Origin: Alphaproteobacteria bacterium
GTDB lineage: Bacteria > Pseudomonadota > Alphaproteobacteria > UBA828
Direction: 5' to 3'
DNA: 64,000 nucleotides
Assembly (NCBI GenBank): GCA_965214705.1
Contig: CBDCCI010000002.1
Location: 1,664,001 to 1,728,000 of the forward strand
In this document: positions 1 through 64,000 of the stretch, in pieces
Position numbering within the stretch: the stretch's first letter is position 1
Layout of the letters: every line of letters starts with the position of its first letter
Position numbers and translations under genes: made by a program
The notes under the pieces: generated by a model
The model's input: only the letters and a program-made list of their open reading frames with translations
Told to the model about the DNA's origin: nothing
The model's database searches: none

Positions 1-668
1 GACAGGAGGGCCAACTTGACCTTGGCGCCGCCCACGCACCGAACGGCGGCAAGCGTCTGTCGGAACGGTTCGGACAAATGCGCTTCGTCTAGAAGGATGA
101 GGCTGTTCATGCCGAGCAGGCCGGCGTGGACAGGCTTCATACGGTCCGATACGCCATAGCCACGGAACAGCAGCCGCGAGCCGACCTGATCGACGGTGGA
201 GCAGAGGATCGTCGGTTGCGTCGGCGTGCGCGCCCAATCGTGCTCCAGCGGTGCGCCGCCGCGAAGCTGCTGGGCGATCAGCGGCTTCGCGTCTTTGCCC
301 GCAAGTCGGCGCAGCCGGCAGGCGACCTCCTTGAGGACGTCATCGACATCGGCATCGGAACGTAGGGCGCCGCGCAGCGAATCGACGATCCTTTCTGCGT
401 GCGCGAACGCATCGTCCACCACTAGGCGCCGATCCACGACGAGCGCAATCCGCAAGGCAGCTTTTCCCGGCTCATCGGCGCGCAACGCCAGATGGAACAC
501 GGCCGCATCCAAGGCCGCGGTCTTCCCCGCACCCGTTGGCAAGTCCAGCACGTCGGGCCATTCGTCACGTTCGGCGAGCTGTTCGACCAGGGCTTGTTGC
601 CAAGGGAACGGGTCGTGGTCGTGGATCGCCCGAAAGAACCCGGAGAAGTCGGAAGGACCGAGTTCCAT
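1..668 (-). CDS. cas3: Type I-G (I-U) Cas3 helicase-nuclease, N-terminal part (runs off the window)
   Basis: My translation from ATG 668: MELGPSDFSGFFRAIHDHDPFPWQ...LDLPTGAGKT (Walker A)...VVDRRLVVD...LLDEAH (DEAH box); starts 2 bp after the csb2 stop. Confidence 0.93.
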   Translation of the reverse strand, partial: MELGPSDFSGFFRAIHDHDPFPWQQALVEQLAERDEWPDVLDLPTGAGKTAALDAAVFHLALRADEPGKAALRIALVVDRRLVVDDAFAHAERIVDSLRGALRSDADVDDVLKEVACRLRRLAGKDAKPLIAQQLRGGAPLEHDWARTPTQPTILCSTVDQVGSRLLFRGYGVSDRMKPVHAGLLGMNSLILLDEAHLSEPFRQTLAAVRCVGGAKVKLALL

Positions 669-670
669 GC

Positions 671-2119
671 TCAGGCCTCCTGACGGCGGCACAGCCCGAA
701 CCCGGTAAACCGTCCGGCTCCGAGGAGAACTGGACCGGCAATCTCCTGCTCGAAATCGATGACGGCGTGGACCAGTTGCCGGCTCGCCAGCGCGTCCGGT
801 ACTTTCCAACGCATCCATGACGGCTCGCCCGCTAGGGGCCGGGCCGGCGGCACACCTTCGAGCGCCGAATACTTGCCGACTTGGACTCGATCTGGATGTG
901 GGCGCGGCAGGCCGGCGTTCTGGCAGGCCCTGGCGACGAGCTCCCGCTTCTCGGCCTCGTCCTTTCGCTTCAGGTGACGTTCAAGAACGATCGGCGTCAC
1001 GCTGGCCCATAGGTGAGACGGTTTGAGATAGAAGTCGGGTCGGAGAGAGCGTTTCCGCGCGCTGTCGTCCGGTGCAGGTGCAAGATGCAACGGCTGATGC
1101 AGCGGAGGTCCCTCCAGCTTCAGGATGCGGCGTTCCTCGCTGCGACGATAGCGCGCCACCCTCTCGAAGGCCGCACGGAACCCCTCGACTTGGTCGAGCG
1201 CCAACCCGCGCGGTGGGATCAGCGCGAAGCCGAGGATGTGGCCGTCGGCATGCGGGAAGCCCGCGAAGGCCATCGGCGCGATCGTGAGATGTGGGAGTCG
1301 AGTCGGGGCGCCGTCCAGAGCATGGCCGGAAACGATCTCCGGTATGGCATCTTCCAAGCCCGCCTCGCGGTAACCGCTCATCAGAGTATGCCGCAAAAGG
1401 CGGCACACGAGTGCCGCCGCGCGGATATCCGGGACTTCGCCATCGACCGCTTCCAGCACGAGCCAATCGTCTCGCGGCACAGGCTCCGGCAGCGGTTCGG
1501 CGAATACCGGCGCGCCGGGCCGGATCATCGGGCGAACGGGGTTGGCGCGATGAGCCTCCTCCAGTTCGCGCAGGCGTCCGGGGTAGAGGCGCCTGCGTGC
1601 GCGCATCGGGGCGTGTTCGCGCGTCGAGACATCGCCGCGCAGGAACCGGCAGCGCGCTAGGCTGGTGGAGTGACCGAGATACCCGACGCACCCCGCGAGC
1701 GCGTTCAATGCGTCGAGCGCCGCTGGCTCCGGCTCCGTCGGCCAGACCAGTTCCATCTGCGGACGATCGGGGCGGGCGGTGGGGAAGCGTCGCGGCTGGC
1801 GCCGACGCCTGTCGGGCATCACCTTCATATAAGCCTTCGCCGTTTTCGATGCCCTGGAATCGTTCGGCGGGACAAACACATCGGGCGATGTTCGAGAAGT
1901 GTGACCGCTCGCGTAAATGGCCGGCGGCGGTTGGACCTCCAGCCACTCGAGCGCCGCCTGCTCCTCGGGCCGTTCGCCCCTCGCCGCCCAGGCGGACACG
2001 AGTGCCGAAAACACCCGATCCGGCTGCGGCGGCCAATCGGGCGCGTCGTCGCCGGGCTCGCGCGCCGCGCGGCAAACCTCCGTCAGGAACTCGATTTCAA
2101 GAACCAGACCCATTGTCAT
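671..2119 (-). CDS. csb2: Type I-G Csb2 (Cas5/Cas6 fusion)
   Basis: WPPQPDRVFSALV N-terminal motif, GYLGHSTS, WASVTP, C-terminal G-loop GPVLLGAGRFTGFGLC; start at 2119 or 2113. Confidence 0.92.
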   Translation of the reverse strand: MTMGLVLEIEFLTEVCRAAREPGDDAPDWPPQPDRVFSALVSAWAARGERPEEQAALEWLEVQPPPAIYASGHTSRTSPDVFVPPNDSRASKTAKAYMKVMPDRRRRQPRRFPTARPDRPQMELVWPTEPEPAALDALNALAGCVGYLGHSTSLARCRFLRGDVSTREHAPMRARRRLYPGRLRELEEAHRANPVRPMIRPGAPVFAEPLPEPVPRDDWLVLEAVDGEVPDIRAAALVCRLLRHTLMSGYREAGLEDAIPEIVSGHALDGAPTRLPHLTIAPMAFAGFPHADGHILGFALIPPRGLALDQVEGFRAAFERVARYRRSEERRILKLEGPPLHQPLHLAPAPDDSARKRSLRPDFYLKPSHLWASVTPIVLERHLKRKDEAEKRELVARACQNAGLPRPHPDRVQVGKYSALEGVPPARPLAGEPSWMRWKVPDALASRQLVHAVIDFEQEIAGPVLLGAGRFTGFGLCRRQEA

Positions 2120-3356
2120 CCCCGCCGTCGTCGCCCTTGCTTTCCAGCGCCAGTTGGCGGCTACGGCGGACGATCTCGATCAGCTTGTCCTGCGGCTTGA
2201 GGGTGAGTGACCGGAACTCGAAGCCCGCCGCCTCCGCCTGTGCGTAGGTTTGCCGATAGAGCGCCCGTGCCGCAACGCGGTCGAGTTCCACGGCGTCCGT
2301 GGTGCCGTCCGCATGCACCAGCTCCAGCGGCGCGGCACCCTCGCAGACCAAATCGCAGCGCGAGCGCAGGGCGTAGCCGCGCGCGTCCTGTTCCGCAAGC
2401 GCCAGAAGACCGAGCGACGCGATAAGGGCACGCCCGGCGGCATCCCGCTCGCCGCCGCCGAAGCGCAATCGCCGCAGCCCCGCCAGCGTGATCGTTGATC
2501 GGTGTTCCGCATGGTCGCAGGTGACCCCGAGAGGCTCTATCGTGGGAGCGATGTTGCTGTGATTGATCTCGGATGGCCGGACTTTCTTGGCACCCCTCCC
2601 TGCCTCATTCTGTTGGGTGCTCCATTCGGATACTGAAGCGCCCTTGAAGACCTCAACCTTTCCGAGGATGCCCAACGGGTCGATACGGCTTCCTGTGCGC
2701 CGTCCCGCCGTACGAGTCTCCACTTCACCGGTGCGTCGGTCGGCCGGGCCGTCTTCGACCGGCGTGTCGACCCCCATGATTTCGGAGACGACCGCGCGCG
2801 GGAACTTCGCGCCGAGGCCGCCGCCCTGGCCTTGGCTGTGCCAAGCGCCGAACAACAGGGCCGTGGGAGACAGCTCCAGCAACGCCGTCGCATCGGCAGG
2901 CTTCGCCGCCGCTAGGCGCTGGCCCTCGTCGCTTCGCATGAAGGGCGTGCCACTTAGGAGGCTGTCCCGCAGGATGGCGTCGTAGACCCGGTGCGGCGCA
3001 TCCAGCGAGGTGATGCGCTCCAACGGCTCCAGCCCCGCGCCGCGAAAATCCACCGTAACGTAAGGCAGTGGCAGCCGCTCATCCCTGGCTTCTTCTTCCT
3101 CAGCCGCCGCCAGCAGCGCCTCTTCCAGCCGGTTGGCTTGGCTCTGCACGCTGTCGATCAAGACGCACCAGATTTCCTTGCCGTCCACTCGGCGCAACTC
3201 GAACACGTGACGCGGTGGATCGTTGCGGCCCTGACCGCGATAGGTTGGCGGAAATATCTTGTCGCCCTGCCCGCCAACCGGCTGAAGCCGCCGAACGCGG
3301 CGGAACGCCGCATCACTCCCAACCGCGTCCATCAAGGCGCGCAACTCGATTGTCAT
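2097..3356 (-). CDS. csb1: Type I-G Csb1 (Cas7 backbone)
   Basis: KIFPPTY, IDSVQSQANRLE, APHRVYDA, ALLFGAWHS, LRSRCDL motifs; overlaps csb2 start. Confidence 0.93.
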   Translation of the reverse strand: MTIELRALMDAVGSDAAFRRVRRLQPVGGQGDKIFPPTYRGQGRNDPPRHVFELRRVDGKEIWCVLIDSVQSQANRLEEALLAAAEEEEARDERLPLPYVTVDFRGAGLEPLERITSLDAPHRVYDAILRDSLLSGTPFMRSDEGQRLAAAKPADATALLELSPTALLFGAWHSQGQGGGLGAKFPRAVVSEIMGVDTPVEDGPADRRTGEVETRTAGRRTGSRIDPLGILGKVEVFKGASVSEWSTQQNEAGRGAKKVRPSEINHSNIAPTIEPLGVTCDHAEHRSTITLAGLRRLRFGGGERDAAGRALIASLGLLALAEQDARGYALRSRCDLVCEGAAPLELVHADGTTDAVELDRVAARALYRQTYAQAEAAGFEFRSLTLKPQDKLIEIVRRSRQLALESKGDDGGDDNGSGS

Positions 3357-3917
3357 GTCCCGTTCCTCTGATCGGTGGTGTAGTCACGTTCTTTCGTCAT
3401 GCTCGATGAGTCTTGGCGTAGCTGTAGCGCCGAGCGTCATCGCTTAGCCGGTGCTGCGGATAAGACGGATTCGCACCATCGAAGCCCCCATCGAAACGCG
3501 CAATGCTTCGGCCCCGAGCGCAGTGTACATGGTATACGTGGTGCGTTGGCGAGTCATAAGGATACCTGCTTATCCATGAGAGTCATCCAGGCTCCTCGAC
3601 AGCGAAGGCTTCACGGAATGCGACAACGCGGGAACCTCGCATGCGAAAGGCGACATTCGCCGCCATCACTATGACCTCCCAATTCGGAACACAAAGAAGG
3701 CACTGGCATTCGATGGAGGACTTTCATGGATAAGGCTTATCCCTCTGGCTCCGGTTCCCCAACATGTTGTACCGGCCACCTCGGCGGCGGTATCCGACAC
3801 GGTCGCAGTTCCTTCCGTGTCTCAATGGGTTGCCCGTAAAGTGCCCAGCGATCCGGCACCCCACATATGGAGAAGCCGGATGTAAGGGGATAAGCCTTTC
3901 ATGGATAAGCAGGTAAG

Positions 3918-4165
3918 GATATGCCTGCGCAACCAGATACTGCCCCATTTCGCCGGCCGCCAGATCCACGACATCGAGAGCGGTGACGTGCGGAATCGCG
4001 ATGCCGGGGCAGGGGTTGGAGCCGCGCTCGCGCAGGCCCCACCTCGGTGTGGAACATCATCGCGCGCAGTATCTCGAAGGTGCGATTGACTGCGCCGGAT
4101 GTTGTCGGCGGGATTCTCGCCCGCGCGGATGCGTGCGAGCATGGCGCCGGCGCGGCGACCTGCGC
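3918..4165. pseudogene. Scrambled tyrosine-integrase remnant
   Basis: Minus-strand fragments RRAGAMLARIRAGENPADNIRR and FEILRAMM..GLRERGSNPC; plus-strand fragment LRNQILPHFAGRQIHDI; all resemble arm-binding/SAM regions of island integrases. Confidence 0.5.
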
Positions 4166-4495
4166 CTACATCGACATTCCCCGGTCCTTGCTCATTCGCA
4201 GGGCGGCCTGCTTTTCCTGTTCCCGGGCGATCCTGTTGCGGATCTCCTCTTCCCGCTCTTGGACCGCGTCCGGGCCTGCGCCGGCGGCGCCCAGATGAGC
4301 GGCGAGCTCGTGTTGCGGCACGTCCTTCCTGAGCGCGGCCGCTTCGTCGAGAACCTCCTTCTCCTTCTGCCGGCAGTCTTGCCGGGCCTGTCGACGCTCC
4401 TCGAACGAGTTGGTCGTGACGTCCATCTGCGTCAGAGCGTTCCGCGCGCGCTCGAGCTCCGCAGCCCGCACGAGGAATGCTTCCACCCGATTCCG
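4166..4495 (-). pseudogene. Detached C-terminal 109 codons of the MOBF relaxase
   Basis: In frame with 11339-15802 once the IS66 and one GTTGAACG copy are removed (..CWTFN-RNRVEAF..KDRGMSM*). Confidence 0.9.
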
Positions 4496-4546
4496 GTTGA
4501 ACGGTAAGCGGTATCGAGGCCCCATACTCTCTTGAGTAACTTCTCT

Positions 4547-5971
4547 CTAAGCCGTTGACATAGAGGCATTTGTGTTTTTGTTGTCGTCGTCGATCTCGAC
4601 CAGTTGGAAGCCGAGCTTCTTGGCCTGTCGACGGAGCGAAGAGAACTTTCGGTCCAGGCGTCGGCTCTCGTAGACCTCCATCCCCTTCTCGGCATATTGC
4701 TGGCCGCGGGTCACCATCAGGTAGATCAGGCAGGCGAGTTCTCGGGCGGTGGCGACAACGGCTACGCTGGTGTCCATCCGGGCGAGGCGGCTGCGGTGCT
4801 TGGCGCCGATGAAGGTTTGGCTGGTGCGAGCGGTCATGGCCGCCATGCGCAGTGCCTGGCCAACGCGGTTGACCACCTTGGGCCCCCGGCCCGGCAACGG
4901 TTTGCCGCCGCTGATCCTGGTCCCAGGCGCCAGCCCCAGCCAGGAACTGAAGTGCTGTGCGGAGGGAAAGGCGGAGAAGTCAGGACCGATCTCGGCGGCG
5001 ATCACCAGGGCAGTGTTGACGCCGACGGTGGGGATTGCGGTGAGATCGACCCCCATCATCTTATGCAGCGCCATAGCCATGGCCTTATCCTGCCCGCGGA
5101 GCGCCCTGCCGCTGCTGCTTGGGGTCTCGTTCGACGCCGTGCCCGATGATCCGACACTGGGAGTGTCCTCGGGCGTACCCTCATCCGTCGGATCGTCCGG
5201 CGGGGTCAGGTGCTCAACCTCCGCCATGATCCGCGCCTCGCAGTCCGCGATCTGCTGCTCCAGAAAGTCGTAGCGCTGCATCGCCTGCTCAAGCGCGAAC
5301 AGGTGCTCCTCGCGCCAAGTGCCCTCCAGGCTCGCGGCAATCGTGTCGGCGCTGGCCTTGATCCGCCTGTCGCGAAGCGACGCCAGCCGCCCGGGGTCGC
5401 GCTCGCCGGCGATGATCGCCCGCAGGATGCGCTCACCCGTCTTCCCCATGATATCGCTGATCACCGAGTCCAGACGCACGTTCATCTGGGTCAGCGCCTT
5501 CTGCATATGCAGCACGCAGCGAGAGCGGTCCTCGATCAACTGCTTCGCCTGGCGCATGAAGGAGCGCAACGGGCAGATCGCGTCGCCCGGCCGGAAGGCG
5601 CCGCGCAGAAGGCCGTAGGACATCAGCTGCCAGATCCACTGGCAGTCCAGCACATCGCTCTTGCGCCCGCCGATCTGCTTCGTCATCCGGGGCGGCACAA
5701 GCATCACCTCGAAGCCGGCTCGATCCAGGACCTCGTAAACCGGGATCCAGTAGACCGAGGTCGACTCCATCGCCACCTTCGTCACACCGCACGACTTCAG
5801 CCACTCGGCCATCGCATCCAGGTCGCGCGTGAACGCGCCGAACTCCCTCACCGGTTCCTCGGCTCGCTCCGGATCCACCGCCACGAAGTGCCGGTCCTTG
5901 CCGATGTCGATCCCGGCGCAATTCGGGTGCACTACCTTGAGGCGCTGCCTCCTTCTCCGCTTGCGCGCCAT
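4547..5971 (-). CDS. IS110 DEDD recombinase/transposase
   Basis: GIDIG, AMESTSVYW, GRKSDVLDC, SWLGLAPGTRISGG (catalytic Ser region); ATG 5971 with GGGAGGG RBS. Confidence 0.93.
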   Translation of the reverse strand: MARKRRRRQRLKVVHPNCAGIDIGKDRHFVAVDPERAEEPVREFGAFTRDLDAMAEWLKSCGVTKVAMESTSVYWIPVYEVLDRAGFEVMLVPPRMTKQIGGRKSDVLDCQWIWQLMSYGLLRGAFRPGDAICPLRSFMRQAKQLIEDRSRCVLHMQKALTQMNVRLDSVISDIMGKTGERILRAIIAGERDPGRLASLRDRRIKASADTIAASLEGTWREEHLFALEQAMQRYDFLEQQIADCEARIMAEVEHLTPPDDPTDEGTPEDTPSVGSSGTASNETPSSSGRALRGQDKAMAMALHKMMGVDLTAIPTVGVNTALVIAAEIGPDFSAFPSAQHFSSWLGLAPGTRISGGKPLPGRGPKVVNRVGQALRMAAMTARTSQTFIGAKHRSRLARMDTSVAVVATARELACLIYLMVTRGQQYAEKGMEVYESRRLDRKFSSLRRQAKKLGFQLVEIDDDNKNTNASMSTA

Positions 5972-6256
5972 CGAGAGCCCTCCCAAACTCCGTTGACGTT
6001 GCGGGTGGGGAGGAACCGCGGCGAAGTCTCAATCTCTTGAACGAGGTCACGGGCGAACCCGCGCCATCAGTGACAGAAGCCGATCACGGTTCGGGCCAAG
6101 CTTCCAAACGGGTGCCCTCGCACGCCACTGAAGGGACGGCCTCGTCTGCCCTACCCGCTACCACTTCACGCTTCAACCGTCGAAGACTCAACCCCAGTCG
6201 AAGACTCTACCCCCAGTTACTTCAGCGACTGAGCCGCTGCGCCGCAGTGGTGGTGG
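5972..6256 (-). ncRNA. Putative bridge RNA in the IS110 left non-coding end
   Basis: Holds a 7-nt match to the target junction (6101-6107) followed in RNA sense by an 8-nt match to the donor junction (6033-6040); RNA boundaries unknown. Confidence 0.65.
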
Positions 6257-6323
6257 CTTCCAACGAATCTGATTTCGCGGCTGACTCTGGGCCTTGGCAA
6301 GGAGCCTGGGAGGAGGCATCGCG

Positions 6324-6959
6324 ATGAAGGATTTGGATCTGCTGCGTGGCCACGATTTCGGCGCCAACTCGGTTGAGGCGTCAGGGTCTGAGGAAGCCGC
6401 CCCATCTGCTGCAGCCCCATCTACGGCAACCGGTTCGGCTGATCACACTCGGCGGTCATGGTCCGCCGAGGAGAAGGCACGGATTGTCGCGGAGAGCGAC
6501 AGGCCGGGGGCCGTGCAGAAGGAGGTCGCGGCTCGTCACGGCATCACCGGGCAAACTCTTCGTCAGTGGCGCAGTCGGTCGCGCGCTCGTGGTCTCTCCG
6601 GCGCGAGCGGGGCAGCGGCTTCCGGGGACCGGCATGGCCGGCCTTGGCCGGATGATGTGAAGGCGCAGATCGTTGCGGAGAGCGAGCGCCCGGGAGCCAC
6701 GATATCGGCAGTTGCCCGCCGTCACGGCATCAGCGAGAAGACGCTGCGCACCTGGCGTCGTCAGGCGGCGAGTGGCGCTGGCGGTGATCGGCGGGGAGCC
6801 GAGTCTGCGCCCCCCTATATTCCGGTTGTGGTTGACGGGGCCGCGTCCGAGCAGACGGTCGCGATCGAGGCGCTGGGCGTCGTCGTTCGCCTTCCGGTGG
6901 AGAGCGCGGTCGATCGGATCGTGGCTGTGGCCTCGGGCCTGGGTCGTGCGTCGTCATGA
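6324..6959 (+). CDS. tnpA: IS66 TnpA with two tandem HTH domains
   Basis: RRSWSAEEKARIVAES..VAARHGI..LRQWR and RPWPDDVKAQIVAES..VARRHGI..LRTWR. Confidence 0.88.
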   Translation: MKDLDLLRGHDFGANSVEASGSEEAAPSAAAPSTATGSADHTRRSWSAEEKARIVAESDRPGAVQKEVAARHGITGQTLRQWRSRSRARGLSGASGAAASGDRHGRPWPDDVKAQIVAESERPGATISAVARRHGISEKTLRTWRRQAASGAGGDRRGAESAPPYIPVVVDGAASEQTVAIEALGVVVRLPVESAVDRIVAVASGLGRASS

Positions 6960-7306
6960 TCGCGGTTCCCTCGCTTCGCATCCTGTTGGCGACGCGTCCG
7001 GTTGATTTTCGTCGCGGCCACGACGCTCTTGCGGCGACGGCAGCGGGGGAGCTGGACCTCGATATCTATTCCGGAGTGATCGTGATCTTCCGCTCGCGCC
7101 GCGGGGACAGGCTCAAGCTTCTCACCTGGGACGGGACCGGTCTGGTGATGACCTACAAGCGTCTTGAGCAGGGCCGCTTCGCCTGGCCCGCGATTGAGGA
7201 CGGTGTGATTCGCCTTACGAAGGGCCAGTTCGAGGCTCTCTTCGAGGGTCTGGACTGGCGCCGGGTGAAGGCCCGCCCGGTTCGCCGCCCGCTGGCGGCG
7301 GAGTGA
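6956..7306 (+). CDS. tnpB: IS66 TnpB accessory protein
   Basis: PVDFRRGHDAL, IFRSRRGDRLKLL.WDG.G, KRLEQGRF.WP; ATGA overlap with tnpA. Confidence 0.95.
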   Translation: MIAVPSLRILLATRPVDFRRGHDALAATAAGELDLDIYSGVIVIFRSRRGDRLKLLTWDGTGLVMTYKRLEQGRFAWPAIEDGVIRLTKGQFEALFEGLDWRRVKARPVRRPLAAE

Positions 7307-7535
7307 GGCGACACGCAGGCGGGGCCGCAGATTTCGGTCGAGGTCCCGCCTGCGCTTTTCTCTGGTCACGCATCGGCGAATCGGATTAAGGGATCGGCCA
7401 TGCCGAAGGCCACGCCCTCACCCCCCAGCAGCGCCGGTTCGCCGTCGCCTGAGGTGGTTTCGGCGGCGCTGGCGGCCCTGCAGGCGGAGCTTGCCGACGA
7501 GCGCGCGGCGCGCCGTGCGACCGAAGCAGCCCTAA

Positions 7536-9695
7536 CCCAAGTTGGCACTTTTGTCCTACCCATGTCCTTTATCGTGTTGATGTAACGCGATATTTCTCTC
7601 GGCCGGTTCCAACATGGCACTACATTTTGTTGGATTCTGTCAGTTCGGCAGGCGGGTCCTCGTGCGGTGGATGGCGGGTTCCACGCCCGCCGCCGAGGAG
7701 ATTGCGGCAACCTCAGCGGCCGGGCGCGTGTCCTGTCGATTGACGATCAAGGTGCCGTCGGTCTGGCGCAGGCGCGTGGTGATCCGCACCCAGGTCCGCA
7801 TGCTCTCGCGGATCGATGCCCAGCACTTGTGGATGTCCCGCGCGGCCAGCCGGGTACGGATCAGATGCACGGCGTGGTAGGCCAGCACGGCGATCAGCAG
7901 GTGGGCCGCGATGCGCCGGTCGAGCTGGTGCCAGATCGGGCGAAGGCCGAGTTCGGATTTCAGGCTTCGGAATGTCGCCTCGATATCCGTGATCCGCCAG
8001 TACGTCCGCAGGACCGTCTCGATATCCCAGTCGACGTGGCTGGTGCGCAGCACATAGGCGCCCGCGCCCTCATCGGCCTCGTCGTATCGCGGCCTGCGCT
8101 TGAAGCGCACGGCGGTGGCATTGGGGCCGGTGTCCGCCTTCTCGACCGTGATCTCGTAGTGCCTGGCGACGGCGGAGAAGCGCTGCTTGAGGCGGCCTAT
8201 GCTCTCCAGCACCTTGTCGTAGCGCTTGAGGCGGCCCTTGACCGCAAGGCCGCCGTGGAGCCTTTGCAGCGCCGCCTCGAAGCGGTTCCGCCTCAGGCCG
8301 ATGATCGCGTTCTCGGCCTTCTTCTTGCCCTCGCTGACGACGTAGAGCCGCGCCTCGCCGTCCTCGCTGGCAAGCCGCCAGGCCCGCACCTCGTGGCGCG
8401 CGCTGGTGATCAGCAGGGCCTCGGGTCCGCCCTCGGGCGGCGCAGGCCTGGCACCGCGGCTGACCGCGATCCAGTCGTAGCCCTGCTCGCCCAGCCAGAC
8501 GATGTTCTCCTCGGTGGCGATGCCCGCGTCCATGACCACCGTGGGCTTCGCCGCCGTGCCGCCGCATACCGCCTCGAGCCGGGCCAGCGCCTCGTGCAGC
8601 GTGCCCGGCTCGCTCACGTTGCCGGGCAGGATCTCGCAACTGCGCGGGAAGCCCGCACCGTCGAGCGCCAGCGCCAGCGTGATGAGGGGACAGTCGTCGC
8701 GCTTCTGCTTGGAGCGCCCGAACCTGGGAAGCTCGCCGTCGGTGTGGCCGTGGTAGTGGACGTTGGTGAGATCGTAGAAGGCGATCGTCTCGGGCAGGTC
8801 GAGCAGCGCGCGCTCACGGTTGAACAGTTCCCTCTGGATGGCGGCCCGGTGGCGCCAGAGCAGGTCGCCGATGCGGTAGAGCGTCTTGCGCCGCAGCGCC
8901 TTGCGGTCGCCCTCCAGGCCCAGGAGCTCGGCGGCCGCGCTGTCGTGGCGGAGCCAGCGGCTGGTATCACGCTCGCTGGCGGGATGGACCATCCTGGCGA
9001 CGATCAGCGCGCTGGCGATGCGTCCGTCGCGGCCCTTGATGTCGAGGCCGTGGAGGATTTCGGCGAAGCCAAGGTCGTCGAGGGCCTTGAGGCACAGGCG
9101 CTCGCAGCCGACGGTGCGCGGGTTCTCATGCTCCAGGGTATCGAGGTCGACGGTGGCGATCTCGGGCTTGCGCGCCTCTTCCTGCATCGCCTCGACGCGG
9201 AACCCCCTGGCCCTGAGCTTGGCGACGATGTCCTCGGCTGCGGCCTGCACGTCCGGGACGGCTTGGAGCAGCGGCGGGCGGCCGTGCAGCAGCGCCTCGG
9301 CGAGTTCGGCCACTTCGCGCCATTTCTCCTTCGGCACCGGATAGTCGGTGCCGAGGTTGAGGAGCGTGCGCTGCCTGACCTTGTCGCCGATGCGCTGGGA
9401 GAGCACGAGGCGATGGCTTCGGACGGGCTTGCCGTCGGTGGTGTGGGTCTTGGTTGCCCTGATGAACATGTCGCCCGTCGCGAGATTGTTGCGAGGGGCC
9501 AAGATTTGTCGGCTTGGGGTCTGGGGTCAAGGGAAAATCGTCAATACCTAACAACTCCTGGCACTACAACGCGCTTCCAGCGCCTCAATTACACATATAG
9601 TGGCATCATCTCGGAGCTACCCCAATATGTGGTACTTCGGTCCGCAAAATATGGGCAGACCGGCATTGAGCAACCGGAAAAAGTGCCAACTTGGG
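7536..9695 (-). mobile_element. IS1634 family element
   Basis: Perfect 17-bp TIR CCCAAGTTGGCACTTTT; CTAA duplicated at 7532-7535 and 9696-9699. Confidence 0.9.
7640..9469 (-). CDS. IS1634 DDE transposase
   Basis: FYDLTN, FGRSKQKRDDCP, VVMDAG, IEATFRSLKSELGLRPIWHQ, RIAAHLLIAVLAY; likely start MFIRATK. Confidence 0.9.
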   Translation of the reverse strand: MFIRATKTHTTDGKPVRSHRLVLSQRIGDKVRQRTLLNLGTDYPVPKEKWREVAELAEALLHGRPPLLQAVPDVQAAAEDIVAKLRARGFRVEAMQEEARKPEIATVDLDTLEHENPRTVGCERLCLKALDDLGFAEILHGLDIKGRDGRIASALIVARMVHPASERDTSRWLRHDSAAAELLGLEGDRKALRRKTLYRIGDLLWRHRAAIQRELFNRERALLDLPETIAFYDLTNVHYHGHTDGELPRFGRSKQKRDDCPLITLALALDGAGFPRSCEILPGNVSEPGTLHEALARLEAVCGGTAAKPTVVMDAGIATEENIVWLGEQGYDWIAVSRGARPAPPEGGPEALLITSARHEVRAWRLASEDGEARLYVVSEGKKKAENAIIGLRRNRFEAALQRLHGGLAVKGRLKRYDKVLESIGRLKQRFSAVARHYEITVEKADTGPNATAVRFKRRPRYDEADEGAGAYVLRTSHVDWDIETVLRTYWRITDIEATFRSLKSELGLRPIWHQLDRRIAAHLLIAVLAYHAVHLIRTRLAARDIHKCWASIRESMRTWVRITTRLRQTDGTLIVNRQDTRPAAEVAAISSAAGVEPAIHRTRTRLPN

Positions 9696-11338
9696 CTAAG
9701 CGAAGCGGAGGCGGCGAGGCAGACGGCGGAAGCTCGGGCGGCACGGCTGGAGGCCGAGAACGCGTACGGCGCGGAGCAGATCAGCCGGCTCGAGCATCTC
9801 AACAAGGAGCTCAGGAAGGCGCTGTTCGGTCCGCGCTCCGAGAAGCTCAACGAGGACGAGCGCCAGCTTACGTTCGAGGAGTTTTGGGCGGCGATCGCTG
9901 AAGCCGGCGGCCGGCCTGAGGCAGATGACCAGGAGCAGGACGAGGAGGCTGGCGGCAAGCGCCGGCGGCGCTCTTCCCGGGGATCGCGCAGCGGGGTGCG
10001 CTTCGGGCCCCAGGTCGACCGGCGCGAGGAGGTGATCGAGCCGGACACGATCATGTGCCCGTGCGGCTGCGGCGAGATGACGAAGATCGGCGAGGATCGC
10101 AGCGAGCGGCTGGACTATGAGCCGGCGAAGTTCACCGTCATCGAGACCGTGCGCCCCCGCTACGCCTGCAACAAGTGCAAGGGCGGCGGGGTGGTGCAGT
10201 CGCCGGCGCCCGCCGCTCTGGTGGAGGGCGGCCTTCCCACCGAGGCTCTTCTGGCGCACGTGCTGATCGCGAAGTACGGCGATCATTGCCCGCTCTACCG
10301 TCAATCGCAGATTTACGAGCGCTCGGGGATCGAGGTTCACCGCGCGACGCTGGCGACGTGGGTGGGGCAGGCTTCGTTTCACCTGCGCCCCGTGGTCGAT
10401 TGCCTGATGGCGGAGCTGAAGAAGTCGAGCCACCTGGGTCTGGACGAGACCACGATCCGTGTTCTCGACCCCGGCCGGGGCAAGACGAAGACGGGCTACA
10501 TGTGGACCCTTGTGCGCGACGAGCGTCACTGGAGCGGCGCGGATCCGCCGGGCGTCGTCTATCGCTATGAGCCCGGTCGCGGCGGCAAGTATGGCGCCAG
10601 GCTCTTGAAGGGCTTTTCGGGGACGGTGCAGCTCGACGCCTACTCGGGCCACAACATCCTGGCGCGGCGGGACCGGCCCGGCGGCCCTGTGACGCGGGCT
10701 CTCTGCTGGGGGCACGCCAGGCGCAAGCTGAAAGAGGTGTACGACTCGAGCGCCTCGCCGATCGCGCTGACCGGTCTCACGCGGATCGCCAAGCTCTATG
10801 CGATCGAGGAGAAGATCCGGGGCGAGCCGCCGGCGACGCGTCAGGCGATCCGCTGGGAGGAGTCGGCGCCGATCGTGAACGCCTTCGGTGTCTGGCTCGA
10901 CGAGCAGCGCTCGAAGGTCTCACCGCGCTCCCGTCTCGGCGAGAAGCTCGCCTATATCGCCAACCAGTGGGACGGGCTGCTGGAGTTCCTGCGCGACGGC
11001 CGCGTCGAGATCGACTCGAACCTGGTGGAGAACCGAATCCGCCCACTGAAGCTCACCGCCAAGAATGCGCTCTTCGCCGGCAACGACGAGGGTGCGCAAG
11101 CCTGGGCCCGCATCGCCTCGCTGATCGAGACCTGCAAGATGAACGGTGTCGAGCCCTATGCCTGGATGCGGAGCACGCTCGAGAAGATCGCCAAGGGCCA
11201 CCCGCAGTCCAAAATCCAGGAACTGCTGCCGTGGAATTTCAAGCCCGAGACAAAATGACTCGCGCGCCCACGGCGCTCCTCAAGAAATCCCCGTCGTAGT
11301 CAACCCAGATTCCCATATGGGGTCTGCGTACCGCTTAC

Positions 11339-14300
11339 GTTGAACGTCCAGCATTCGTCTCTGGTGAGAATCCCCTCGACCGTGTCGCGCAGACCCTCCG
11401 GCAGATGCGGCCTGGCATCGAGGGAACGTGCGCGCTCCATCAGCGCGGCATAGTTGCGGCTGTCGAAGCCGATCCCGCCCGTCTCCTTCGTCCACTGCTG
11501 CACGACCGAAGACAGCACGTTCATCTCCCGCGCCTCGACCTCCATCAGCGCGTGGTCGAGGCGGTCCGTTCCTTCGGCCAGCACCCCCCGCTCGTCCGGC
11601 ATGGCGGCCAGATGGCTTCCGTGGGGGGCGTCGTTTGCCAGCATCGCGCGGGCCTCGGCGAGCAGGGGCTCCGCCTGCTGCCGCCAGCCGGTCAGGGACA
11701 CGAGCGTCGCGGGACGTTCGGGACAGTCCGCCGTCAGCGCGTCCAGCCGTGCGGGCCATTCCCGGATCTGCCGGCAGACCGGCTCGCACCTGGCATGGTA
11801 GCCGAGCCACGAGGCGACAACTTCCTGCGTGCGCGCCGGCAGCGACGCCTGCGCGGAGAGCGCCTCGGCCTGTGCGACCAGCTCGCCGTAGCGCGGCACA
11901 TGGAACGCCTCGGTCCCGGTCTCGCGCGCCTGCCGGTTCACCTCCTTCGTCAGCCACCCGAATGCCCGGTAGCCGTCGTGCCGCAGCGCGTCGGCGACCT
12001 CCTCCGCAGCCTGCCGGACAGCCTCGCGTCCGCCCGGTACGGCGTCCAGGCAGGGGGCGCGGGCGTCTTCGGGGCGCAGCATGTTCCCGGCCATGGCCTC
12101 CAATGCGGCGCCTTCCTCGCGCCAGGACTGCCGCGCAGGATGGTGCGGATCGAGCCCGCCGGGCTCGTCCTGCGGCAGGTCCGCTGCCTGCCACGCCGCG
12201 ACACGGCCGGGCAGGGCGCGCACCTCTTCCGCCAGCGCCGTCTGGGCGGCATCGACCTCCCGCCATTCCGCCACCGCGCGCTGCGCCTGCGCATCGAGCC
12301 CCTCGGCGGCCGCGAGCCTTTCGCCAAGCGCCGCCACCTGCCGGTAGCCCGGCGCGTAAATCTCCGGGACGACGCTCTCAGCCGCCCGTTCGCGAAGCGC
12401 GTGCCATACCCGTTCGAAGCGTCCGGCATCGTCGAGGAGCCGCGTGCGCTCGAGCATATCGACGGCGTCCTCCAGGCCGGCGCGCCCGCCCGGCATGGCA
12501 TGGAGGTGGTGGGCCACCTCGCGGTGTACAGTCTCGCCCTCCGCCCCGAGCCGGGCTGCGGCCTCCAGGAGCGCCGTCCCTTCCTCGCGCCAGGCAGCGT
12601 GTTCGGTGAGTTGCTCCACCGGCACTCCCTGCGAGGAGGCCGTCCAGCCGAGCTCCGGCCAGTGCCGCCAGTGGTCCCCAATGCGCCCGACGAGGCCCTG
12701 CACCTCCCGGTCGTGCGCGAGATGCTCCTCGTGTTTCGCCAGCATGGTGTCGGTGAGGCGGCGCATGTCCTCCGGGAGGTCCTCGATCTGCGCGAGCGCA
12801 GCAGCCTGCGCCATCGTGTCCCGGTAGCCCGGGAGGAGGAACGGAACGGTGTTCGTCGCCTCGCCCTCCCGCAGGAGCGCCCGCCAGTCCGCCGCGAGCG
12901 CCGCGAACACCTCGGGGTCCACCGCGGGGGTCTCGGAAAGGTCGATCCCCAAGGCCTCCAGCGCCCCGTCCTCGCTCCGCTCGTATGCCATGCTCTCGAT
13001 GAGCGCGTCGCGGTCGTCGGTCAGCAGCAGGAACTCTTCCGAGACCCGGCTGAGCTCGACATGGAACAGCTCGCGGTCGGCCCCGGCGCCCGCGTCCAGC
13101 ACCGCGATCGCCGCCCGCGCCGTCCGGCCCTGTGCAGAATGCACGGTGGAACAATACGCATGATCGAGATGGCGCAGCTGCGGGTCGGTGAGCGCGAGAC
13201 CGAACTCCCGGCCGCCCTCGCGGAAGCGCACCCGCCTGTAGCCGATCTCCACGATCTCCGCTTCGCCGCCGTTGACCAGGTCCGGCGCCCGGGGATGCCT
13301 GCCGCGGCCGGGCGGGGCCTTGCGGTTGCGCGTCCAGCGGATCAGGTCGCCGGCGCGCAACTCGATCCGCTCGGTGTCGTAGAGGCCCAGATAGCGCGCC
13401 GCATTGCCCGAAGGCCGGAACCGGCGCTCGCCGTCTGCATGGGCCAGCACGACCCTGCCGTCGTCGTGACCCATGACGGTGCAGACGTCGTTCGCGCGGC
13501 AGCCGAAGACGTCGCGGTGGAACACTATAGTGTCACCGGGCTCGTAGCTGCGGATATCGGAAGCCAGCGCACGGGTGAGCCGCCGGTCGACCAGGCGGTC
13601 GACGGCCAAGGTGCGGCCCCGCAACACGCCTTCCTCCGCGAGCCCTTCGCGCACCGCCTCGTTTGCCTGCCGGCGGATTGCGTGCGTGGGGGCGAGGATC
13701 AGGGTGTCCGCCCGCTGCTCCGGCGCCAGCGTGAGCCAGCGCCGCGCCGCCTCGATGCCGAGCTCCTCGCGGGGCGCCTCGCGCACCCGGTTGCCCAGCG
13801 CCGCGATCGCCGCGCCCGGCTCCCCCTCCCTGACGCGGCCTACCGTCGCGCGCAGCTCCGGGTCGCGCTGGCGCAGCACCTCGTCCATGGTCGCCGTCGC
13901 CATGCCCGCCTTCTGCAGCAGACGGAAGGGCTGGCCCGCATCCACCGCCCTCAACTGCGCGGTGTCGCCCACCAGCGCGACCCGCGCCACGTCCAGATCG
14001 CGCGCGATGCGCAGCAGCGCCTCCATGCGCACGGTGTCGATCATCGAGGCCTCGTCCACCGCCAGCACCACGCCCCCGTACTCCTCCCGGCCCCGCGCCA
14101 GACGCGCCGGGTCGGAGAGGTCGTTGAAGCGGGTCAGGAAGTGCTGCAGCGTCCTGGAGGGGATGTCCGCCTCCCTGGCGAGAACCCGTGCGGCGGCGGC
14201 CGAGGGCGCCAGGCCCCGTATCGTCCGCTCCCCGAGGAGCGCCTTCACCTCCCTCAGCATGGTCGTCTTGCCGCTGCCGGCATGGCCCTGCACGCCGATC

Positions 14301-15802
14301 GTGAGATCGTTGGACAGCAGCACCGTACGGACCGCCTCCTTCTGGCCCCGGGTGAGGTCCGACGCCCCGAGCCGCGCCTCGACCGCATCCGCACCGGCCA
14401 GCGCCATTCCCTTGCCCCGTCCTGCCCGCATGGACGCCAGCACTTGGCGTTCGGCCTTCACCGCGCGGTCGGTGACGAAGGCCCGATCCATGCCCCGGCG
14501 TTCCGCCTCGATCAGCTCGCCGCCGGCCGCGAGCCGTGCGATCGCCCCGTCGACCTCGGCCAGGGTGTAGCGCCCCGGCGCGTGGCCCAGCGCCACCGCC
14601 CGGATCTCCGCCTCCGGGATCGCGGTGCGCCGCTCCGCAACGTGCGCCACCGCACGCGCCACCGCCTCCAGGACGCCCCGCTCGGGCTCCTGCGACAGCT
14701 CCGCCGGCGCCGGGGAGCGAGAGGGCGTGGGATTCACCCCCGCCGACGCGGCAACGTCGTCGCGGCGCTGCCTCGGCAGCGCCGGCAGCGCCGGCGCGCG
14801 CTTCAGGCTGCGGATCTCGTTGGGCGGCAGGTCGGGCGCAGGCGCGCGCGGCAACCCCACCCGCTCGCCGGTCGCCGGGTCGAGGGGGCGGGGCGGCGTG
14901 AGAGCCGTCTTCTCTCGGACCAGACCCAGTGCCCGCGCCCGTTCGCGCCATTCCGGCACCAGGTCCGCGAGGGTCCGCTCCTCCTTGCGCCGCCGCGTGT
15001 GAAGCGCCGCCATCTGCGTGTGCTTCGCCGTGTAGGACAGGTCCTGGCGCTCCAGGTACGCGAGAATCTCGCGGCGCCTGCCCGAGAACGCGTCCAGGAA
15101 GGAGCGCTCGTAGCCCGCAAGCTCGAACCCCGGCACCCGTCCCACCAGGGTCGGCGAGACGGCCATGCCGAGCGCCTGAAGACGCAGCGCAAGCTCGTTC
15201 CGGTAGTACGCCCCGATCAGCTTCTCGCTGCGCCGGATCTTCGTCGGCTCCACGCTCCGCCATTCCCCGGACGCGGCGCGCGTCATGTTGGCCAGCACGC
15301 AGTGGGTGTGCAGCTGCGGGTCCTGGTCGCGGCTCGCGAGGTGCCGGAACCCCGCCACCACCATGCCCTCCGCCTTCACCCGGGGACGGCGCCGGGTCGC
15401 CGGGTCCCAGCCCCGGGTCTGCAGAAGCTCCGACTCCACGAGGCCGAGCGTCGCCCGCACCGCCTCGTCGTGAGCCCGGATCACCCGGCGGTCGCCCATC
15501 ACCAGCGCCTCCAGCGATACCGACTTCGGGGCCGACAGGGTTATGTCCCAGCCGGGCCGGTGATCGTGCTCCCCCTCGCGCATCCGGCCGAGACGCAGGT
15601 CCGTTCCCGGCACGTATCCCGACAGCACCGATTCGAAGCGCGAGGGACGCACATGGGCCTTGAGCCCCAGCGCCTTCGCCGCGTCCCCGTACCAGAAGCT
15701 GGCCTGACGGTGCTCGGCGTCATTCCGGGCGTAGTAGCCGTCGCGCTCGTAGTAGGTCACCGCCATGGCGGACGAGCGGAGTTCCGTGACCGTGGCTACC
15801 AT
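11339..15802 (-). pseudogene. MOBF (TrwC/TraI-like) relaxase-helicase, interrupted near its C-terminus by IS66
   Basis: YYERDGYY catalytic tyrosines, GWDITLSAPKSVS, HLASRDQDPQLHTH (HUH), GHAGSGKTT, DEASM, HAYCSTVHSAQGRT. Confidence 0.95.
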
Positions 15803-15874
15803 CGGCTCAGACCCCGATTACGACCGCGCCGGTGCGCTGCAGAGGCAAAGCGGAACGCCGCCGGCTCGACGGGC

Positions 15875-16549
15875 TCACTGCCATCCGTAGAGGACGTGTA
15901 TGCGGCTCTCGGTCAGCATGCCCAGGATGAAGACGATCAAGCCCGCAAGCACCGTCTTCAGGCCGAACCTCGGTCCGGCCGTTTGCGTGAGGATGTCATA
16001 GAGAAGCCCACGGATCGGACCGGACTGCTGGATGACTTGGGCGCGCGTCGCCGCGAGTCCCGTCTCGATCCTGGTCACGGCCTCCTCGATCTCGGCCGCA
16101 ACCCGGTCCGCGGTGGTTGCCATACCCTCATCGATGCGCTCCGCCGCCGCTGCCGCCTTCGCCGCCGCTTCCTCGATCCTGCCGGCATGGTCTGCGACCG
16201 CCGCCGCGTCCTCCCCCGGCGCGTCCGGCGGCGCGCCCCCGGTTCGCGCAGCCTCGGCGACACAGGCCACGAGTCCGTCGCCCCAGGCCTCAAGAGCCTC
16301 CCGCGTCAGTACCTCAGGTACTGCCTCAGGCACTGCCGCAGGCTCTGGCGCAGGCCGTTCCGTAGACACCGTTTCCCTCAGTCCGGCCACCTGCTCCCGG
16401 AGGTCCCGCACTTCGGTGAGCAGTTCCTCGATCGCGGCCGGATCGATACCGGGCGCCGGTGGCGAAGCGGGCGGGCCCTCCGCCGGCAGGCTCGCCAGGA
16501 GGTCCGGCTGGCCCGTCCGGTCGCTCTTGCCGTCGTCCTCCGCAGTCAC
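15875..16549 (-). CDS. Hypothetical coiled-coil protein with C-terminal transmembrane helix
   Basis: GTG start with GAGGGG RBS; Ala/Glu-rich helices; hydrophobic tail LKTVLAGLIVFILGML; in operon with the relaxase. Confidence 0.7.
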   Translation of the reverse strand: MTAEDDGKSDRTGQPDLLASLPAEGPPASPPAPGIDPAAIEELLTEVRDLREQVAGLRETVSTERPAPEPAAVPEAVPEVLTREALEAWGDGLVACVAEAARTGGAPPDAPGEDAAAVADHAGRIEEAAAKAAAAAERIDEGMATTADRVAAEIEEAVTRIETGLAATRAQVIQQSGPIRGLLYDILTQTAGPRFGLKTVLAGLIVFILGMLTESRIHVLYGWQ

Positions 16550-16811
16550 GCCATTTGTCCCCTCGTGTGGACGGCCTCGTGCACCTCATTCATGCCGGCG
16601 GCGCACATGGTGCCCGCCTCACAGCAACCGCTTCCGGCGAAAATCCGTCTCCCTTTCGCGGACCTGAGGCGCGACCCTTTGCTTCTGTTGTTGCGCTCCG
16701 CAGTCACGCTATCCCTCTCCTCGTTCGGCCGATCTCGCGCACATCGTTCATGCCGGCGGCGTACATGGTGCCCGCCTCACAGAAGCCGGTCCTGGCGAGA
16801 ATCCGTTTCCC
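16538..16811. repeat. Imperfect direct repeat, period 158 bp
   Basis: CTCCGCAGTCACGC at 16538 and 16696; TTCATGCCGGCGGCG.ACATGGTGCCCGCCTCACAG in both copies. Confidence 0.85.
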
Positions 16812-17313
16812 CGGCGGACGGCTCTGGCGCGACCTCCGGCTTCGCTGCCGGCGGCTCGGTCGAGACCGTGACCGAGGTCACGACCGAGGCTGAAGCGATA
16901 CGTGCCCGCTCCTCGCCAAGCACCGCGGCCAGCGCCACGCGCAGCTCTTCAGCGCGGCCCGACCCTGCCATCGCAGACGCCCACGCGGCGAACATCACTG
17001 CGATCCTCTCCTGCATGTCGCGCACAAGGGGACCCGCATCCTCACCCTCCAGCATCAGCGCGCGAACCTCCTGCAGCGCCTCCAGTTGCTCCCGCTGTTC
17101 TTCCTTGGCGAGCGCCAACGCGGGATACTCGTGCCGGGGACCCGCGTCCTCTTCCGATGCGTCCCGCTCCACCAGCCCCAGCAGGTAGCGCGCGATCGAC
17201 AGGCCGCGCCGGTCGGCCTTATTGCGAACGGTCTCCCACTCCGCGTCCGTCGCCGAGATCGAGATGTGCCTGCTCGGGCTGCGCGCCTTCCGCCGACGCC
17301 GCACCCGCCTCAC
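16777..17313 (-). CDS. Ribbon-helix-helix (MobC/NikA-like) protein
   Basis: HISISATDAEWETVRNKADRRGLSIARYL; GTGA overlap with upstream gene. Confidence 0.75.
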   Translation of the reverse strand: MRRVRRRRKARSPSRHISISATDAEWETVRNKADRRGLSIARYLLGLVERDASEEDAGPRHEYPALALAKEEQREQLEALQEVRALMLEGEDAGPLVRDMQERIAVMFAAWASAMAGSGRAEELRVALAAVLGEERARIASASVVTSVTVSTEPPAAKPEVAPEPSAGETDSRQDRLL

Positions 17314-17621
17314 GGCGCACGCTCCCTCGCAAGGACGGAGATCGCGCTCAGCAGGCTGAGCCCGCTGCCCCCCGGAAGCTCGCGCCGGAGAGCCCGCACG
17401 AATGCCTGCAACTCCCGCACCCCGTCTCGCTGCTCCACCTGTTCCGCTTCCGTCAGCACCAGGGGATGGCGGTCCGGATCGTCGGCGAGCGCGAGCTCCA
17501 GAATGTAGCGCGACACGGTCTTCTCCGCCGCCGCCGCGCGCTCCCGGATCATCGCCTGTTCAGCCGGCTTGCAGTGCAGGCTCCGCTGACGCCTGACGGG
17601 CCGCGCCGCCTCTTCCGTCAC
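17310..17621 (-). CDS. Ribbon-helix-helix (MobC/NikA-like) protein
   Basis: QRSLHCKPAEQAMIRERAAAAEKTVSRYIL; GTGA overlap. Confidence 0.75.
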   Translation of the reverse strand: MTEEAARPVRRQRSLHCKPAEQAMIRERAAAAEKTVSRYILELALADDPDRHPLVLTEAEQVEQRDGVRELQAFVRALRRELPGGSGLSLLSAISVLARERAP

Positions 17622-17980
17622 GACCCGCCCTCCTCAACCCGCCCCGCCGCCTTCCAGCGGTTCGCAGCACCGGGATCGGTGAGCCGGTCGAGCATGCCCT
17701 CGCGCTCGATCCATTCGTCCACCGCGTCGCAGGCGTCCTCCCAGGCCGCACCGGCGCCCGCCCCGCGCAGCCGCCTCTCCTCCAGTCTGGACAGCACCAG
17801 CATCTCGCGCACCGCCCGGCGCAGGACTTCCGGCGGCAGCGGATCGCGATCGAGAGCGCGATGGATCACGAAGCGCGACAGGTCCATGCCGCTCGCCGCA
17901 GCCGCCCGGCCGATCCGCTCCCATTCCGCATCGGTCGCCATCACCGCGCGCTGGCGCCGTCCGCCGGCGTCCTCCCTCAT
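17618..17980 (-). CDS. Ribbon-helix-helix (MobC/NikA-like) protein
   Basis: QRAVMATDAEWERIGRAAAASGMDLSRFVI; homologue at 57503. Confidence 0.75.
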   Translation of the reverse strand: MREDAGGRRQRAVMATDAEWERIGRAAAASGMDLSRFVIHRALDRDPLPPEVLRRAVREMLVLSRLEERRLRGAGAGAAWEDACDAVDEWIEREGMLDRLTDPGAANRWKAAGRVEEGGS

Positions 17981-18400
17981 CGTGGCCAGCCAGCCGCAGG
18001 GACCTGCTGCAACCGGGACACGTGGCTTCTTGAAGACGAGGAAGATGTCACCAAAATCCTATGGCATTCCTCGTGAGCGATAGTATATGCCGCCAGTGTG
18101 TCCTCGCAGAGCCCCCCAATTCGTGATAAGAACCATACCAGCGCTCTACGCCAATATCAACAACCCACTTCCCCGCGTGCAACTCCTGAAAGACACAGGA
18201 CTTGCCAATGTGTTCTCCATCTCCGCCCAATCCGTCCTTGACAAGCGTCCTAACCCACTGGAGTATAAGCTATATACAGGAGGAAAGAGCAACCCTGCGT
18301 CACGGTTCGTTCGCTAACAGTTCGCGTTAGGTAGTGCACACCTTAACCCGCTGACCGAACGGAATCGGTCCTGAGGGGTCTGGAGCGCCCTGGAGATTGA
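17981..18400. promoter_or_regulatory. AT-richer intergenic region: candidate mob promoter and oriT
   Basis: GC drop directly upstream of the RHH-relaxase operon; minus-strand GGGTTAAGGTGTGCAC (~18334-18349) loosely resembles MOBF nic sites. Confidence 0.4.
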
Positions 18401-18445
18401 TCCAAAACGTTTGCCAAACCGGCAGAATCGCAGAGAGTTGCAAAC

Positions 18446-18483
18446 GGAAAACGGCACCAACTCATTGAGTTAGAGCCGTTTTC
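18446..18483. terminator. Hairpin resembling a tRNA-downstream terminator
   Basis: GAAAACGGC...GCCGTTTTC inverted repeat next to the att-like site. Confidence 0.5.
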
Positions 18484-18484
18484 G

Positions 18485-18541
18485 ATGGTTGCAGGGGCTC
18501 GCAACCCCCGAGACCGACATTCGATCGAAATCCCGGTCTGA
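18485..18541 (+). other. Candidate distal att site of the tRNA-Met island
   Basis: TGGTTGCAGGGG vs TGGTAGCGGGGG (33390; 10/12) plus shared AACCCCCGA; reads MVAGARNPRDRHSIEIPV* in the frame of the recombinase tail. Confidence 0.6.
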
Positions 18542-18693
18542 TCCCGCGTAACCTTCTGAATTATAGCGGGTTCTTGTGCAACGGCATCATCTCATTTGCC
18601 GGGTAAGTCTGATCTTACCGCGCTCTCCTGTGCCGATCCAGTCCCGTAGACACTCCGCCAGGCGCCTCCTGCGCACACTTCTGTATCCGCTTC

Positions 18694-18957
18694 TCATCGA
18701 TGTCCTCGCTCCTCGCGCGCGCATGCATGTACGGCAGACGGAAGCAACAAGAGCTCACGAAGGTCGGCCATCATGGCCCGCAACCGGTCGCGCTGGCCCG
18801 CCGCCGGGGACTTCATTGCAGCGCCTCGGCGTAGACGCTGAGCGGTCGCCGTTCGACCTCTACGGTCACCGGCAAGCGTCGCCGTTCGGGTTCCGGCGCC
18901 CAGATAGCCCGCCGCGCGAACCTCGTCGAACAGCCGCAGCGCGGATCTTCCAGACAA
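18694..18957 (-). pseudogene. Possible IS21 IstA fragment
   Basis: Short SALRLFDEVRAAGY motif only; rest degenerate. Confidence 0.3.
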
Positions 18958-19136
18958 CCACTCAATCCCACAGCGAGCTTGGCTGACCAGCAGCGAAAGC
19001 GAACCGACTATCGTGTTCGATGCAGTCCTTGTTCTCGTCCCGAAACGATTCTGCCCAGGAGCCAGCCATTGTGACCGGTGACAGCCGTAATTTACTGCTG
19101 TAACTTACGGCTGTCACGATTAGGAAGCACCCGGCT

Positions 19137-20861
19137 ATGCCTTTCACAATCCCGGAGCTAGCTCGTGCCGTGGGCAAGACCGAGAACTATGTACGGCAGC
19201 ATGTGTTCCGCAAGCACCTGGTTGTGCAGAAGGATGGACGCCACGTTACCGTCACGCATGATGAGGCACTGCGTTGGGCACGTGAGCGTCAGCTCCCCTT
19301 TGAACCCCCAGCGAAAGCATGGGAACCAACCCAGACGGCAAGGAGCCGGGCCGCTCGGATGAGCGTACTGACCCTGCATCACCCGGCAACGAAGCCGTGC
19401 AACCTCTTGACGGTCGTACGCCACCGTCGCCAGGACGCACTCGGTCCCTGGTCGAACGACACGAGCAAGACCTGGACGAGCGAGGCTCTCGGACATGGGC
19501 TGCGGCTGTCTTCACTCGATGCCCCTCTGGAACACTGCCAAGCACTGGTTGACGGCATCCTCGATTCTGCAACGCTCGTGACCGACGATGAACAAATTCA
19601 CTATGCCGTAGAACGAACTCCCCGGCATCGCCGCGCATTTCGCGATGAGCGAGGGCTCGCCGACGCCTCCATGACCAGCCCGTTCTCACGCTACAGCGCG
19701 GAAGTTGTCGAGTACTGGAGCCGTTCAGCCGAACCTCGCCGGCACTGGCTGAACTTGCTCGATTCTCTTCCCGGACCCACGCCCTTCCCCCTCTCTCGTC
19801 TGGGCATTCCGCTTGACCGCCTCTCCGACCGCGTTGGAAACATCATGATCGCCGGGGCCGAGGATGAAGTCGCCTGCGATCTGGCAGTGGGAAACGGCCG
19901 GACGCTCAGACTCCATGTCGATGCCGAACCACTTCTACCAGGCGCCTATCGCGCCATGGTCTGGGCCAGTTACGCCGGAGACGAGGTGCTTCGAAAAGAA
20001 GTCACCGTTACACAGCGCCTGACGACGATTCAGCTCGAATCCGATGTTGATCACATTGGCTTCGCCATCTTCCGGACCTCTGACGGACAATGCCTCGACC
20101 TCATGGAGGCGCCCCTGTGGTTGCGCATCGGTGGCCGAATAAGAGTCAATTCCGCTTCGACCCTGCGGTTCAGTGATCGCCAAGGCCGCGTGTACCACGA
20201 AGTGAATCCGCCTGGCCCCTCCACAGAGATCGACGTTTGTCTTGACGACGAACGCTGCGAACTTGACAAGGAAATCAGGCGACGATGGCTTGACCGGCGG
20301 GTTCGTGAACGAGAGGCTGCCGCGCGCAGGGAACGCAACTTGGCGCGCTTCCTGCCCCCTAACCTTGACGACGCGGTCGGCTACCTCGTCGAGCTTCTGC
20401 GCCACGACGCAGACCAAAAGACACCGATCTATCTCGCTGACCCCTATTTCGAGACGCTATTGCCGAGCGACGCCCGGAGGCACCAGGTCCTCAGAAAGAT
20501 CTACCTCGACATATTCGCAGCCACCGCTGGCACCCCGCTGCGGATACTGTGCGCAAAGAAGAAGCCGGCGCAAGGCGAGCCACCGCCATGGTGGTCCGCA
20601 TGTCCCGAACAGATAACGGCCCATGTCCGTGTCCGCTCATTCCGCAGCCAGGACGGCAGGACAGACGGATTTCACGACCGCTTCCTGATTACGCCCCGGC
20701 GCGAGTTCATCATCAGCCACTCGTTCAACGGCTGGCACAATCACGGCGTTACTTTCGTAAGCCTTCCTTACAATGTGTACCGCGCCGAAGCGGAGCAGCT
20801 CTGGTCGATGGACGTCGGATCCCCGACTGCCGACCTCCTGGTCTCCGAGATCGGACAATGA
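19137..20861 (+). CDS. N-terminal HTH + C-terminal PLD-like (VPA1262-type) domain protein, 574 aa
   Basis: MPFTIPELARAVGKTENYVRQH (MerR/excisionase-like HTH); IYLADPYF, FHDRFLI, ISHSFNG motifs. Confidence 0.7.
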   Translation: MPFTIPELARAVGKTENYVRQHVFRKHLVVQKDGRHVTVTHDEALRWARERQLPFEPPAKAWEPTQTARSRAARMSVLTLHHPATKPCNLLTVVRHRRQDALGPWSNDTSKTWTSEALGHGLRLSSLDAPLEHCQALVDGILDSATLVTDDEQIHYAVERTPRHRRAFRDERGLADASMTSPFSRYSAEVVEYWSRSAEPRRHWLNLLDSLPGPTPFPLSRLGIPLDRLSDRVGNIMIAGAEDEVACDLAVGNGRTLRLHVDAEPLLPGAYRAMVWASYAGDEVLRKEVTVTQRLTTIQLESDVDHIGFAIFRTSDGQCLDLMEAPLWLRIGGRIRVNSASTLRFSDRQGRVYHEVNPPGPSTEIDVCLDDERCELDKEIRRRWLDRRVREREAAARRERNLARFLPPNLDDAVGYLVELLRHDADQKTPIYLADPYFETLLPSDARRHQVLRKIYLDIFAATAGTPLRILCAKKKPAQGEPPPWWSACPEQITAHVRVRSFRSQDGRTDGFHDRFLITPRREFIISHSFNGWHNHGVTFVSLPYNVYRAEAEQLWSMDVGSPTADLLVSEIGQ

Positions 20862-23002
20862 CCACCCAAGCCGTGCAGCCGCCATCACTGACCGAGGACG
20901 CCAGGGCCGTTGTCTGGCAGATCTTCAGCGACGGCGCATCACCGCATACCCGGCGATCACCTTACGATGCGATCGAGCCGGTCATCAGCAAGCGCCTATC
21001 TTCCACTGATGCAGCCCCGTCCATCGCTGCGATACGTGAGTGGTTCGACTCTTACGACGATCAACGCTGGCTCAAGTCTGACATGCGAGAAGCGGTTGCC
21101 CACATGATTCTCGAAGGTGTGGGGACCCCGTGCAGAGAGGCGGAGGTCTGGGCCGTCGGGTCGATCGATGCCGAGGTGGCAATTCCACTCGTACGCTCCG
21201 TCTGGTCTTGCGAGCAAATCGACTCCCTTGTGGAAGCCGCGCTCGATGCCCTGGAGCAGCTCTGCAATCGCGACAACGTGCTCGATGCGTCCCGTCTCGT
21301 GAGGTCCCATTCCGCCCACTCCAGGATTGCGAGGCAGGACATAGAACGCAAAGGGCGGCTGGAGACCTTCAGCCAACTCGAGAGCCATGGTCTGGACCTG
21401 GTTCACCAAGCGCTGCACCCAGCGGCCGGCAATCTGCTCGCTCTCGTCGTCGACCTGCGACCCGAAGGGTTCGAATCGATGGTCGAGAGACTCGACCATC
21501 CCGTGGTGCAGGCGCGTGCCGCCCACCACATGGTTGCCGCAACCCGCCTTTCAGATCACCGCATCACCCTCCGATGGATAGCCCATGGTTCCTGCGATGG
21601 CTTGATAGCGCTGGCGATCGTGAACACTCTGAATACCGTCAACAGGCTGGACAGCGCTATCCGGCTTGCGGATCGCGCGGATTCCGATCGATACCCTCCA
21701 AACACCAATCCCCGTCCCCACCACGGCGACCTCGATACTGCCGCCGCAAGCCTGCTCGAAGGCCTAGTCGACCGGCTGGCCGTACTCGATCCTCCCGCCT
21801 GTGCCCGTTGGATCGGCGAACTGCTCAGCGGTGCCACCTTCGTGCTGAACCGACACCAGGACCACGAGATACCGCGCCGCGTCGCCCAACTCGAGAAGGC
21901 GTGCACCGACTTGTGTGTGCGCCTCTTTCGAACGTCATGGTCCGACAATCTGCTGCCCGAACTCATTGCCGGACTCAGTCATACGCCGCGCATGAGCTGG
22001 ACCCGACACCTAGGCGAGATTGCCTGGGAGCTACGCGATTTAGAGCCCGTACGGGCAGCCGAGATTTCCAGAACCGCGTTCGTTGAGCACGAGCGACAGA
22101 TCGCAGCGGAGTTGGAGCGCGGCCATGTATTCTTGGAGTGGCAAGATTGGGACCACCCTGAGTGGCTCACCTGCCTCGGCATTGCCCTTGCCATCTCCTG
22201 CAAGGATATCGACCTTGCGCACTGGGTCAGGACCCGGTGCCACGATTTGCCGTTAAGTGTCTGGGACGCAGAGGAGGACTTCAGCGCATTCAGCTCCGCC
22301 GATCGCGTCGTCCAGCACCGGTTCCTCGTCGCCCTCCACGCGATTCCGATACTGAAGGAACTCGGGCGCCCTGCCGATCCTGCTGCGGTCCTCGCTCTTG
22401 CAGAAACTCTCTGGGCCCACTGCAGTTTTGCGGCAAGCCGCCTCAACGGCGGTGCCGACGCGTCCATCGCGGCGGAGTACGCCGCTCGCTATGCCGTCGA
22501 ATATGGTGCACCGTCCGACGCGTGGTTGTTGGACCGGGTATGCGATCCCCAGGTCCCACCGCGATCTCTGTGGGGGCTGATCAACCAGCGTAACAAGAAA
22601 AACAACCGCGCAGGGGGCAATGATGCTGCCGACGACGATTTTGTCGTGGATGAGTTGGCGCGCATTGCCTCCGACCGTTTCGGCGATGGATCGGAATTCA
22701 ATCTCCAAGCCCTGCACTTCTGGGGTTTGCTATGGCTCCTTCTCGGCGCAACCGACGAGGCTGAAAAGACTGCCACGGCCATACTTGCTTTCCCGTTGAG
22801 ACCGCACGAACGCGCCTACAAGATTCTGGCACTGAAATTGCTAGCTAGGGTGTCCAGATCAAGGAGTCTGCCCCCAACGCTAGTCGAATTTACCGCTTCC
22901 GTCTACAGACAACTCTGGCCGGGCTACACGCCCCACGAAGAGCGCTCGGACCGCCAGTACATCGACGAGATGCTGGAACAATCTATGTCCCGCATTCTTT
23001 GA
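20858..23002 (+). CDS. Hypothetical alpha-helical protein, 714 aa
   Basis: ATGA overlap with the upstream gene gives start MTTQAV; long uninterrupted ORF with no recognisable motif. Confidence 0.75.
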   Translation: MTTQAVQPPSLTEDARAVVWQIFSDGASPHTRRSPYDAIEPVISKRLSSTDAAPSIAAIREWFDSYDDQRWLKSDMREAVAHMILEGVGTPCREAEVWAVGSIDAEVAIPLVRSVWSCEQIDSLVEAALDALEQLCNRDNVLDASRLVRSHSAHSRIARQDIERKGRLETFSQLESHGLDLVHQALHPAAGNLLALVVDLRPEGFESMVERLDHPVVQARAAHHMVAATRLSDHRITLRWIAHGSCDGLIALAIVNTLNTVNRLDSAIRLADRADSDRYPPNTNPRPHHGDLDTAAASLLEGLVDRLAVLDPPACARWIGELLSGATFVLNRHQDHEIPRRVAQLEKACTDLCVRLFRTSWSDNLLPELIAGLSHTPRMSWTRHLGEIAWELRDLEPVRAAEISRTAFVEHERQIAAELERGHVFLEWQDWDHPEWLTCLGIALAISCKDIDLAHWVRTRCHDLPLSVWDAEEDFSAFSSADRVVQHRFLVALHAIPILKELGRPADPAAVLALAETLWAHCSFAASRLNGGADASIAAEYAARYAVEYGAPSDAWLLDRVCDPQVPPRSLWGLINQRNKKNNRAGGNDAADDDFVVDELARIASDRFGDGSEFNLQALHFWGLLWLLLGATDEAEKTATAILAFPLRPHERAYKILALKLLARVSRSRSLPPTLVEFTASVYRQLWPGYTPHEERSDRQYIDEMLEQSMSRIL

Positions 23003-23526
23003 GTCAAACTCGCTGCAACCTCGAAGCTGAAAGACAATCAAGTTGGACGAAGCGGGTATCCGGTTTCGACCAGCCTCGTCAGCTGCTCTGCAACCGGCCT
23101 ATTCCACCCGTCGCCGCGCGTGGCTCACCTGCGCCGTCTGCCGTTGAGTCAGACAGACCTGTATCCCGGGTTTGACAGCACATAGATACGCTTCGTGCCT
23201 TGCTGAAAAATGGAAAGTTTCCAAGTTGGGAGGAGTTGATTCTCTCGCCGTAGCAGACAAATTGGAATGCTGCAAAGAACCGGTGGACGTGACAGGTTCG
23301 GCGATGCCGGCTTGGCGACCAACGGCAGCGCTATCGCATCTATGTCTGCTAACTGACCGCTATCGAACAGCACAACGCCAACCCCATCCCCTTCGTCAGT
23401 ACAGCCACCGACGGGGCAATCATCGAAAAAGTCACCCGTGGAAGTCAAGCATTGGAATCTCGGCACTCGCGACAGCAATTTCTTCGTCAGAAGAACGGTT
23501 CCTCCAGAAGCTCAGATTGGCGCACT

Positions 23527-24250
23527 TCAAAAGAATATCCAAACTCTTCTATTGCGCCGGATACAACGTCGGGAAACCACAATGGTGCAAAGGGAGATAT
23601 GGTCACATCGTTGATTAAGAACCATTAGGTCACAGGTCAATGTTTTTCCTTTCACCGGATTTTTATGTTCGTTTTGCAGAGTTACCCTAACCTCGCATTC
23701 ATGACTGAGCGATCGGCGTTTACAGAAAATGCGTTCATTTTGAATCGTCGCAAAAGAGTGTCGGAAATCCAAGTAATGGACCCGCCCTACAAATGCACTG
23801 GCATCTCGTGCGGTCGCTTCCCAAAGCTGGTCTACGGTCGTTCGAATCGCAACTCTCGGTGTTGGAGAAGGACAGTAGAGCCGCCAAAGAGCTTCAGACT
23901 CCGTATCATTATCATGCCAACAGCTGACTAGCAAACTCCGTGCACGCGATGACCCAGCTTTAAGTTGCTCAAGCAGTTTATTGGCCTCGCTCTCGATCCT
24001 CTCTTCTGACCAGTCCGGATGCGAGAACCCTGGAGGTGGCGTCACTACTATTTAACGGAAATAGCTGAGATAAAACTCATCCCAGTCTAGCTCTCGGCGT
24101 GCTAGCCCAATCGCACCCTCGAATTGATCTTCGAGTCCATGGACGCTCGGCAAATAAAGCCCTCTCTGCTGTAACATTGCGACGAACTTGGCGAATTCCA
24201 TATAACGCCAAACCCACTGATTGTCCTCGACTGATAAGTCTTATGTACCG
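23527..24250 (-). pseudogene. Frameshifted DUF2971-like gene
   Basis: WRYMEFAKF..GLYL..LEDQFEG upstream, then SCWH..ESEALWRLY and KRRSLSHECEVR in another frame; low GC. Confidence 0.6.
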
Positions 24251-24479
24251 GTCCAAAATACCGGAATTGCTAGCTCCTCGAGTTGATGGGCGCAGCAGGC
24301 ACCGACCAATAATGATCTGCCACCGGCCTCATATCCCGCAAAAGCAGGACGTCCCTTGGGGATCTTATGGTTGCAGGAAACGCACCGATTCCACTGTTGA
24401 GTCATCACACGGCGCAACCCGGGAGTGATATGAGCAGTGGACTTCAGGCGGTCGAAGACTGCCAGATCTTCTGGCTGAA

Positions 24480-24810
24480 TATCTATCTCAGAAATTGTTC
24501 AACCTCCTACAGCCGCTTGTATGACCACATCCGCCTCAGCGAGGGCTTGCCCGGGGGCGTGTTTTGTCGCGGCACAACTCGTCGACGCCGGCCTCAACGT
24601 AGCGCGCGCCAACGTCGTGTGGTCGGCTTGCTCACCCCCAAGCAACGCCGAATTTCATCCGTGTCGACGCCGGCCAAGGCCAATATCTGCGCCCGCCGGG
24701 CATGTTTCTGCGACGTATTGCCGTTGGAAATCAAGGCCCTCAGCCGCTCCCGATCCCCGGGAACCAGCTGAATCCTCACCATCTTGCCCACACACGCACA
24801 CTCATATCAA
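24480..24810 (-). pseudogene. IS630 transposase remnant
   Basis: DRERLRALI...QKHARRAQIL...GVSKPTTRRW N-terminal HTH followed by deletions. Confidence 0.7.
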
Positions 24811-24871
24811 ATCCACCGGATCGGAAACTTTTGTTTCCCGCAACGGCGCGGACCGATCTCCAGCACCGCAC

Positions 24872-25903
24872 TCAATCGCCTTGGTCTTCCCGCGCGTTTG
24901 CCCTGGCTTCGATGCCGGCGCAGCGCTCCATCAGGCGCCCGAAGGGCTCGTCGACATCGATCAGCATGCCGTCGGTCAACATTCTGCCGTAGTCGTCGGC
25001 CAGGACATCGAAGGCCGGGCCTGACGGGATCAGCTGCAGTCCGCCGCCGATTGCGTCGTGGTAGTCGATTTCGTTGCCGGCCGCGTCCTTCTCCCGGAAA
25101 AACATCGCCTTGTGGCGTGCCACGGAACGGGCGATCGCACCGTTCGCGAGAGCACGGGCCGCAACGCCGGCATCGTCGAGCCGCGCTAGGTCGTGCCAGT
25201 GGCGGGACAGGCGCTCGCCGCGTTTCCTCTCCTGTCGGCAGAAGACATGGATGGCGGTGGCTTTCTCCCAGAACGTCCGCTCGGCCAGCATGACGGACGG
25301 TCGAGCCTCCGGAAACAGAAGATCGGGCAACAACGGGGCCGCGTCGCATTCGACCAGCCGGACGACCCGGGGTTCGCCCGTCGAGCGCGCCCCGAACTCC
25401 ACCGTGACTTCCGGACGCACGAAGGCGTAGTCGTCGAACAGCGGTTCATAGACGATGCGCAGGCGCTCCGCATCTGCCCTTACCTGGGGCTTGAAACCGT
25501 CGCGGCGAAGGTGCGCTTCAACCGACGGCGTGGCCTCGTCGACGACCCAGGCGTCGAGACGGGCCCGGATCGCCTTAGTCCAGCGGCGCTCCTGGCTGCG
25601 CGTGGGCGGCAGCGCCTCGGCCCCGGCATCGGCGACCAGGTCGGGGGCGAAGGCCCGGATGTCATAAGTGATGTCGACGTCTTCGGAGAAGCGGCGGATC
25701 GCGCGGTATGCCTTCGACAGCGAGGTTCCGCCCTTGAACGCGAGGCCCTTGCCGAAGGGCGCATCGAACAGGGCGTGGAGCGTTGCGACGACCCAGATGT
25801 CCTTCTCGAGCAGGAACGCACGGTGCGGGCTGCCGGCTTCGGCAACGCGCAGGGCATCGCGCCGGTCGGCGGCGGAGAGCGACCGATACGGCGTCTCAGC
25901 CAT
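24872..25903 (-). CDS. abiEii: Type IV TA toxin, AbiEii nucleotidyltransferase
   Basis: LEKDIWV, FKGGTSLSKAY..IRRFSEDVD, ERTFWEKAT, SRHWHD. Confidence 0.93.
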   Translation of the reverse strand: MAETPYRSLSAADRRDALRVAEAGSPHRAFLLEKDIWVVATLHALFDAPFGKGLAFKGGTSLSKAYRAIRRFSEDVDITYDIRAFAPDLVADAGAEALPPTRSQERRWTKAIRARLDAWVVDEATPSVEAHLRRDGFKPQVRADAERLRIVYEPLFDDYAFVRPEVTVEFGARSTGEPRVVRLVECDAAPLLPDLLFPEARPSVMLAERTFWEKATAIHVFCRQERKRGERLSRHWHDLARLDDAGVAARALANGAIARSVARHKAMFFREKDAAGNEIDYHDAIGGGLQLIPSGPAFDVLADDYGRMLTDGMLIDVDEPFGRLMERCAGIEARANAREDQGD

Positions 25904-26492
25904 GGGAGAGGCGCGCGCTGATCGGTTCCGCCATCCAGATGGGCATGATCGCCCGCGCGGCGGCGAGCTCGTCGACTTCAGCACCGGAGAGCCGGGGCAG
26001 GAGCGCCTCGAGACCCTCCTCGACCTCGAGCGGGCCGAGCCAGGCAAGAGCGCGAATGACCTCGCCCGCCTTGCGGCGCGGCGCCGCCAGTTGCCAGCGG
26101 GGAGCGTGACGCAGTTCGACCGTGACGCGCCCGAAATGGAGCCGACGGCTGCGGCCCGAGGTGAGATACACCGCGCGGACGGGATTCTGAGCGGTCAGGC
26201 CCAGCCGGTTGGCCGCGGAGCCGCCGCAGGGGACGATGATCTCGCCCCAGAGCTCGGAGAGCGCTTCGAGCGCCTTGCCGATGCGCGGCGGACACGGACC
26301 GAAGCGCGTCTCGACGGGGCGCATGTAGACGCCCTGGCAGATGCGCATCAACCGTCCGGCGCGAGCGAGGCGCGCCAGCGCCTGGTCCACCGCCGCACGC
26401 TTGCCCAGGTGAAGGAGGGCGGCCGGACAGATCGGGGTCGCCTCGGGAAGGCCAGAGGCGTGCTCCATGATGCGTTTCGGAAGGCTGGGCAT
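25896..26492 (-). CDS. abiEi: Type IV TA antitoxin, AbiEi-like (DUF6088-type)
   Basis: AVDQALARL..G.LMRICQGVY, AANRLGLTAQNP..VYLTSGRSR; overlaps toxin start. Confidence 0.88.
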   Translation of the reverse strand: MPSLPKRIMEHASGLPEATPICPAALLHLGKRAAVDQALARLARAGRLMRICQGVYMRPVETRFGPCPPRIGKALEALSELWGEIIVPCGGSAANRLGLTAQNPVRAVYLTSGRSRRLHFGRVTVELRHAPRWQLAAPRRKAGEVIRALAWLGPLEVEEGLEALLPRLSGAEVDELAAARAIMPIWMAEPISARLSHG

Positions 26493-26903
26493 GGCTCTGT
26501 CCCGTAAGTCTGTCAGAAATATAGGTGTGAAAACGCCATTTCGCAACGTAGGTTCGGGGTGAGGCTCTCCGACGTGAACACCGGTTACGGAGAGCCGTTC
26601 CGCCACGGGCCCGGCGGGAGATCCTGCGGCTGACCCGTATCGACGACATCATCCGGCAGCGCCGCACCATCTATGCGGAGGCCGCACGAGGACTCTGCTT
26701 CTCGACATAACCTGTCGCGACCGCTTTGCGGTGAATTCCGCGAGTATTCGCTGGAGCGCCTTCTACGCCTCCTGATAGCACTCCGCTGCGATATCGACGT
26801 CGTCATCCGACCTTCGGTTTCAAACACCTGAGGATCGCTACGCATCTCCCCGCCCGAACTCGACTGAGGACGACACCGATGCGTTCACGACGGGGATGCC
26901 GCG

Positions 26904-28209
26904 TTAGTGCGCGAGAGGGTCTTCATGGTCTTCCGTATCCTGCAGACTTCGGGTTTTTTCTCTGAATTCCGCGAGCGCAGCCTCGTAGCGTTGCCTTGCG
27001 TTCCCAGAATTGGAGATCACTGCCAATTGGGACAGCTGCCCGGATTGGGCACTCCCGTAGATCATTCCGAGCGCGTCACCTGGGGAATACGCACCCGGTG
27101 CGAAGGAGTCGTCGAAGGGGTGTAGTTCTCGTATGGCAATCGTAAGCCATTGATACAACGCGGTTCATGGGTCGAGGCAAACAGGCGAAATCGTAGTTTC
27201 GTGACAATCGCCCGTTCCAGGGCAGGATTTTGTCACGACATTGGGCGTCACCGGGAGGTGAGGATGCTCCGCACCGCAGGAACTCATGGATCAAGCCGAG
27301 TCAATCATCGCCATACGAGAACTACACCCCGTCGAAGAGCGCCCTGAACAAGTAACTCGGCAAGTCAAGACTCTCTTGTAGAACGGCCGTCCGGGACGGT
27401 GGCGCACGAACCTTGGATACTGGCTTGACCAGAGGTGGGAGCGGCCATTCGATCTTCTTGGTGCTGTTTTCGTAAAACACATAAGCTGAGGCACATGGGT
27501 TTTGAGACAGCAGATCGTACTGGAAACCCCGAGTGGCGTGCTTCTGCGATACATCCGCATTTGGCCGAACATATCTCTTGGCTTGAAATATCAATGGAAC
27601 AATCCTGACACTTGGGGAACTATCCTGCCCACCTGATTGAGATTTTTTTTCGTCGAACTCCAGAATTAATCCAAAATCGCCTCCTGTTTCCTGTTCACCT
27701 CCAAGAATCGACAGGTCAATACGTTCGAGAGACAAAATTGCTTCTGCACGGTCCAGCGGTGCAGCCGCTATCTTCCTCCATTCCTCGCACTGCCTGGAAA
27801 TCTCAGCAAAAAGCATTCCAGTGAGCTGACCCTCTTCAGTGGGGCTTGAACAGTAATCCAACTGAAAATTGACTGAGCTTTCGTGCAGAGCGAGATAAAA
27901 GCACCAAGTAATGACGCTCCGGTGCATCACTGGATCCACAAGAACGTGCCGCAGAACTCCTTCAAGGGATCGCAACGCTTCGGGACCATCCCGCCAGAGA
28001 CCAACAAGACTAGCCTGACCAACCTCAGAAAATGACTCCAACCATTTCGAGACTAACGTCTCGCGAATCCGTTCACTTATGTCAGGCGACGCATGGTTAA
28101 GGATTTGGCGAGATAGAATCGACTTCTCGGAGTTGATTGCTTTTTCCGCAACGGACCTCAGGTCGACGGCCTCATCGACTGTTAATCCGAATTCGTCGAC
28201 AAATGACAT
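26904..28209 (-). pseudogene. Putative PD-(D/E)xK-type nuclease, frameshifted near 27322
   Basis: EQETGGDFGL...LIFQAKR motif; low GC; ORF fragments continue to 26904. Confidence 0.5.
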
Positions 28210-28439
28210 ATCAGGTCAGGCTTCTACTTCGCCAAGGTTCTCAAGGTCATTGTTTCTTCCACCCATCATACTCCCACGCGTTCGTTCCTTCGCGAACGGG
28301 GCCTCCCACATCTCGCTGTATCACTCCTCACGCTCCGCCCGGCCCAAGATGATCAAGCGGGCGTTTGCACGCAAGATTGACTCTCCGTTTGAAGTGAAGT
28401 AGAGTAATGTCACTCGCTCCTACGCATATTGGAACCGCC

Positions 28440-28664
28440 ATGCCCCAACAGGTGACAGCGCGATTGCCGGACCCGGTGGTCGATGCGCTGGATGCGGCCG
28501 CACAGCAGCTCCGTCGCAGCCGCGCGGACGTGATCCGCCTCGCCGTCGAGCACTACCTCGAAGACTTCGACGATCTCTCCACCGCCATCGACCGGCTCCG
28601 CGATCCCACGGATCCGGTGCTGGACTGGGACGAGGTCCGGCGTGAGCTTCTCGATACAGATTAA
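28440..28664 (+). CDS. RHH antitoxin (RelB/CopG-like)
   Basis: QVTARLP...LDAAA...SRADVIRLAVEHYLEDFDD; overlaps toxin. Confidence 0.88.
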   Translation: MPQQVTARLPDPVVDALDAAAQQLRRSRADVIRLAVEHYLEDFDDLSTAIDRLRDPTDPVLDWDEVRRELLDTD

Positions 28665-28908
28665 GGAGAGCGCGGCCAAGGAGCTGAGGCGTGTGGCCAA
28701 GCCGGACCGCACGCGCATCGTCGCAGCGATCGACCGGCTGGCAGAGACCCCTCATCTCGGTGCCGCGCTGAAAGGCGACCTGCGGGGGCTCAGGCGACTC
28801 CGGGTGGGAGACTACCGCGTCGTGTACGAAATCCGGGACGAGGAACTCATCGTTCTGGTCGTTCGCGTCGCGCACCGGCGAGACGCCTATCGGCGGACAG
28901 GATCGTGA
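28642..28908 (+). CDS. relE: RelE/ParE family toxin
   Basis: RRLRVGDYRVVYEI...LVVRVAHRRDAY. Confidence 0.92.
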   Translation: MSFSIQIKESAAKELRRVAKPDRTRIVAAIDRLAETPHLGAALKGDLRGLRRLRVGDYRVVYEIRDEELIVLVVRVAHRRDAYRRTGS

Positions 28909-29127
28909 GACTGGCTGCGAAGACCGCCCCGAACCATCGATTGTGACGTCCCCGCCAAAATATATTCGTCGGGTCAGCCAGGGCCACAGGGGGGCCTCCG
29001 CGTGGCCTCCGAGGGCCAAGGGTATGATGTAGCCCATTGATACCACTGACTAAATCCCTTGACAATACTCGCCCCGTCCCAAAGATCGCCCTTCATATGG
29101 GCCGAAGTTGCGGGGAGGCGGGGCATT

Positions 29128-29328
29128 ATGGGAAGAAGCGGGAGCGGACGGTCCAGGGACCGCGTCGCCGCCAACGACAACGGCGCGGCCGAGGCCCGGG
29201 TCCGGTCTGCCGTGCTGACCATCGCACGTCTGCTCGGACGCCAGATCGCCCGCGAGCAGTTCGAGCGACAGGTTGCGGCAAACGACAATACGCCGGTCAA
29301 GAAGACCGGAGACCGACAGAAGCGATGA
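29128..29328 (+). CDS. Small basic protein with two AANDN motifs, upstream of the recombinase
   Basis: GGGAGG RBS; stop 1 bp before the recombinase ATG. Confidence 0.6.
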   Translation: MGRSGSGRSRDRVAANDNGAAEARVRSAVLTIARLLGRQIAREQFERQVAANDNTPVKKTGDRQKR

Positions 29329-30031
29329 CATGATCCGTGCCGCCCTCTACGCCGCTACTCCTCGGACCTCCAGAGCGAAGCCTCGATCGAGGACCAGTTC
29401 CGGATTTGCCGGGAACACGCGGAGCGCGCGGGCTGGACAATCGTGGACACCTACCGCGACGCGGCTATCTCCGGCGACAGCATGATCCTGCGCCCGGGCA
29501 TCCAGGCGCTGCTGGCCGATGCCCGCTCCGGCGCATTCGACGTGGTGATTGCGGAAGCATTGGATCGGATGAGTCGTGACCAGGCCGATGTCTCGGCGCT
29601 GTTCAAGCACCTTCAGTTCGCCCGGGTGATGATCGTCACGCTCGCCGAGGGTGAGATCAACGAACTGCACGTCGGCCTCAAGGGCACGATGAACGCGCTC
29701 TTCCTGAAGGACCTCGCGGCCAAGGTTAAGGGTTGGGCAGGCTCTCTCTCGAGAGCCTGCCCAACCCTTTTGAACGAAGCCGCGGGCCACGAGAGGCGAA
29801 GTTGAGCTATGTGGAAAGTGCGCTGATGTCAGCGTCAGGCGGCATCCACCGGCAGCAGAGTTGCGCATAAAATCGACGCTCGCGCCGGTCTTTCGGCAGG
29901 CATGCGGGCGCACGCTGCGAGGACTGAGCGGGGTGTGAGCCGAGGGCTGTCAGCCCGGCTCAAGCGGAGACAGGTTCGGTCGTGCGTCGGCGCTTTGGCG
30001 CCGTTGCGCGGGGCCGAAGCGAGCGGGCGTC

Positions 30032-31273
30032 TCACGGTTTCCCCCTGTGGGTCGGCGGCAGCGCCGGCGGGCCGCGCGTCGAGCGGGGCTCATGGCGGCG
30101 GCGGATTTCGCGGACGAGGCGCATGACGCCGCCGCAGTGGGGGCAGGCCACGGGCGCGGTGCCGATCTCGGGCTCTTCGTCGGGCTCGGCCCGAGCGCCG
30201 TCCACGCTTCCCTCGGGGGCGGCGCAGCCGAGGGCGCCGAGAGCCTGGCGTGCTCTCTCCAGCGTGCTGGCGCGGCAGCCGTTGGCGAGGATGCCGAAGT
30301 AGCGAATGCGGTGCATGCCGTCCGGCAGGACGTGCCTCAGGAAGCGGCGGATGAACTCGTCGGCGCTCACGGTGGCGATGCCGTAGCGCGGCTTTCTCTG
30401 CCCCGGCGCCTTGGGCTTTCGGTGGCGGAAGGAGACCGTCTCGCCGTCGAAGGAGACGATGCGGCTGTCGGAGATGGCGATCCTGTGCGTGTAGTGCGAG
30501 AGGTACCGGAAGACCTGCTCAGGCCCGCGGAAGGGCCGCTTGGCGTAGACCACCCAGTCCCTGGCCCGGGCGGCGGCAAGCGTGGCGTGGAACTCGCCGG
30601 GATTGGCGAGGTGGGCGAGGGTGCCGTGGAACTCCAGGTCCCCCCGGCCGTGGGCGCGGGCGAGCTCCTCGAGGAAGAGGCGGCGGAACAGGCTGCCGAG
30701 GACCTTGACGGGGGCGAGGAAGGTGGTGCTCCCCGTCTTCCACTCGCCACTGTCTACGTCGAAGCCCGCGTTGGGCACGACCACGTGCAGGTGCGGGTGG
30801 AAGCGGAGCTTCTGATCCCAGGTATGGAGGACCGCGGTGCCGCCGATGCGCATGCCGCCGTGGCGGGGATCGGCGGCGATGGTGCGCAGGGTCTCGGCGA
30901 CGGCCCGGAAGAGGATGTCGAACACCACCCTGCGGTTGCAGAAGGCAATGGCGGCAACCTCCTTGGGCAGGGTGAAGACCACATGGAAGTAGGGCACCGG
31001 CAGGATGTCCCCGGCGCGCTCCTCGCTCCAGAGGTTGGCGGCGAGACCCTGGCAGGTGGGGCAGTGGCGGTTGCGGCAGGAGTTGGAGAGCGGATGCTCG
31101 CGCCCGCAGCCCTCGCAGGCGTACATGTGGCCGCCGAGCACGGCGGTGCGGCACGCCTCGATGGCGCCCATGACCTTGAGCCGGGCGGCGTCGATGCGCC
31201 CTTTGTGGCGCTCACGGAAAGCGGCGCCGGCGCGGCGGAAGATCTCCGCCACGCCCGCGCGTTCGGCCTCCAC
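30032..31273 (-). CDS. IS91 family Y2 HUH transposase
   Basis: CEGC/CRNRHCPTC Zn domain, HPHLHVV (HUH), YLSHY (YxxxY), C-terminal CPHC; F>S variant relative to copy 2. Confidence 0.93.
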   Translation of the reverse strand: MEAERAGVAEIFRRAGAAFRERHKGRIDAARLKVMGAIEACRTAVLGGHMYACEGCGREHPLSNSCRNRHCPTCQGLAANLWSEERAGDILPVPYFHVVFTLPKEVAAIAFCNRRVVFDILFRAVAETLRTIAADPRHGGMRIGGTAVLHTWDQKLRFHPHLHVVVPNAGFDVDSGEWKTGSTTFLAPVKVLGSLFRRLFLEELARAHGRGDLEFHGTLAHLANPGEFHATLAAARARDWVVYAKRPFRGPEQVFRYLSHYTHRIAISDSRIVSFDGETVSFRHRKPKAPGQRKPRYGIATVSADEFIRRFLRHVLPDGMHRIRYFGILANGCRASTLERARQALGALGCAAPEGSVDGARAEPDEEPEIGTAPVACPHCGGVMRLVREIRRRHEPRSTRGPPALPPTHRGKP

Positions 31274-31279
31274 GCGCCG

Positions 31280-32158
31280 TCAGTTGCGCAACGCTGCGAA
31301 GCCTGAGATCGGGTGGTCGAGGCCCTCGAACATCTTGCCGGTGACGCGGGCGTAGTGACGGGTCGTGTTCGCGCTTCGATGGCCGAGCATGTCCCGGATC
31401 ACCTCGATATCGCCGCCGCGCTCGAGGAGATGGGTCGCCGCCGAATGGCGCAGGCAATGGAAGGTGTAGCTGCGGTCGAGCTCGGCAATGTCGCGCGCCC
31501 TCCTGAAGGCGGCCTGCAAGGTCTCCGTTGCGATGGGCCTGTCGAGCGAGACGCCGTAGAAGAGCCAGCTCGTCGGACGCGGCCAGATGTTCCTGTAGTA
31601 GACGCGCAAGTAGTGGATGACGATGTCCGGCAACGGTGCCATTCTCTCGGTGCCGCCTTTGCCGGAGGGGATGTGCAGCAGCTTCTTCTCCGACAGGATG
31701 TCGCCGACCTTGATGGCCAAGGTCTCGGAGATGCGGAGCCCGCCGCCATAGCCGGTGACAATGGCAGCACGGTGGCGGAGGTCGGGTGTCGCAAGGATGA
31801 GGTGCTCGACCTCCTGCTCCGACATGTAGCGCGGCAGCTTGCCGGGCTTCTTGCGGGAGCGCAGGCCGGCGACATGGTCAGGCCAGCCGAGTGTGTCGAT
31901 GTAGAGGAAGTTCAGCGCGGCGAAGGAGACGTTGGTCGTGCCCGGACTGAGCCCCTTGTCGATCCGCCCCAGGTACCACTGGCGCACCTGCTCGGCGTCG
32001 AGCTCGTCCGGCGAGGCGTCGTAGTACCTGGCCAGGTTCTTGATCTCGCAGATGTAGGCCTTGGACGTGCTCGCGGCCAGATTGGCGATGCGGAGCTGCT
32101 CCTCCATGCGCTGGCGAAGAGGGGTGACGGTGTTCGTGTCGCACGCGGTCCCGGTCAT
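31280..32158 (-). CDS. Tyrosine recombinase (XerD-like), 292 aa
   Basis: GLRISE, GKGG, HCLRH, LGH, HY catalytic set; ATG with GGGAG RBS. Confidence 0.93.
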   Translation of the reverse strand: MTGTACDTNTVTPLRQRMEEQLRIANLAASTSKAYICEIKNLARYYDASPDELDAEQVRQWYLGRIDKGLSPGTTNVSFAALNFLYIDTLGWPDHVAGLRSRKKPGKLPRYMSEQEVEHLILATPDLRHRAAIVTGYGGGLRISETLAIKVGDILSEKKLLHIPSGKGGTERMAPLPDIVIHYLRVYYRNIWPRPTSWLFYGVSLDRPIATETLQAAFRRARDIAELDRSYTFHCLRHSAATHLLERGGDIEVIRDMLGHRSANTTRHYARVTGKMFEGLDHPISGFAALRN

Positions 32159-33389
32159 TATCGATCTCCCTGGATCGCGACGGCGCGCCGCCGGACCGAT
32201 CCGGCGACGGTCCGTCGCAGGGGTCGATGCTAACCACTGGTGATCGGGAGGCTGCTGGGGATCCGCCACCCGACGGGCGGAGCGCCACTGACGCAACCGG
32301 GAAGCGAACGCACAGAACAAACGGCACCCGCGACGCCTCGGAAATGAATGAACTCTACGCCGCTAACTCCGCGTAGCGGCTTCGTTCAAGCTCTGGACCG
32401 ATTCCACCATCCGGGGCCAGGTCAAGCGCGGCACCGGGCTGATCAACAACGAGCTCTATATCGGGCGCCTGGTCTGGAACCGGCTGCGCTACGTCAAGAA
32501 CCCGGAGACCGGCAAGCGGGTGTCGCGGATCAACCCGCGCGAGGAGTGGATCGTCACCAAGGTTCCCGAGCTCCGTATCGTTGACAATGCACTCGGGCAA
32601 GCGGTGAAACAGCGCCAGGAAGAGCTCACCGCGAAATACGCCACCGTCATCGAGGCCACGCGCACCGCGCGTGCCAATCGCCTGAACGGCACCCACCGCC
32701 CCCGGCATCTCCTCTCCGGCCTCCTGGAGTGCGGCGCCTGCGGCGGTCCCTATGCCATGCGCGGGCAGGACCGCTACGGCTGCTCCAACCACGTGATGAA
32801 CGGGAGCTGCTCGAACAGTCGGGGCATTCGCCGTGTAGAACTCGAGGGCCGCGTCCTGGTCGGTCTCAAGGATCACCTCATGGCGCCCGAGGCCGCGGAC
32901 GCAGCGGTGCGCCCTGGGCGGAGGAGACCAACCGGCTCAACCGCGAGCGCAGCGCCTCAAGCGAGGCGGAATGCAAGGAGCTCGTGGACATCGAGAAGAA
33001 GATCGAAGGCATCGTCGACGCCATCCAGGACGGCGCCTACAGCGCCGTACTTAAGGAACGGCTGCACAAGCTTGAAGCTCGAAAGGAGGAGCTGGCGAAA
33101 CGTCTCGCAACGGTTCCTCCCGAGATCCCGGACATCCACCCGAACGTTGCCGGCGTTTATCGCCGCAAGGTGGCCCGTCTCGCGAGCGCCCTCAGCAAGC
33201 CGGAGGAACGCGATGCAGCCGCGGCCGCAATCCGGGGATTGATCGACGGGATCGTGCTGACGCCCGGCGAAAAGCGCGGCGAACTCCAGGTCACGCTGCG
33301 CGGCGAGCTCGGCAAGATACTGGAGTGGACAGGAACCGGGGCCGAAAAGGAAAAGACCGACACGCCCGTCTCGGGAATGCCGGTCTCGG

Positions 33390-33465
33390 TGGTAGCGGGG
33401 GAGGGACTCGAACCCCCGACCCATGGATTATGATTCCACTGCTCTACCGACTGAGCTACCCCGCC
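33390..33465 (-). tRNA. tRNA-Met(CAT), elongator type
   Basis: 76-nt cloverleaf GGCGGGGTAGCTCAG...GTGGA-ATCATAA-TCCAT...TTCGAGT...ACCA. Confidence 0.96.
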
Positions 33466-33545
33466 CCAGGAGCCGGAAGCGCATCGCTATACGCAGCGCC
33501 CTCGCCGCCTGTCAAGCACACTGCAGAAAGGGCGCCCTCGGCTAG

Positions 33546-34374
33546 GGCCTGTTCACACTAATTGTGCGAATCGTGTTACCATTCTGGGATGGAGATCACG
33601 GAAGCTCAATACGCGCGCCTTGCCCCGTACCTTCCGGTGCAACGCGGCAACGTCAGGCTGTCGAACCTGCAGGTGCTGAACGCCATCCTCTACGTGGCCG
33701 AGCACGGCTGCAAGTGGCGCGGACTGCCGGCCCGCTTCGGCAACTGGCACACCATTTACATGCGTATGAACCGGTGGTCGAAGAACGGGGTGCTCGACCG
33801 GGTATTCGAGCAACTGCAGCGGGAGCAGATCGTGCGCATCAGGCTCGAGGCCGTGTCGCTGGACAGCACCATCATCAAGGTCCATCCCGACGGGACGGGG
33901 GCGCTAAAAAAAACGGACCCCAGTCGATCGGCAGGTCACGAGGCGGCTGGACCACCAAGCTTCATATGGTTGCCTCGGATGCCCGGACGGCCGTGACCTT
34001 CTCGCTCTCCCCCGGTCAGGCGCACGTCGCGCCGAAGGCGCGCGTATCCGCGCGACGCGCCGGAGGGGCGCAAACTGTTGCGCCGCCTCGGCCGCCAGCG
34101 CGCCAAGCCAGCGCTGGTGATGGATCGCGCCTACGAGGGCGACGAGACGCGCCAACTGGCGCTCGACCTCGGCTTCACACCCGTGGTTCCGCCGCTCAAG
34201 ACCCGGCGTGACCCCTGGCTATACGACCGGGAGATGTACAAGCGGCGCAACGAGATCGAGCGCCTGTTCAGAAGACTGAAGGGCGTCCGGCGCATCTTCT
34301 CCCGCTTCGAGAAACTCGATGCCCTGTTCCTCGGCTTCGTCCACTTCACACTCATCTACGATGCCCTGCGTTAA
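33546..34374 (+). mobile_element. IS5 family (IS427-like) element, defective
   Basis: Left end CTAG|GGCCTGTTCACACT; two-ORF transposase with A8 slippery site (~33906); extra internal duplication ~34021-34070; right end replaced by the next IS5. Confidence 0.85.
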
Positions 34375-35576
34375 GGAAGGTCTGATCAAGTCGGGTGTGC
34401 CATGATTTTCGTAGGAGTCGCGGATTGGATGATCGGGCCATGGCACAGGCAAGCTTTGCGGAACTGGAGCACGAGATGAAGAAGCGCCGGACGCGGCGCG
34501 AGCTGTTCCTTGAGAAGATGGACAAGCTGGTTCCGTGGGAGCGGCTGGAGCGACGGATCGAGCCGTTCTATCCGAAGGCGGGGCGCGGTCGGCGCCCGTA
34601 CCCGCTTGGGGTGATGCTGCGGGTTCACTGCGTGCAGTTGTTCTACAACCTGAGCGACCCTGGGATGGAGGACCTGCTCTACGAGGTGGAGTCGGTGAGG
34701 CGTTTCGTGGGGCTGCGCCTGACGGAGGCGCTGCCCGACGAGACCACCATCCTGAACTTCCGGCATCTGCTGGAGAGGCACGATCTGGGCGCGGGTCTGT
34801 TCGAGGAGATCAATGCGCACCTGGCGTCGCGCGGCCATCGGCTGCGCACGGGGACGATCGTTGGCGCGAGCATCATCGAGGCGCCGTCGTCGACGAAGAA
34901 CCGGCGCCGCGCACGGGACCCTGAGATGCGTCAGACGAAGAAGGGCAAGCAGTGGTATTTCGGGATGAAGGCGCACATCGGGGTGGACGCCGGGTCGGGT
35001 CTGGCGCACAGCGTGGTGACGACGGCGGCCAACGCAAGCGACGTGACGCAGGCGGGAGCGCTGCTGCATGGCGCTGAGACGACGGCGTGGGGCGACGCGG
35101 GCTACCAGGGGGTGGAGAAGCGGCCTGAGCACCGGGATGGCGGTGTCAAGTGGCGTGTGGCGATGAAGCCGGGGCGGCGCCGGCTGCTGGGCGAGGGCGG
35201 CGCCGAAGCGGCGGCGGAGACGCGCAAGGCGTCGGTGCGGGCGAAAGTGGAGCATCCGTTCCTGTATGTGAAGCGGCACTTCGGCTACGCCAAGGTGCGC
35301 TACCGGGGCGTGGCGAAGAACAGGCAGCGCATCGCGTTGCTACTGGGGTTCTCGAACCTGCTGATCGCCGGCCGCTACGCGACGCAATGACAGGGGAGCA
35401 GTCTGCCCGGCGCGGCCGGGACGGCGGCAAATGCCGCTGATCGACACGGATATCGCCCGCTCGCAACGCATCCCGTGGCAAAAGTAGCCGCCGGCCTGTC
35501 GAGAATATCGTCGAGCTTCAAATCCAAGCCCCCTCTCCCCCTCGAAGCCGCCAAGATGGGGTTGTTCAGACTTTCC
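34375..35576 (+). mobile_element. IS5 family (IS5 subgroup) element, copy 1; transposase 34440-35390
   Basis: TIR GGAAGGTCTGA / TCAGACTTTCC; WYFGMKAHIGVD, GDAGY, RAKVEHPF; first catalytic Asp reads Gly. Confidence 0.93.
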
Positions 35577-35579
35577 CTA

Positions 35580-36195
35580 GAGCACTATCCGATCAGACAC
35601 GGTCATATCCTGTAGCAGCGAAGTAGTTTTGGCACTCGGCGGGTGTGAAGGTGTCTGTGGCTTGGCCGATGGCGTCCCAGAGTTCCGGGACGGTGCGGGC
35701 GGCGCGTCGCTTGAGGTAGGCCTTGAACTTGGAGAAGGCCATCTCGATCGGGTTGAAGTCGGGTGAGTAGGGCGGCAGGAAGCGCAGCTCGGCCCCGGCC
35801 CTTTGGATAGCCTCTCGGGCGGCGGCACTTCGGTGGGCGGGAAGGTTGTCCATCACCACGATGTCGCCGGGTTTGAGGATGGGCACCAGCACCTTGTCTA
35901 CGTAGGCGAGGAAGGCGGCGCCGTGCATGGCGCCGTCGAGCACCATGGGCGCGGTCATTCCGCTCAGCCTCAGCGCGCCGACGAAGGTCGTGGTCTTCCA
36001 ATGGCCATGAGGCACCGGAGCGCGGCAGCGGTGTCCGCGCAAAGCTCGGCCTGAGCGCCGCGCCATTTTGGTGGAAGCACCGGTCTCATCCACGAAGACC
36101 AGCTTCTCAGGGTCGAGCCCGGGCTGGGCTTCGACCCAGGCGCGCCTGCGCCTGAGCACGTCAGCGCGTTGCTGCTCGCTGGCGTGCGCCGTTTT
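35580..36195 (-). pseudogene. IS630 element, 3' half (DDE ORF)
   Basis: [28 protein letters not shown]; cut at the (KK)TAHASEQ frameshift site. Confidence 0.9.
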
Positions 36196-36894
36196 GCCGT
36201 GAAAGTTTCTTCGGGACGGGCACGAGTAGGGGAATTACGACGAGGCGTCGCGTTGTCGGCGTGAGGCCGCGCTCGCGGTGCTTGGAGACGCGGTCGGACT
36301 TCGGGCTGCCCTGGATTGTGGCCCGGTGCCGACCGTGCTCCGACCAGGTAATGCTTCAGGCGGTCGCGGCCATGGCAGTTGGGATACGACCGGGCTCGAG
36401 CAAGCCGTGCCGGCGGAGCATGCGGATCCAGCGCGGGGCATTTCGCCTGACCATGAGGGCTTCGTAGTCGGCTTCCGGATCGTAGTAAGGCTTGGCGTCG
36501 CGCAACACGACGTAGAGGACCCGCAGCATCTTGTGCGCGGTGGCGACGATGGCCCGCTTGTAACCGCGTCGGATCATGAGAGCCTTGTGGTAGCCGCGGA
36601 ACTGGCAGCCATGGGTTCGCGCCGCGCCATGAGCGCATTCGACGAGCACGGCGCGCAGGGTCTTGCTGCCCATGCGTGTGCGGGCGGCACGGCGCTTTCC
36701 GGCGCTTTGGCTGTTGCCGGGACAGAGACCGGCCCATGCGGCAAGCCGATCAGTGGAGCCGAAGGCGTCGAGGTCGGGGCCGATCTCGGCGAGGATGGCG
36801 CAGGCCGAGGCCCGGTCGATCCCGGGGATGGTCTGGAGAAGCAGGATGCGGTCCTCCCAGGGCACGAAGCCATCGTCGATGGCCCGGTCGAACC
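36196..36894 (-). pseudogene. IS110/IS1111-type element, 3' remnant (C-terminus plus non-coding tail)
   Basis: LQTIPGI, AWAGLCPGNSQSAGK, KRAIVATAHKMLR; stop at 36356; truncated by IS4. Confidence 0.85.
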
Positions 36895-38153
36895 CATTGC
36901 TGTCCGGTTTAGATTTTGGCGAAGGGGATTTGGAGCTGGTCATGGGCTTGCGGTGTGTCAGGCGGTGGTTCGAAGAGGTCGGTGAGGGCCCGGCGTTGGA
37001 AGGTCGTCTTGGCGACGAGGCGGGCGATGGCCTGGAGGCCGAGCCCGGTTCCGGTTCCGATCTGCGCCAGCCGCAGCAGCAGGTAGGCGATCAGCGCGGT
37101 GACGATCTGGATGCGCACGGCATTTTCGCTGGTGCCGAGGAAGTGTCTGATCTTGAGGTTCTGCTTGATCCACTTGAAGAACAGCTCGACCTGCCAGCGC
37201 TGCTTGTAGAGCGCCGCGATCTCTTCGGCCGGGGCATTGAGGTCGTTGCTGACCAGCGTGATCTCCCTGCCGCTGTCGATGCGCACGTCGACCAGACGCA
37301 CCGGCTTGTCGAAGGGGTTCTTGCGGCTCGCCGCCAGGCGCTTCGACAGCAAGGCGACGCGGTCGGCCACGACCGGGCCGTCCGGCTTGACCGGGCGGGT
37401 CTCGATCAGGCTTGTGGGCGAGTTCTTCTTCAGGCGGGTGACGAAGCGGCTCCCCTTGGCGTCGATGTCTGCCCAGAAGGTGAAGTCGTAATAGCCTCTG
37501 TCGAAGACGTAAGTCGCGCCGGGCTCGATGGGGAGGCGCTTGGCCGGCGTGATGTCGTTGACCCTGGCCGAGGTCACGGCAAAGCAGACAGGCGCATCTG
37601 CGTCCGGGTCGTAGACCACGTGCAGCTTGACGGCACCGTCGGCCTCCCAGCTCTCGATCCGCTTGCCAACCAGGACCCGGGTCGCATCGACGAGGCGCAG
37701 CATCTCCCGCCCGCGCTGGCCCGCAGATGCGCCCAGCCGGGCGACCAGGGCTTCCAGCACGTCCTCGAACAGGGCCGCCGGACGTACCCGGTTGGCATCC
37801 GCGAGCGTAGACCGCCGCACCGGCGCCAGACCCAGATGGGCGTGGACGCCCGGAAAGCGTTCCAGCGCACCGACCGCCTCGCGCAAGGAGCGCGAGCCCG
37901 ACAGCTGGGCGAACACCATCGCCTGGAACTGGCTCCACGACGAAAGGCGCCGGACCCGGTAGTCCGCTCCGTGGCGCTCTGCCAGCTTGTCGAAGCGCCA
38001 GCGCGGAAACGCCTTCATCAGTTCGCCGAAAACCGTATCCTGGTAGGGCATGGCTTGGGCTCCATTGCGAGCTTCGATTCAACAGGTCTTGCAAAAACCA
38101 AGTTGAATCCAAGCCATGCACCTTGTCTACCCAAGCTAAACCGGACAGCAGTG
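36895..38153 (-). mobile_element. IS4 family element; transposase 36909-38051
   Basis: TIR CATTGCTGTCCGGTTTAG / CTAAACCGGACAGCAGTG; VDAT, VFDRGY, YKQRWQVELFFKWIKQ (YREK); flanks not duplicated. Confidence 0.93.
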
Positions 38154-38578
38154 ATCACCGGCCAAGAATGACGTGTAATTCGACAAGAGTGACTGATGTG
38201 CAGATAACGGCGCCAAACGACTGGGAGTATTGCGCGAACCTATCACCGGCGGGAGGGGCGCGTCCTTCGGTAGGCGTGATCGACGCAAGAAGCGGAACTG
38301 GGTGGCCGGGAGCGTTGCGCGAACCCATCACTGTCGTGGCTTGTTTCTTGAACGAAGCCGCTACGCGGAGTTAGCGGCGTAGAGTTCATTCATTTCCGAG
38401 GCGTCGCGGGTGCCGTTTGTTCTGTGCGTTCGCTTCCCGGTTGCGTCAGTGGCGCTCCGCCCGTCGGGTGGCGGATCCCCAGCAGCCTCCCGATCACCAG
38501 TGGTTAGCATCGACCCCTGCGACGGACCGTCGCCGGATCGGTCCGGCGGCGCGCCGTCGCGATCCAGGGAGATCGATA

Positions 38579-39457
38579 ATGACCGGGACCGCGTGCGACA
38601 CGAACACCGTCACCCCTCTTCGCCAGCGCATGGAGGAGCAGCTCCGCATCGCCAATCTGGCCGCGAGCACGTCCAAGGCCTACATCTGCGAGATCAAGAA
38701 CCTGGCCAGGTACTACGACGCCTCGCCGGACGAGCTCGACGCCGAGCAGGTGCGCCAGTGGTACCTGGGGCGGATCGACAAGGGGCTCAGTCCGGGCACG
38801 ACCAACGTCTCCTTCGCCGCGCTGAACTTCCTCTACATCGACACACTCGGCTGGCCTGACCATGTCGCCGGCCTGCGCTCCCGCAAGAAGCCCGGCAAGC
38901 TGCCGCGCTACATGTCGGAGCAGGAGGTCGAGCACCTCATCCTTGCGACACCCGACCTCCGCCACCGTGCTGCCATTGTCACCGGCTATGGCGGCGGGCT
39001 CCGCATCTCCGAGACCTTGGCCATCAAGGTCGGCGACATCCTGTCGGAGAAGAAGCTGCTGCACATCCCCTCCGGCAAAGGCGGCACCGAGAGAATGGCA
39101 CCGTTGCCGGACATCGTCATCCACTACTTGCGCGTCTACTACAGGAACATCTGGCCGCGTCCGACGAGCTGGCTCTTCTACGGCGTCTCGCTCGACAGGC
39201 CCATCGCAACGGAGACCTTGCAGGCCGCCTTCAGGAGGGCGCGCGACATTGCCGAGCTCGACCGCAGCTACACCTTCCATTGCCTGCGCCATTCGGCGGC
39301 GACCCATCTCCTCGAGCGCGGCGGCGATATCGAGGTGATCCGGGACATGCTCGGCCATCGAAGCGCGAACACGACCCGTCACTACGCCCGCGTCACCGGC
39401 AAGATGTTCGAGGGCCTCGACCACCCGATCTCAGGCTTCGCAGCGTTGCGCAACTGA
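38579..39457 (+). CDS. Tyrosine recombinase (XerD-like)
   Basis: R-K-H-R-H-Y set; same protein as copy 1. Confidence 0.93.
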   Translation: MTGTACDTNTVTPLRQRMEEQLRIANLAASTSKAYICEIKNLARYYDASPDELDAEQVRQWYLGRIDKGLSPGTTNVSFAALNFLYIDTLGWPDHVAGLRSRKKPGKLPRYMSEQEVEHLILATPDLRHRAAIVTGYGGGLRISETLAIKVGDILSEKKLLHIPSGKGGTERMAPLPDIVIHYLRVYYRNIWPRPTSWLFYGVSLDRPIATETLQAAFRRARDIAELDRSYTFHCLRHSAATHLLERGGDIEVIRDMLGHRSANTTRHYARVTGKMFEGLDHPISGFAALRN

Positions 39458-39463
39458 CGGCGC

Positions 39464-40705
39464 GTGGAGGCCGAACGCGCGGGCGTGGCGGAGATCTTCC
39501 GCCGCGCCGGCGCCGCTTTCCGTGAGCGCCACAAAGGGCGCATCGACGCCGCCCGGCTCAAGGTCATGGGCGCCATCGAGGCGTGCCGCACCGCCGTGCT
39601 CGGCGGCCACATGTACGCCTGCGAGGGCTGCGGGCGCGAGCATCCGCTCTTCAACTCCTGCCGCAACCGCCACTGCCCCACCTGCCAGGGTCTCGCCGCC
39701 AACCTCTGGAGCGAGGAGCGCGCCGGGGACATCCTGCCGGTGCCCTACTTCCATGTGGTCTTCACCCTGCCCAAGGAGGTTGCCGCCATTGCCTTCTGCA
39801 ACCGCAGGGTGGTGTTCGACATCCTCTTCCGGGCCGTCGCCGAGACCCTGCGCACCATCGCCGCCGATCCCCGCCACGGCGGCATGCGCATCGGCGGCAC
39901 CGCGGTCCTCCATACCTGGGATCAGAAGCTCCGCTTCCACCCGCACCTGCACGTGGTCGTGCCCAACGCGGGCTTCGACGTAGACAGTGGCGAGTGGAAG
40001 ACGGGGAGCACCACCTTCCTCGCCCCCGTCAAGGTCCTCGGCAGCCTGTTCCGCCGCCTCTTCCTCGAGGAGCTCGCCCGCGCCCACGGCCGGGGGGACC
40101 TGGAGTTCCACGGCACCCTCGCCCACCTCGCCAATCCCGGCGAGTTCCACGCCACGCTTGCCGCCGCCCGGGCCAGGGACTGGGTGGTCTACGCCAAGCG
40201 GCCCTTCCGCGGGCCTGAGCAGGTCTTCCGGTACCTCTCGCACTACACGCACAGGATCGCCATCTCCGACAGCCGCATCGTCTCCTTCGACGGCGAGACG
40301 GTCTCCTTCCGCCACCGAAAGCCCAAGGCGCCGGGGCAGAGAAAGCCGCGCTACGGCATCGCCACCGTGAGCGCCGACGAGTTCATCCGCCGCTTCCTGA
40401 GGCACGTCCTGCCGGACGGCATGCACCGCATTCGCTACTTCGGCATCCTCGCCAACGGCTGCCGCGCCAGCACGCTGGAGAGAGCACGCCAGGCTCTCGG
40501 CGCCCTCGGCTGCGCCGCCCCCGAGGGAAGCGTGGACGGCGCTCGGGCCGAGCCCGACGAAGAGCCCGAGATCGGCACCGCGCCCGTGGCCTGCCCCCAC
40601 TGCGGCGGCGTCATGCGCCTCGTCCGCGAAATCCGCCGCCGCCATGAGCCCCGCTCGACGCGCGGCCCGCCGGCGCTGCCGCCGACCCACAGGGGGAAAC
40701 CGTGA
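39464..40705 (+). CDS. IS91 family Y2 HUH transposase
   Basis: Zn-binding N-terminus, HUH, YxxxY. Confidence 0.93.
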   Translation: MEAERAGVAEIFRRAGAAFRERHKGRIDAARLKVMGAIEACRTAVLGGHMYACEGCGREHPLFNSCRNRHCPTCQGLAANLWSEERAGDILPVPYFHVVFTLPKEVAAIAFCNRRVVFDILFRAVAETLRTIAADPRHGGMRIGGTAVLHTWDQKLRFHPHLHVVVPNAGFDVDSGEWKTGSTTFLAPVKVLGSLFRRLFLEELARAHGRGDLEFHGTLAHLANPGEFHATLAAARARDWVVYAKRPFRGPEQVFRYLSHYTHRIAISDSRIVSFDGETVSFRHRKPKAPGQRKPRYGIATVSADEFIRRFLRHVLPDGMHRIRYFGILANGCRASTLERARQALGALGCAAPEGSVDGARAEPDEEPEIGTAPVACPHCGGVMRLVREIRRRHEPRSTRGPPALPPTHRGKP

Positions 40706-41125
40706 GACGCCCGCTCGCTTCGGCCCCGCGCAACGGCGCCAAAGCGCCGACGCACGACCGAACCTGTCTCCGCTTGAGCCGGGCTGACAGCCCTCGGCTC
40801 ACACCCCGCTCAGTCCTCGCAGCGTGCGCCCGCATGCCTGCCGAAAGACCGGCGCGAGCGTCGATTTTATGCGCAACTCTGCTGCCGGTGGATGCCGCCT
40901 GACGCTGACATCAGCGCACTTTCCACATAGCTCAACTTCGCCTCTCGTGGCCCGCGGCTTCGTTCAAAAGGGTTGGGCAGGCTCTCGAGAGAGAGCCTGC
41001 CCAACCCTTAACCTTGTGGCTTATGGGTTGTTTCGCGATGGATGTTCTTTTGGTCCTCTATCTGCGTCAATATGCTCTATCTGCATCAATATGCGCCCAA
41101 CAACGCCAAACTGCGCCAATCGACG

Positions 41126-41728
41126 TCAAACTGCGCTCGGCGTGGCGCGCGCCGGAACGGGCCACGGCAGCCCCGCGCGCTCGGCGAAGCGCCGCGCCAT
41201 GCCCCGCGCCGTGCGGTCGCTCGCGTAGCCGAGCCTGCGCGCGATCAGCGGCCACGGCTCGCCGCGCTCCCGACGCTTGTACGCCAGCCGCGCACGGGGA
41301 ATCGTGCCGCCGTCTGCCAGCCGCGCCCGATAGCGTCTCGCCATCTTGCGGGCGGTGGCAGCGTTCGCGTAGCCACAGGAGCGCGCGACATGCGACCACG
41401 ACAGCCCCCGCTGTCTCAGCCAATTCGCCTGCCGGGCGCGAGCCATGTCGGTCGGCCCCCGTGGCGTCCGCCGCCGCAGCCGCTCCCGGTGCTCCACGAG
41501 CCACGAGACGCGGGGATCGCCGGCGTCGGCCGCGCGCAGCGCCAGCCGCTTCACTTGCCAGACGCTCAACCCCGCTGCGCGCGCCGCCGGCGCCCACAGG
41601 GAGGGCGGCAGCACGACCCCGTCCGGTGGCTCGGTCTTGGCGAGCCAACCCAGCGCGCCATGCTCGCGTGACCCCACGCGGGGCGGGAACCAAGTTGCAG
41701 TCTGTCCATCCGTCTGGCCAGCCATCAA
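41126..41728 (-). CDS. Hypothetical protein with two repeated HTH-like units
   Basis: GLSWSHVARSCGYANAATARKMARRY and GEPWPLIARRLGYASDRTARGMARRF; start uncertain. Confidence 0.55.
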   Translation of the reverse strand: MMAGQTDGQTATWFPPRVGSREHGALGWLAKTEPPDGVVLPPSLWAPAARAAGLSVWQVKRLALRAADAGDPRVSWLVEHRERLRRRTPRGPTDMARARQANWLRQRGLSWSHVARSCGYANAATARKMARRYRARLADGGTIPRARLAYKRRERGEPWPLIARRLGYASDRTARGMARRFAERAGLPWPVPARATPSAV

Positions 41729-41980
41729 GAATCCCCCCTCGGCTGCTCACTTCGCCGAATGTTGCATACCCCGCAGGGTGCCGATTCGCCAGATGCGTGT
41801 GGGGATCGTGCGGGGATCGCCTCGACGACTGAAACCCTTGAAATCGCTGGTGTTTGGTATGCCGCGCAGTCGATCGCGCAGGGTTCGCCGATCAGTTGGC
41901 CGCGCTGTCGTGTGTGTGGCCCCGTTCACCTCCCAAAACGGGCTGTTGGAGCGCTGTCCGGCTGTGTTGCAGTCCCCTAA

Positions 41981-43182
41981 GGAAAGTCTGAACAACCCCA
42001 TCTTCTCGGCTTCGAGGGGGAGAGGGGGCTTGGATTTGAAGCTCGACGATATTCCCGACAGGCCGGGGGCTGCTTTTGTCGCGGGATGCGTTGCGAACGG
42101 GCGATATCCACGTCGATCCGCCGCATTTGCCGCCGTCCCGCCCGCAGCGCGCAGACTGCTCCCCTGTCATTGCGTCGCGTAGCGGCCGGCGATCAGCAGG
42201 TTCGAGAACCCCAGTAGCAACGCGATGCGCTGCCTGTTCTTCGCCACGCCCCGGTAGCGCACCTTGGCGTAGCCGAAGTGCCGCTTCACGTACAGGAACG
42301 GATGCTCCACCTTCGCCCGCACCGACGCCTTGCGCGTCTCCGCCGCCGCTTCGGCGCCACCCCCGGCCAGCAGCCGGCGCCGCCCCGGCTTCATCGCCAC
42401 ACGCCACTCGACACTGCCATCCCGGTGCTCAGGACGCTTCTCCACCCCCTGGTAGCCTGCGTCGCCCCACGCCGTCACCTCGGCGCCATGCAGCAGCGCT
42501 CCCGCCTGCGTCACGTCGCTTGCGTTGGCCGCCGTCGTCACCACGCTGTGCGCCAGACCAGACCCGGCGTCTACCCCGATGTGCGCCTTCATCCCGAAAT
42601 ACCACTGCTTGCCCTTCCTCGTCTGACGCATCTCAGGGTCCCGTGCGCGGCGCCGGTTCTTCGTCGACGACGGCGCCTCGATGATGCTCGCGTCAACGAT
42701 CGTCCCCGTGCGCAGCCGATGGCCGCGCGACGCTAGGTGCGCATTGATCTCCTCGAACAGACCCGCGCCCAGATCGTGCCTCTCCAGCAGATGCCGGAAG
42801 TTCAGGATGGTGGTCTCGTCGGGCAGCGCCTCCGCCAGCCGCAGCCCCACGAAACGCCTCACCGACTCCACCTCGTAGAGCAGGTCCTCCATCCCCGGGT
42901 CGCTCAGGTTGTAGAACAACTGCACGCAGTGAACGCGCAGCATCACCCTAAGCGGGTACGGGCGCCGACCGCGCCCCGCCTTCGGATAGAACGGCTCGAT
43001 CCGTCGTTCCAGCCGCTCCCAGGGAACCAGCTTGTCCATCTTCTCCAGGAACAGCTCGCGCCGCGTCCGGCGCTTCTTCAAGTCGTGCTCCAGTTCCGCA
43101 AAGCTTGCCTGTGCCATGGCCCGATCATCCAATCCGCGACTCATGCGCGAATTGTGGCACACCCGACTTGATCAGACCTTCC
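41981..43182 (-). mobile_element. IS5 family element, copy 2; transposase 42167-43117
   Basis: Near-identical to 34375-35576, inverted; intact GTIVDAS; flanks CTAA / CTAG. Confidence 0.93.
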
Positions 43183-43869
43183 CTAGTACTTGAGGCAGAC
43201 CACTTCGTGGAGGGCCGTCATGACCTCGTCCATCGATGCCCCCTCTTCAAGGGGTCGAAACACCACACCCCCTCGGCACATCGCGATGCCGTCGGGAGGA
43301 GACGTCCACTCCAACAGTATTAAATGCCGATCGACATTTGGGCGGAACACTCGCGACCGATCCGACCCGTCTGCCAGTTGTCCGTCACCAGCGGGGCGCG
43401 CTCAGATGGCTCGCAGGGCGGGCGGGGCCGGGGGCAGATCGCGTGAGCGGCTTTATGCGGAGCCCCCAGCTTCTCGTGCGCTGATGGGCCGTTTTCGGGC
43501 CACTGCGGGCCAATCGCTATTTCAGGCCTCTTTCTGTCCACTCGACGAGCACAAAATTGAGCTGGACTGTGTGGCGACCCGAGATATGGGGGGGCGGCTG
43601 GTTGCCGCCGGACCTCCCCCTGTACCTCTCACGATGTTTTCTTCGCAGTGAGGTTGCGTTGTGATTGACGGTGCGCTCTCGGGTTCAGCCAGCAGCGGTG
43701 CTGTCCGCCCGCCGGCTTCGCCGAAGCGCGTAGCGCGGAGGGGAAGACGGCGGGCGGATGCAACCTGCGAAGGCTTCCTACCATCATGCGTGTTCCGTCC
43801 CTTGAGGACGGGACGGGCCAAGGGATCGGGAGCAACCGACTGCCCCCTGCGCCGTGAGCACCTGGGGGG

Positions 43870-46068
43870 GCGCCGGCCCGACACCAGGAGAGTCTTCGCC
43901 AACCGGATGTCGGACTTCCGATTCTCGGTCAGCGCGTGTAGCGCTAGCCTTCTGAAAAGCGAATGGCCCGACAGCACCCAGCGGCGGACCAGGTTGTCCC
44001 CGCGAGCACGGTCGCTCATTGCGAGTTCCAGATAACTGTCGCGAACTAGGGAACCTCTGATTTATCAGGGGTTCCCGTGGCACAGGGATGTGCCACCATT
44101 TTCGGTGGCTGTAAGTCACTGAAAATGTGAGCAAAGCGGAAAGCGCGCTTCCGCCTTGCGCGTCTGAGAAATGCAGGAGGCACTTATTCAGACCTTCCCT
44201 AGGTCGATGAGGTGGCCGAAACCTTCATTACCGTGATGCCGATTCTGGTCGCTCTCCACGATTGAAGGCCGGTAGAAAGACGAGTTCGATGGGATCTCCT
44301 CGTGTTCCAGCCCGAGTGTCAAGGCGCACTCCAGATGACCTGTCAGCATCTCCGCGTGGCGTGACAGAATGCTTGAGTTATTCAGGATTCCCTCGACGTA
44401 AGACCAGGATTCCTCGTCGACTACCACCAGCTTTGGATGCCCGCATGCATCGATGGGCGGGATTGGTTCCGTTTCTCCGTCGTAGTACCGGCCGAACTCA
44501 AGTCGGGAAGAGGGACCTGGGACCACGATCAGACGTGGCGCCATACCCGCGATTGCCATTTCTTCGATGCGACGTCGCTCGCTATTCCAGTGCGCTTCCT
44601 GGTATTGCTGAAGACTCCAGAGGAATCGATGGGGATCCTTTGGTTCGTGGCTCGACAATATGGTCCAAAGAAGCCTCAAACGAGGCGGGATATCCGCGTT
44701 CGCGCCACTAAGATTCATTCGAACCATGTTCCCGAGACCCGGGTGTAAATGCCCGCCGGCGCGCAAAGCCCAACCGAGGACTTGGGGCACGTGCAGATGA
44801 CGAGCTATCCAGCGCGCGAAGTGCGCCCTGGTCGTGTCCAAGGACTGCGGGTTCAGCGAGAGAAATCCACTGTCGACCAAGCGCACGAACGCGGGGTTCA
44901 AATCGTCTGCATCGGGATTTGCCTCCTCAGCGGCACAGCACAGCCACCCTTCTTGCTGGAATATTTCCAGCCAGCTCTCGATCTTCGGGAAATTGACTTC
45001 GTCAAAGATGGGAACCGCCTCGGCAAGCGCCCTGGAGGCGACCGGGTCATCCAATGCCCATAAGACGCGTTCGACCACCGGGTCGCTTGGCCCAGCGGGG
45101 AGTTTGCTAATGCCGTTGAGCGCGATCTGGGGTCGAAGCTGAATGGGGTCGGTTCGGATGCGGGCCCACTCGATGAGTGTCTCGCCGACCAGGCGATGAC
45201 CCTCCCGGCTGTCATACAGGATCGGTTTGACGTTCTTCGCGAGTCAGCCGTCGCGTGCCTTGTCCTGTCCGGCGGGCGTTCCGTCGTGGGGTGCAAACGC
45301 GAATGCGTTTGCGAACCGTGCGCCCTTGGCGCGTTCCGCGGCAAGGGAATCGACCAAGTAGCTCATGACGGGATCGGACACGCCGTATCCGACGAAGATG
45401 ACGGTGAACTCGCGGAACAACTCGGTGACGAACCGCGCTGCCCAGCGTTCGGTCAGATACGCCCTCCCGAAGTCCGCCGCGGTAAGAACCAGATTCGAGC
45501 CGTCGTTGCCGGGAACGATTCGACCGTGCAAATGGACAAGGCTCGACCAGCTGTGCCGCTTGGGCACGGGCAGCATGGGAGCAGCATCGACGAACTGTTC
45601 CCCAGGTCTGGCTTCCACAAACCGGTTGTCGAAATTTGTGGTAACCAGGCGAGCTCCCTGTTCAGTCCGCGAAAGGTCAAGCAGCGCCTCGTGGACGTGG
45701 AGCGGGGCAGTGGGCTGCGTCGAGAGACAATCGATGACCGTGTGCCGCAGGGCGGACGCTCCCAAGCGTTCTGGTCTCTCCAAGAGGCCCAGGGCCTTGT
45801 CGAATTGAGGCCTCCGGAGACTCGGTTCCGGTGCATCAAGGTGGAGGGCCTCCCGCTCGACATCATCTGGCTCCATACGGTTTTCTTGGTAAACGTGATC
45901 CACGAGTTCGGCGAAGTTCGGAAGACCGGAGCCGCCACCGCGAGAAACGCCCGCGCCGCAGAAGAAGACGACGCTGCCGGTGTCGGCCTCATTCATGAGG
46001 TGGATTGGAATCCTCGGTTCATTCGCCACTAGTTCAAGCATTGAGGGCTCTGTCGCGCTCCGTCTCAT
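43870..46068 (-). pseudogene. SIR2-domain anti-phage protein (Dsr1-like), inactivated
   Basis: FFCGAGVS, VTTNFD, VHLHG, FVGYGVSDP; premature TGA at 45244, further disruption, MITE insertion, 3' truncation. Confidence 0.8.
44050..44198. mobile_element. 149-bp IS5-type MITE
   Basis: CTAG TSD (44046-49, 44199-202); ends GGAACCTCTGA / TCAGACCTTCC; removal restores ..GHLIDL-VRDSYLEL.. Confidence 0.88.
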
Positions 46069-46244
46069 CTGTTGTTCGGCACTACAAGCTAAAACGGAAT
46101 CTATAGATTGGACTGGAAGTCTTGCTCATTTCGGACAGGTTTGGGGTTTCACGTGTAGCCGTTGGGCTGGTGACATTTTGGTGACATGGCGGCGTTTCAT
46201 CGCATCATAGCCGCTCAGATTACCCACTAAGTATTTGATTTGAT

Positions 46245-46321
46245 TGGTGCGCCCGGCAGGACTCGAACCTGCGACCCCTTGATTAGGAATCAAGTGCTCT
46301 ATCCGGCTGAGCTACGGGCGC
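46245..46321 (-). tRNA. tRNA-Arg(CCT)
   Basis: 77-nt cloverleaf GCGCCCGTAGCTCAG...CTTGA-TTCCTAA-TCAAG...TTCGAGT...ACCA. Confidence 0.96.
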
Positions 46322-46390
46322 TCCGGTGCCATCGATAACGGCGGAGCAGCGTTTGTCAATCGGGCCGGTTCGGCACGCGGCGACGCCGCG

Positions 46391-47170
46391 TCAGGCGTCG
46401 GCGAGGGCCGCCGGGCTCTCCGGCAGGATCTGGCCGCCGTCGAGTACCAGCGCCTGGCCGGTGATGTAGCGCGCCTGATCGCTGGCGAGGTAGACGGCGG
46501 CGTAGGCGATGTCCTCGGTCTCGCCGATATAGCCGGCCGGGATGACCGACCTGATTTCCTCCACCTGGTCCCCGCCCAGCTCCACCAGGCCCGGCGTCAT
46601 GATCGAACCGGGGGAGATCGCGTTGACCGTGACGTTGTGCTTGGCGAGCTCCAGCGCAGCGCCCATGACGAAGGCGTTCACGCCGCCCTTCGACGCCATG
46701 TAGTGGGCAAGCCCCGGCCAGCCAACGTTGGGGCCGGTGATGGACGAGATCACGACGATGCGGCCTCGCCCTTGCGCCTTCATCTGCGGGATGCACGCCT
46801 GGACCCCGTAGAAGACGCCCTTGAGGTTGGTGTCCATCACGTCGTCCCAGGTCTCGTCGTCCATGTCCACGATATGGGAGGTGGGAAAGACTCCGGCATT
46901 GGCGCAAAAGACGTCGATAGCGCCGTAGCGCTCGACGCAGGCCGCCGCCATCCGCTCCATGTCGGCGCGTTGCCTGACGTCGGCCTGGAGGAACGATGCC
47001 TCGCCGCCGGCGGCCGCGATCTCATCGGCAGTGGCCTGGCCTGCCTCGGCGCTGCGGTTCACAACCAGCACCTTGGCGCCTTCCTTGGCGAACACGGTCG
47101 CGATGCCCTTGCCGATGCCGCGGCCCGCGCCGGTCACGATCGCGGCCTTGCCCTGTAACGTGATCGCCAT
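46391..47170 (-). CDS. SDR family oxidoreductase (FabG-like)
   Basis: TGAGRGIG, NAG, YMASK, ITGQALVLDGG; ATG 47170 with GGGAG RBS. Confidence 0.93.
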   Translation of the reverse strand: MAITLQGKAAIVTGAGRGIGKGIATVFAKEGAKVLVVNRSAEAGQATADEIAAAGGEASFLQADVRQRADMERMAAACVERYGAIDVFCANAGVFPTSHIVDMDDETWDDVMDTNLKGVFYGVQACIPQMKAQGRGRIVVISSITGPNVGWPGLAHYMASKGGVNAFVMGAALELAKHNVTVNAISPGSIMTPGLVELGGDQVEEIRSVIPAGYIGETEDIAYAAVYLASDQARYITGQALVLDGGQILPESPAALADA

Positions 47171-47597
47171 GCTCCCCTCCCGCCGGTTGCGGCGGGACGA
47201 TAACACGAAGCGCGCTCGGCAGGCGCTTGCGACCTTTGCTCCAAGAGCGCGATGCGCTGTCATACAGTCGCAAGGGAGACGAAGCCGTTCTGTCTGGCTG
47301 CTCAACCACCCGGACCATGGTGCGATGCACGGCGATCGCAGCTCGCGCCAGCATCGTGTCATGGAACGCAAGATCGAAGGGGGTGCGGTGCATGAACGCA
47401 GGAAAAGCGGGTGCTTGCTTCTCACACGGATGTCCAGCGAGGGTCATGATCTCCGCAAAATAGAAATTTGCAAAACGAACCCAATTTGGCGTAACGCCTT
47501 GTTTTGTAATGAAATAAGTGATTCCAAGTGAGATTACGCCCCACTTGGAGCCACTGATCGAGTTGCATGCCGCGACTGAGGGGAGAAATCCGGGCTA

Positions 47598-48484
47598 GCC
47601 CGACCTATTCATGGAGAGCCTTGCACATGAGGCTCGGCTGAGGGGTCGCGTCGTGGCCTGACGCGGTTTGGCGCCGGGATCTGAGGATGGGTCGCTATTG
47701 GGTTGAGGGTTGAACGAGCCTGGGTTGTCGGGGCACATCGCCCCGGCGCTCAGGGGCCTGCTGCGGCGAGGCGGCCTGCGAGCAGTCGGAAGAGAGCGGC
47801 GTCCGGGCAGGCCGAGGCGAAGTGGATGCGGACGCGGGTGGCCTTCTCGATGACGCGGGCGCCGATCTTGAGGAGGCGCAGCCTGAGGGTTGCAAACTCG
47901 GCGCGGGCGAGCGGCGCTGTGCGGGGAATGGCGTCGCGGAGCGCGAGCATCAGCCAGTAGGCTGCGGTGTGGAGCACCAGCCTGAGCTGGTTGGCGAGCG
48001 GGCTCTGGCAGGAGGTGCGGTCCGAGGCGAGCTGGCCCTTGTGCATCTTGATCAGGTTTTCGGCCTGGCCGCGGGCGCAGTAGATGTCTTCGTAGAGGTG
48101 GCGGGGCTCGCCCTTGAGCGAGGTGACGACATAGCGGGCATCGAAGCCGCGCGTCGTCGCCTCCAGCCGAGCCACGACCCGGCGTTCGCGGCTCCAGGAG
48201 CGGGCGGCATAGGCGAAGGCGGCGAAGCTGCGCATCCTGTCCGCGCCGGCCTCGGCGCGGCGGACCTTGAGATCGTCGGCCACCTCGTAGGCCAAGGCGT
48301 TGAGCGCGCGGTTGCCCGCGAGGCCGAAGATGTAGTCGACGCCGTTCTGCTCGCACCAGGCCATGGCTTGCGCGCGGCCATAGTGGCTGTCTCCCCGGAA
48401 GACGATCCGAGTGTGCGGCCAGTGGCGGCGGATGCGGCGGACCAGGTGCTTGATGAGGGTGCGGACCTCGATCCCCGAGGGCGT
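47598..48484 (-). pseudogene. IS1380 element, 3' part
   Basis: RGDSHYG, YCARGQAENLIK, LRLRLLKIGARV; end CCCGACCTATTCAT; continues at 55561-55654. Confidence 0.88.
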
Positions 48485-49898
48485 CTTGAACGAAGCCGCT
48501 ACGCGGAGTTAGCGGCGTAGAGTTCATTCATTTCCGAGGCGTCGCGGGTGCCGTTTGTTCTGTGCGTTCGCTTCCCGGTTGCGTCAGTGGCGCTCCGCCC
48601 GTCGGGTGGCGGATCCCCAGCAGCCTCCCGATCACCAGTGGTTAGCATCGACCCCTGCGACGGACCGTCGCCGGATCGGTCCGGCGGCGCGCCGTCGCGA
48701 TCCAGGGAGATCGATAATGACCGGGACCGCGTGCGACACGAACACCGTCACCCCTCTTCGCCAGCGCATGGAGGAGCAGCTCCGCATCGCCAATCTGGCC
48801 GCGAGCACGTCCAAGGCCTACATCTGCGAGATCAAGAACCTGGCCAGGTACTACGACGCCTCGCCGGACGAGCTCGACGCCGAGCAGGTGCGCCAGTGGT
48901 ACCTGGGGCGGATCGACAAGGGGCTCAGTCCGGGCACGACCAACGTCTCCTTCGCCGCGCTGAACTTCCTCTACATCGACACACTCGGCTGGCCTGACCA
49001 TGTCGCCGGCCTGCGCTCCCGCAAGAAGCCCGGCAAGCTGCCGCGCTACATGTCGGAGCAGGAGGTCGAGCACCTCATCCTTGCGACACCCGACCTCCGC
49101 CACCGTGCTGCCATTGTCACCGGCTATGGCGGCGGGCTCCGCATCTCCGAGACCTTGGCCATCAAGGTCGGCGACATCCTGTCGGAGAAGAAGCTGCTGC
49201 ACATCCCCTCCGGCAAAGGCGGCACCGAGAGAATGGCACCGTTGCCGGACATCGTCATCCACTACTTGCGCGTCTACTACAGGAACATCTGGCCGCGTCC
49301 GACGAGCTGGCTCTTCTACGGCGTCTCGCTCGACAGGCCCATCGCAACGGAGACCTTGCAGGCCGCCTTCAGGAGGGCGCGCGACATTGCCGAGCTCGAC
49401 CGCAGCTACACCTTCCATTGCCTGCGCCATTCGGCGGCGACCCATCTCCTCGAGCGCGGCGGCGATATCGAGGTGATCCGGGACATGCTCGGCCATCGAA
49501 GCGCGAACACGACCCGTCACTACGCCCGCGTCACCGGCAAGATGTTCGAGGGCCTCGACCACCCGATCTCAGGCTTCGCAGCGTTGCGCAACTGACGGCG
49601 CGTGGAGGCCGAACGCGCGGGCGTGGCGGAGATCTTCCGCCGCGCCGGCGCCGCTTTCCGTGAGCGCCACAAAGGGCGCATCGACGCCGCCCGGCTCAAG
49701 GTCATGGGCGCCATCGAGGCGTGCCGCACCGCCGTGCTCGGCGGCCACATGTACGCCTGCGAGGGCTGCGGGCGCGAGCATCCGCTCTTCAGATACCATG
49801 AGCACGGTGGCACCGAATCGATTCTGGCGGTTAGACAAGCTCGGAGAGAAGGCCAGCACCTTCTCTCCGAGCGGAATCGTCAACAACGGAGTGGACGG

Positions 49899-51095
49899 AT
49901 GTCGGATGGTCCAGACACGACCGCGCTGACAGGCGCAAGTAGTAGCACGATTTATGTCGCGGTGGAGATCAGCCTCAAATCGTGGATCGTTGGCGTGCAT
50001 TGCCCGGATGCCTCGGGTGGCAGCATCAGCATCCACACACTGGCTGCTGCCGACACGGCGGGACTGTTGGATCTCGTCGGGTCGGTGCGGGAACGGGTGG
50101 CGAGGGAGCTCGGCGCCCGTCCTCGGGTGATGCTGACCTACGAGGCGGGCTACGAGGGGTTCTGGCTTGCCCGCGATATCGAGCGCCGTGACGCGGAGAT
50201 CGATATCTTCATGAACGATCCGGCGAGCCTGCGGGTGAACCGGCGCGCCAAGAAGAAAAAGACCGACCGTATCGACGCGAGGAGGATGGTTCGGGCTCTG
50301 AAGGCATGGGACCAAGGCGATTCGGAGGCCATGTCCTGGGTGCGCGTGCCCGATGTGGACCAGGAGGATGCCAAGCGCCTGCTGCGCGAGAGGGACACGC
50401 TGATCAGCGAGCGTACCCGCGTCAACAACCGGATCAAAGGGCTCTTGCAGTTGCACGGCATCTTCGATCTGGCGCCGCGCAAGCCGGACTTCCTCGAACG
50501 CCTCGCGACCGCGCGGACGGGCTATGGGGCGCCGTTGCCGCCGCGTGCGCGGGCAGAGATTGAGAGGGCGGTGGGGATGCTTCGCCTGGTTGAGGAGCAT
50601 ATCGAGATGATCGAGGCCGAGAAGAGGGCCCTGCTGAAGGCTGGCCGGAAAGCCCAGGACGCGACCAATCGTGACGGGACGGCGATGATCGCGGCGCTTA
50701 CGCGCATCCATGGCATCGGCCTCAATGACGCCACACTGCTGGCTGGCGAGGTGTTCTATCGGGACTTCCGCAATCGCCGGGAGTTGGGCAGCTGGGCCGG
50801 GTTGACGTCGGTGCCGTGGGCGAGCGGAGATGTCGACCACGATCTTGGCATCAGCAAGGCCGGCCCCTCGCATGTCAGGAAGCACATGATCCAGATGGCT
50901 TGGCGCTGGCTGAAGCTGCAACCGGAAAGCGCGATCACGAAGTGGTTCCACGCCTACGTCGCCAGGGATGCCGGTGGCGGGAGGGACCGGCGAGCGAGGA
51001 AGCGGGCGATCGTGGGGGTCGCGCGCAAGCTGCTGATCGCGCTGTGGCGCTATGCCACCCAAGGACTGGTGCCTGAGGGCGCCATCGTCTCCTGA
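49899..51095 (+). CDS. IS110-family recombinase
   Basis: YVAVEIS, YEAGYEGFW, KTDRIDA, WAGLTSVPWASG, AIVGVARKLLIALWR. Confidence 0.92.
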   Translation: MSDGPDTTALTGASSSTIYVAVEISLKSWIVGVHCPDASGGSISIHTLAAADTAGLLDLVGSVRERVARELGARPRVMLTYEAGYEGFWLARDIERRDAEIDIFMNDPASLRVNRRAKKKKTDRIDARRMVRALKAWDQGDSEAMSWVRVPDVDQEDAKRLLRERDTLISERTRVNNRIKGLLQLHGIFDLAPRKPDFLERLATARTGYGAPLPPRARAEIERAVGMLRLVEEHIEMIEAEKRALLKAGRKAQDATNRDGTAMIAALTRIHGIGLNDATLLAGEVFYRDFRNRRELGSWAGLTSVPWASGDVDHDLGISKAGPSHVRKHMIQMAWRWLKLQPESAITKWFHAYVARDAGGGRDRRARKRAIVGVARKLLIALWRYATQGLVPEGAIVS

Positions 51096-51127
51096 GGGCA
51101 CCGGCCGAACGAACGGGAAAATACAGG

Positions 51128-53879
51128 GTAAGCGGTATCGGGCCCCCATACTTCCAGCGGATCTGATTTCGGGGCTGACTCTCCGCCTTGACCACGAGCC
51201 ACACAGGAGAGATCGCGATGACAGATTCGATTTTGGCATCTGGCGACGGTGTCGCTGTTGCTTCGGTTGAGATCCCAGCTTCTGAGGGAGCCGCCCCGGC
51301 TCCGTCTGAGCCGGCCCCCATGCGACGCTGGCCGGACGATGAGAAGGCGCGGATTGTCTCGGAGAGCTTTGAGCCGGGCTCTTCGGTTGCGGCGGTCGCG
51401 CGCCGCCATGGCGTCAGCGATACGACCCTGACCAAGTGGCGGCGGCGCGCGCGGGAGGGAACTCTTCCGGGCGCTCGGATTGGTGGCTCTGCACCGCCAT
51501 TTGTTCCCGTGGTGGTTGATAGCGTGACGTCCGAGCGGACGGTGGCGATCGAGGCGCTAGGCGTGGTCGTTCGCCTTCCGGTGGAGAGCGCGGTCGATCG
51601 GATTGTTGCGGTGGCCTCGGGCCTGGGCCGGGCGTCGTCATGATCGCGGCCCCCTCGCTTCGCATCGTGTTGGCGACGCGGCCGGTTGATTTTCGTCGCG
51701 GCCACGACGCGCTTGCGGCGACGGCGGCGGGGGAGCTGGACCTCGATATCTATTCCGGGGTGATCGTGATCTTCCGCTCGCGCCGCGGCGACAGGCTCAA
51801 GCTCCTTGCGTGGGACGGCAGCGGTCTGGTGATGACCTACAAGCGTCTGGAGCAGGGCCGCTTCGCCTGGCCTCGGATCGAGGATGGTGTGATGCGCCTT
51901 ACGAAGGGCCAGTTCGAGGCCCTCTTCGAGGGTCTGGACTGGCGCCGGGTGAAGGCCCGCCCGGTTCGCCGCCCGCTGGCGGCGGAGTGAGGCGGCACGC
52001 AGGCGGGGCCGCAGATTTCGGTCGCGGTCCCGCCTGCACTTTTCCCTGGTCATGCATTGGCGAATCGGATTAAGGGGTGGCCCATGCCGAAGGTCACGCC
52101 CTCACCCCTCAGCAGCGCCGGTTCGCCGTCGCCTGCGGTGGTTTCGGCGGCGCTGGCGGCCCTGCATGCGGAGCTTGACGACGAGCGCGCGGCGCGCCGG
52201 GCGACGGAAGCAGCCCTATGCGAAGCGGAGCAGGCACGCGGCGCGGCGGAGGCGGCGAGGCAGACGGCGGAAGCGCGGGCGGCACGGCTGGAGGCCGAGA
52301 ACGCGCAGAGCGCGGAGCAGATCAGCCGGCTTGAGCATCTCAACAAGGAGCTCAGGAAGGCGCTGTTCGGTCCGCGCTCCGAGAAGCTCGGCGAGGACGA
52401 GCGCCAGCTTACGTTCGAGGAGTTTTGGGCGGCGATCGCTGAAGCCGGCGGTCGGCCCGAGGCAGATGACCAGGAGCAGGACGAGGGGGCTGGCGGCAAG
52501 CGCCGGCGGCGCTCTTCCCGGGGGTCGCGCAGCGGGGTGCGCTTCGGGCCCCAGGTCGACCGGCGCGAGGAGGTGATCGAGCCGGACACGATCATGTGCC
52601 CCTGCGGCTGCGGCGAGATGACGAAGATCGGCGAGGACCGCAGCGAGCGGCTGGACTATGAGCCGGCGAAGTTCACCGTCATCGAGACCGTGCGCCCCCG
52701 CTACGCCTGCAACAAGTGCAAGGGGGGCGGGGTGGTGCAGTCGCCGGCGCCGGCCGCTCTGGTCGAGGGCGGCCTTCCCACCGAGGCTCTTCTGGCGCAG
52801 GTGCTGATCGCGAAGTACGGCGATCATTGCCCGCTCTATCGCCAGTCGCAGATCTACGAGCGCTCGGGGATCGAGGTTCACCGTGCGACGCTGGCGACGT
52901 GGGTGGGCCAGGCGTCGTTTCACCTGCGCCCCGTGGTCGCTTGCCTGGAGGATGAGCTGAAGAAGTCGGATCACCTGGGTCTGGACGAGACCACGATCCG
53001 CGTTCTCGACCCGGGCCGGGGCAAGACGAAGACGGGCTACATGTGGACCCTTGTGCGTGACGAGCGCCACTGGAGCGGCACGGACCCGCCGGGCGTCGTC
53101 TATCGCTATGCGCCCGGCCGCGGCGGCAAGTATGGCGCCGAGCTTATGGAGGGCTTTTCGGGGACGGTGCAGCTCGACGGCTACTCGGGCCACAACATCC
53201 TGGCGCGGCCGGACCGGGCGGAAGGCCCTGTGACGCGGGCCCTCTGTTGGGCGCATGTAAGACGGAAGCTGAAAGAGGTATACGACTCGAGCGCATCGCC
53301 GATCGCGCTGGCCGGTCTGAATCGGATCGCGAAGCTCTATGCGATCGAGAAGAAGATCCGGGGCAAGCCGCCGGCGGAGCGCCGCGCGATCCGTTGGGAG
53401 GAGTCGGCGCCGATCGTGAACACCTTCGGTGTCTGGCTCGACGAGCAGCGCTCGCGCGTCTCACCGCGCTCGCGTCTCGGCGAGAAGCTGACCTATATCG
53501 CCAACCAGTGGGACGGGCTGCTGGAGTTCCTGCACGACGGTCGTGTCGAGATCGACTCGAACCTGGTGGAAAACCGAATCCGGCCGCTGAAGCTCACCGC
53601 CAAGAACGCGCTCTTCGCCGGCAACGACGAGGGTGCGCAAGCCTGGGCCCGCATCGCCTCGCTGATCGAGACCTGCAAGATGAACGGCGTCGAGCCCTAC
53701 GCCTGGATGCGGAGCACGCTCGAGAAGATCGCCAAGGGCCACCCGCAGTCGGGCATCCAGGAGCTTCTGCCGTGGAACTTCCAGCCCGAGGCAAAATGAC
53801 TCGCGCGCTCACGGCGCTCCTCAAGAAATCCCCGTCGTAGTCAAGCCAGATTCCGGTATGGGGTCTGCGTACCGCTTAC
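51128..53879 (+). mobile_element. IS66 copy 2, intact (tnpA 51218-51643, tnpB 51640-51990, tnpC 52084-53799)
   Basis: GTAAGCGG / CCGCTTAC ends; 8-bp TSD AATACAGG. Confidence 0.96.
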
Positions 53880-55560
53880 AATACAGGAGGTTCCGACGTG
53901 GTCGGACGCGGCCGCGGAGGATGCCGGGCAAGGCGTGTGACCGGGCAAGAGTTGGGTCGCCGCTTGGCACCGTTCTACAGATGGGTCCCGCCTCCCGGAA
54001 CGTCACCACCGCTTGGATGCGGTATTGGGGTCACGGAGCCGGCAAGCGCCGGAGTTCCGAACCGGATAAGAGCTGAGCAGCGTGGCGGATCGCTGCGTGG
54101 AAACGACGTTCTGCCTGGACATCGGCCGCGGATTCGAGTGGAGAGATTGCGAATGCCATTGACGTAGATGAAGCCGGGCCTTGCGGAGAGAGCTCATAAG
54201 AACTCCTGCCGCAACCGCCACTGCCCCACCTGCCAGGGTCTCGCCGCCAACCTCTGGAGCGAGGAGCGCGCCGGGGACATCCTGCCGGTGCCCTACTTCC
54301 ATGTGGTCTTCACCCTGCCCAAGGAGGTTGCCGCCATTGCCTTCTGCAACCGCAGGGTGGTGTTCGACATCCTCTTCCGGGCCGTCGCCGAGACCCTGCG
54401 CACCATCGCCGCCGATCCCCGCCACGGCGGCATGCGCATCGGCGGCACCGCGGTCCTCCATACCTGGGATCAGAAGCTCCGCTTCCACCCGCACCTGCAC
54501 GTGGTCGTGCCCAACGCGGGCTTCGACGTAGACAGTGGCGAGTGGAAGACGGGGAGCACCACCTTCCTCGCCCCCGTCAAGGTCCTCGGCAGCCTGTTCC
54601 GCCGCCTCTTCCTCGAGGAGCTCGCCCGCGCCCACGGCCGGGGGGACCTGGAGTTCCACGGCACCCTCGCCCACCTCGCCAATCCCGGCGAGTTCCACGC
54701 CACGCTTGCCGCCGCCCGGGCCAGGGACTGGGTGGTCTACGCCAAGCGGCCCTTCCGCGGGCCTGAGCAGGTCTTCCGGTACCTCTCGCACTACACGCAC
54801 AGGATCGCCATCTCCGACAGCCGCATCGTCTCCTTCGACGGCGAGACGGTCTCCTTCCGCCACCGAAAGCCCAAGGCGCCGGGGCAGAGAAAGCCGCGCT
54901 ACGGCATCGCCACCGTGAGCGCCGACGAGTTCATCCGCCGCTTCCTGAGGCACGTCCTGCCGGACGGCATGCACCGCATTCGCTACTTCGGCATCCTCGC
55001 CAACGGCTGCCGCGCCAGCACGCTGGAGAGAGCACGCCAGGCTCTCGGCGCCCTCGGCTGCGCCGCCCCCGAGGGAAGCGTGGACGGCGCTCGGGCCGAG
55101 CCCGACGAAGAGCCCGAGATCGGCACCGCGCCCGTGGCCTGCCCCCACTGCGGCGGCGTCATGCGCCTCGTCCGCGAAATCCGCCGCCGCCATGAGCCCC
55201 GCTCGACGCGCGGCCCGCCGGCGCTGCCGCCGACCCACAGGGGGAAACCGTGAGACGCCCGCTCGCTTCGGCCCCGCGCAACGGCGCCAAAGCGCCGACG
55301 CACGACCGAACCTGTCTCCGCTTGAGCCGGGCTGACAGCCCTCGGCTCACACCCCGCTCAGTCCTCGCAGCGTGCGCCCGCATGCCTGCCGAAAGACCGG
55401 CGCGAGCGTCGATTTTATGCGCAACTCTGCTGCCGGTGGATGCCGCCTGACGCTGACATCAGCGCACTTTCCACATAGCTCAACTTCGCCTCTCGTGGCC
55501 CGCGGCTTCGTTCAAAAGGGTTGGGCAGGCTCTCGAGAGAGAGCCTGCCCAACCCTTAAC

Positions 55561-55654
55561 CTTGCCGGGGCGCAGGAGGACCGCCACCGGCTTGCCGCTT
55601 TCCACGTGATAGACGTGGATGGGGAGGAAGCAGCGGGTGTCGTAATGAGCGTTG
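55561..55654 (-). pseudogene. Internal IS1380 transposase fragment between two IS91-like copies
   Basis: NAHYDTRCFLPIHVYHVESGKPVAVLLRPGK, in frame with TPSG at 48484. Confidence 0.88.
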
Positions 55655-57119
55655 AACGAAGCCGCTACGCGGAGTTAGCGGCGTAGAGTTCATTCATTTC
55701 CGAGGCGTCGCGGGTGCCGTTTGTTCTGTGCGTTCGCTTCCCGGTTGCGTCAGTGGCGCTCCGCCCGTCGGGTGGCGGATCCCCAGCAGCCTCCCGATCA
55801 CCAGTGGTTAGCATCGACCCCTGCGACGGACCGTCGCCGGATCGGTCCGGCGGCGCGCCGTCGCGATCCAGGGAGATCGATAATGACCGGGACCGCGTGC
55901 GACACGAACACCGTCACCCCTCTTCGCCAGCGCATGGAGGAGCAGCTCCGCATCGCCAATCTGGCCGCGAGCACGTCCAAGGCCTACATCTGCGAGATCA
56001 AGAACCTGGCCAGGTACTACGACGCCTCGCCGGACGAGCTCGACGCCGAGCAGGTGCGCCAGTGGTACCTGGGGCGGATCGACAAGGGGCTCAGTCCGGG
56101 CACGACCAACGTCTCCTTCGCCGCGCTGAACTTCCTCTACATCGACACACTCGGCTGGCCTGACCATGTCGCCGGCCTGCGCTCCCGCAAGAAGCCCGGC
56201 AAGCTGCCGCGCTACATGTCGGAGCAGGAGGTCGAGCACCTCATCCTTGCGACACCCGACCTCCGCCACCGTGCTGCCATTGTCACCGGCTATGGCGGCG
56301 GGCTCCGCATCTCCGAGACCTTGGCCATCAAGGTCGGCGACATCCTGTCGGAGAAGAAGCTGCTGCACATCCCCTCCGGCAAAGGCGGCACCGAGAGAAT
56401 GGCACCGTTGCCGGACATCGTCATCCACTACTTGCGCGTCTACTACAGGAACATCTGGCCGCGTCCGACGAGCTGGCTCTTCTACGGCGTCTCGCTCGAC
56501 AGGCCCATCGCAACGGAGACCTTGCAGGCCGCCTTCAGGAGGGCGCGCGACATTGCCGAGCTCGACCGCAGCTACACCTTCCATTGCCTGCGCCATTCGG
56601 CGGCGACCCATCTCCTCGAGCGCGGCGGCGATATCGAGGTGATCCGGGACATGCTCGGCCATCGAAGCGCGAACACGACCCGTCACTACGCCCGCGTCAC
56701 CGGCAAGATGTTCGAGGGCCTCGACCACCCGATCTCAGGCTTCGCAGCGTTGCGCAACTGACGGCGCGTGGAGGCCGAACGCGCGGGCGTGGCGGAGATC
56801 TTCCGCCGCGCCGGCGCCGCTTTCCGTGAGCGCCACAAAGGGCGCATCGACGCCGCCCGGCTCAAGGTCATGGGCGCCATCGAGGCGTGCCGCACCGCCG
56901 TGCTCGGCGGCCACATGTACGCCTGCGAGGGCTGCGGGCGCGAGCATCCGCTCTTCAACTCCTGCCGCAACCGCCACTGCCCCACCTGCCAGGGTCTCGC
57001 CGCCAACCTCTGGAGCGAGGAGCGCGCCGGGGACATCCTGCCGGTGCCCTACTTCCATGTGGTCTTCACCCTGCCCAAGGAGGTTGCCGCCATTGCCTTC
57101 TGCAACCGCAGGGTGGTGT
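55651..57119 (+). mobile_element. IS91-like element, copy 4, truncated in the transposase; recombinase 55883-56761 intact
   Basis: Identical to copy 2 up to 57119; left border GTTG. Confidence 0.93.
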
Positions 57120-57502
57120 GGTCCTAAACTTGATATTATTGGGGTACGTCAGGTAGTGGAGTGGGTCGTTTTCTCTCCTGCATATGTGTTACATTACAGG
57201 TGATTGGTTCGTTTCGCAAGAGGATTGTGGCGGCTCTTATCTGATATAAAATTTTGTGCCGTGAACCGATCAGTTGCATTTTGGGAAGTGAAGGCGTATG
57301 TCAGGAGCGGTGAGTCTGTCATTGCGGAGACACGCACGATGGATATTCGTGCTTGTAGAGGGTATAAGGCGGTGGGTATTCGTGACGTATGCGGATGGGC
57401 GGTTCGTAACTGTTTTATATGGTGTTATGCAGGTGGTTTCGGCACGAACGCGGGTCCTTCGAGGTTTGTCACGCAGTATTGCACCGTCCCCGGGGTGCCC
57501 TC

Positions 57503-57812
57503 ATGAGCCGCCGGCCGGTGGAGCGCCGCAAACAGCACGCGGTAATGGCGACGGCGAGCGAGTGGGTGCGAATCCGCGAACTCGCGGCCGACGCAGGCAT
57601 GGATCTCTCGCGCTACATCGTGCACAGGGCGAGCGCGCCGGACCCGCTGCCGGATAGCGTTCTGCGCCGCGCGGTGCGCGAGCTTCTGCTGCTCGCGAAG
57701 ATCGAGCAGCAGCGTATGGCCGACATGGGGCTGGAGGAGCGCTGGAAGGCGCTCGGCGATGCCGTCGACGCGTGGCTCGACCGCGAGGCGGAGCTCGACC
57801 GGCTGATCGATC
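57503..57812 (+). pseudogene. RHH protein homologous to 17618-17980, truncated by IS66
   Basis: HAVMATASEWVRIRELAADAGMDLSRYIVHRA..LRRAVRELL; preceded by AT-rich 57120-57500. Confidence 0.8.
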
Positions 57813-60227
57813 GTAAGCGGTATTGGGCCCCCATACTTCCAGCGAATCTGATTTCGGGGCTGACTCTCCGCCTTGACCACGAGCCACACAGGAGAGATCG
57901 CGATGACAGATTCGATTTTGGCATCTGGCGACGGTGTCGCTGTTGCTTCGGTTGAGATCCCAGCTTCTGAGGGAGCCGCCCCGGCTCCGTCTGAGCCGGC
58001 CCCCATGCGACGCTGGCCGGACGATGAGAAGGCGCGGATTGTCTCGGAGAGCTTTGAGCCGGGCTCTTCGGTTGCGGCGGTCGCGCGCCGCCATGGCGTC
58101 AGCGATACGACCCTGACCAAGTGGCGGCGGCGCGCGCGGGAGGGAACTCTTCCGGGCGCTCGGATTGGTGGCTCTGCACCGCCATTTGTTCCCGTGGTGG
58201 TTGATAGCGTGACGTCCGAGCGGACGGTGGCGATCGAGGCGCTGGGCGTCGTCGTGCGGCTTCCGGTGGAGAGCGCGGTCGATCGGATCGTGGCGGTGGC
58301 CTCGGGCCTGGGCCGGGCGTCGTCATGATCGCGGCCCCCTCGCTTCGCATCGTGCTGGCGACGCGGCCGGTTGATTTTCGTCGCGGCCACGACGCGCTTG
58401 CGGCGACGGCGGCGGGGGAGCTGGACCTCGATATCTATTCCGGGGTGATCGTGATCTTCCGCTCGCGCCGCGGCGACAGGCTCAAGCTCCTTGCGTGGGA
58501 CGGCAGCGGTCTGGTGATGACCTACAAGCGTCTGGAGCAGGGCCGCTTCGCCTGGCCCCGGATCGAGGATGGTGTGATGCGCCTTACGAAGGGCCAGTTC
58601 GAGGCCCTGTTCGAGGGCCTTGACTGGCGCCGGGTCAAGGCCCTCCCGGTTCGCCGCCCGCTGGCGGCGGAGTGAGGCGGCACGCAGGCGGGGCCGCAGA
58701 TTTCGGTCGCGGTCCCGCCTGCACTTTTCCCTGGTCATGCATTGGCGAATCGGATTAAGGGATCGGCCATGCCGAAGGTCACGCCCTCACCCCTCAGCAG
58801 CGCCGGTTGGCCGTCGCCTGCGGTGGTTTCGGCGGCGCTGGCGGCCCTGCATGCGGAGCTTGACGACGAGCGCGCGGCGCGCCGGGCGACGGAAGCAGCC
58901 CTATGCGAAGCGGAGCAGGCACGCGGCGCGGCGGAGGCGGCGAGGCAGACGGCGGAAGCGCGGGCGGCACGGCTGGAGGCCGAGAACGCGCACAGCGCGG
59001 AGCAGATCAGCCGGCTTGAGCATCTCAACAAGGAACTCAGGAAGGCGCTGTTCGGTCCGCGCTCCGAGAAGCTCAACGAGGACGAGCGCCAGCTTACGTT
59101 CGAGGAGTTTTGGGCGGCGATCGCTGAAGCCGGCGGTCGGCCCGAGGCAGATGACCAGGAGCAGGACGAGGGGGCTGGCGGCAAGCGCCGGCGGCGCTCT
59201 TCCCGGGGGTCGCGCAGCGGGGTGCGCTTCGGGCCCCAGGTCGACCGGCGCGAGGAGGTGATCGAGCCGGACACGATCATGTGCCCCTGCGGCTGCGGCG
59301 AGATGACGAAGATCGGCGAGGACCGAGTGCAGCGAGACTAGCTGCTGTGCTTGCAGGTGAAAGTCCTGCCGGCGCAATTCTCAGTTTGGCGCCGTAGTCA
59401 TATCCGGCAGGCATCTGGGGCGACCCGATGACCTGAAAGCCCGGACGGAAAAGCCTCGGGGGGCCGGGGAACCCAGTGGGTCCCAAGGTCTGGTCAGCTC
59501 GGTGAGGCGAGCGAACAGGAGGGCCGCAGCGAAAGCGAACGGACTAGACGCCGAAAATGCCGATCCGCATGAAGCTGATTCGAGCGGGACTATTGGAGCT
59601 GCCAAGGGTTTCTGTGGTCTACCCGATGGCCAGTGCCGATGCGGAAGAACTGAGGCGCACGTATCGGGGCTCCCGGCGTAAGCTGATGGTGGCAATTCTG
59701 GAAAGCACAGTAGTGAAAGTCCGGAAGGTGTGGAGGTTGGACAGGATGACCCTACGAATGTCGAAGACCGTCGCTATAACCGGGCGATCCGGGAAATGAG
59801 ACGGAGATCTTCACACTGGCGGATGAGGTCGCCAAGCGTAGAGGGGCGGGACAACATAACCCGTCCTGAGCGAGGACCTCTGGGCACAGGTGGGCGACGC
59901 CGTAGCAGGCAATCCGCACACAGAGGCGGGCTAACGTGCCGCGCAGGGTGGCGTCTTGAGGACGGAGTAAACGTGGGTCTCGTTCGGGGGCATGGCGGGG
60001 TCGGCCTTAATCCCGGCGGTCCTGCGGAAGGCTCCGCTCCAAACTTCGCGGTGCCTGTTGCTTGAAGCCGTACCGTGGGAAAACCCGATGTACGGAATTT
60101 TAGGGGGGGCGGCTGGAAACGTGGCCTACGGCGGAACTGTGACCCCACCCTGCAACCGAAAGGGCAGGGATGGAAACCCTCCGCCTACGGGTGCGCGCGC
60201 CAGTGCCCTACCCGACAGCGAGCGGCT
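57813..60227 (+). mobile_element. IS66 copy 3, truncated (tnpA 57903-58328, tnpB 58325-58675, partial tnpC from 58769 with intron)
   Basis: GTAAGCGG left end; tnpC resumes for 11 bp (AGCGAGCGGCT) after the intron, then ends. Confidence 0.92.
59327..60216 (+). ncRNA. ORF-less group II intron (890 nt)
   Basis: 5' GTGCAG; domain V AAGCCGTACCGTGGGAAAACCCGATGTACGGAATT (60065-60099); 3' CCCTACCCGAC; precise insertion in tnpC without TSD; no RT ORF. Confidence 0.88.
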
Positions 60228-60521
60228 TCCGTAATGGGGCGGTTGATGTCAAGCACCGATCTTCACAACGTTCCGGCCTGGCACGGCCATTCGAACATGG
60301 GGCACCGTCGCCTGCGGTTGGGCCTCTCGCAGGCATGGTCAACATGATCGACACAGGTGGTTGCCTTGGCGGCTTCCGTAATGGGGCGGTTGATGTCAAG
60401 CACCGATCTTCACAACGTTCCGGCCTGGCACGGCCATTCGAACATGGGGCACCGTCGCCTGCGGTTGGGCCTCTCGCAGGCATGGTCACCATGATAGACA
60501 CAGGTGGTTGCCTTGGCGGCT
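60222..60521. repeat. Two tandem 147-bp units (IS1111-type right end)
   Basis: GCGGCT at 60222, 60369 and 60516; units differ at 2 positions. Confidence 0.92.
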
Positions 60522-60982
60522 AACGGGCTCGTCGACGCGGCACGGTGAAGGAAGCGGGACCCCCGGATATGTCCCCGTCGCCAGGCTCTCGCTTCCGTCC
60601 GTGGTCAGCGCAGAGCGGCTGCCAACTTCATGCCTGGTGCAAGACGATTCCCGAGTGCCGATCTGGTGTGCGTGCTCGAACGCCAAGAGGCGATTCGGCA
60701 ACAGCCGCTAGCACGTGCATCATCGGGAACCGCGTCCCGGCGAGGGGATAGCGGTGGATCGCCACCTTCAGGCGCGGCTCTTTCCTCCTCTCGCTGCTGA
60801 TTGCCGGTGGGATGCAGCCGCGCCTATGCCGTCTGGAGCGCCATCGCCTCCTCGCGCGTGAAGCGGAACTCGGTGCCGTCCCGCCACATCCGGTGAAGTA
60901 CCACGCCGATGCGCCGGGCCAAGGCGACGGTCGCCCGCTTCTTGCCGCGGAGCTTCGCCAGACGCAGCGTCCAGGCCTTCAG
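60228..60982 (-). pseudogene. IS110/IS1111-type 3' remnant with long non-coding tail
   Basis: LKAW..RGKKRATVALARRIGVVLHRMWRDGTEF, stop 60824; end TTGACATCAACCGCCCCATTACGGA. Confidence 0.82.
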
Positions 60983-61154
60983 ATCCTATGGGGCCGACTC
61001 GGAGACCGGCACTACGGTGTCGTTCTCGCTAGACCTCATCAGGAGACAAGAGATGTCCCCAACGAACGCAGGGCGGATTTGTACTTCAGCCTTTGGCTAG
61101 GCCGGCCAGCGAGTTGCCTGAAATAGTGGACTTGCTCCCCGTGTCCTGATATGA

Positions 61155-62969
61155 GTGCCGCGAGGCAGCCGTGGGGACTGGCAAGCTGTGGCAGCTCTAT
61201 CGGAGGTGGCGGTCGACATCGTGGCGGCGGAGGACGAGGCCCGCTTCCGCGACTTGATGCAGACACACCACTACCTCGGCGCGGTGCCGGGGATGGGCGA
61301 GACCGTGCGCTATGTCGCGCACCATCGAGGGCGATGGCTGGCGTTGGCGGTCTTCTCGGCACCGGCGCTGAAGTGCGGTGCGCGCGATCGCTGGATTGGC
61401 TGGGACCGCGGCCTTCAGTTCGGTCGTCTTCACCTGGTCACCAACAACTCGCGCTTCCTGATCCTGCCCGGCGGTCCGCGCAATCTCGGCTCGCGGGTGC
61501 TGTCTTTGTGCACGCGCCGTCTGGTGAGGGATTGGCCGATCCGCTTCGGTCACGACGTGCTGCTGGCGGAGACGTTCGTGGACCCGGCGCTCTTCCGGGG
61601 CACGGTCTACCGCGCGGCCAACTGGATCGAGGTCGGGCGCACCCGCGGCTTCGCTCGCGGCGGGGCCGGCTACAGCGAGCACGCACGGCCCAAGCGCGTG
61701 TTCCTTCTTCCCCTGTCCCGCACCGCGCGGGCCCGGCTGCGGGCCGACGATCTCGACCCCCGTCTGCGACATGGAGTGCCGAAGATGACGCTCACCGCCG
61801 CACAGATGCGATCCCTCCCCGAGTTCTTCCAGGGCATCGACGATCCCCGCCGCCGCCAGGGCCGGCGCCATGCGCTGCCCACGGTACTGGCGCTCGCCGC
61901 CGCCGCGACGTTCTGTGGCATGCGCGGCTACAAGGCGATCAGCGAATGGGTCGACGACCTCAGTCCCAGGGTGCTGCAGCGCTTCCGCGTGCGCCGCCGC
62001 GACGGCCGGTACCGCCCGCCCAGCCTGTCGGCGATGCGCAGCCTGCTGATCCGCGTCGATCCGGTCCAGCTCGACGCCGCGCTCAGGGCCTGGCACGAGG
62101 CCCACGGCTCGGGCGACAGCGCGCTGGCCATCGACGGCAAGACCATCCGCGGCGCCATCGATGACGATGGCAGGCAGGCTCATGTGCTCGGCATCATAGG
62201 CCACGACACCAAGGCGCCCCGGGGGCAAAAAAAATCGGCATGAGGCCCGACGCCAACGAAGGGGAGAAGCGCACCAACGAGATCGGCACCATCATCCCCC
62301 TGCTCGAGACGGTGCCCGACATCGCGGGTCGCACCGTCACCGCCGATGCTCTGCTCACCCAGCGGGCGCTGGCCTCCTAATCTGCGCGACCGCGGCGCCG
62401 ACTATCTGTTCACCGTCAAGGGCAACCAGCCCACCTTGCTCGACGACATCCGGCTCACTCTCGACGAGGCCATCGCAGGCCGCGCGCCGGACTTCGCGGA
62501 CGAGAGCCCCAAGCCCGAGCATGGCCGCCGCGAGCGGCGCTCCATCTGGGTCTCCAGCGAGCTCAACGACTACCTCAACTTCCCCGGCGTCGGACAGATC
62601 TTCGCCGTGCGGCGCGAAACCCGGCACGTCAAATCCGGCAAGAGAAGCTGCGAGACGGCTTACGGCGTCACCAGCCTGAGTGCGCAGGCCGCATCGCCGG
62701 AACGCCTGCTCACCCTCAATCGCGGGCACTGGACCATCGAGGCGACCCATCACATCCTCGACTGGAGCTTCGACGAGGACCGATGCCGTATCCGTTCAGG
62801 CTACGGTCCGGAGAACATGACCCTGCTGCGGCGCTTCGCCATCGGCGTTATCAAGGGGCGCGGGCTCGCCGTCGCCGAGACCATGCGCAATCTGGCCAGG
62901 AAACCGAGGCGGGTTCTCGACTTCCTGAAAATGACCGACAACGTCGCTCCGAGGACAGCGCCCAGCTGA
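61155..62969 (+). pseudogene. DUF4338-fused ISAs1 family transposase, frameshifted
   Basis: HHYLG, RDRWIGW, NNSRFLI, ETFVD, YRAANW then DDPRR.QG.RH, AIDGKT, A8 slip site ~62227, VTADAL, TVKGNQ, HWTIE, FDED; extra frameshift ~62378. Confidence 0.82.
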
Positions 62970-63155
62970 CCGCCCCCTCCGGGCCGCGTCCATCGCCGCG
63001 ACGCCAACCCTCGGAACGCCGGGGGCGAGCGGTCATGTCCAGATGAAGCCGTGCTCGACTCTCGCGGCCAAGGGCAGCGCTATGCGGCGGCGCCATGGCG
63101 GCCAAATCCGGTGGCCAGCCCCGCAAGGTCCTCAACGAAAGCGCGTGGAGCATGA

Positions 63156-64000
63156 TTGAGTGCCGTCAGCCAGCGGCGAAAATCAGAACGATTTTGCCGT
63201 GGGGTCATCGCCTCCCTCGACCCCGAGCAGATCGAGGCGGCGCTGCAACGCTTCTCGATGCCGAGACTGAACCTTGGCCGCGCGATCGCGCTCGACGGAG
63301 AGCGCATTCGCGGCGCCAACCGCAACGGCGAGGGCCACCACGAGACCGCGACCCTGGTCGACCACGCAACCGGCGCGCCGCTCGCAAGCCTCGCCTTCAA
63401 CGACGCAGGCGGCGAGATCGCGGCCGTGTGCGCGCTGCTCGACGAGGTTCCCGTCGAAGGCCGCGTGATCACCATCGACGCGCTCCACACCAAGCCCGTT
63501 TCAAGATCTTCACACCAAGCCCGTTTCAAGATCTTCACACCACCCGCGACACCACCCGCGACACCACCCGCGACACCGCGCGCACCATCAAGGAAACCCA
63601 CGGCGCCGACTATCTCATGACGGTCAAGGAAAACGCGCCCGAGACCTGCGAGACCCTCGCCTCCATCGACTGGGAGCGCGACGCGAGCGGACACTTCGAG
63701 GAAGATGTCGCCAAGGCCCATGGCCGCATCGAGCAACGCCGCATCGAGACCCTGACCCCGCTTCCAGGCCTGATCAACTATCCTCATGTCGCGCAGATCT
63801 TCCGTGTCACCCGCAAGCGCACCGACGCACGGCGCAACGGCACAGGCGAGACCAGCATCGAGCACGCCTACGGCATCACCTCGGTGCCGGCAGAGCGCGC
63901 CTCGCCTCAGGACCTTCTCGCCTGGAACCGCGGCCACTGGTCGGTCGAGGTCAACCACCACGTCAGGGACAAGCTCTTCGCCGAGGACGCCTGCCTCGCG
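63156..64000 (+). pseudogene. Second ISAs1-type transposase remnant (runs off the window)
   Basis: IALDGE, ITIDALHT, TVKEN, HGRIE, HWSVE; broken by short tandem duplications. Confidence 0.8.
63486..63573. repeat. 25-bp x2 and 12-bp x3 tandem repeats
   Basis: CACACCAAGCCCGTTTCAAGATCTT twice, then CACCACCCGCGA three times. Confidence 0.9.

What the first reader, a model, noticed from the sequence alone, without database searches (positions are those of the whole stretch)
4527..6258. IS110 whose non-coding end encodes readable target and donor guides (bridge RNA)
Seen, in element orientation: empty target CGTTGGA-AG-TATGGGG; circle junction TCAAGAG-AG-CCACCAC. The 285-nt leader contains TTGGAAG (6107-6101, 7 nt identical to left target + core), then TCAAGAGA (6040-6033, 8 nt identical to left donor + first core base). 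Established: IS621 bridge RNA has a target-binding loop followed by a donor-binding loop in this order. Inference: an intact RNA-guided recombinase with an AG core whose natural target lies beside the IS66 left TIR. Right-side guides were not clearly identified. The protein also has an acidic low-complexity insertion (PPDDPTDEG..).
Basis: partly seen in the sequence, partly recalled or inferred. Interest (0 to 1): 0.75.

Follow-up and report, generated by a model that had tools for sequence, protein, structure and literature searches.

The report
IS110 element with readable bridge RNA
This is an intact, recently active jumping gene of the IS110 family whose leader encodes a guide RNA that spells out both its insertion site and its own end, as in known bridge-RNA systems but with the guide segments in a different position.

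Summary
Window 4529-6256 (minus strand) is a 1,728-bp IS110-family element, one of 10 identical copies in this genome. It sits 23 bp inside an IS66 left end.

- **Guide matches:** the leader holds UUGGAAG (6107-6101), equal to the left flank plus the AG core, and UCAAGAG (6040-6034), equal to the element's right end plus core. The chance of both is about 6e-4.
- **Covariation:** in homologues, the first 7-mer equals the left flank in 40 of 50 testable loci, with 19 different guides. The second equals the right end in 40 of 49.
- **Structure:** a consensus structure supported by covariation puts both 7-mers in internal loops.

- The core is the last AG of CTCAAGAG. This copy carries one extra AG (4528-4527).
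- The target is (C/G)TTGGAAG anywhere, not IS66.
- Both guides lie 3' of each loop's distal hairpin. That is the reverse of IS621 and matches the order reported for IS1111.
- A weak 4-nt right-target guide is detectable across the family, but this element's own ten sites do not follow it. No right-donor guide was found.
- The acidic stretch is an unconserved linker.

The closest characterised relative appears to be ISPpu9. This is a new member of a known kind.

The parts
6257..6258 (-). Left copy of the AG core (shared between target and element)
   Evidence: All 10 genomic copies have AG here, preceded by TTGGA (one has TTAGA). The core is AG in all homologues.
5972..6256 (-). Left end / 285-nt leader upstream of the recombinase gene; encodes the bridge RNA
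   Evidence: Alignable across 30 homologous leaders (A1). Copies are identical from CCACCACC onward.
6237..6247 (-). Small palindrome CTGCG-G-CGCAG close to the left tip (right-donor region)
   Evidence: Read in the sequence. Palindromes at the same place in relatives were seen by eye in A1 and not tested statistically. ISPpu9's A box is described as holding a palindrome (PMC12288879).
6215..6221 (-). Left arm of a subterminal inverted repeat, AGTAACT
   Evidence: Pairs with AGTTACT at 4541-4535. The repeat changes together at both ends in relatives: AGTAAC/GAGTAAC, CAAAC, GGAAC, GAAAC.
6179..6213 (-). Imperfect tandem repeat, GGGGTAGAGTCTTCGAC then T then GGGGTTGAGTCTTCGAC; one unit (18 nt) is an insertion found only in this element
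   Evidence: 18 columns are gapped in all 29 other leaders of A1. Coordinates.
6005..6154 (-). Structured bridge-RNA core: closing helix A (6154-6149 / 6010-6005) around two arms
   Evidence: RNAalifold consensus. 30 pairs, 98.2% of cells paired against 40-43% when slid, and 16 pairs with changes on both sides. Window coordinates.
6130..6134 (-). Candidate right-target guide CCUU(C), 5' strand of the first loop
   Evidence: Across 26 element units, the 4 nt here match the complement of the first 4 right-flank bases at 0.48 (0.56 after stripping extra AG) against 0.29 in permutations, 0 of 20,000. This element's own 10 sites show 0.35, which is no signal.
6109..6127 (-). Distal hairpin C of the target-binding arm
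   Evidence: 7 pairs with invariant sequence; no pair changes on both sides, 3 vary on one side only, so covariation neither supports nor contradicts it.
6101..6107 (-). Left target guide UUGGAAG (5 nt of target plus the AG core), 3' strand of the first internal loop
   Evidence: Identical to the left flank of 9 of 10 copies. The homologous column equals the flank in 40 of 50 testable loci, with 19 distinct guides. Column-to-flank identity is 0.93-1.00.
6094..6097 (-). 3' strand of helix B (GGCC), pairing with 6141-6138 and closing the target-binding loop
   Evidence: 100% of cells paired, with 3 sequences changed on both sides (GACC/GGUC).
6048..6063 (-). Distal hairpin E of the donor-binding arm
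   Evidence: 6 pairs, 5 with changes on both sides.
6034..6040 (-). Left donor guide UCAAGAG (5 nt of the right end plus the AG core), 3' strand of the second loop, which is closed by helix D (6092-6086 / 6019-6013)
   Evidence: Equals the last 7 nt of the element. The homologous column equals the right end in 40 of 49 loci. Six variants, including TCGGGAG, ATAAGAG and ATGAAAG, change together with the end.
4547..5971 (-). Recombinase gene, 474 aa, ATG at 5971 (conserved start MARK...), stop TAG at 4549-4547
   Evidence: Pfam DEDD_Tnp_IS110 plus Transposase_20. NCBIfam NF033542, 'IS110 family RNA-guided transposase', 280 bits against a cut-off of 140. D22, E69, D106, D109 and S354 are invariant in 10 homologues. 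Aligns to IS621 transposase 8wt6.
4535..4541 (-). Right arm of the subterminal inverted repeat, AGTTACT
4529..4535 (-). Left donor TCAAG plus the right copy of the AG core (4530-4529); true right end of the element
   Evidence: All 10 copies end here, and what follows differs in each.
4527..4528 (-). Extra AG at the right junction, present only in this copy
   Evidence: The empty IS66 paralogue and a public contig show a single AG between GGA and TATGGGG. Similar extra AG or AGAG is seen at right junctions of relatives L013, L062, L065, L039 and L056.
4504..4526 (+). First 23 bp of the interrupted IS66 element (left terminal repeat GTAAGCGGTATCG...); IS66 continues at 6259 with tnpA (6294-6959) and tnpB (6956-7306)
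   Evidence: Paralogue L092 is colinear across the joint. Pfam HTH_Tnp_1 and TnpB_IS66.

Best explanation
Window 4529-6256 is an intact, recently active insertion sequence of the IS110 group. It belongs to a lineage that recombines at an AG dinucleotide, as the Pseudomonas element ISPpu9 does.

**The RNA.** The 285-nt leader is transcribed with or ahead of the recombinase gene. It folds into a roughly 150-nt core (6154-6005) in which one closing helix holds two arms. Each arm is a helix, an internal loop and a distal hairpin.

[quoted passage not shown] The DEDD/serine recombinase bound to this RNA then exchanges strands at AG. The result is LT-AG-element-AG-RT.

**Right side.** Reading of the right side is weak. 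A 4-nt stretch on the 5' strand of the first loop tends to complement the right flank in relatives, but this element's own ten sites do not follow it. No right-donor guide is detectable.

**Shown here:** element limits, copy number, guide-flank covariation, RNA structure covariation and conserved catalytic residues.

**Inferred:** that the RNA is made and bound, the pairing itself and the chemistry. These rest on analogy with IS621, ISEc21 and ISPpu9.
For: - **Copies and flanks.** There are 10 copies at 100% identity in different flanks. The left flank is always (C/G)TT(G/A)GAAG, and the right flank is unrelated between copies.
- **The 7-mer belongs to the target.** An uninterrupted IS66 paralogue and a public contig (X17 record 4) carry GGAAG or TTGGAAG at the empty site.
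- **Guide covariation.** Of 53 rows, the LTG column equals the left flank with 0 mismatches in 40 of 50 testable rows, 1 mismatch in 3 and 2 mismatches in 1. There are 19 distinct guides. 16 of 20 distinct pairs match in all 5 non-core bases, and 0 of 20,000 permutations reach that (maximum 7). The LDG column equals the right end in 40 of 49 rows, with 6 variants.
- **Unbiased scan.** A column-by-flank scan picks exactly these columns (identity 0.93-1.00).
- **Second family in the same genome.** L011 has guide TGTTAAG and flank CTGTTAAG.
- **Structure.** 30 pairs, 98.2% paired against 40-43% when slid, 16 pairs with double changes, and 0 of 500 shuffles reach the observed values. Many G-U pairs fit the sense strand only.
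- **Protein.** NF033542 at 280 bits, Pfam domains, DEDD and Ser invariant, alignment to IS621 transposase.
- **Guide DNA is itself hit.** Relatives inserted into another copy's guide-coding DNA (L017, L042, L046, L039). L010 has a 136-nt duplication joined exactly at TTGGA-AG.
- **Differences at guide positions.** In a 94%-alike contig from a public RNA library, differences hit 3 of 7 LTG positions (6103, 6106, 6107), 3 of the 5 right-guide positions (6131-6133) and the adjacent base 6135. Overall there are 42 differences in 718 nt.
- **Published precedent.** IS621 (PMC11208160, PMC11208158), ISEc21 (PMC11187229) and ISPpu9, which recombines at AG and forms minicircles (PMC12288879). Passages and named sections were read.
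Against: - No RNA evidence exists for this element itself. The RNA-library contigs come from relatives, may be DNA, and show no ends or strand.
- The single-sequence fold of the whole leader is no better than shuffles (z +1.37; 194 of 200 shuffles fold as well).
- In the single-sequence ensemble the guides are partly paired. Unpaired probabilities are 0.05-0.66 for the LTG and 0.12-0.94 for the LDG. GAAG of the LTG pairs with CUUC of the opposite loop strand. On this sequence the consensus structure costs -36 kcal/mol against an MFE of -55.
- No Rfam family matches.
- No sigma-70-like promoter was found in the leader or across a natural RE-LE joint of a relative.
- No right-donor guide was found.
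- This element's ten right flanks do not fit the candidate right-target guide (0.35 against 0.29 by chance).
- 6 of 50 rows have 4 or more mismatches. All six have a disrupted or non-homologous upstream alignment (L019, L022, L031, L033, L034, L035).
- 342 TTGGAAG sites exist in the genome but only 10 copies, so 7 nt cannot be the whole story of site choice.
Confidence: 0.87

Rival explanations
1. The conserved left-flank 7-mer is simply the element's own terminal sequence. The element would start at TTGGAAG, so the 'guide-flank match' is an internal direct repeat with no targeting role.
For: All 10 copies share it, as a terminal sequence would. The leader repeats it 150 nt inside.
Against: The empty IS66 paralogue already contains GGTGGAAG joined to TATGGGG, and a public contig contains TTGGAAG joined to TATGGGGG. 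One copy has TTAGAAG, and the base before the 7-mer varies between C and G. In Pseudomonas relatives the left flank is part of the host REP sequence.
Confidence: 0.02
2. The leader is only a translational-control 5' UTR, as shown for ISPpu9, where a structured UTR blocks translation and an antisense RNA relieves it. Site choice is made by the protein reading DNA motifs, and the RNA is not a guide.
For: ISPpu9's tnp mRNA has a long structured 5' UTR that inhibits translation (PMC12288879, passages). The Shine-Dalgarno GGGAGGG (5984-5978) lies just 3' of the structure. There is no direct RNA evidence here.
Against: 19 different 7-mers track 19 different flanks while the protein stays 54-94% identical. 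A protein reading DNA cannot easily explain this. The same authors regard the ISPpu9 UTR as containing the bridge RNA. Guide function has been shown experimentally for IS621 and ISEc21. A dual role, guide plus UTR control, is fully compatible with the best explanation.
Confidence: 0.05
3. The two matches are chance, found because the reader could choose among many k-mers, strands and flanks.
For: 7-mers are short. Each alone occurs in 2-3% of simulated leaders.
Against: The joint probability is about 6e-4. The same alignment columns match in 40 of 50 and 40 of 49 homologous loci.
Confidence: 0.01
4. The copy in the window is a dead relic. The guides are readable but the element no longer moves.
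For: This copy has an aberrant extra AG at its right junction. No circle or tandem joint is in the assembly.
Against: It is identical to nine other copies over 1,728 bp with an open 474-aa frame and intact catalytic residues. That points to very recent movement of the family. The extra AG lies outside the element.
Confidence: 0.05

Closest known systems
IS621 (E. coli) bridge RNA / bridge recombinase (Durrant 2024, PMC11208160; Hiraizumi 2024, PMC11208158)
   Same: DEDD RuvC-like domain plus a Tnp domain with catalytic Ser. The non-coding RNA lies in the long left end upstream of the gene. The target-binding arm comes first and the donor-binding arm second, each an internal loop with a distal hairpin. 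The guides include the 2-nt core at their 3' end.
   Different: Protein similarity is weak (E 6.5e-10, two short stretches), and this protein is 474 aa against 326-328 aa. Read along the RNA, the core is AG rather than CT. The bottom-strand guides are 7 nt and lie 3' of the distal hairpin, whereas in IS621 they are 8-9 nt on the 5' side. The right-target guide is weak, and no right-donor guide was found. No junction promoter was detected.
ISPpu9 of Pseudomonas putida KT2440 (PMC12288879)
   Same: IS110 group, with an AG dinucleotide at both ends where recombination occurs. It has a long structured leader said to include the bridge RNA, a palindrome near the left tip and a short conserved right end. 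Pseudomonas homologues fetched here (L073, L086, L088; 54-58% identical to the window's protein) insert in REP-like sequences at ...G(T/G)(A/G)GGAG|CGGGC and have GCCC....GGGC near the left tip. This matches the paper's description.
   Different: I could not confirm that any fetched locus is ISPpu9 itself, because no record carries the name. This element has no REP target, no ssr9-like downstream module in its 18-bp right end, and a different guide. The paper, in the passages and section I read, does not map the guide loops.
IS1111-type seekRNAs (ISEc11, ISPa11, ISKpn4; Siddiquee 2024, PMC11187229)
   Same: The order of the two target matches is the same. The segment complementary to the top strand lies 5' of the segment complementary to the bottom strand. 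Here the candidate right-target guide is 5' and the LTG is 3'. A covarying subterminal inverted repeat is present.
   Different: In IS1111 elements the non-coding region lies downstream of the transposase gene. Here it lies upstream, as in the IS110 type. The inverted repeat here is short (5-7 bp) and placed asymmetrically, 4-5 bp from the right core but 35 bp from the left core.
ISPpu10 (P. putida; bioRxiv 10.64898/2026.03.19.712850)
   Same: An IS110-group element with a bridge RNA. It inserts in REP, and a target-encoded stem-loop adds specificity beyond base pairing (abstract and section 6 read).
   Different: It is described with a CT core, IS621 pairing logic and a junction promoter. No relationship to the window's element was tested here.

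Membership tests
IS110-family RNA-guided (bridge) recombinase elements | DEDD RuvC-like N-terminal domain plus a C-terminal Tnp domain with catalytic serine | tested here: met
   PF01548 (E 4.5e-23) and PF02371 (E 3.2e-12). NF033542 at 280 bits against a cut-off of 140. D22, E69, D106, D109 and S354 are invariant in 10 homologues. S354 aligns with the ESGS serine of IS621. The residue labels for IS621 are recalled, not taken from a call.
IS110-family RNA-guided (bridge) recombinase elements | No terminal inverted repeats; a 2-nt core present at both junctions, one copy from the target | tested here: met
   AG precedes CCACCACC and ends CTCAAGAG in all 10 copies. The empty paralogue has a single AG.
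IS110-family RNA-guided (bridge) recombinase elements | Structured non-coding RNA in the long non-coding end, with two internal loops | tested here: met
   Consensus structure with 16 covarying pairs, 98.2% paired against 40-43% when slid. That it is actually transcribed was not shown.
IS110-family RNA-guided (bridge) recombinase elements | First loop matches the target and second loop matches the donor, and both covary across relatives | tested here: met
   LTG in 40 of 50 loci and LDG in 40 of 49 loci with 0 mismatches; 19 and 6 variants respectively. Column scan.
IS110-family RNA-guided (bridge) recombinase elements | Second-strand guides (right target and right donor) | tested here: inconclusive
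   The right-target candidate is significant across 26 units (0 of 20,000 permutations) but absent in this element's own sites. No right-donor signal was found.
IS110-family RNA-guided (bridge) recombinase elements | Circular intermediate with the ends abutted at the core; junction promoter | tested here: inconclusive
   No RE-LE joint in this assembly. Relatives carry natural head-to-tail joints, GTTACTCAAGAG|CCTCCACC. No sigma-70 consensus was found in the leader or across such a joint. A circle can only be shown at the bench.
IS621-type arrangement (IS110 group sensu Durrant / ISEc21) | [quoted passage not shown] | tested here: not met
   Both bottom-strand guides lie between the distal hairpin and the 3' strand of the closing helix. 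The core read along the RNA is AG. The IS621 and ISEc21 rule comes from passages read.
IS1111 group | Non-coding region and RNA downstream of the transposase gene; subterminal inverted repeats of 7-17 bp | tested here: not met
   The right end is only 18 bp after the stop codon, and the RNA region is upstream. An inverted repeat exists but is 5-7 bp and asymmetric.
ISPpu9-like lineage | AG dinucleotide at both ends as the crossover point; conserved left (A) and right (B) boxes; long structured leader | tested here: met
   AG core. Left and right ends are conserved across the 54-94% identical homologues. Structured leader. Identity to ISPpu9 itself was not testable, because no named sequence was on hand.

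The most novel reading that the evidence does not exclude
This lineage (ISPpu9-like, spread through Alpha- and Gammaproteobacteria) may have a third bridge-RNA layout. The RNA is upstream of the gene, as in IS621. However, the main 7-nt guides sit on the 3' strands of both loops, and the top-strand guide sits 5' of the bottom-strand guide, as in IS1111 seekRNAs.

Together with an AG core, which is the reverse complement of the canonical CT, this suggests one simple account. The RNA-plus-gene cargo may be inverted relative to the recombination site compared with IS621.

The layout also seems to run on essentially one-sided recognition (5 nt plus core), which would explain three things seen here: scattered targets, insertion into the guide-coding DNA of sister copies, and AG-repeat slippage at the right junction.
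Probability: 0.4. Interest if true: 0.6.

Novelty: new member of a known kind. Interest (0 to 1): 0.42.

Why it matters
It gives a clean natural example of bridge-RNA programming outside the IS621 clade. One protein family (54-94% identical) carries at least 19 different target guides and 6 donor guides, each matching its own flank or end. This can serve as a ready-made reprogramming table for this lineage.

If the guide placement and near one-sided recognition are confirmed, that would show the bridge architecture tolerates a swapped strand order with an upstream RNA. It would also tie the ISPpu9 'AG' elements to a concrete RNA model.

For the genome itself the finding is ordinary. It is one of 64 IS110-family matches in an IS-rich chromosome.

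Tried and rejected
**Rfam.** No family matched. The only hit was a sub-threshold msiK match on the other strand inside the gene, taken as chance.

**Whole-leader single-sequence fold.** No better than shuffles, so it cannot place the guides. It was replaced by the consensus fold.

**Right-donor guide.** Three searches all gave nothing above background: a column-by-position scan, a k-mer scan on both strands and mutual information for RD positions 1-8. By eye I tried the 4 nt before CAC-UGAUGG on the 5' strand of loop 2 (by symmetry with loop 1), the stretch after the LDG, and handshake-like matches after the LTG. None covaried consistently.

**Comparison with another IS110 family in this genome.** The roughly 19-copy family, one copy of which lies in the window, was to serve as an internal control for guide order. 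Its copies sit in an identical larger repeat, so the left limit could not be set. Abandoned.

**Promoters.** No sigma-70 consensus in the leader or across a relative's natural RE-LE joint. The scan covers one promoter type only, so this proves little.

**RNA libraries.** Four metatranscriptome runs hold 90-99%-alike contigs of relatives over parts of the gene and leader. Contigs cannot show transcription, ends or strand, and DNA may be present. Parts without cover mean nothing. I do not count this as expression evidence.

**Other dead ends.**
- The ISPpu10 preprint was checked for sequence-level comparison. The sequences are in figures that are not held.
Durrant's Supplementary Data and Table 5, and the ISPpu9 paper's Tables S3-S7, may already list this lineage's RNA or ends.
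- Whether the guide layout is in print was checked only through searches and the passages read.
Full report
**What is there.** Read on the minus strand, window 6258-4527 is AG|CCACCACC...CTCAAGAG|AG. A 474-aa open frame (ATG 5971, stop 4547) carries Pfam DEDD_Tnp_IS110 and Transposase_20. It matches NCBIfam NF033542, 'IS110 family RNA-guided transposase', over its full length at 280 bits against a cut-off of 140. It also aligns in two stretches with the solved IS621 transposase. In an alignment of ten homologues, D22, E69, D106, D109 and S354 are invariant. The acidic 'PPDDPTDEG...' stretch lies in a 45-residue linker that differs in every relative and is 15 residues shorter in the gammaproteobacterial members. 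It is an unconserved linker, not a feature of note.

**Limits and target.** The genome (7.9 Mb, 66.8% G+C) holds ten copies at 100% identity.
- Their left flanks all end in (C/G)TTGGA-AG (once TTAGA-AG).
- Their right flanks begin AG, AA, AT, TT, CC, CG, GG, TA, CC and TG and are otherwise unrelated.
- The element is therefore CCACC...CTCAAG plus one AG core, 1,728 bp.
- The 7-mer belongs to the target and not to the element. An uninterrupted IS66 paralogue reads CGGTGGA-AG-TATGGGG, and a public contig joins TTGGAAG directly to TATGGGGG.
- Both empty sites have a single AG, so the window's copy carries one extra AG at its right junction (4528-4527).
The general donor joint is ACTCAAG-AG-CCACCAC.
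- Only this one copy lies in IS66, 23 bp inside the left terminal repeat (4504-4526). The target is the short motif, of which the genome has 342 instances.

**The two matches.** UUGGAAG (6107-6101) and UCAAGAG (6040-6034) are in the leader as stated. Their joint chance is about 6e-4. The decisive test was comparative.
- A protein-guided scan of one genome per species returned 78 loci, 54-94% identical, from Alpha- and Gammaproteobacteria and other phyla.
- The leaders align throughout.
- The column homologous to UUGGAAG differs from family to family and equals that family's own left flank with 0 mismatches in 40 of 50 testable rows. Three rows have one mismatch and one has two.
- Six rows have four or more mismatches. 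All six have an upstream region that is nested, tandem or truncated, so the alignment there is not homologous.
- There are 19 different guides. Sixteen of 20 distinct guide-flank pairs match at all five non-core bases, which no permutation out of 20,000 reached.
- The column homologous to UCAAGAG equals the last 7 nt of the element in 40 of 49 rows. Six variants change in step with the end: TCAAGAG, TCGAGAG, TCGGGAG, ATGAGAG, ATAAGAG and ATGAAAG.
- A blind column-by-flank scan picks out these columns and no others.
- A second, diverged family in the same genome (L011) has guide TGTTAAG and flank CTGTTAAG.

**Structure.** The single-sequence fold of the leader is uninformative (z +1.37). It pairs part of the target guide: GAAG pairs with CUUC across the loop.

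The consensus fold of 30 leaders is different and well supported.
- A closing helix A holds two arms: B with hairpin C, and D with hairpin E.
- There are 30 pairs in all, with 98.2% of cells paired against 40-43% when the partners are slid by one to three columns.
- 16 pairs show changes on both sides, and no shuffle out of 500 reaches the observed values.
- Frequent G-U pairs fit the sense strand only.
- In this structure both 7-mers are unpaired, each lying between the distal hairpin and the 3' strand of its arm's closing helix.

**How this differs from IS621.** In IS621 and ISEc21, the guide that pairs with the bottom strand is on the 5' side of the loop and the top-strand guide is on the 3' side. 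The core read along the RNA is CT (PMC11208160 and PMC11208158, passages; PMC11187229, section 12). Here the bottom-strand guides are on the 3' side and the core reads AG.

Siddiquee et al. report the reverse order (top-strand match 5' of bottom-strand match) for IS1111-type seekRNAs, whose RNA lies downstream of the gene. This lineage therefore combines an upstream RNA with the IS1111-type order. A single inversion of the cargo relative to the recombination site would explain both the AG core and the swapped strands. That is inference, not shown.

**Right side.** On the 5' strand of the first loop, the four bases before a conserved CA (CCUU, 6134-6131, followed by the C of that CA at 6130) are hypervariable in the family.
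- Across 26 element units they complement the first four right-flank bases at 0.48, or 0.56 after removing extra AG repeats. Permutations give 0.29, and 0 of 20,000 reach the observed value. The blind scan also shows this anti-diagonal.
- The units are not fully independent, and the effect is partial.
- For this element's own ten sites the match is 0.35, which is no signal.
- No right-donor guide could be found by any of three scans.
- Site choice by this element therefore seems to rest on 5 nt plus the core on one side.

**Side observations that fit an RNA-defined target.**
- In a relative's genome, elements have inserted into the guide-coding DNA of sister copies and form head-to-tail arrays.
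- One copy in this genome (L010) has a 136-nt duplication joined exactly at TTGGA-AG.
- Right junctions with one or two extra AG recur.
- A 5-7-bp inverted repeat, AGTAACT at 6221-6215 and AGTTACT at 4541-4535, changes in step at both ends in relatives.

**Closest known.** ISPpu9 of P. putida is an IS110-group element shown to recombine at an AG dinucleotide. It forms minicircles, inserts in REP sequences and has a long structured leader said to contain the bridge RNA (PMC12288879; passages and section 14 read). Pseudomonas homologues fetched here share those features. I could not confirm a named ISPpu9 sequence. In what I read, that paper does not map the guides.

**What is missing.**
- There is no direct evidence that the RNA is made. 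Contigs from RNA libraries belong to relatives and cannot show transcription.
- No promoter was recognised.
- No circle joint is in the assembly.

**Verdict.** It is a new, well-documented member of the known bridge-RNA IS110 kind. A layout variant within it deserves a bench test.

Noticed in passing
window 4527-4528; L013, L062, L065, L039, L056 right junctions: A variable number of AG dinucleotides lies between the element's right end and the target (one extra here; one or two extra in relatives, even at the same kind of target). The donor end and the RNA after the donor guide both contain AG repeats (AAGAG-A here, GAGAGAG in the gammaproteobacterial members). Register slippage during recombination is therefore a possible cause.
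   Followed up: partly
L036-L058 (one public genome), L017; own genome L010 (G000:C3:1872741-1874606): Relatives have inserted into the guide-coding DNA of sister copies (flank gcacccgaTGTTAAG|...|cctggtccgaacc) and form head-to-tail arrays of up to three copies. In this genome, L010 has a 136-nt leader duplication whose joint is exactly TTGGA-AG|CGGCTCAG.
   Followed up: partly
window 6215-6221 and 4535-4541: A subterminal inverted repeat, AGTAACT / AGTTACT, lies 35 bp from the left core and 4 bp from the right core. It covaries in relatives (CAAAC, GGAAC, GAAAC). Whether it acts in DNA or in RNA is unknown.
   Followed up: partly
window 6179-6213: An imperfect tandem repeat in the leader (GGGGTAGAGTCTTCGAC / GGGGTTGAGTCTTCGAC); one 18-nt unit is absent from all 29 other aligned leaders. 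It lies upstream of the structured core.
   Followed up: no
window about 49995-51065 (+); partial matches at about 36488-36889 (-) and 60872-60991 (-): Another IS110-family transposase gene, a member of a roughly 19-copy repeat in this genome. In the window it ends ...GAAAATACAGG directly against an IS66-type terminal repeat (GTAAGCGGTATCGGG...). The genome has 64 matches to the IS110 family model in all.
   Followed up: partly
window 7640-9502 (-): A 620-aa DDE_Tnp_1 (IS4-like) transposase frame lies just after IS66 tnpB. It probably interrupts the IS66 element a second time, which would make this a nest of insertion sequences.
   Followed up: no
L026 and L064 flanks: The left and right flanks of these two relatives repeat about 9-10 nt (…GATGTCATGAG|element|AGATGTCATG…). 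This is unlike the other insertions and is unexplained.
   Followed up: no
one search hits H23-H30: A 43.5%-identical IS110-family transposase recurs on plasmids of Citrobacter, Klebsiella, Enterobacter and Serratia from clinical sources. Its leader was not examined.
   Followed up: no
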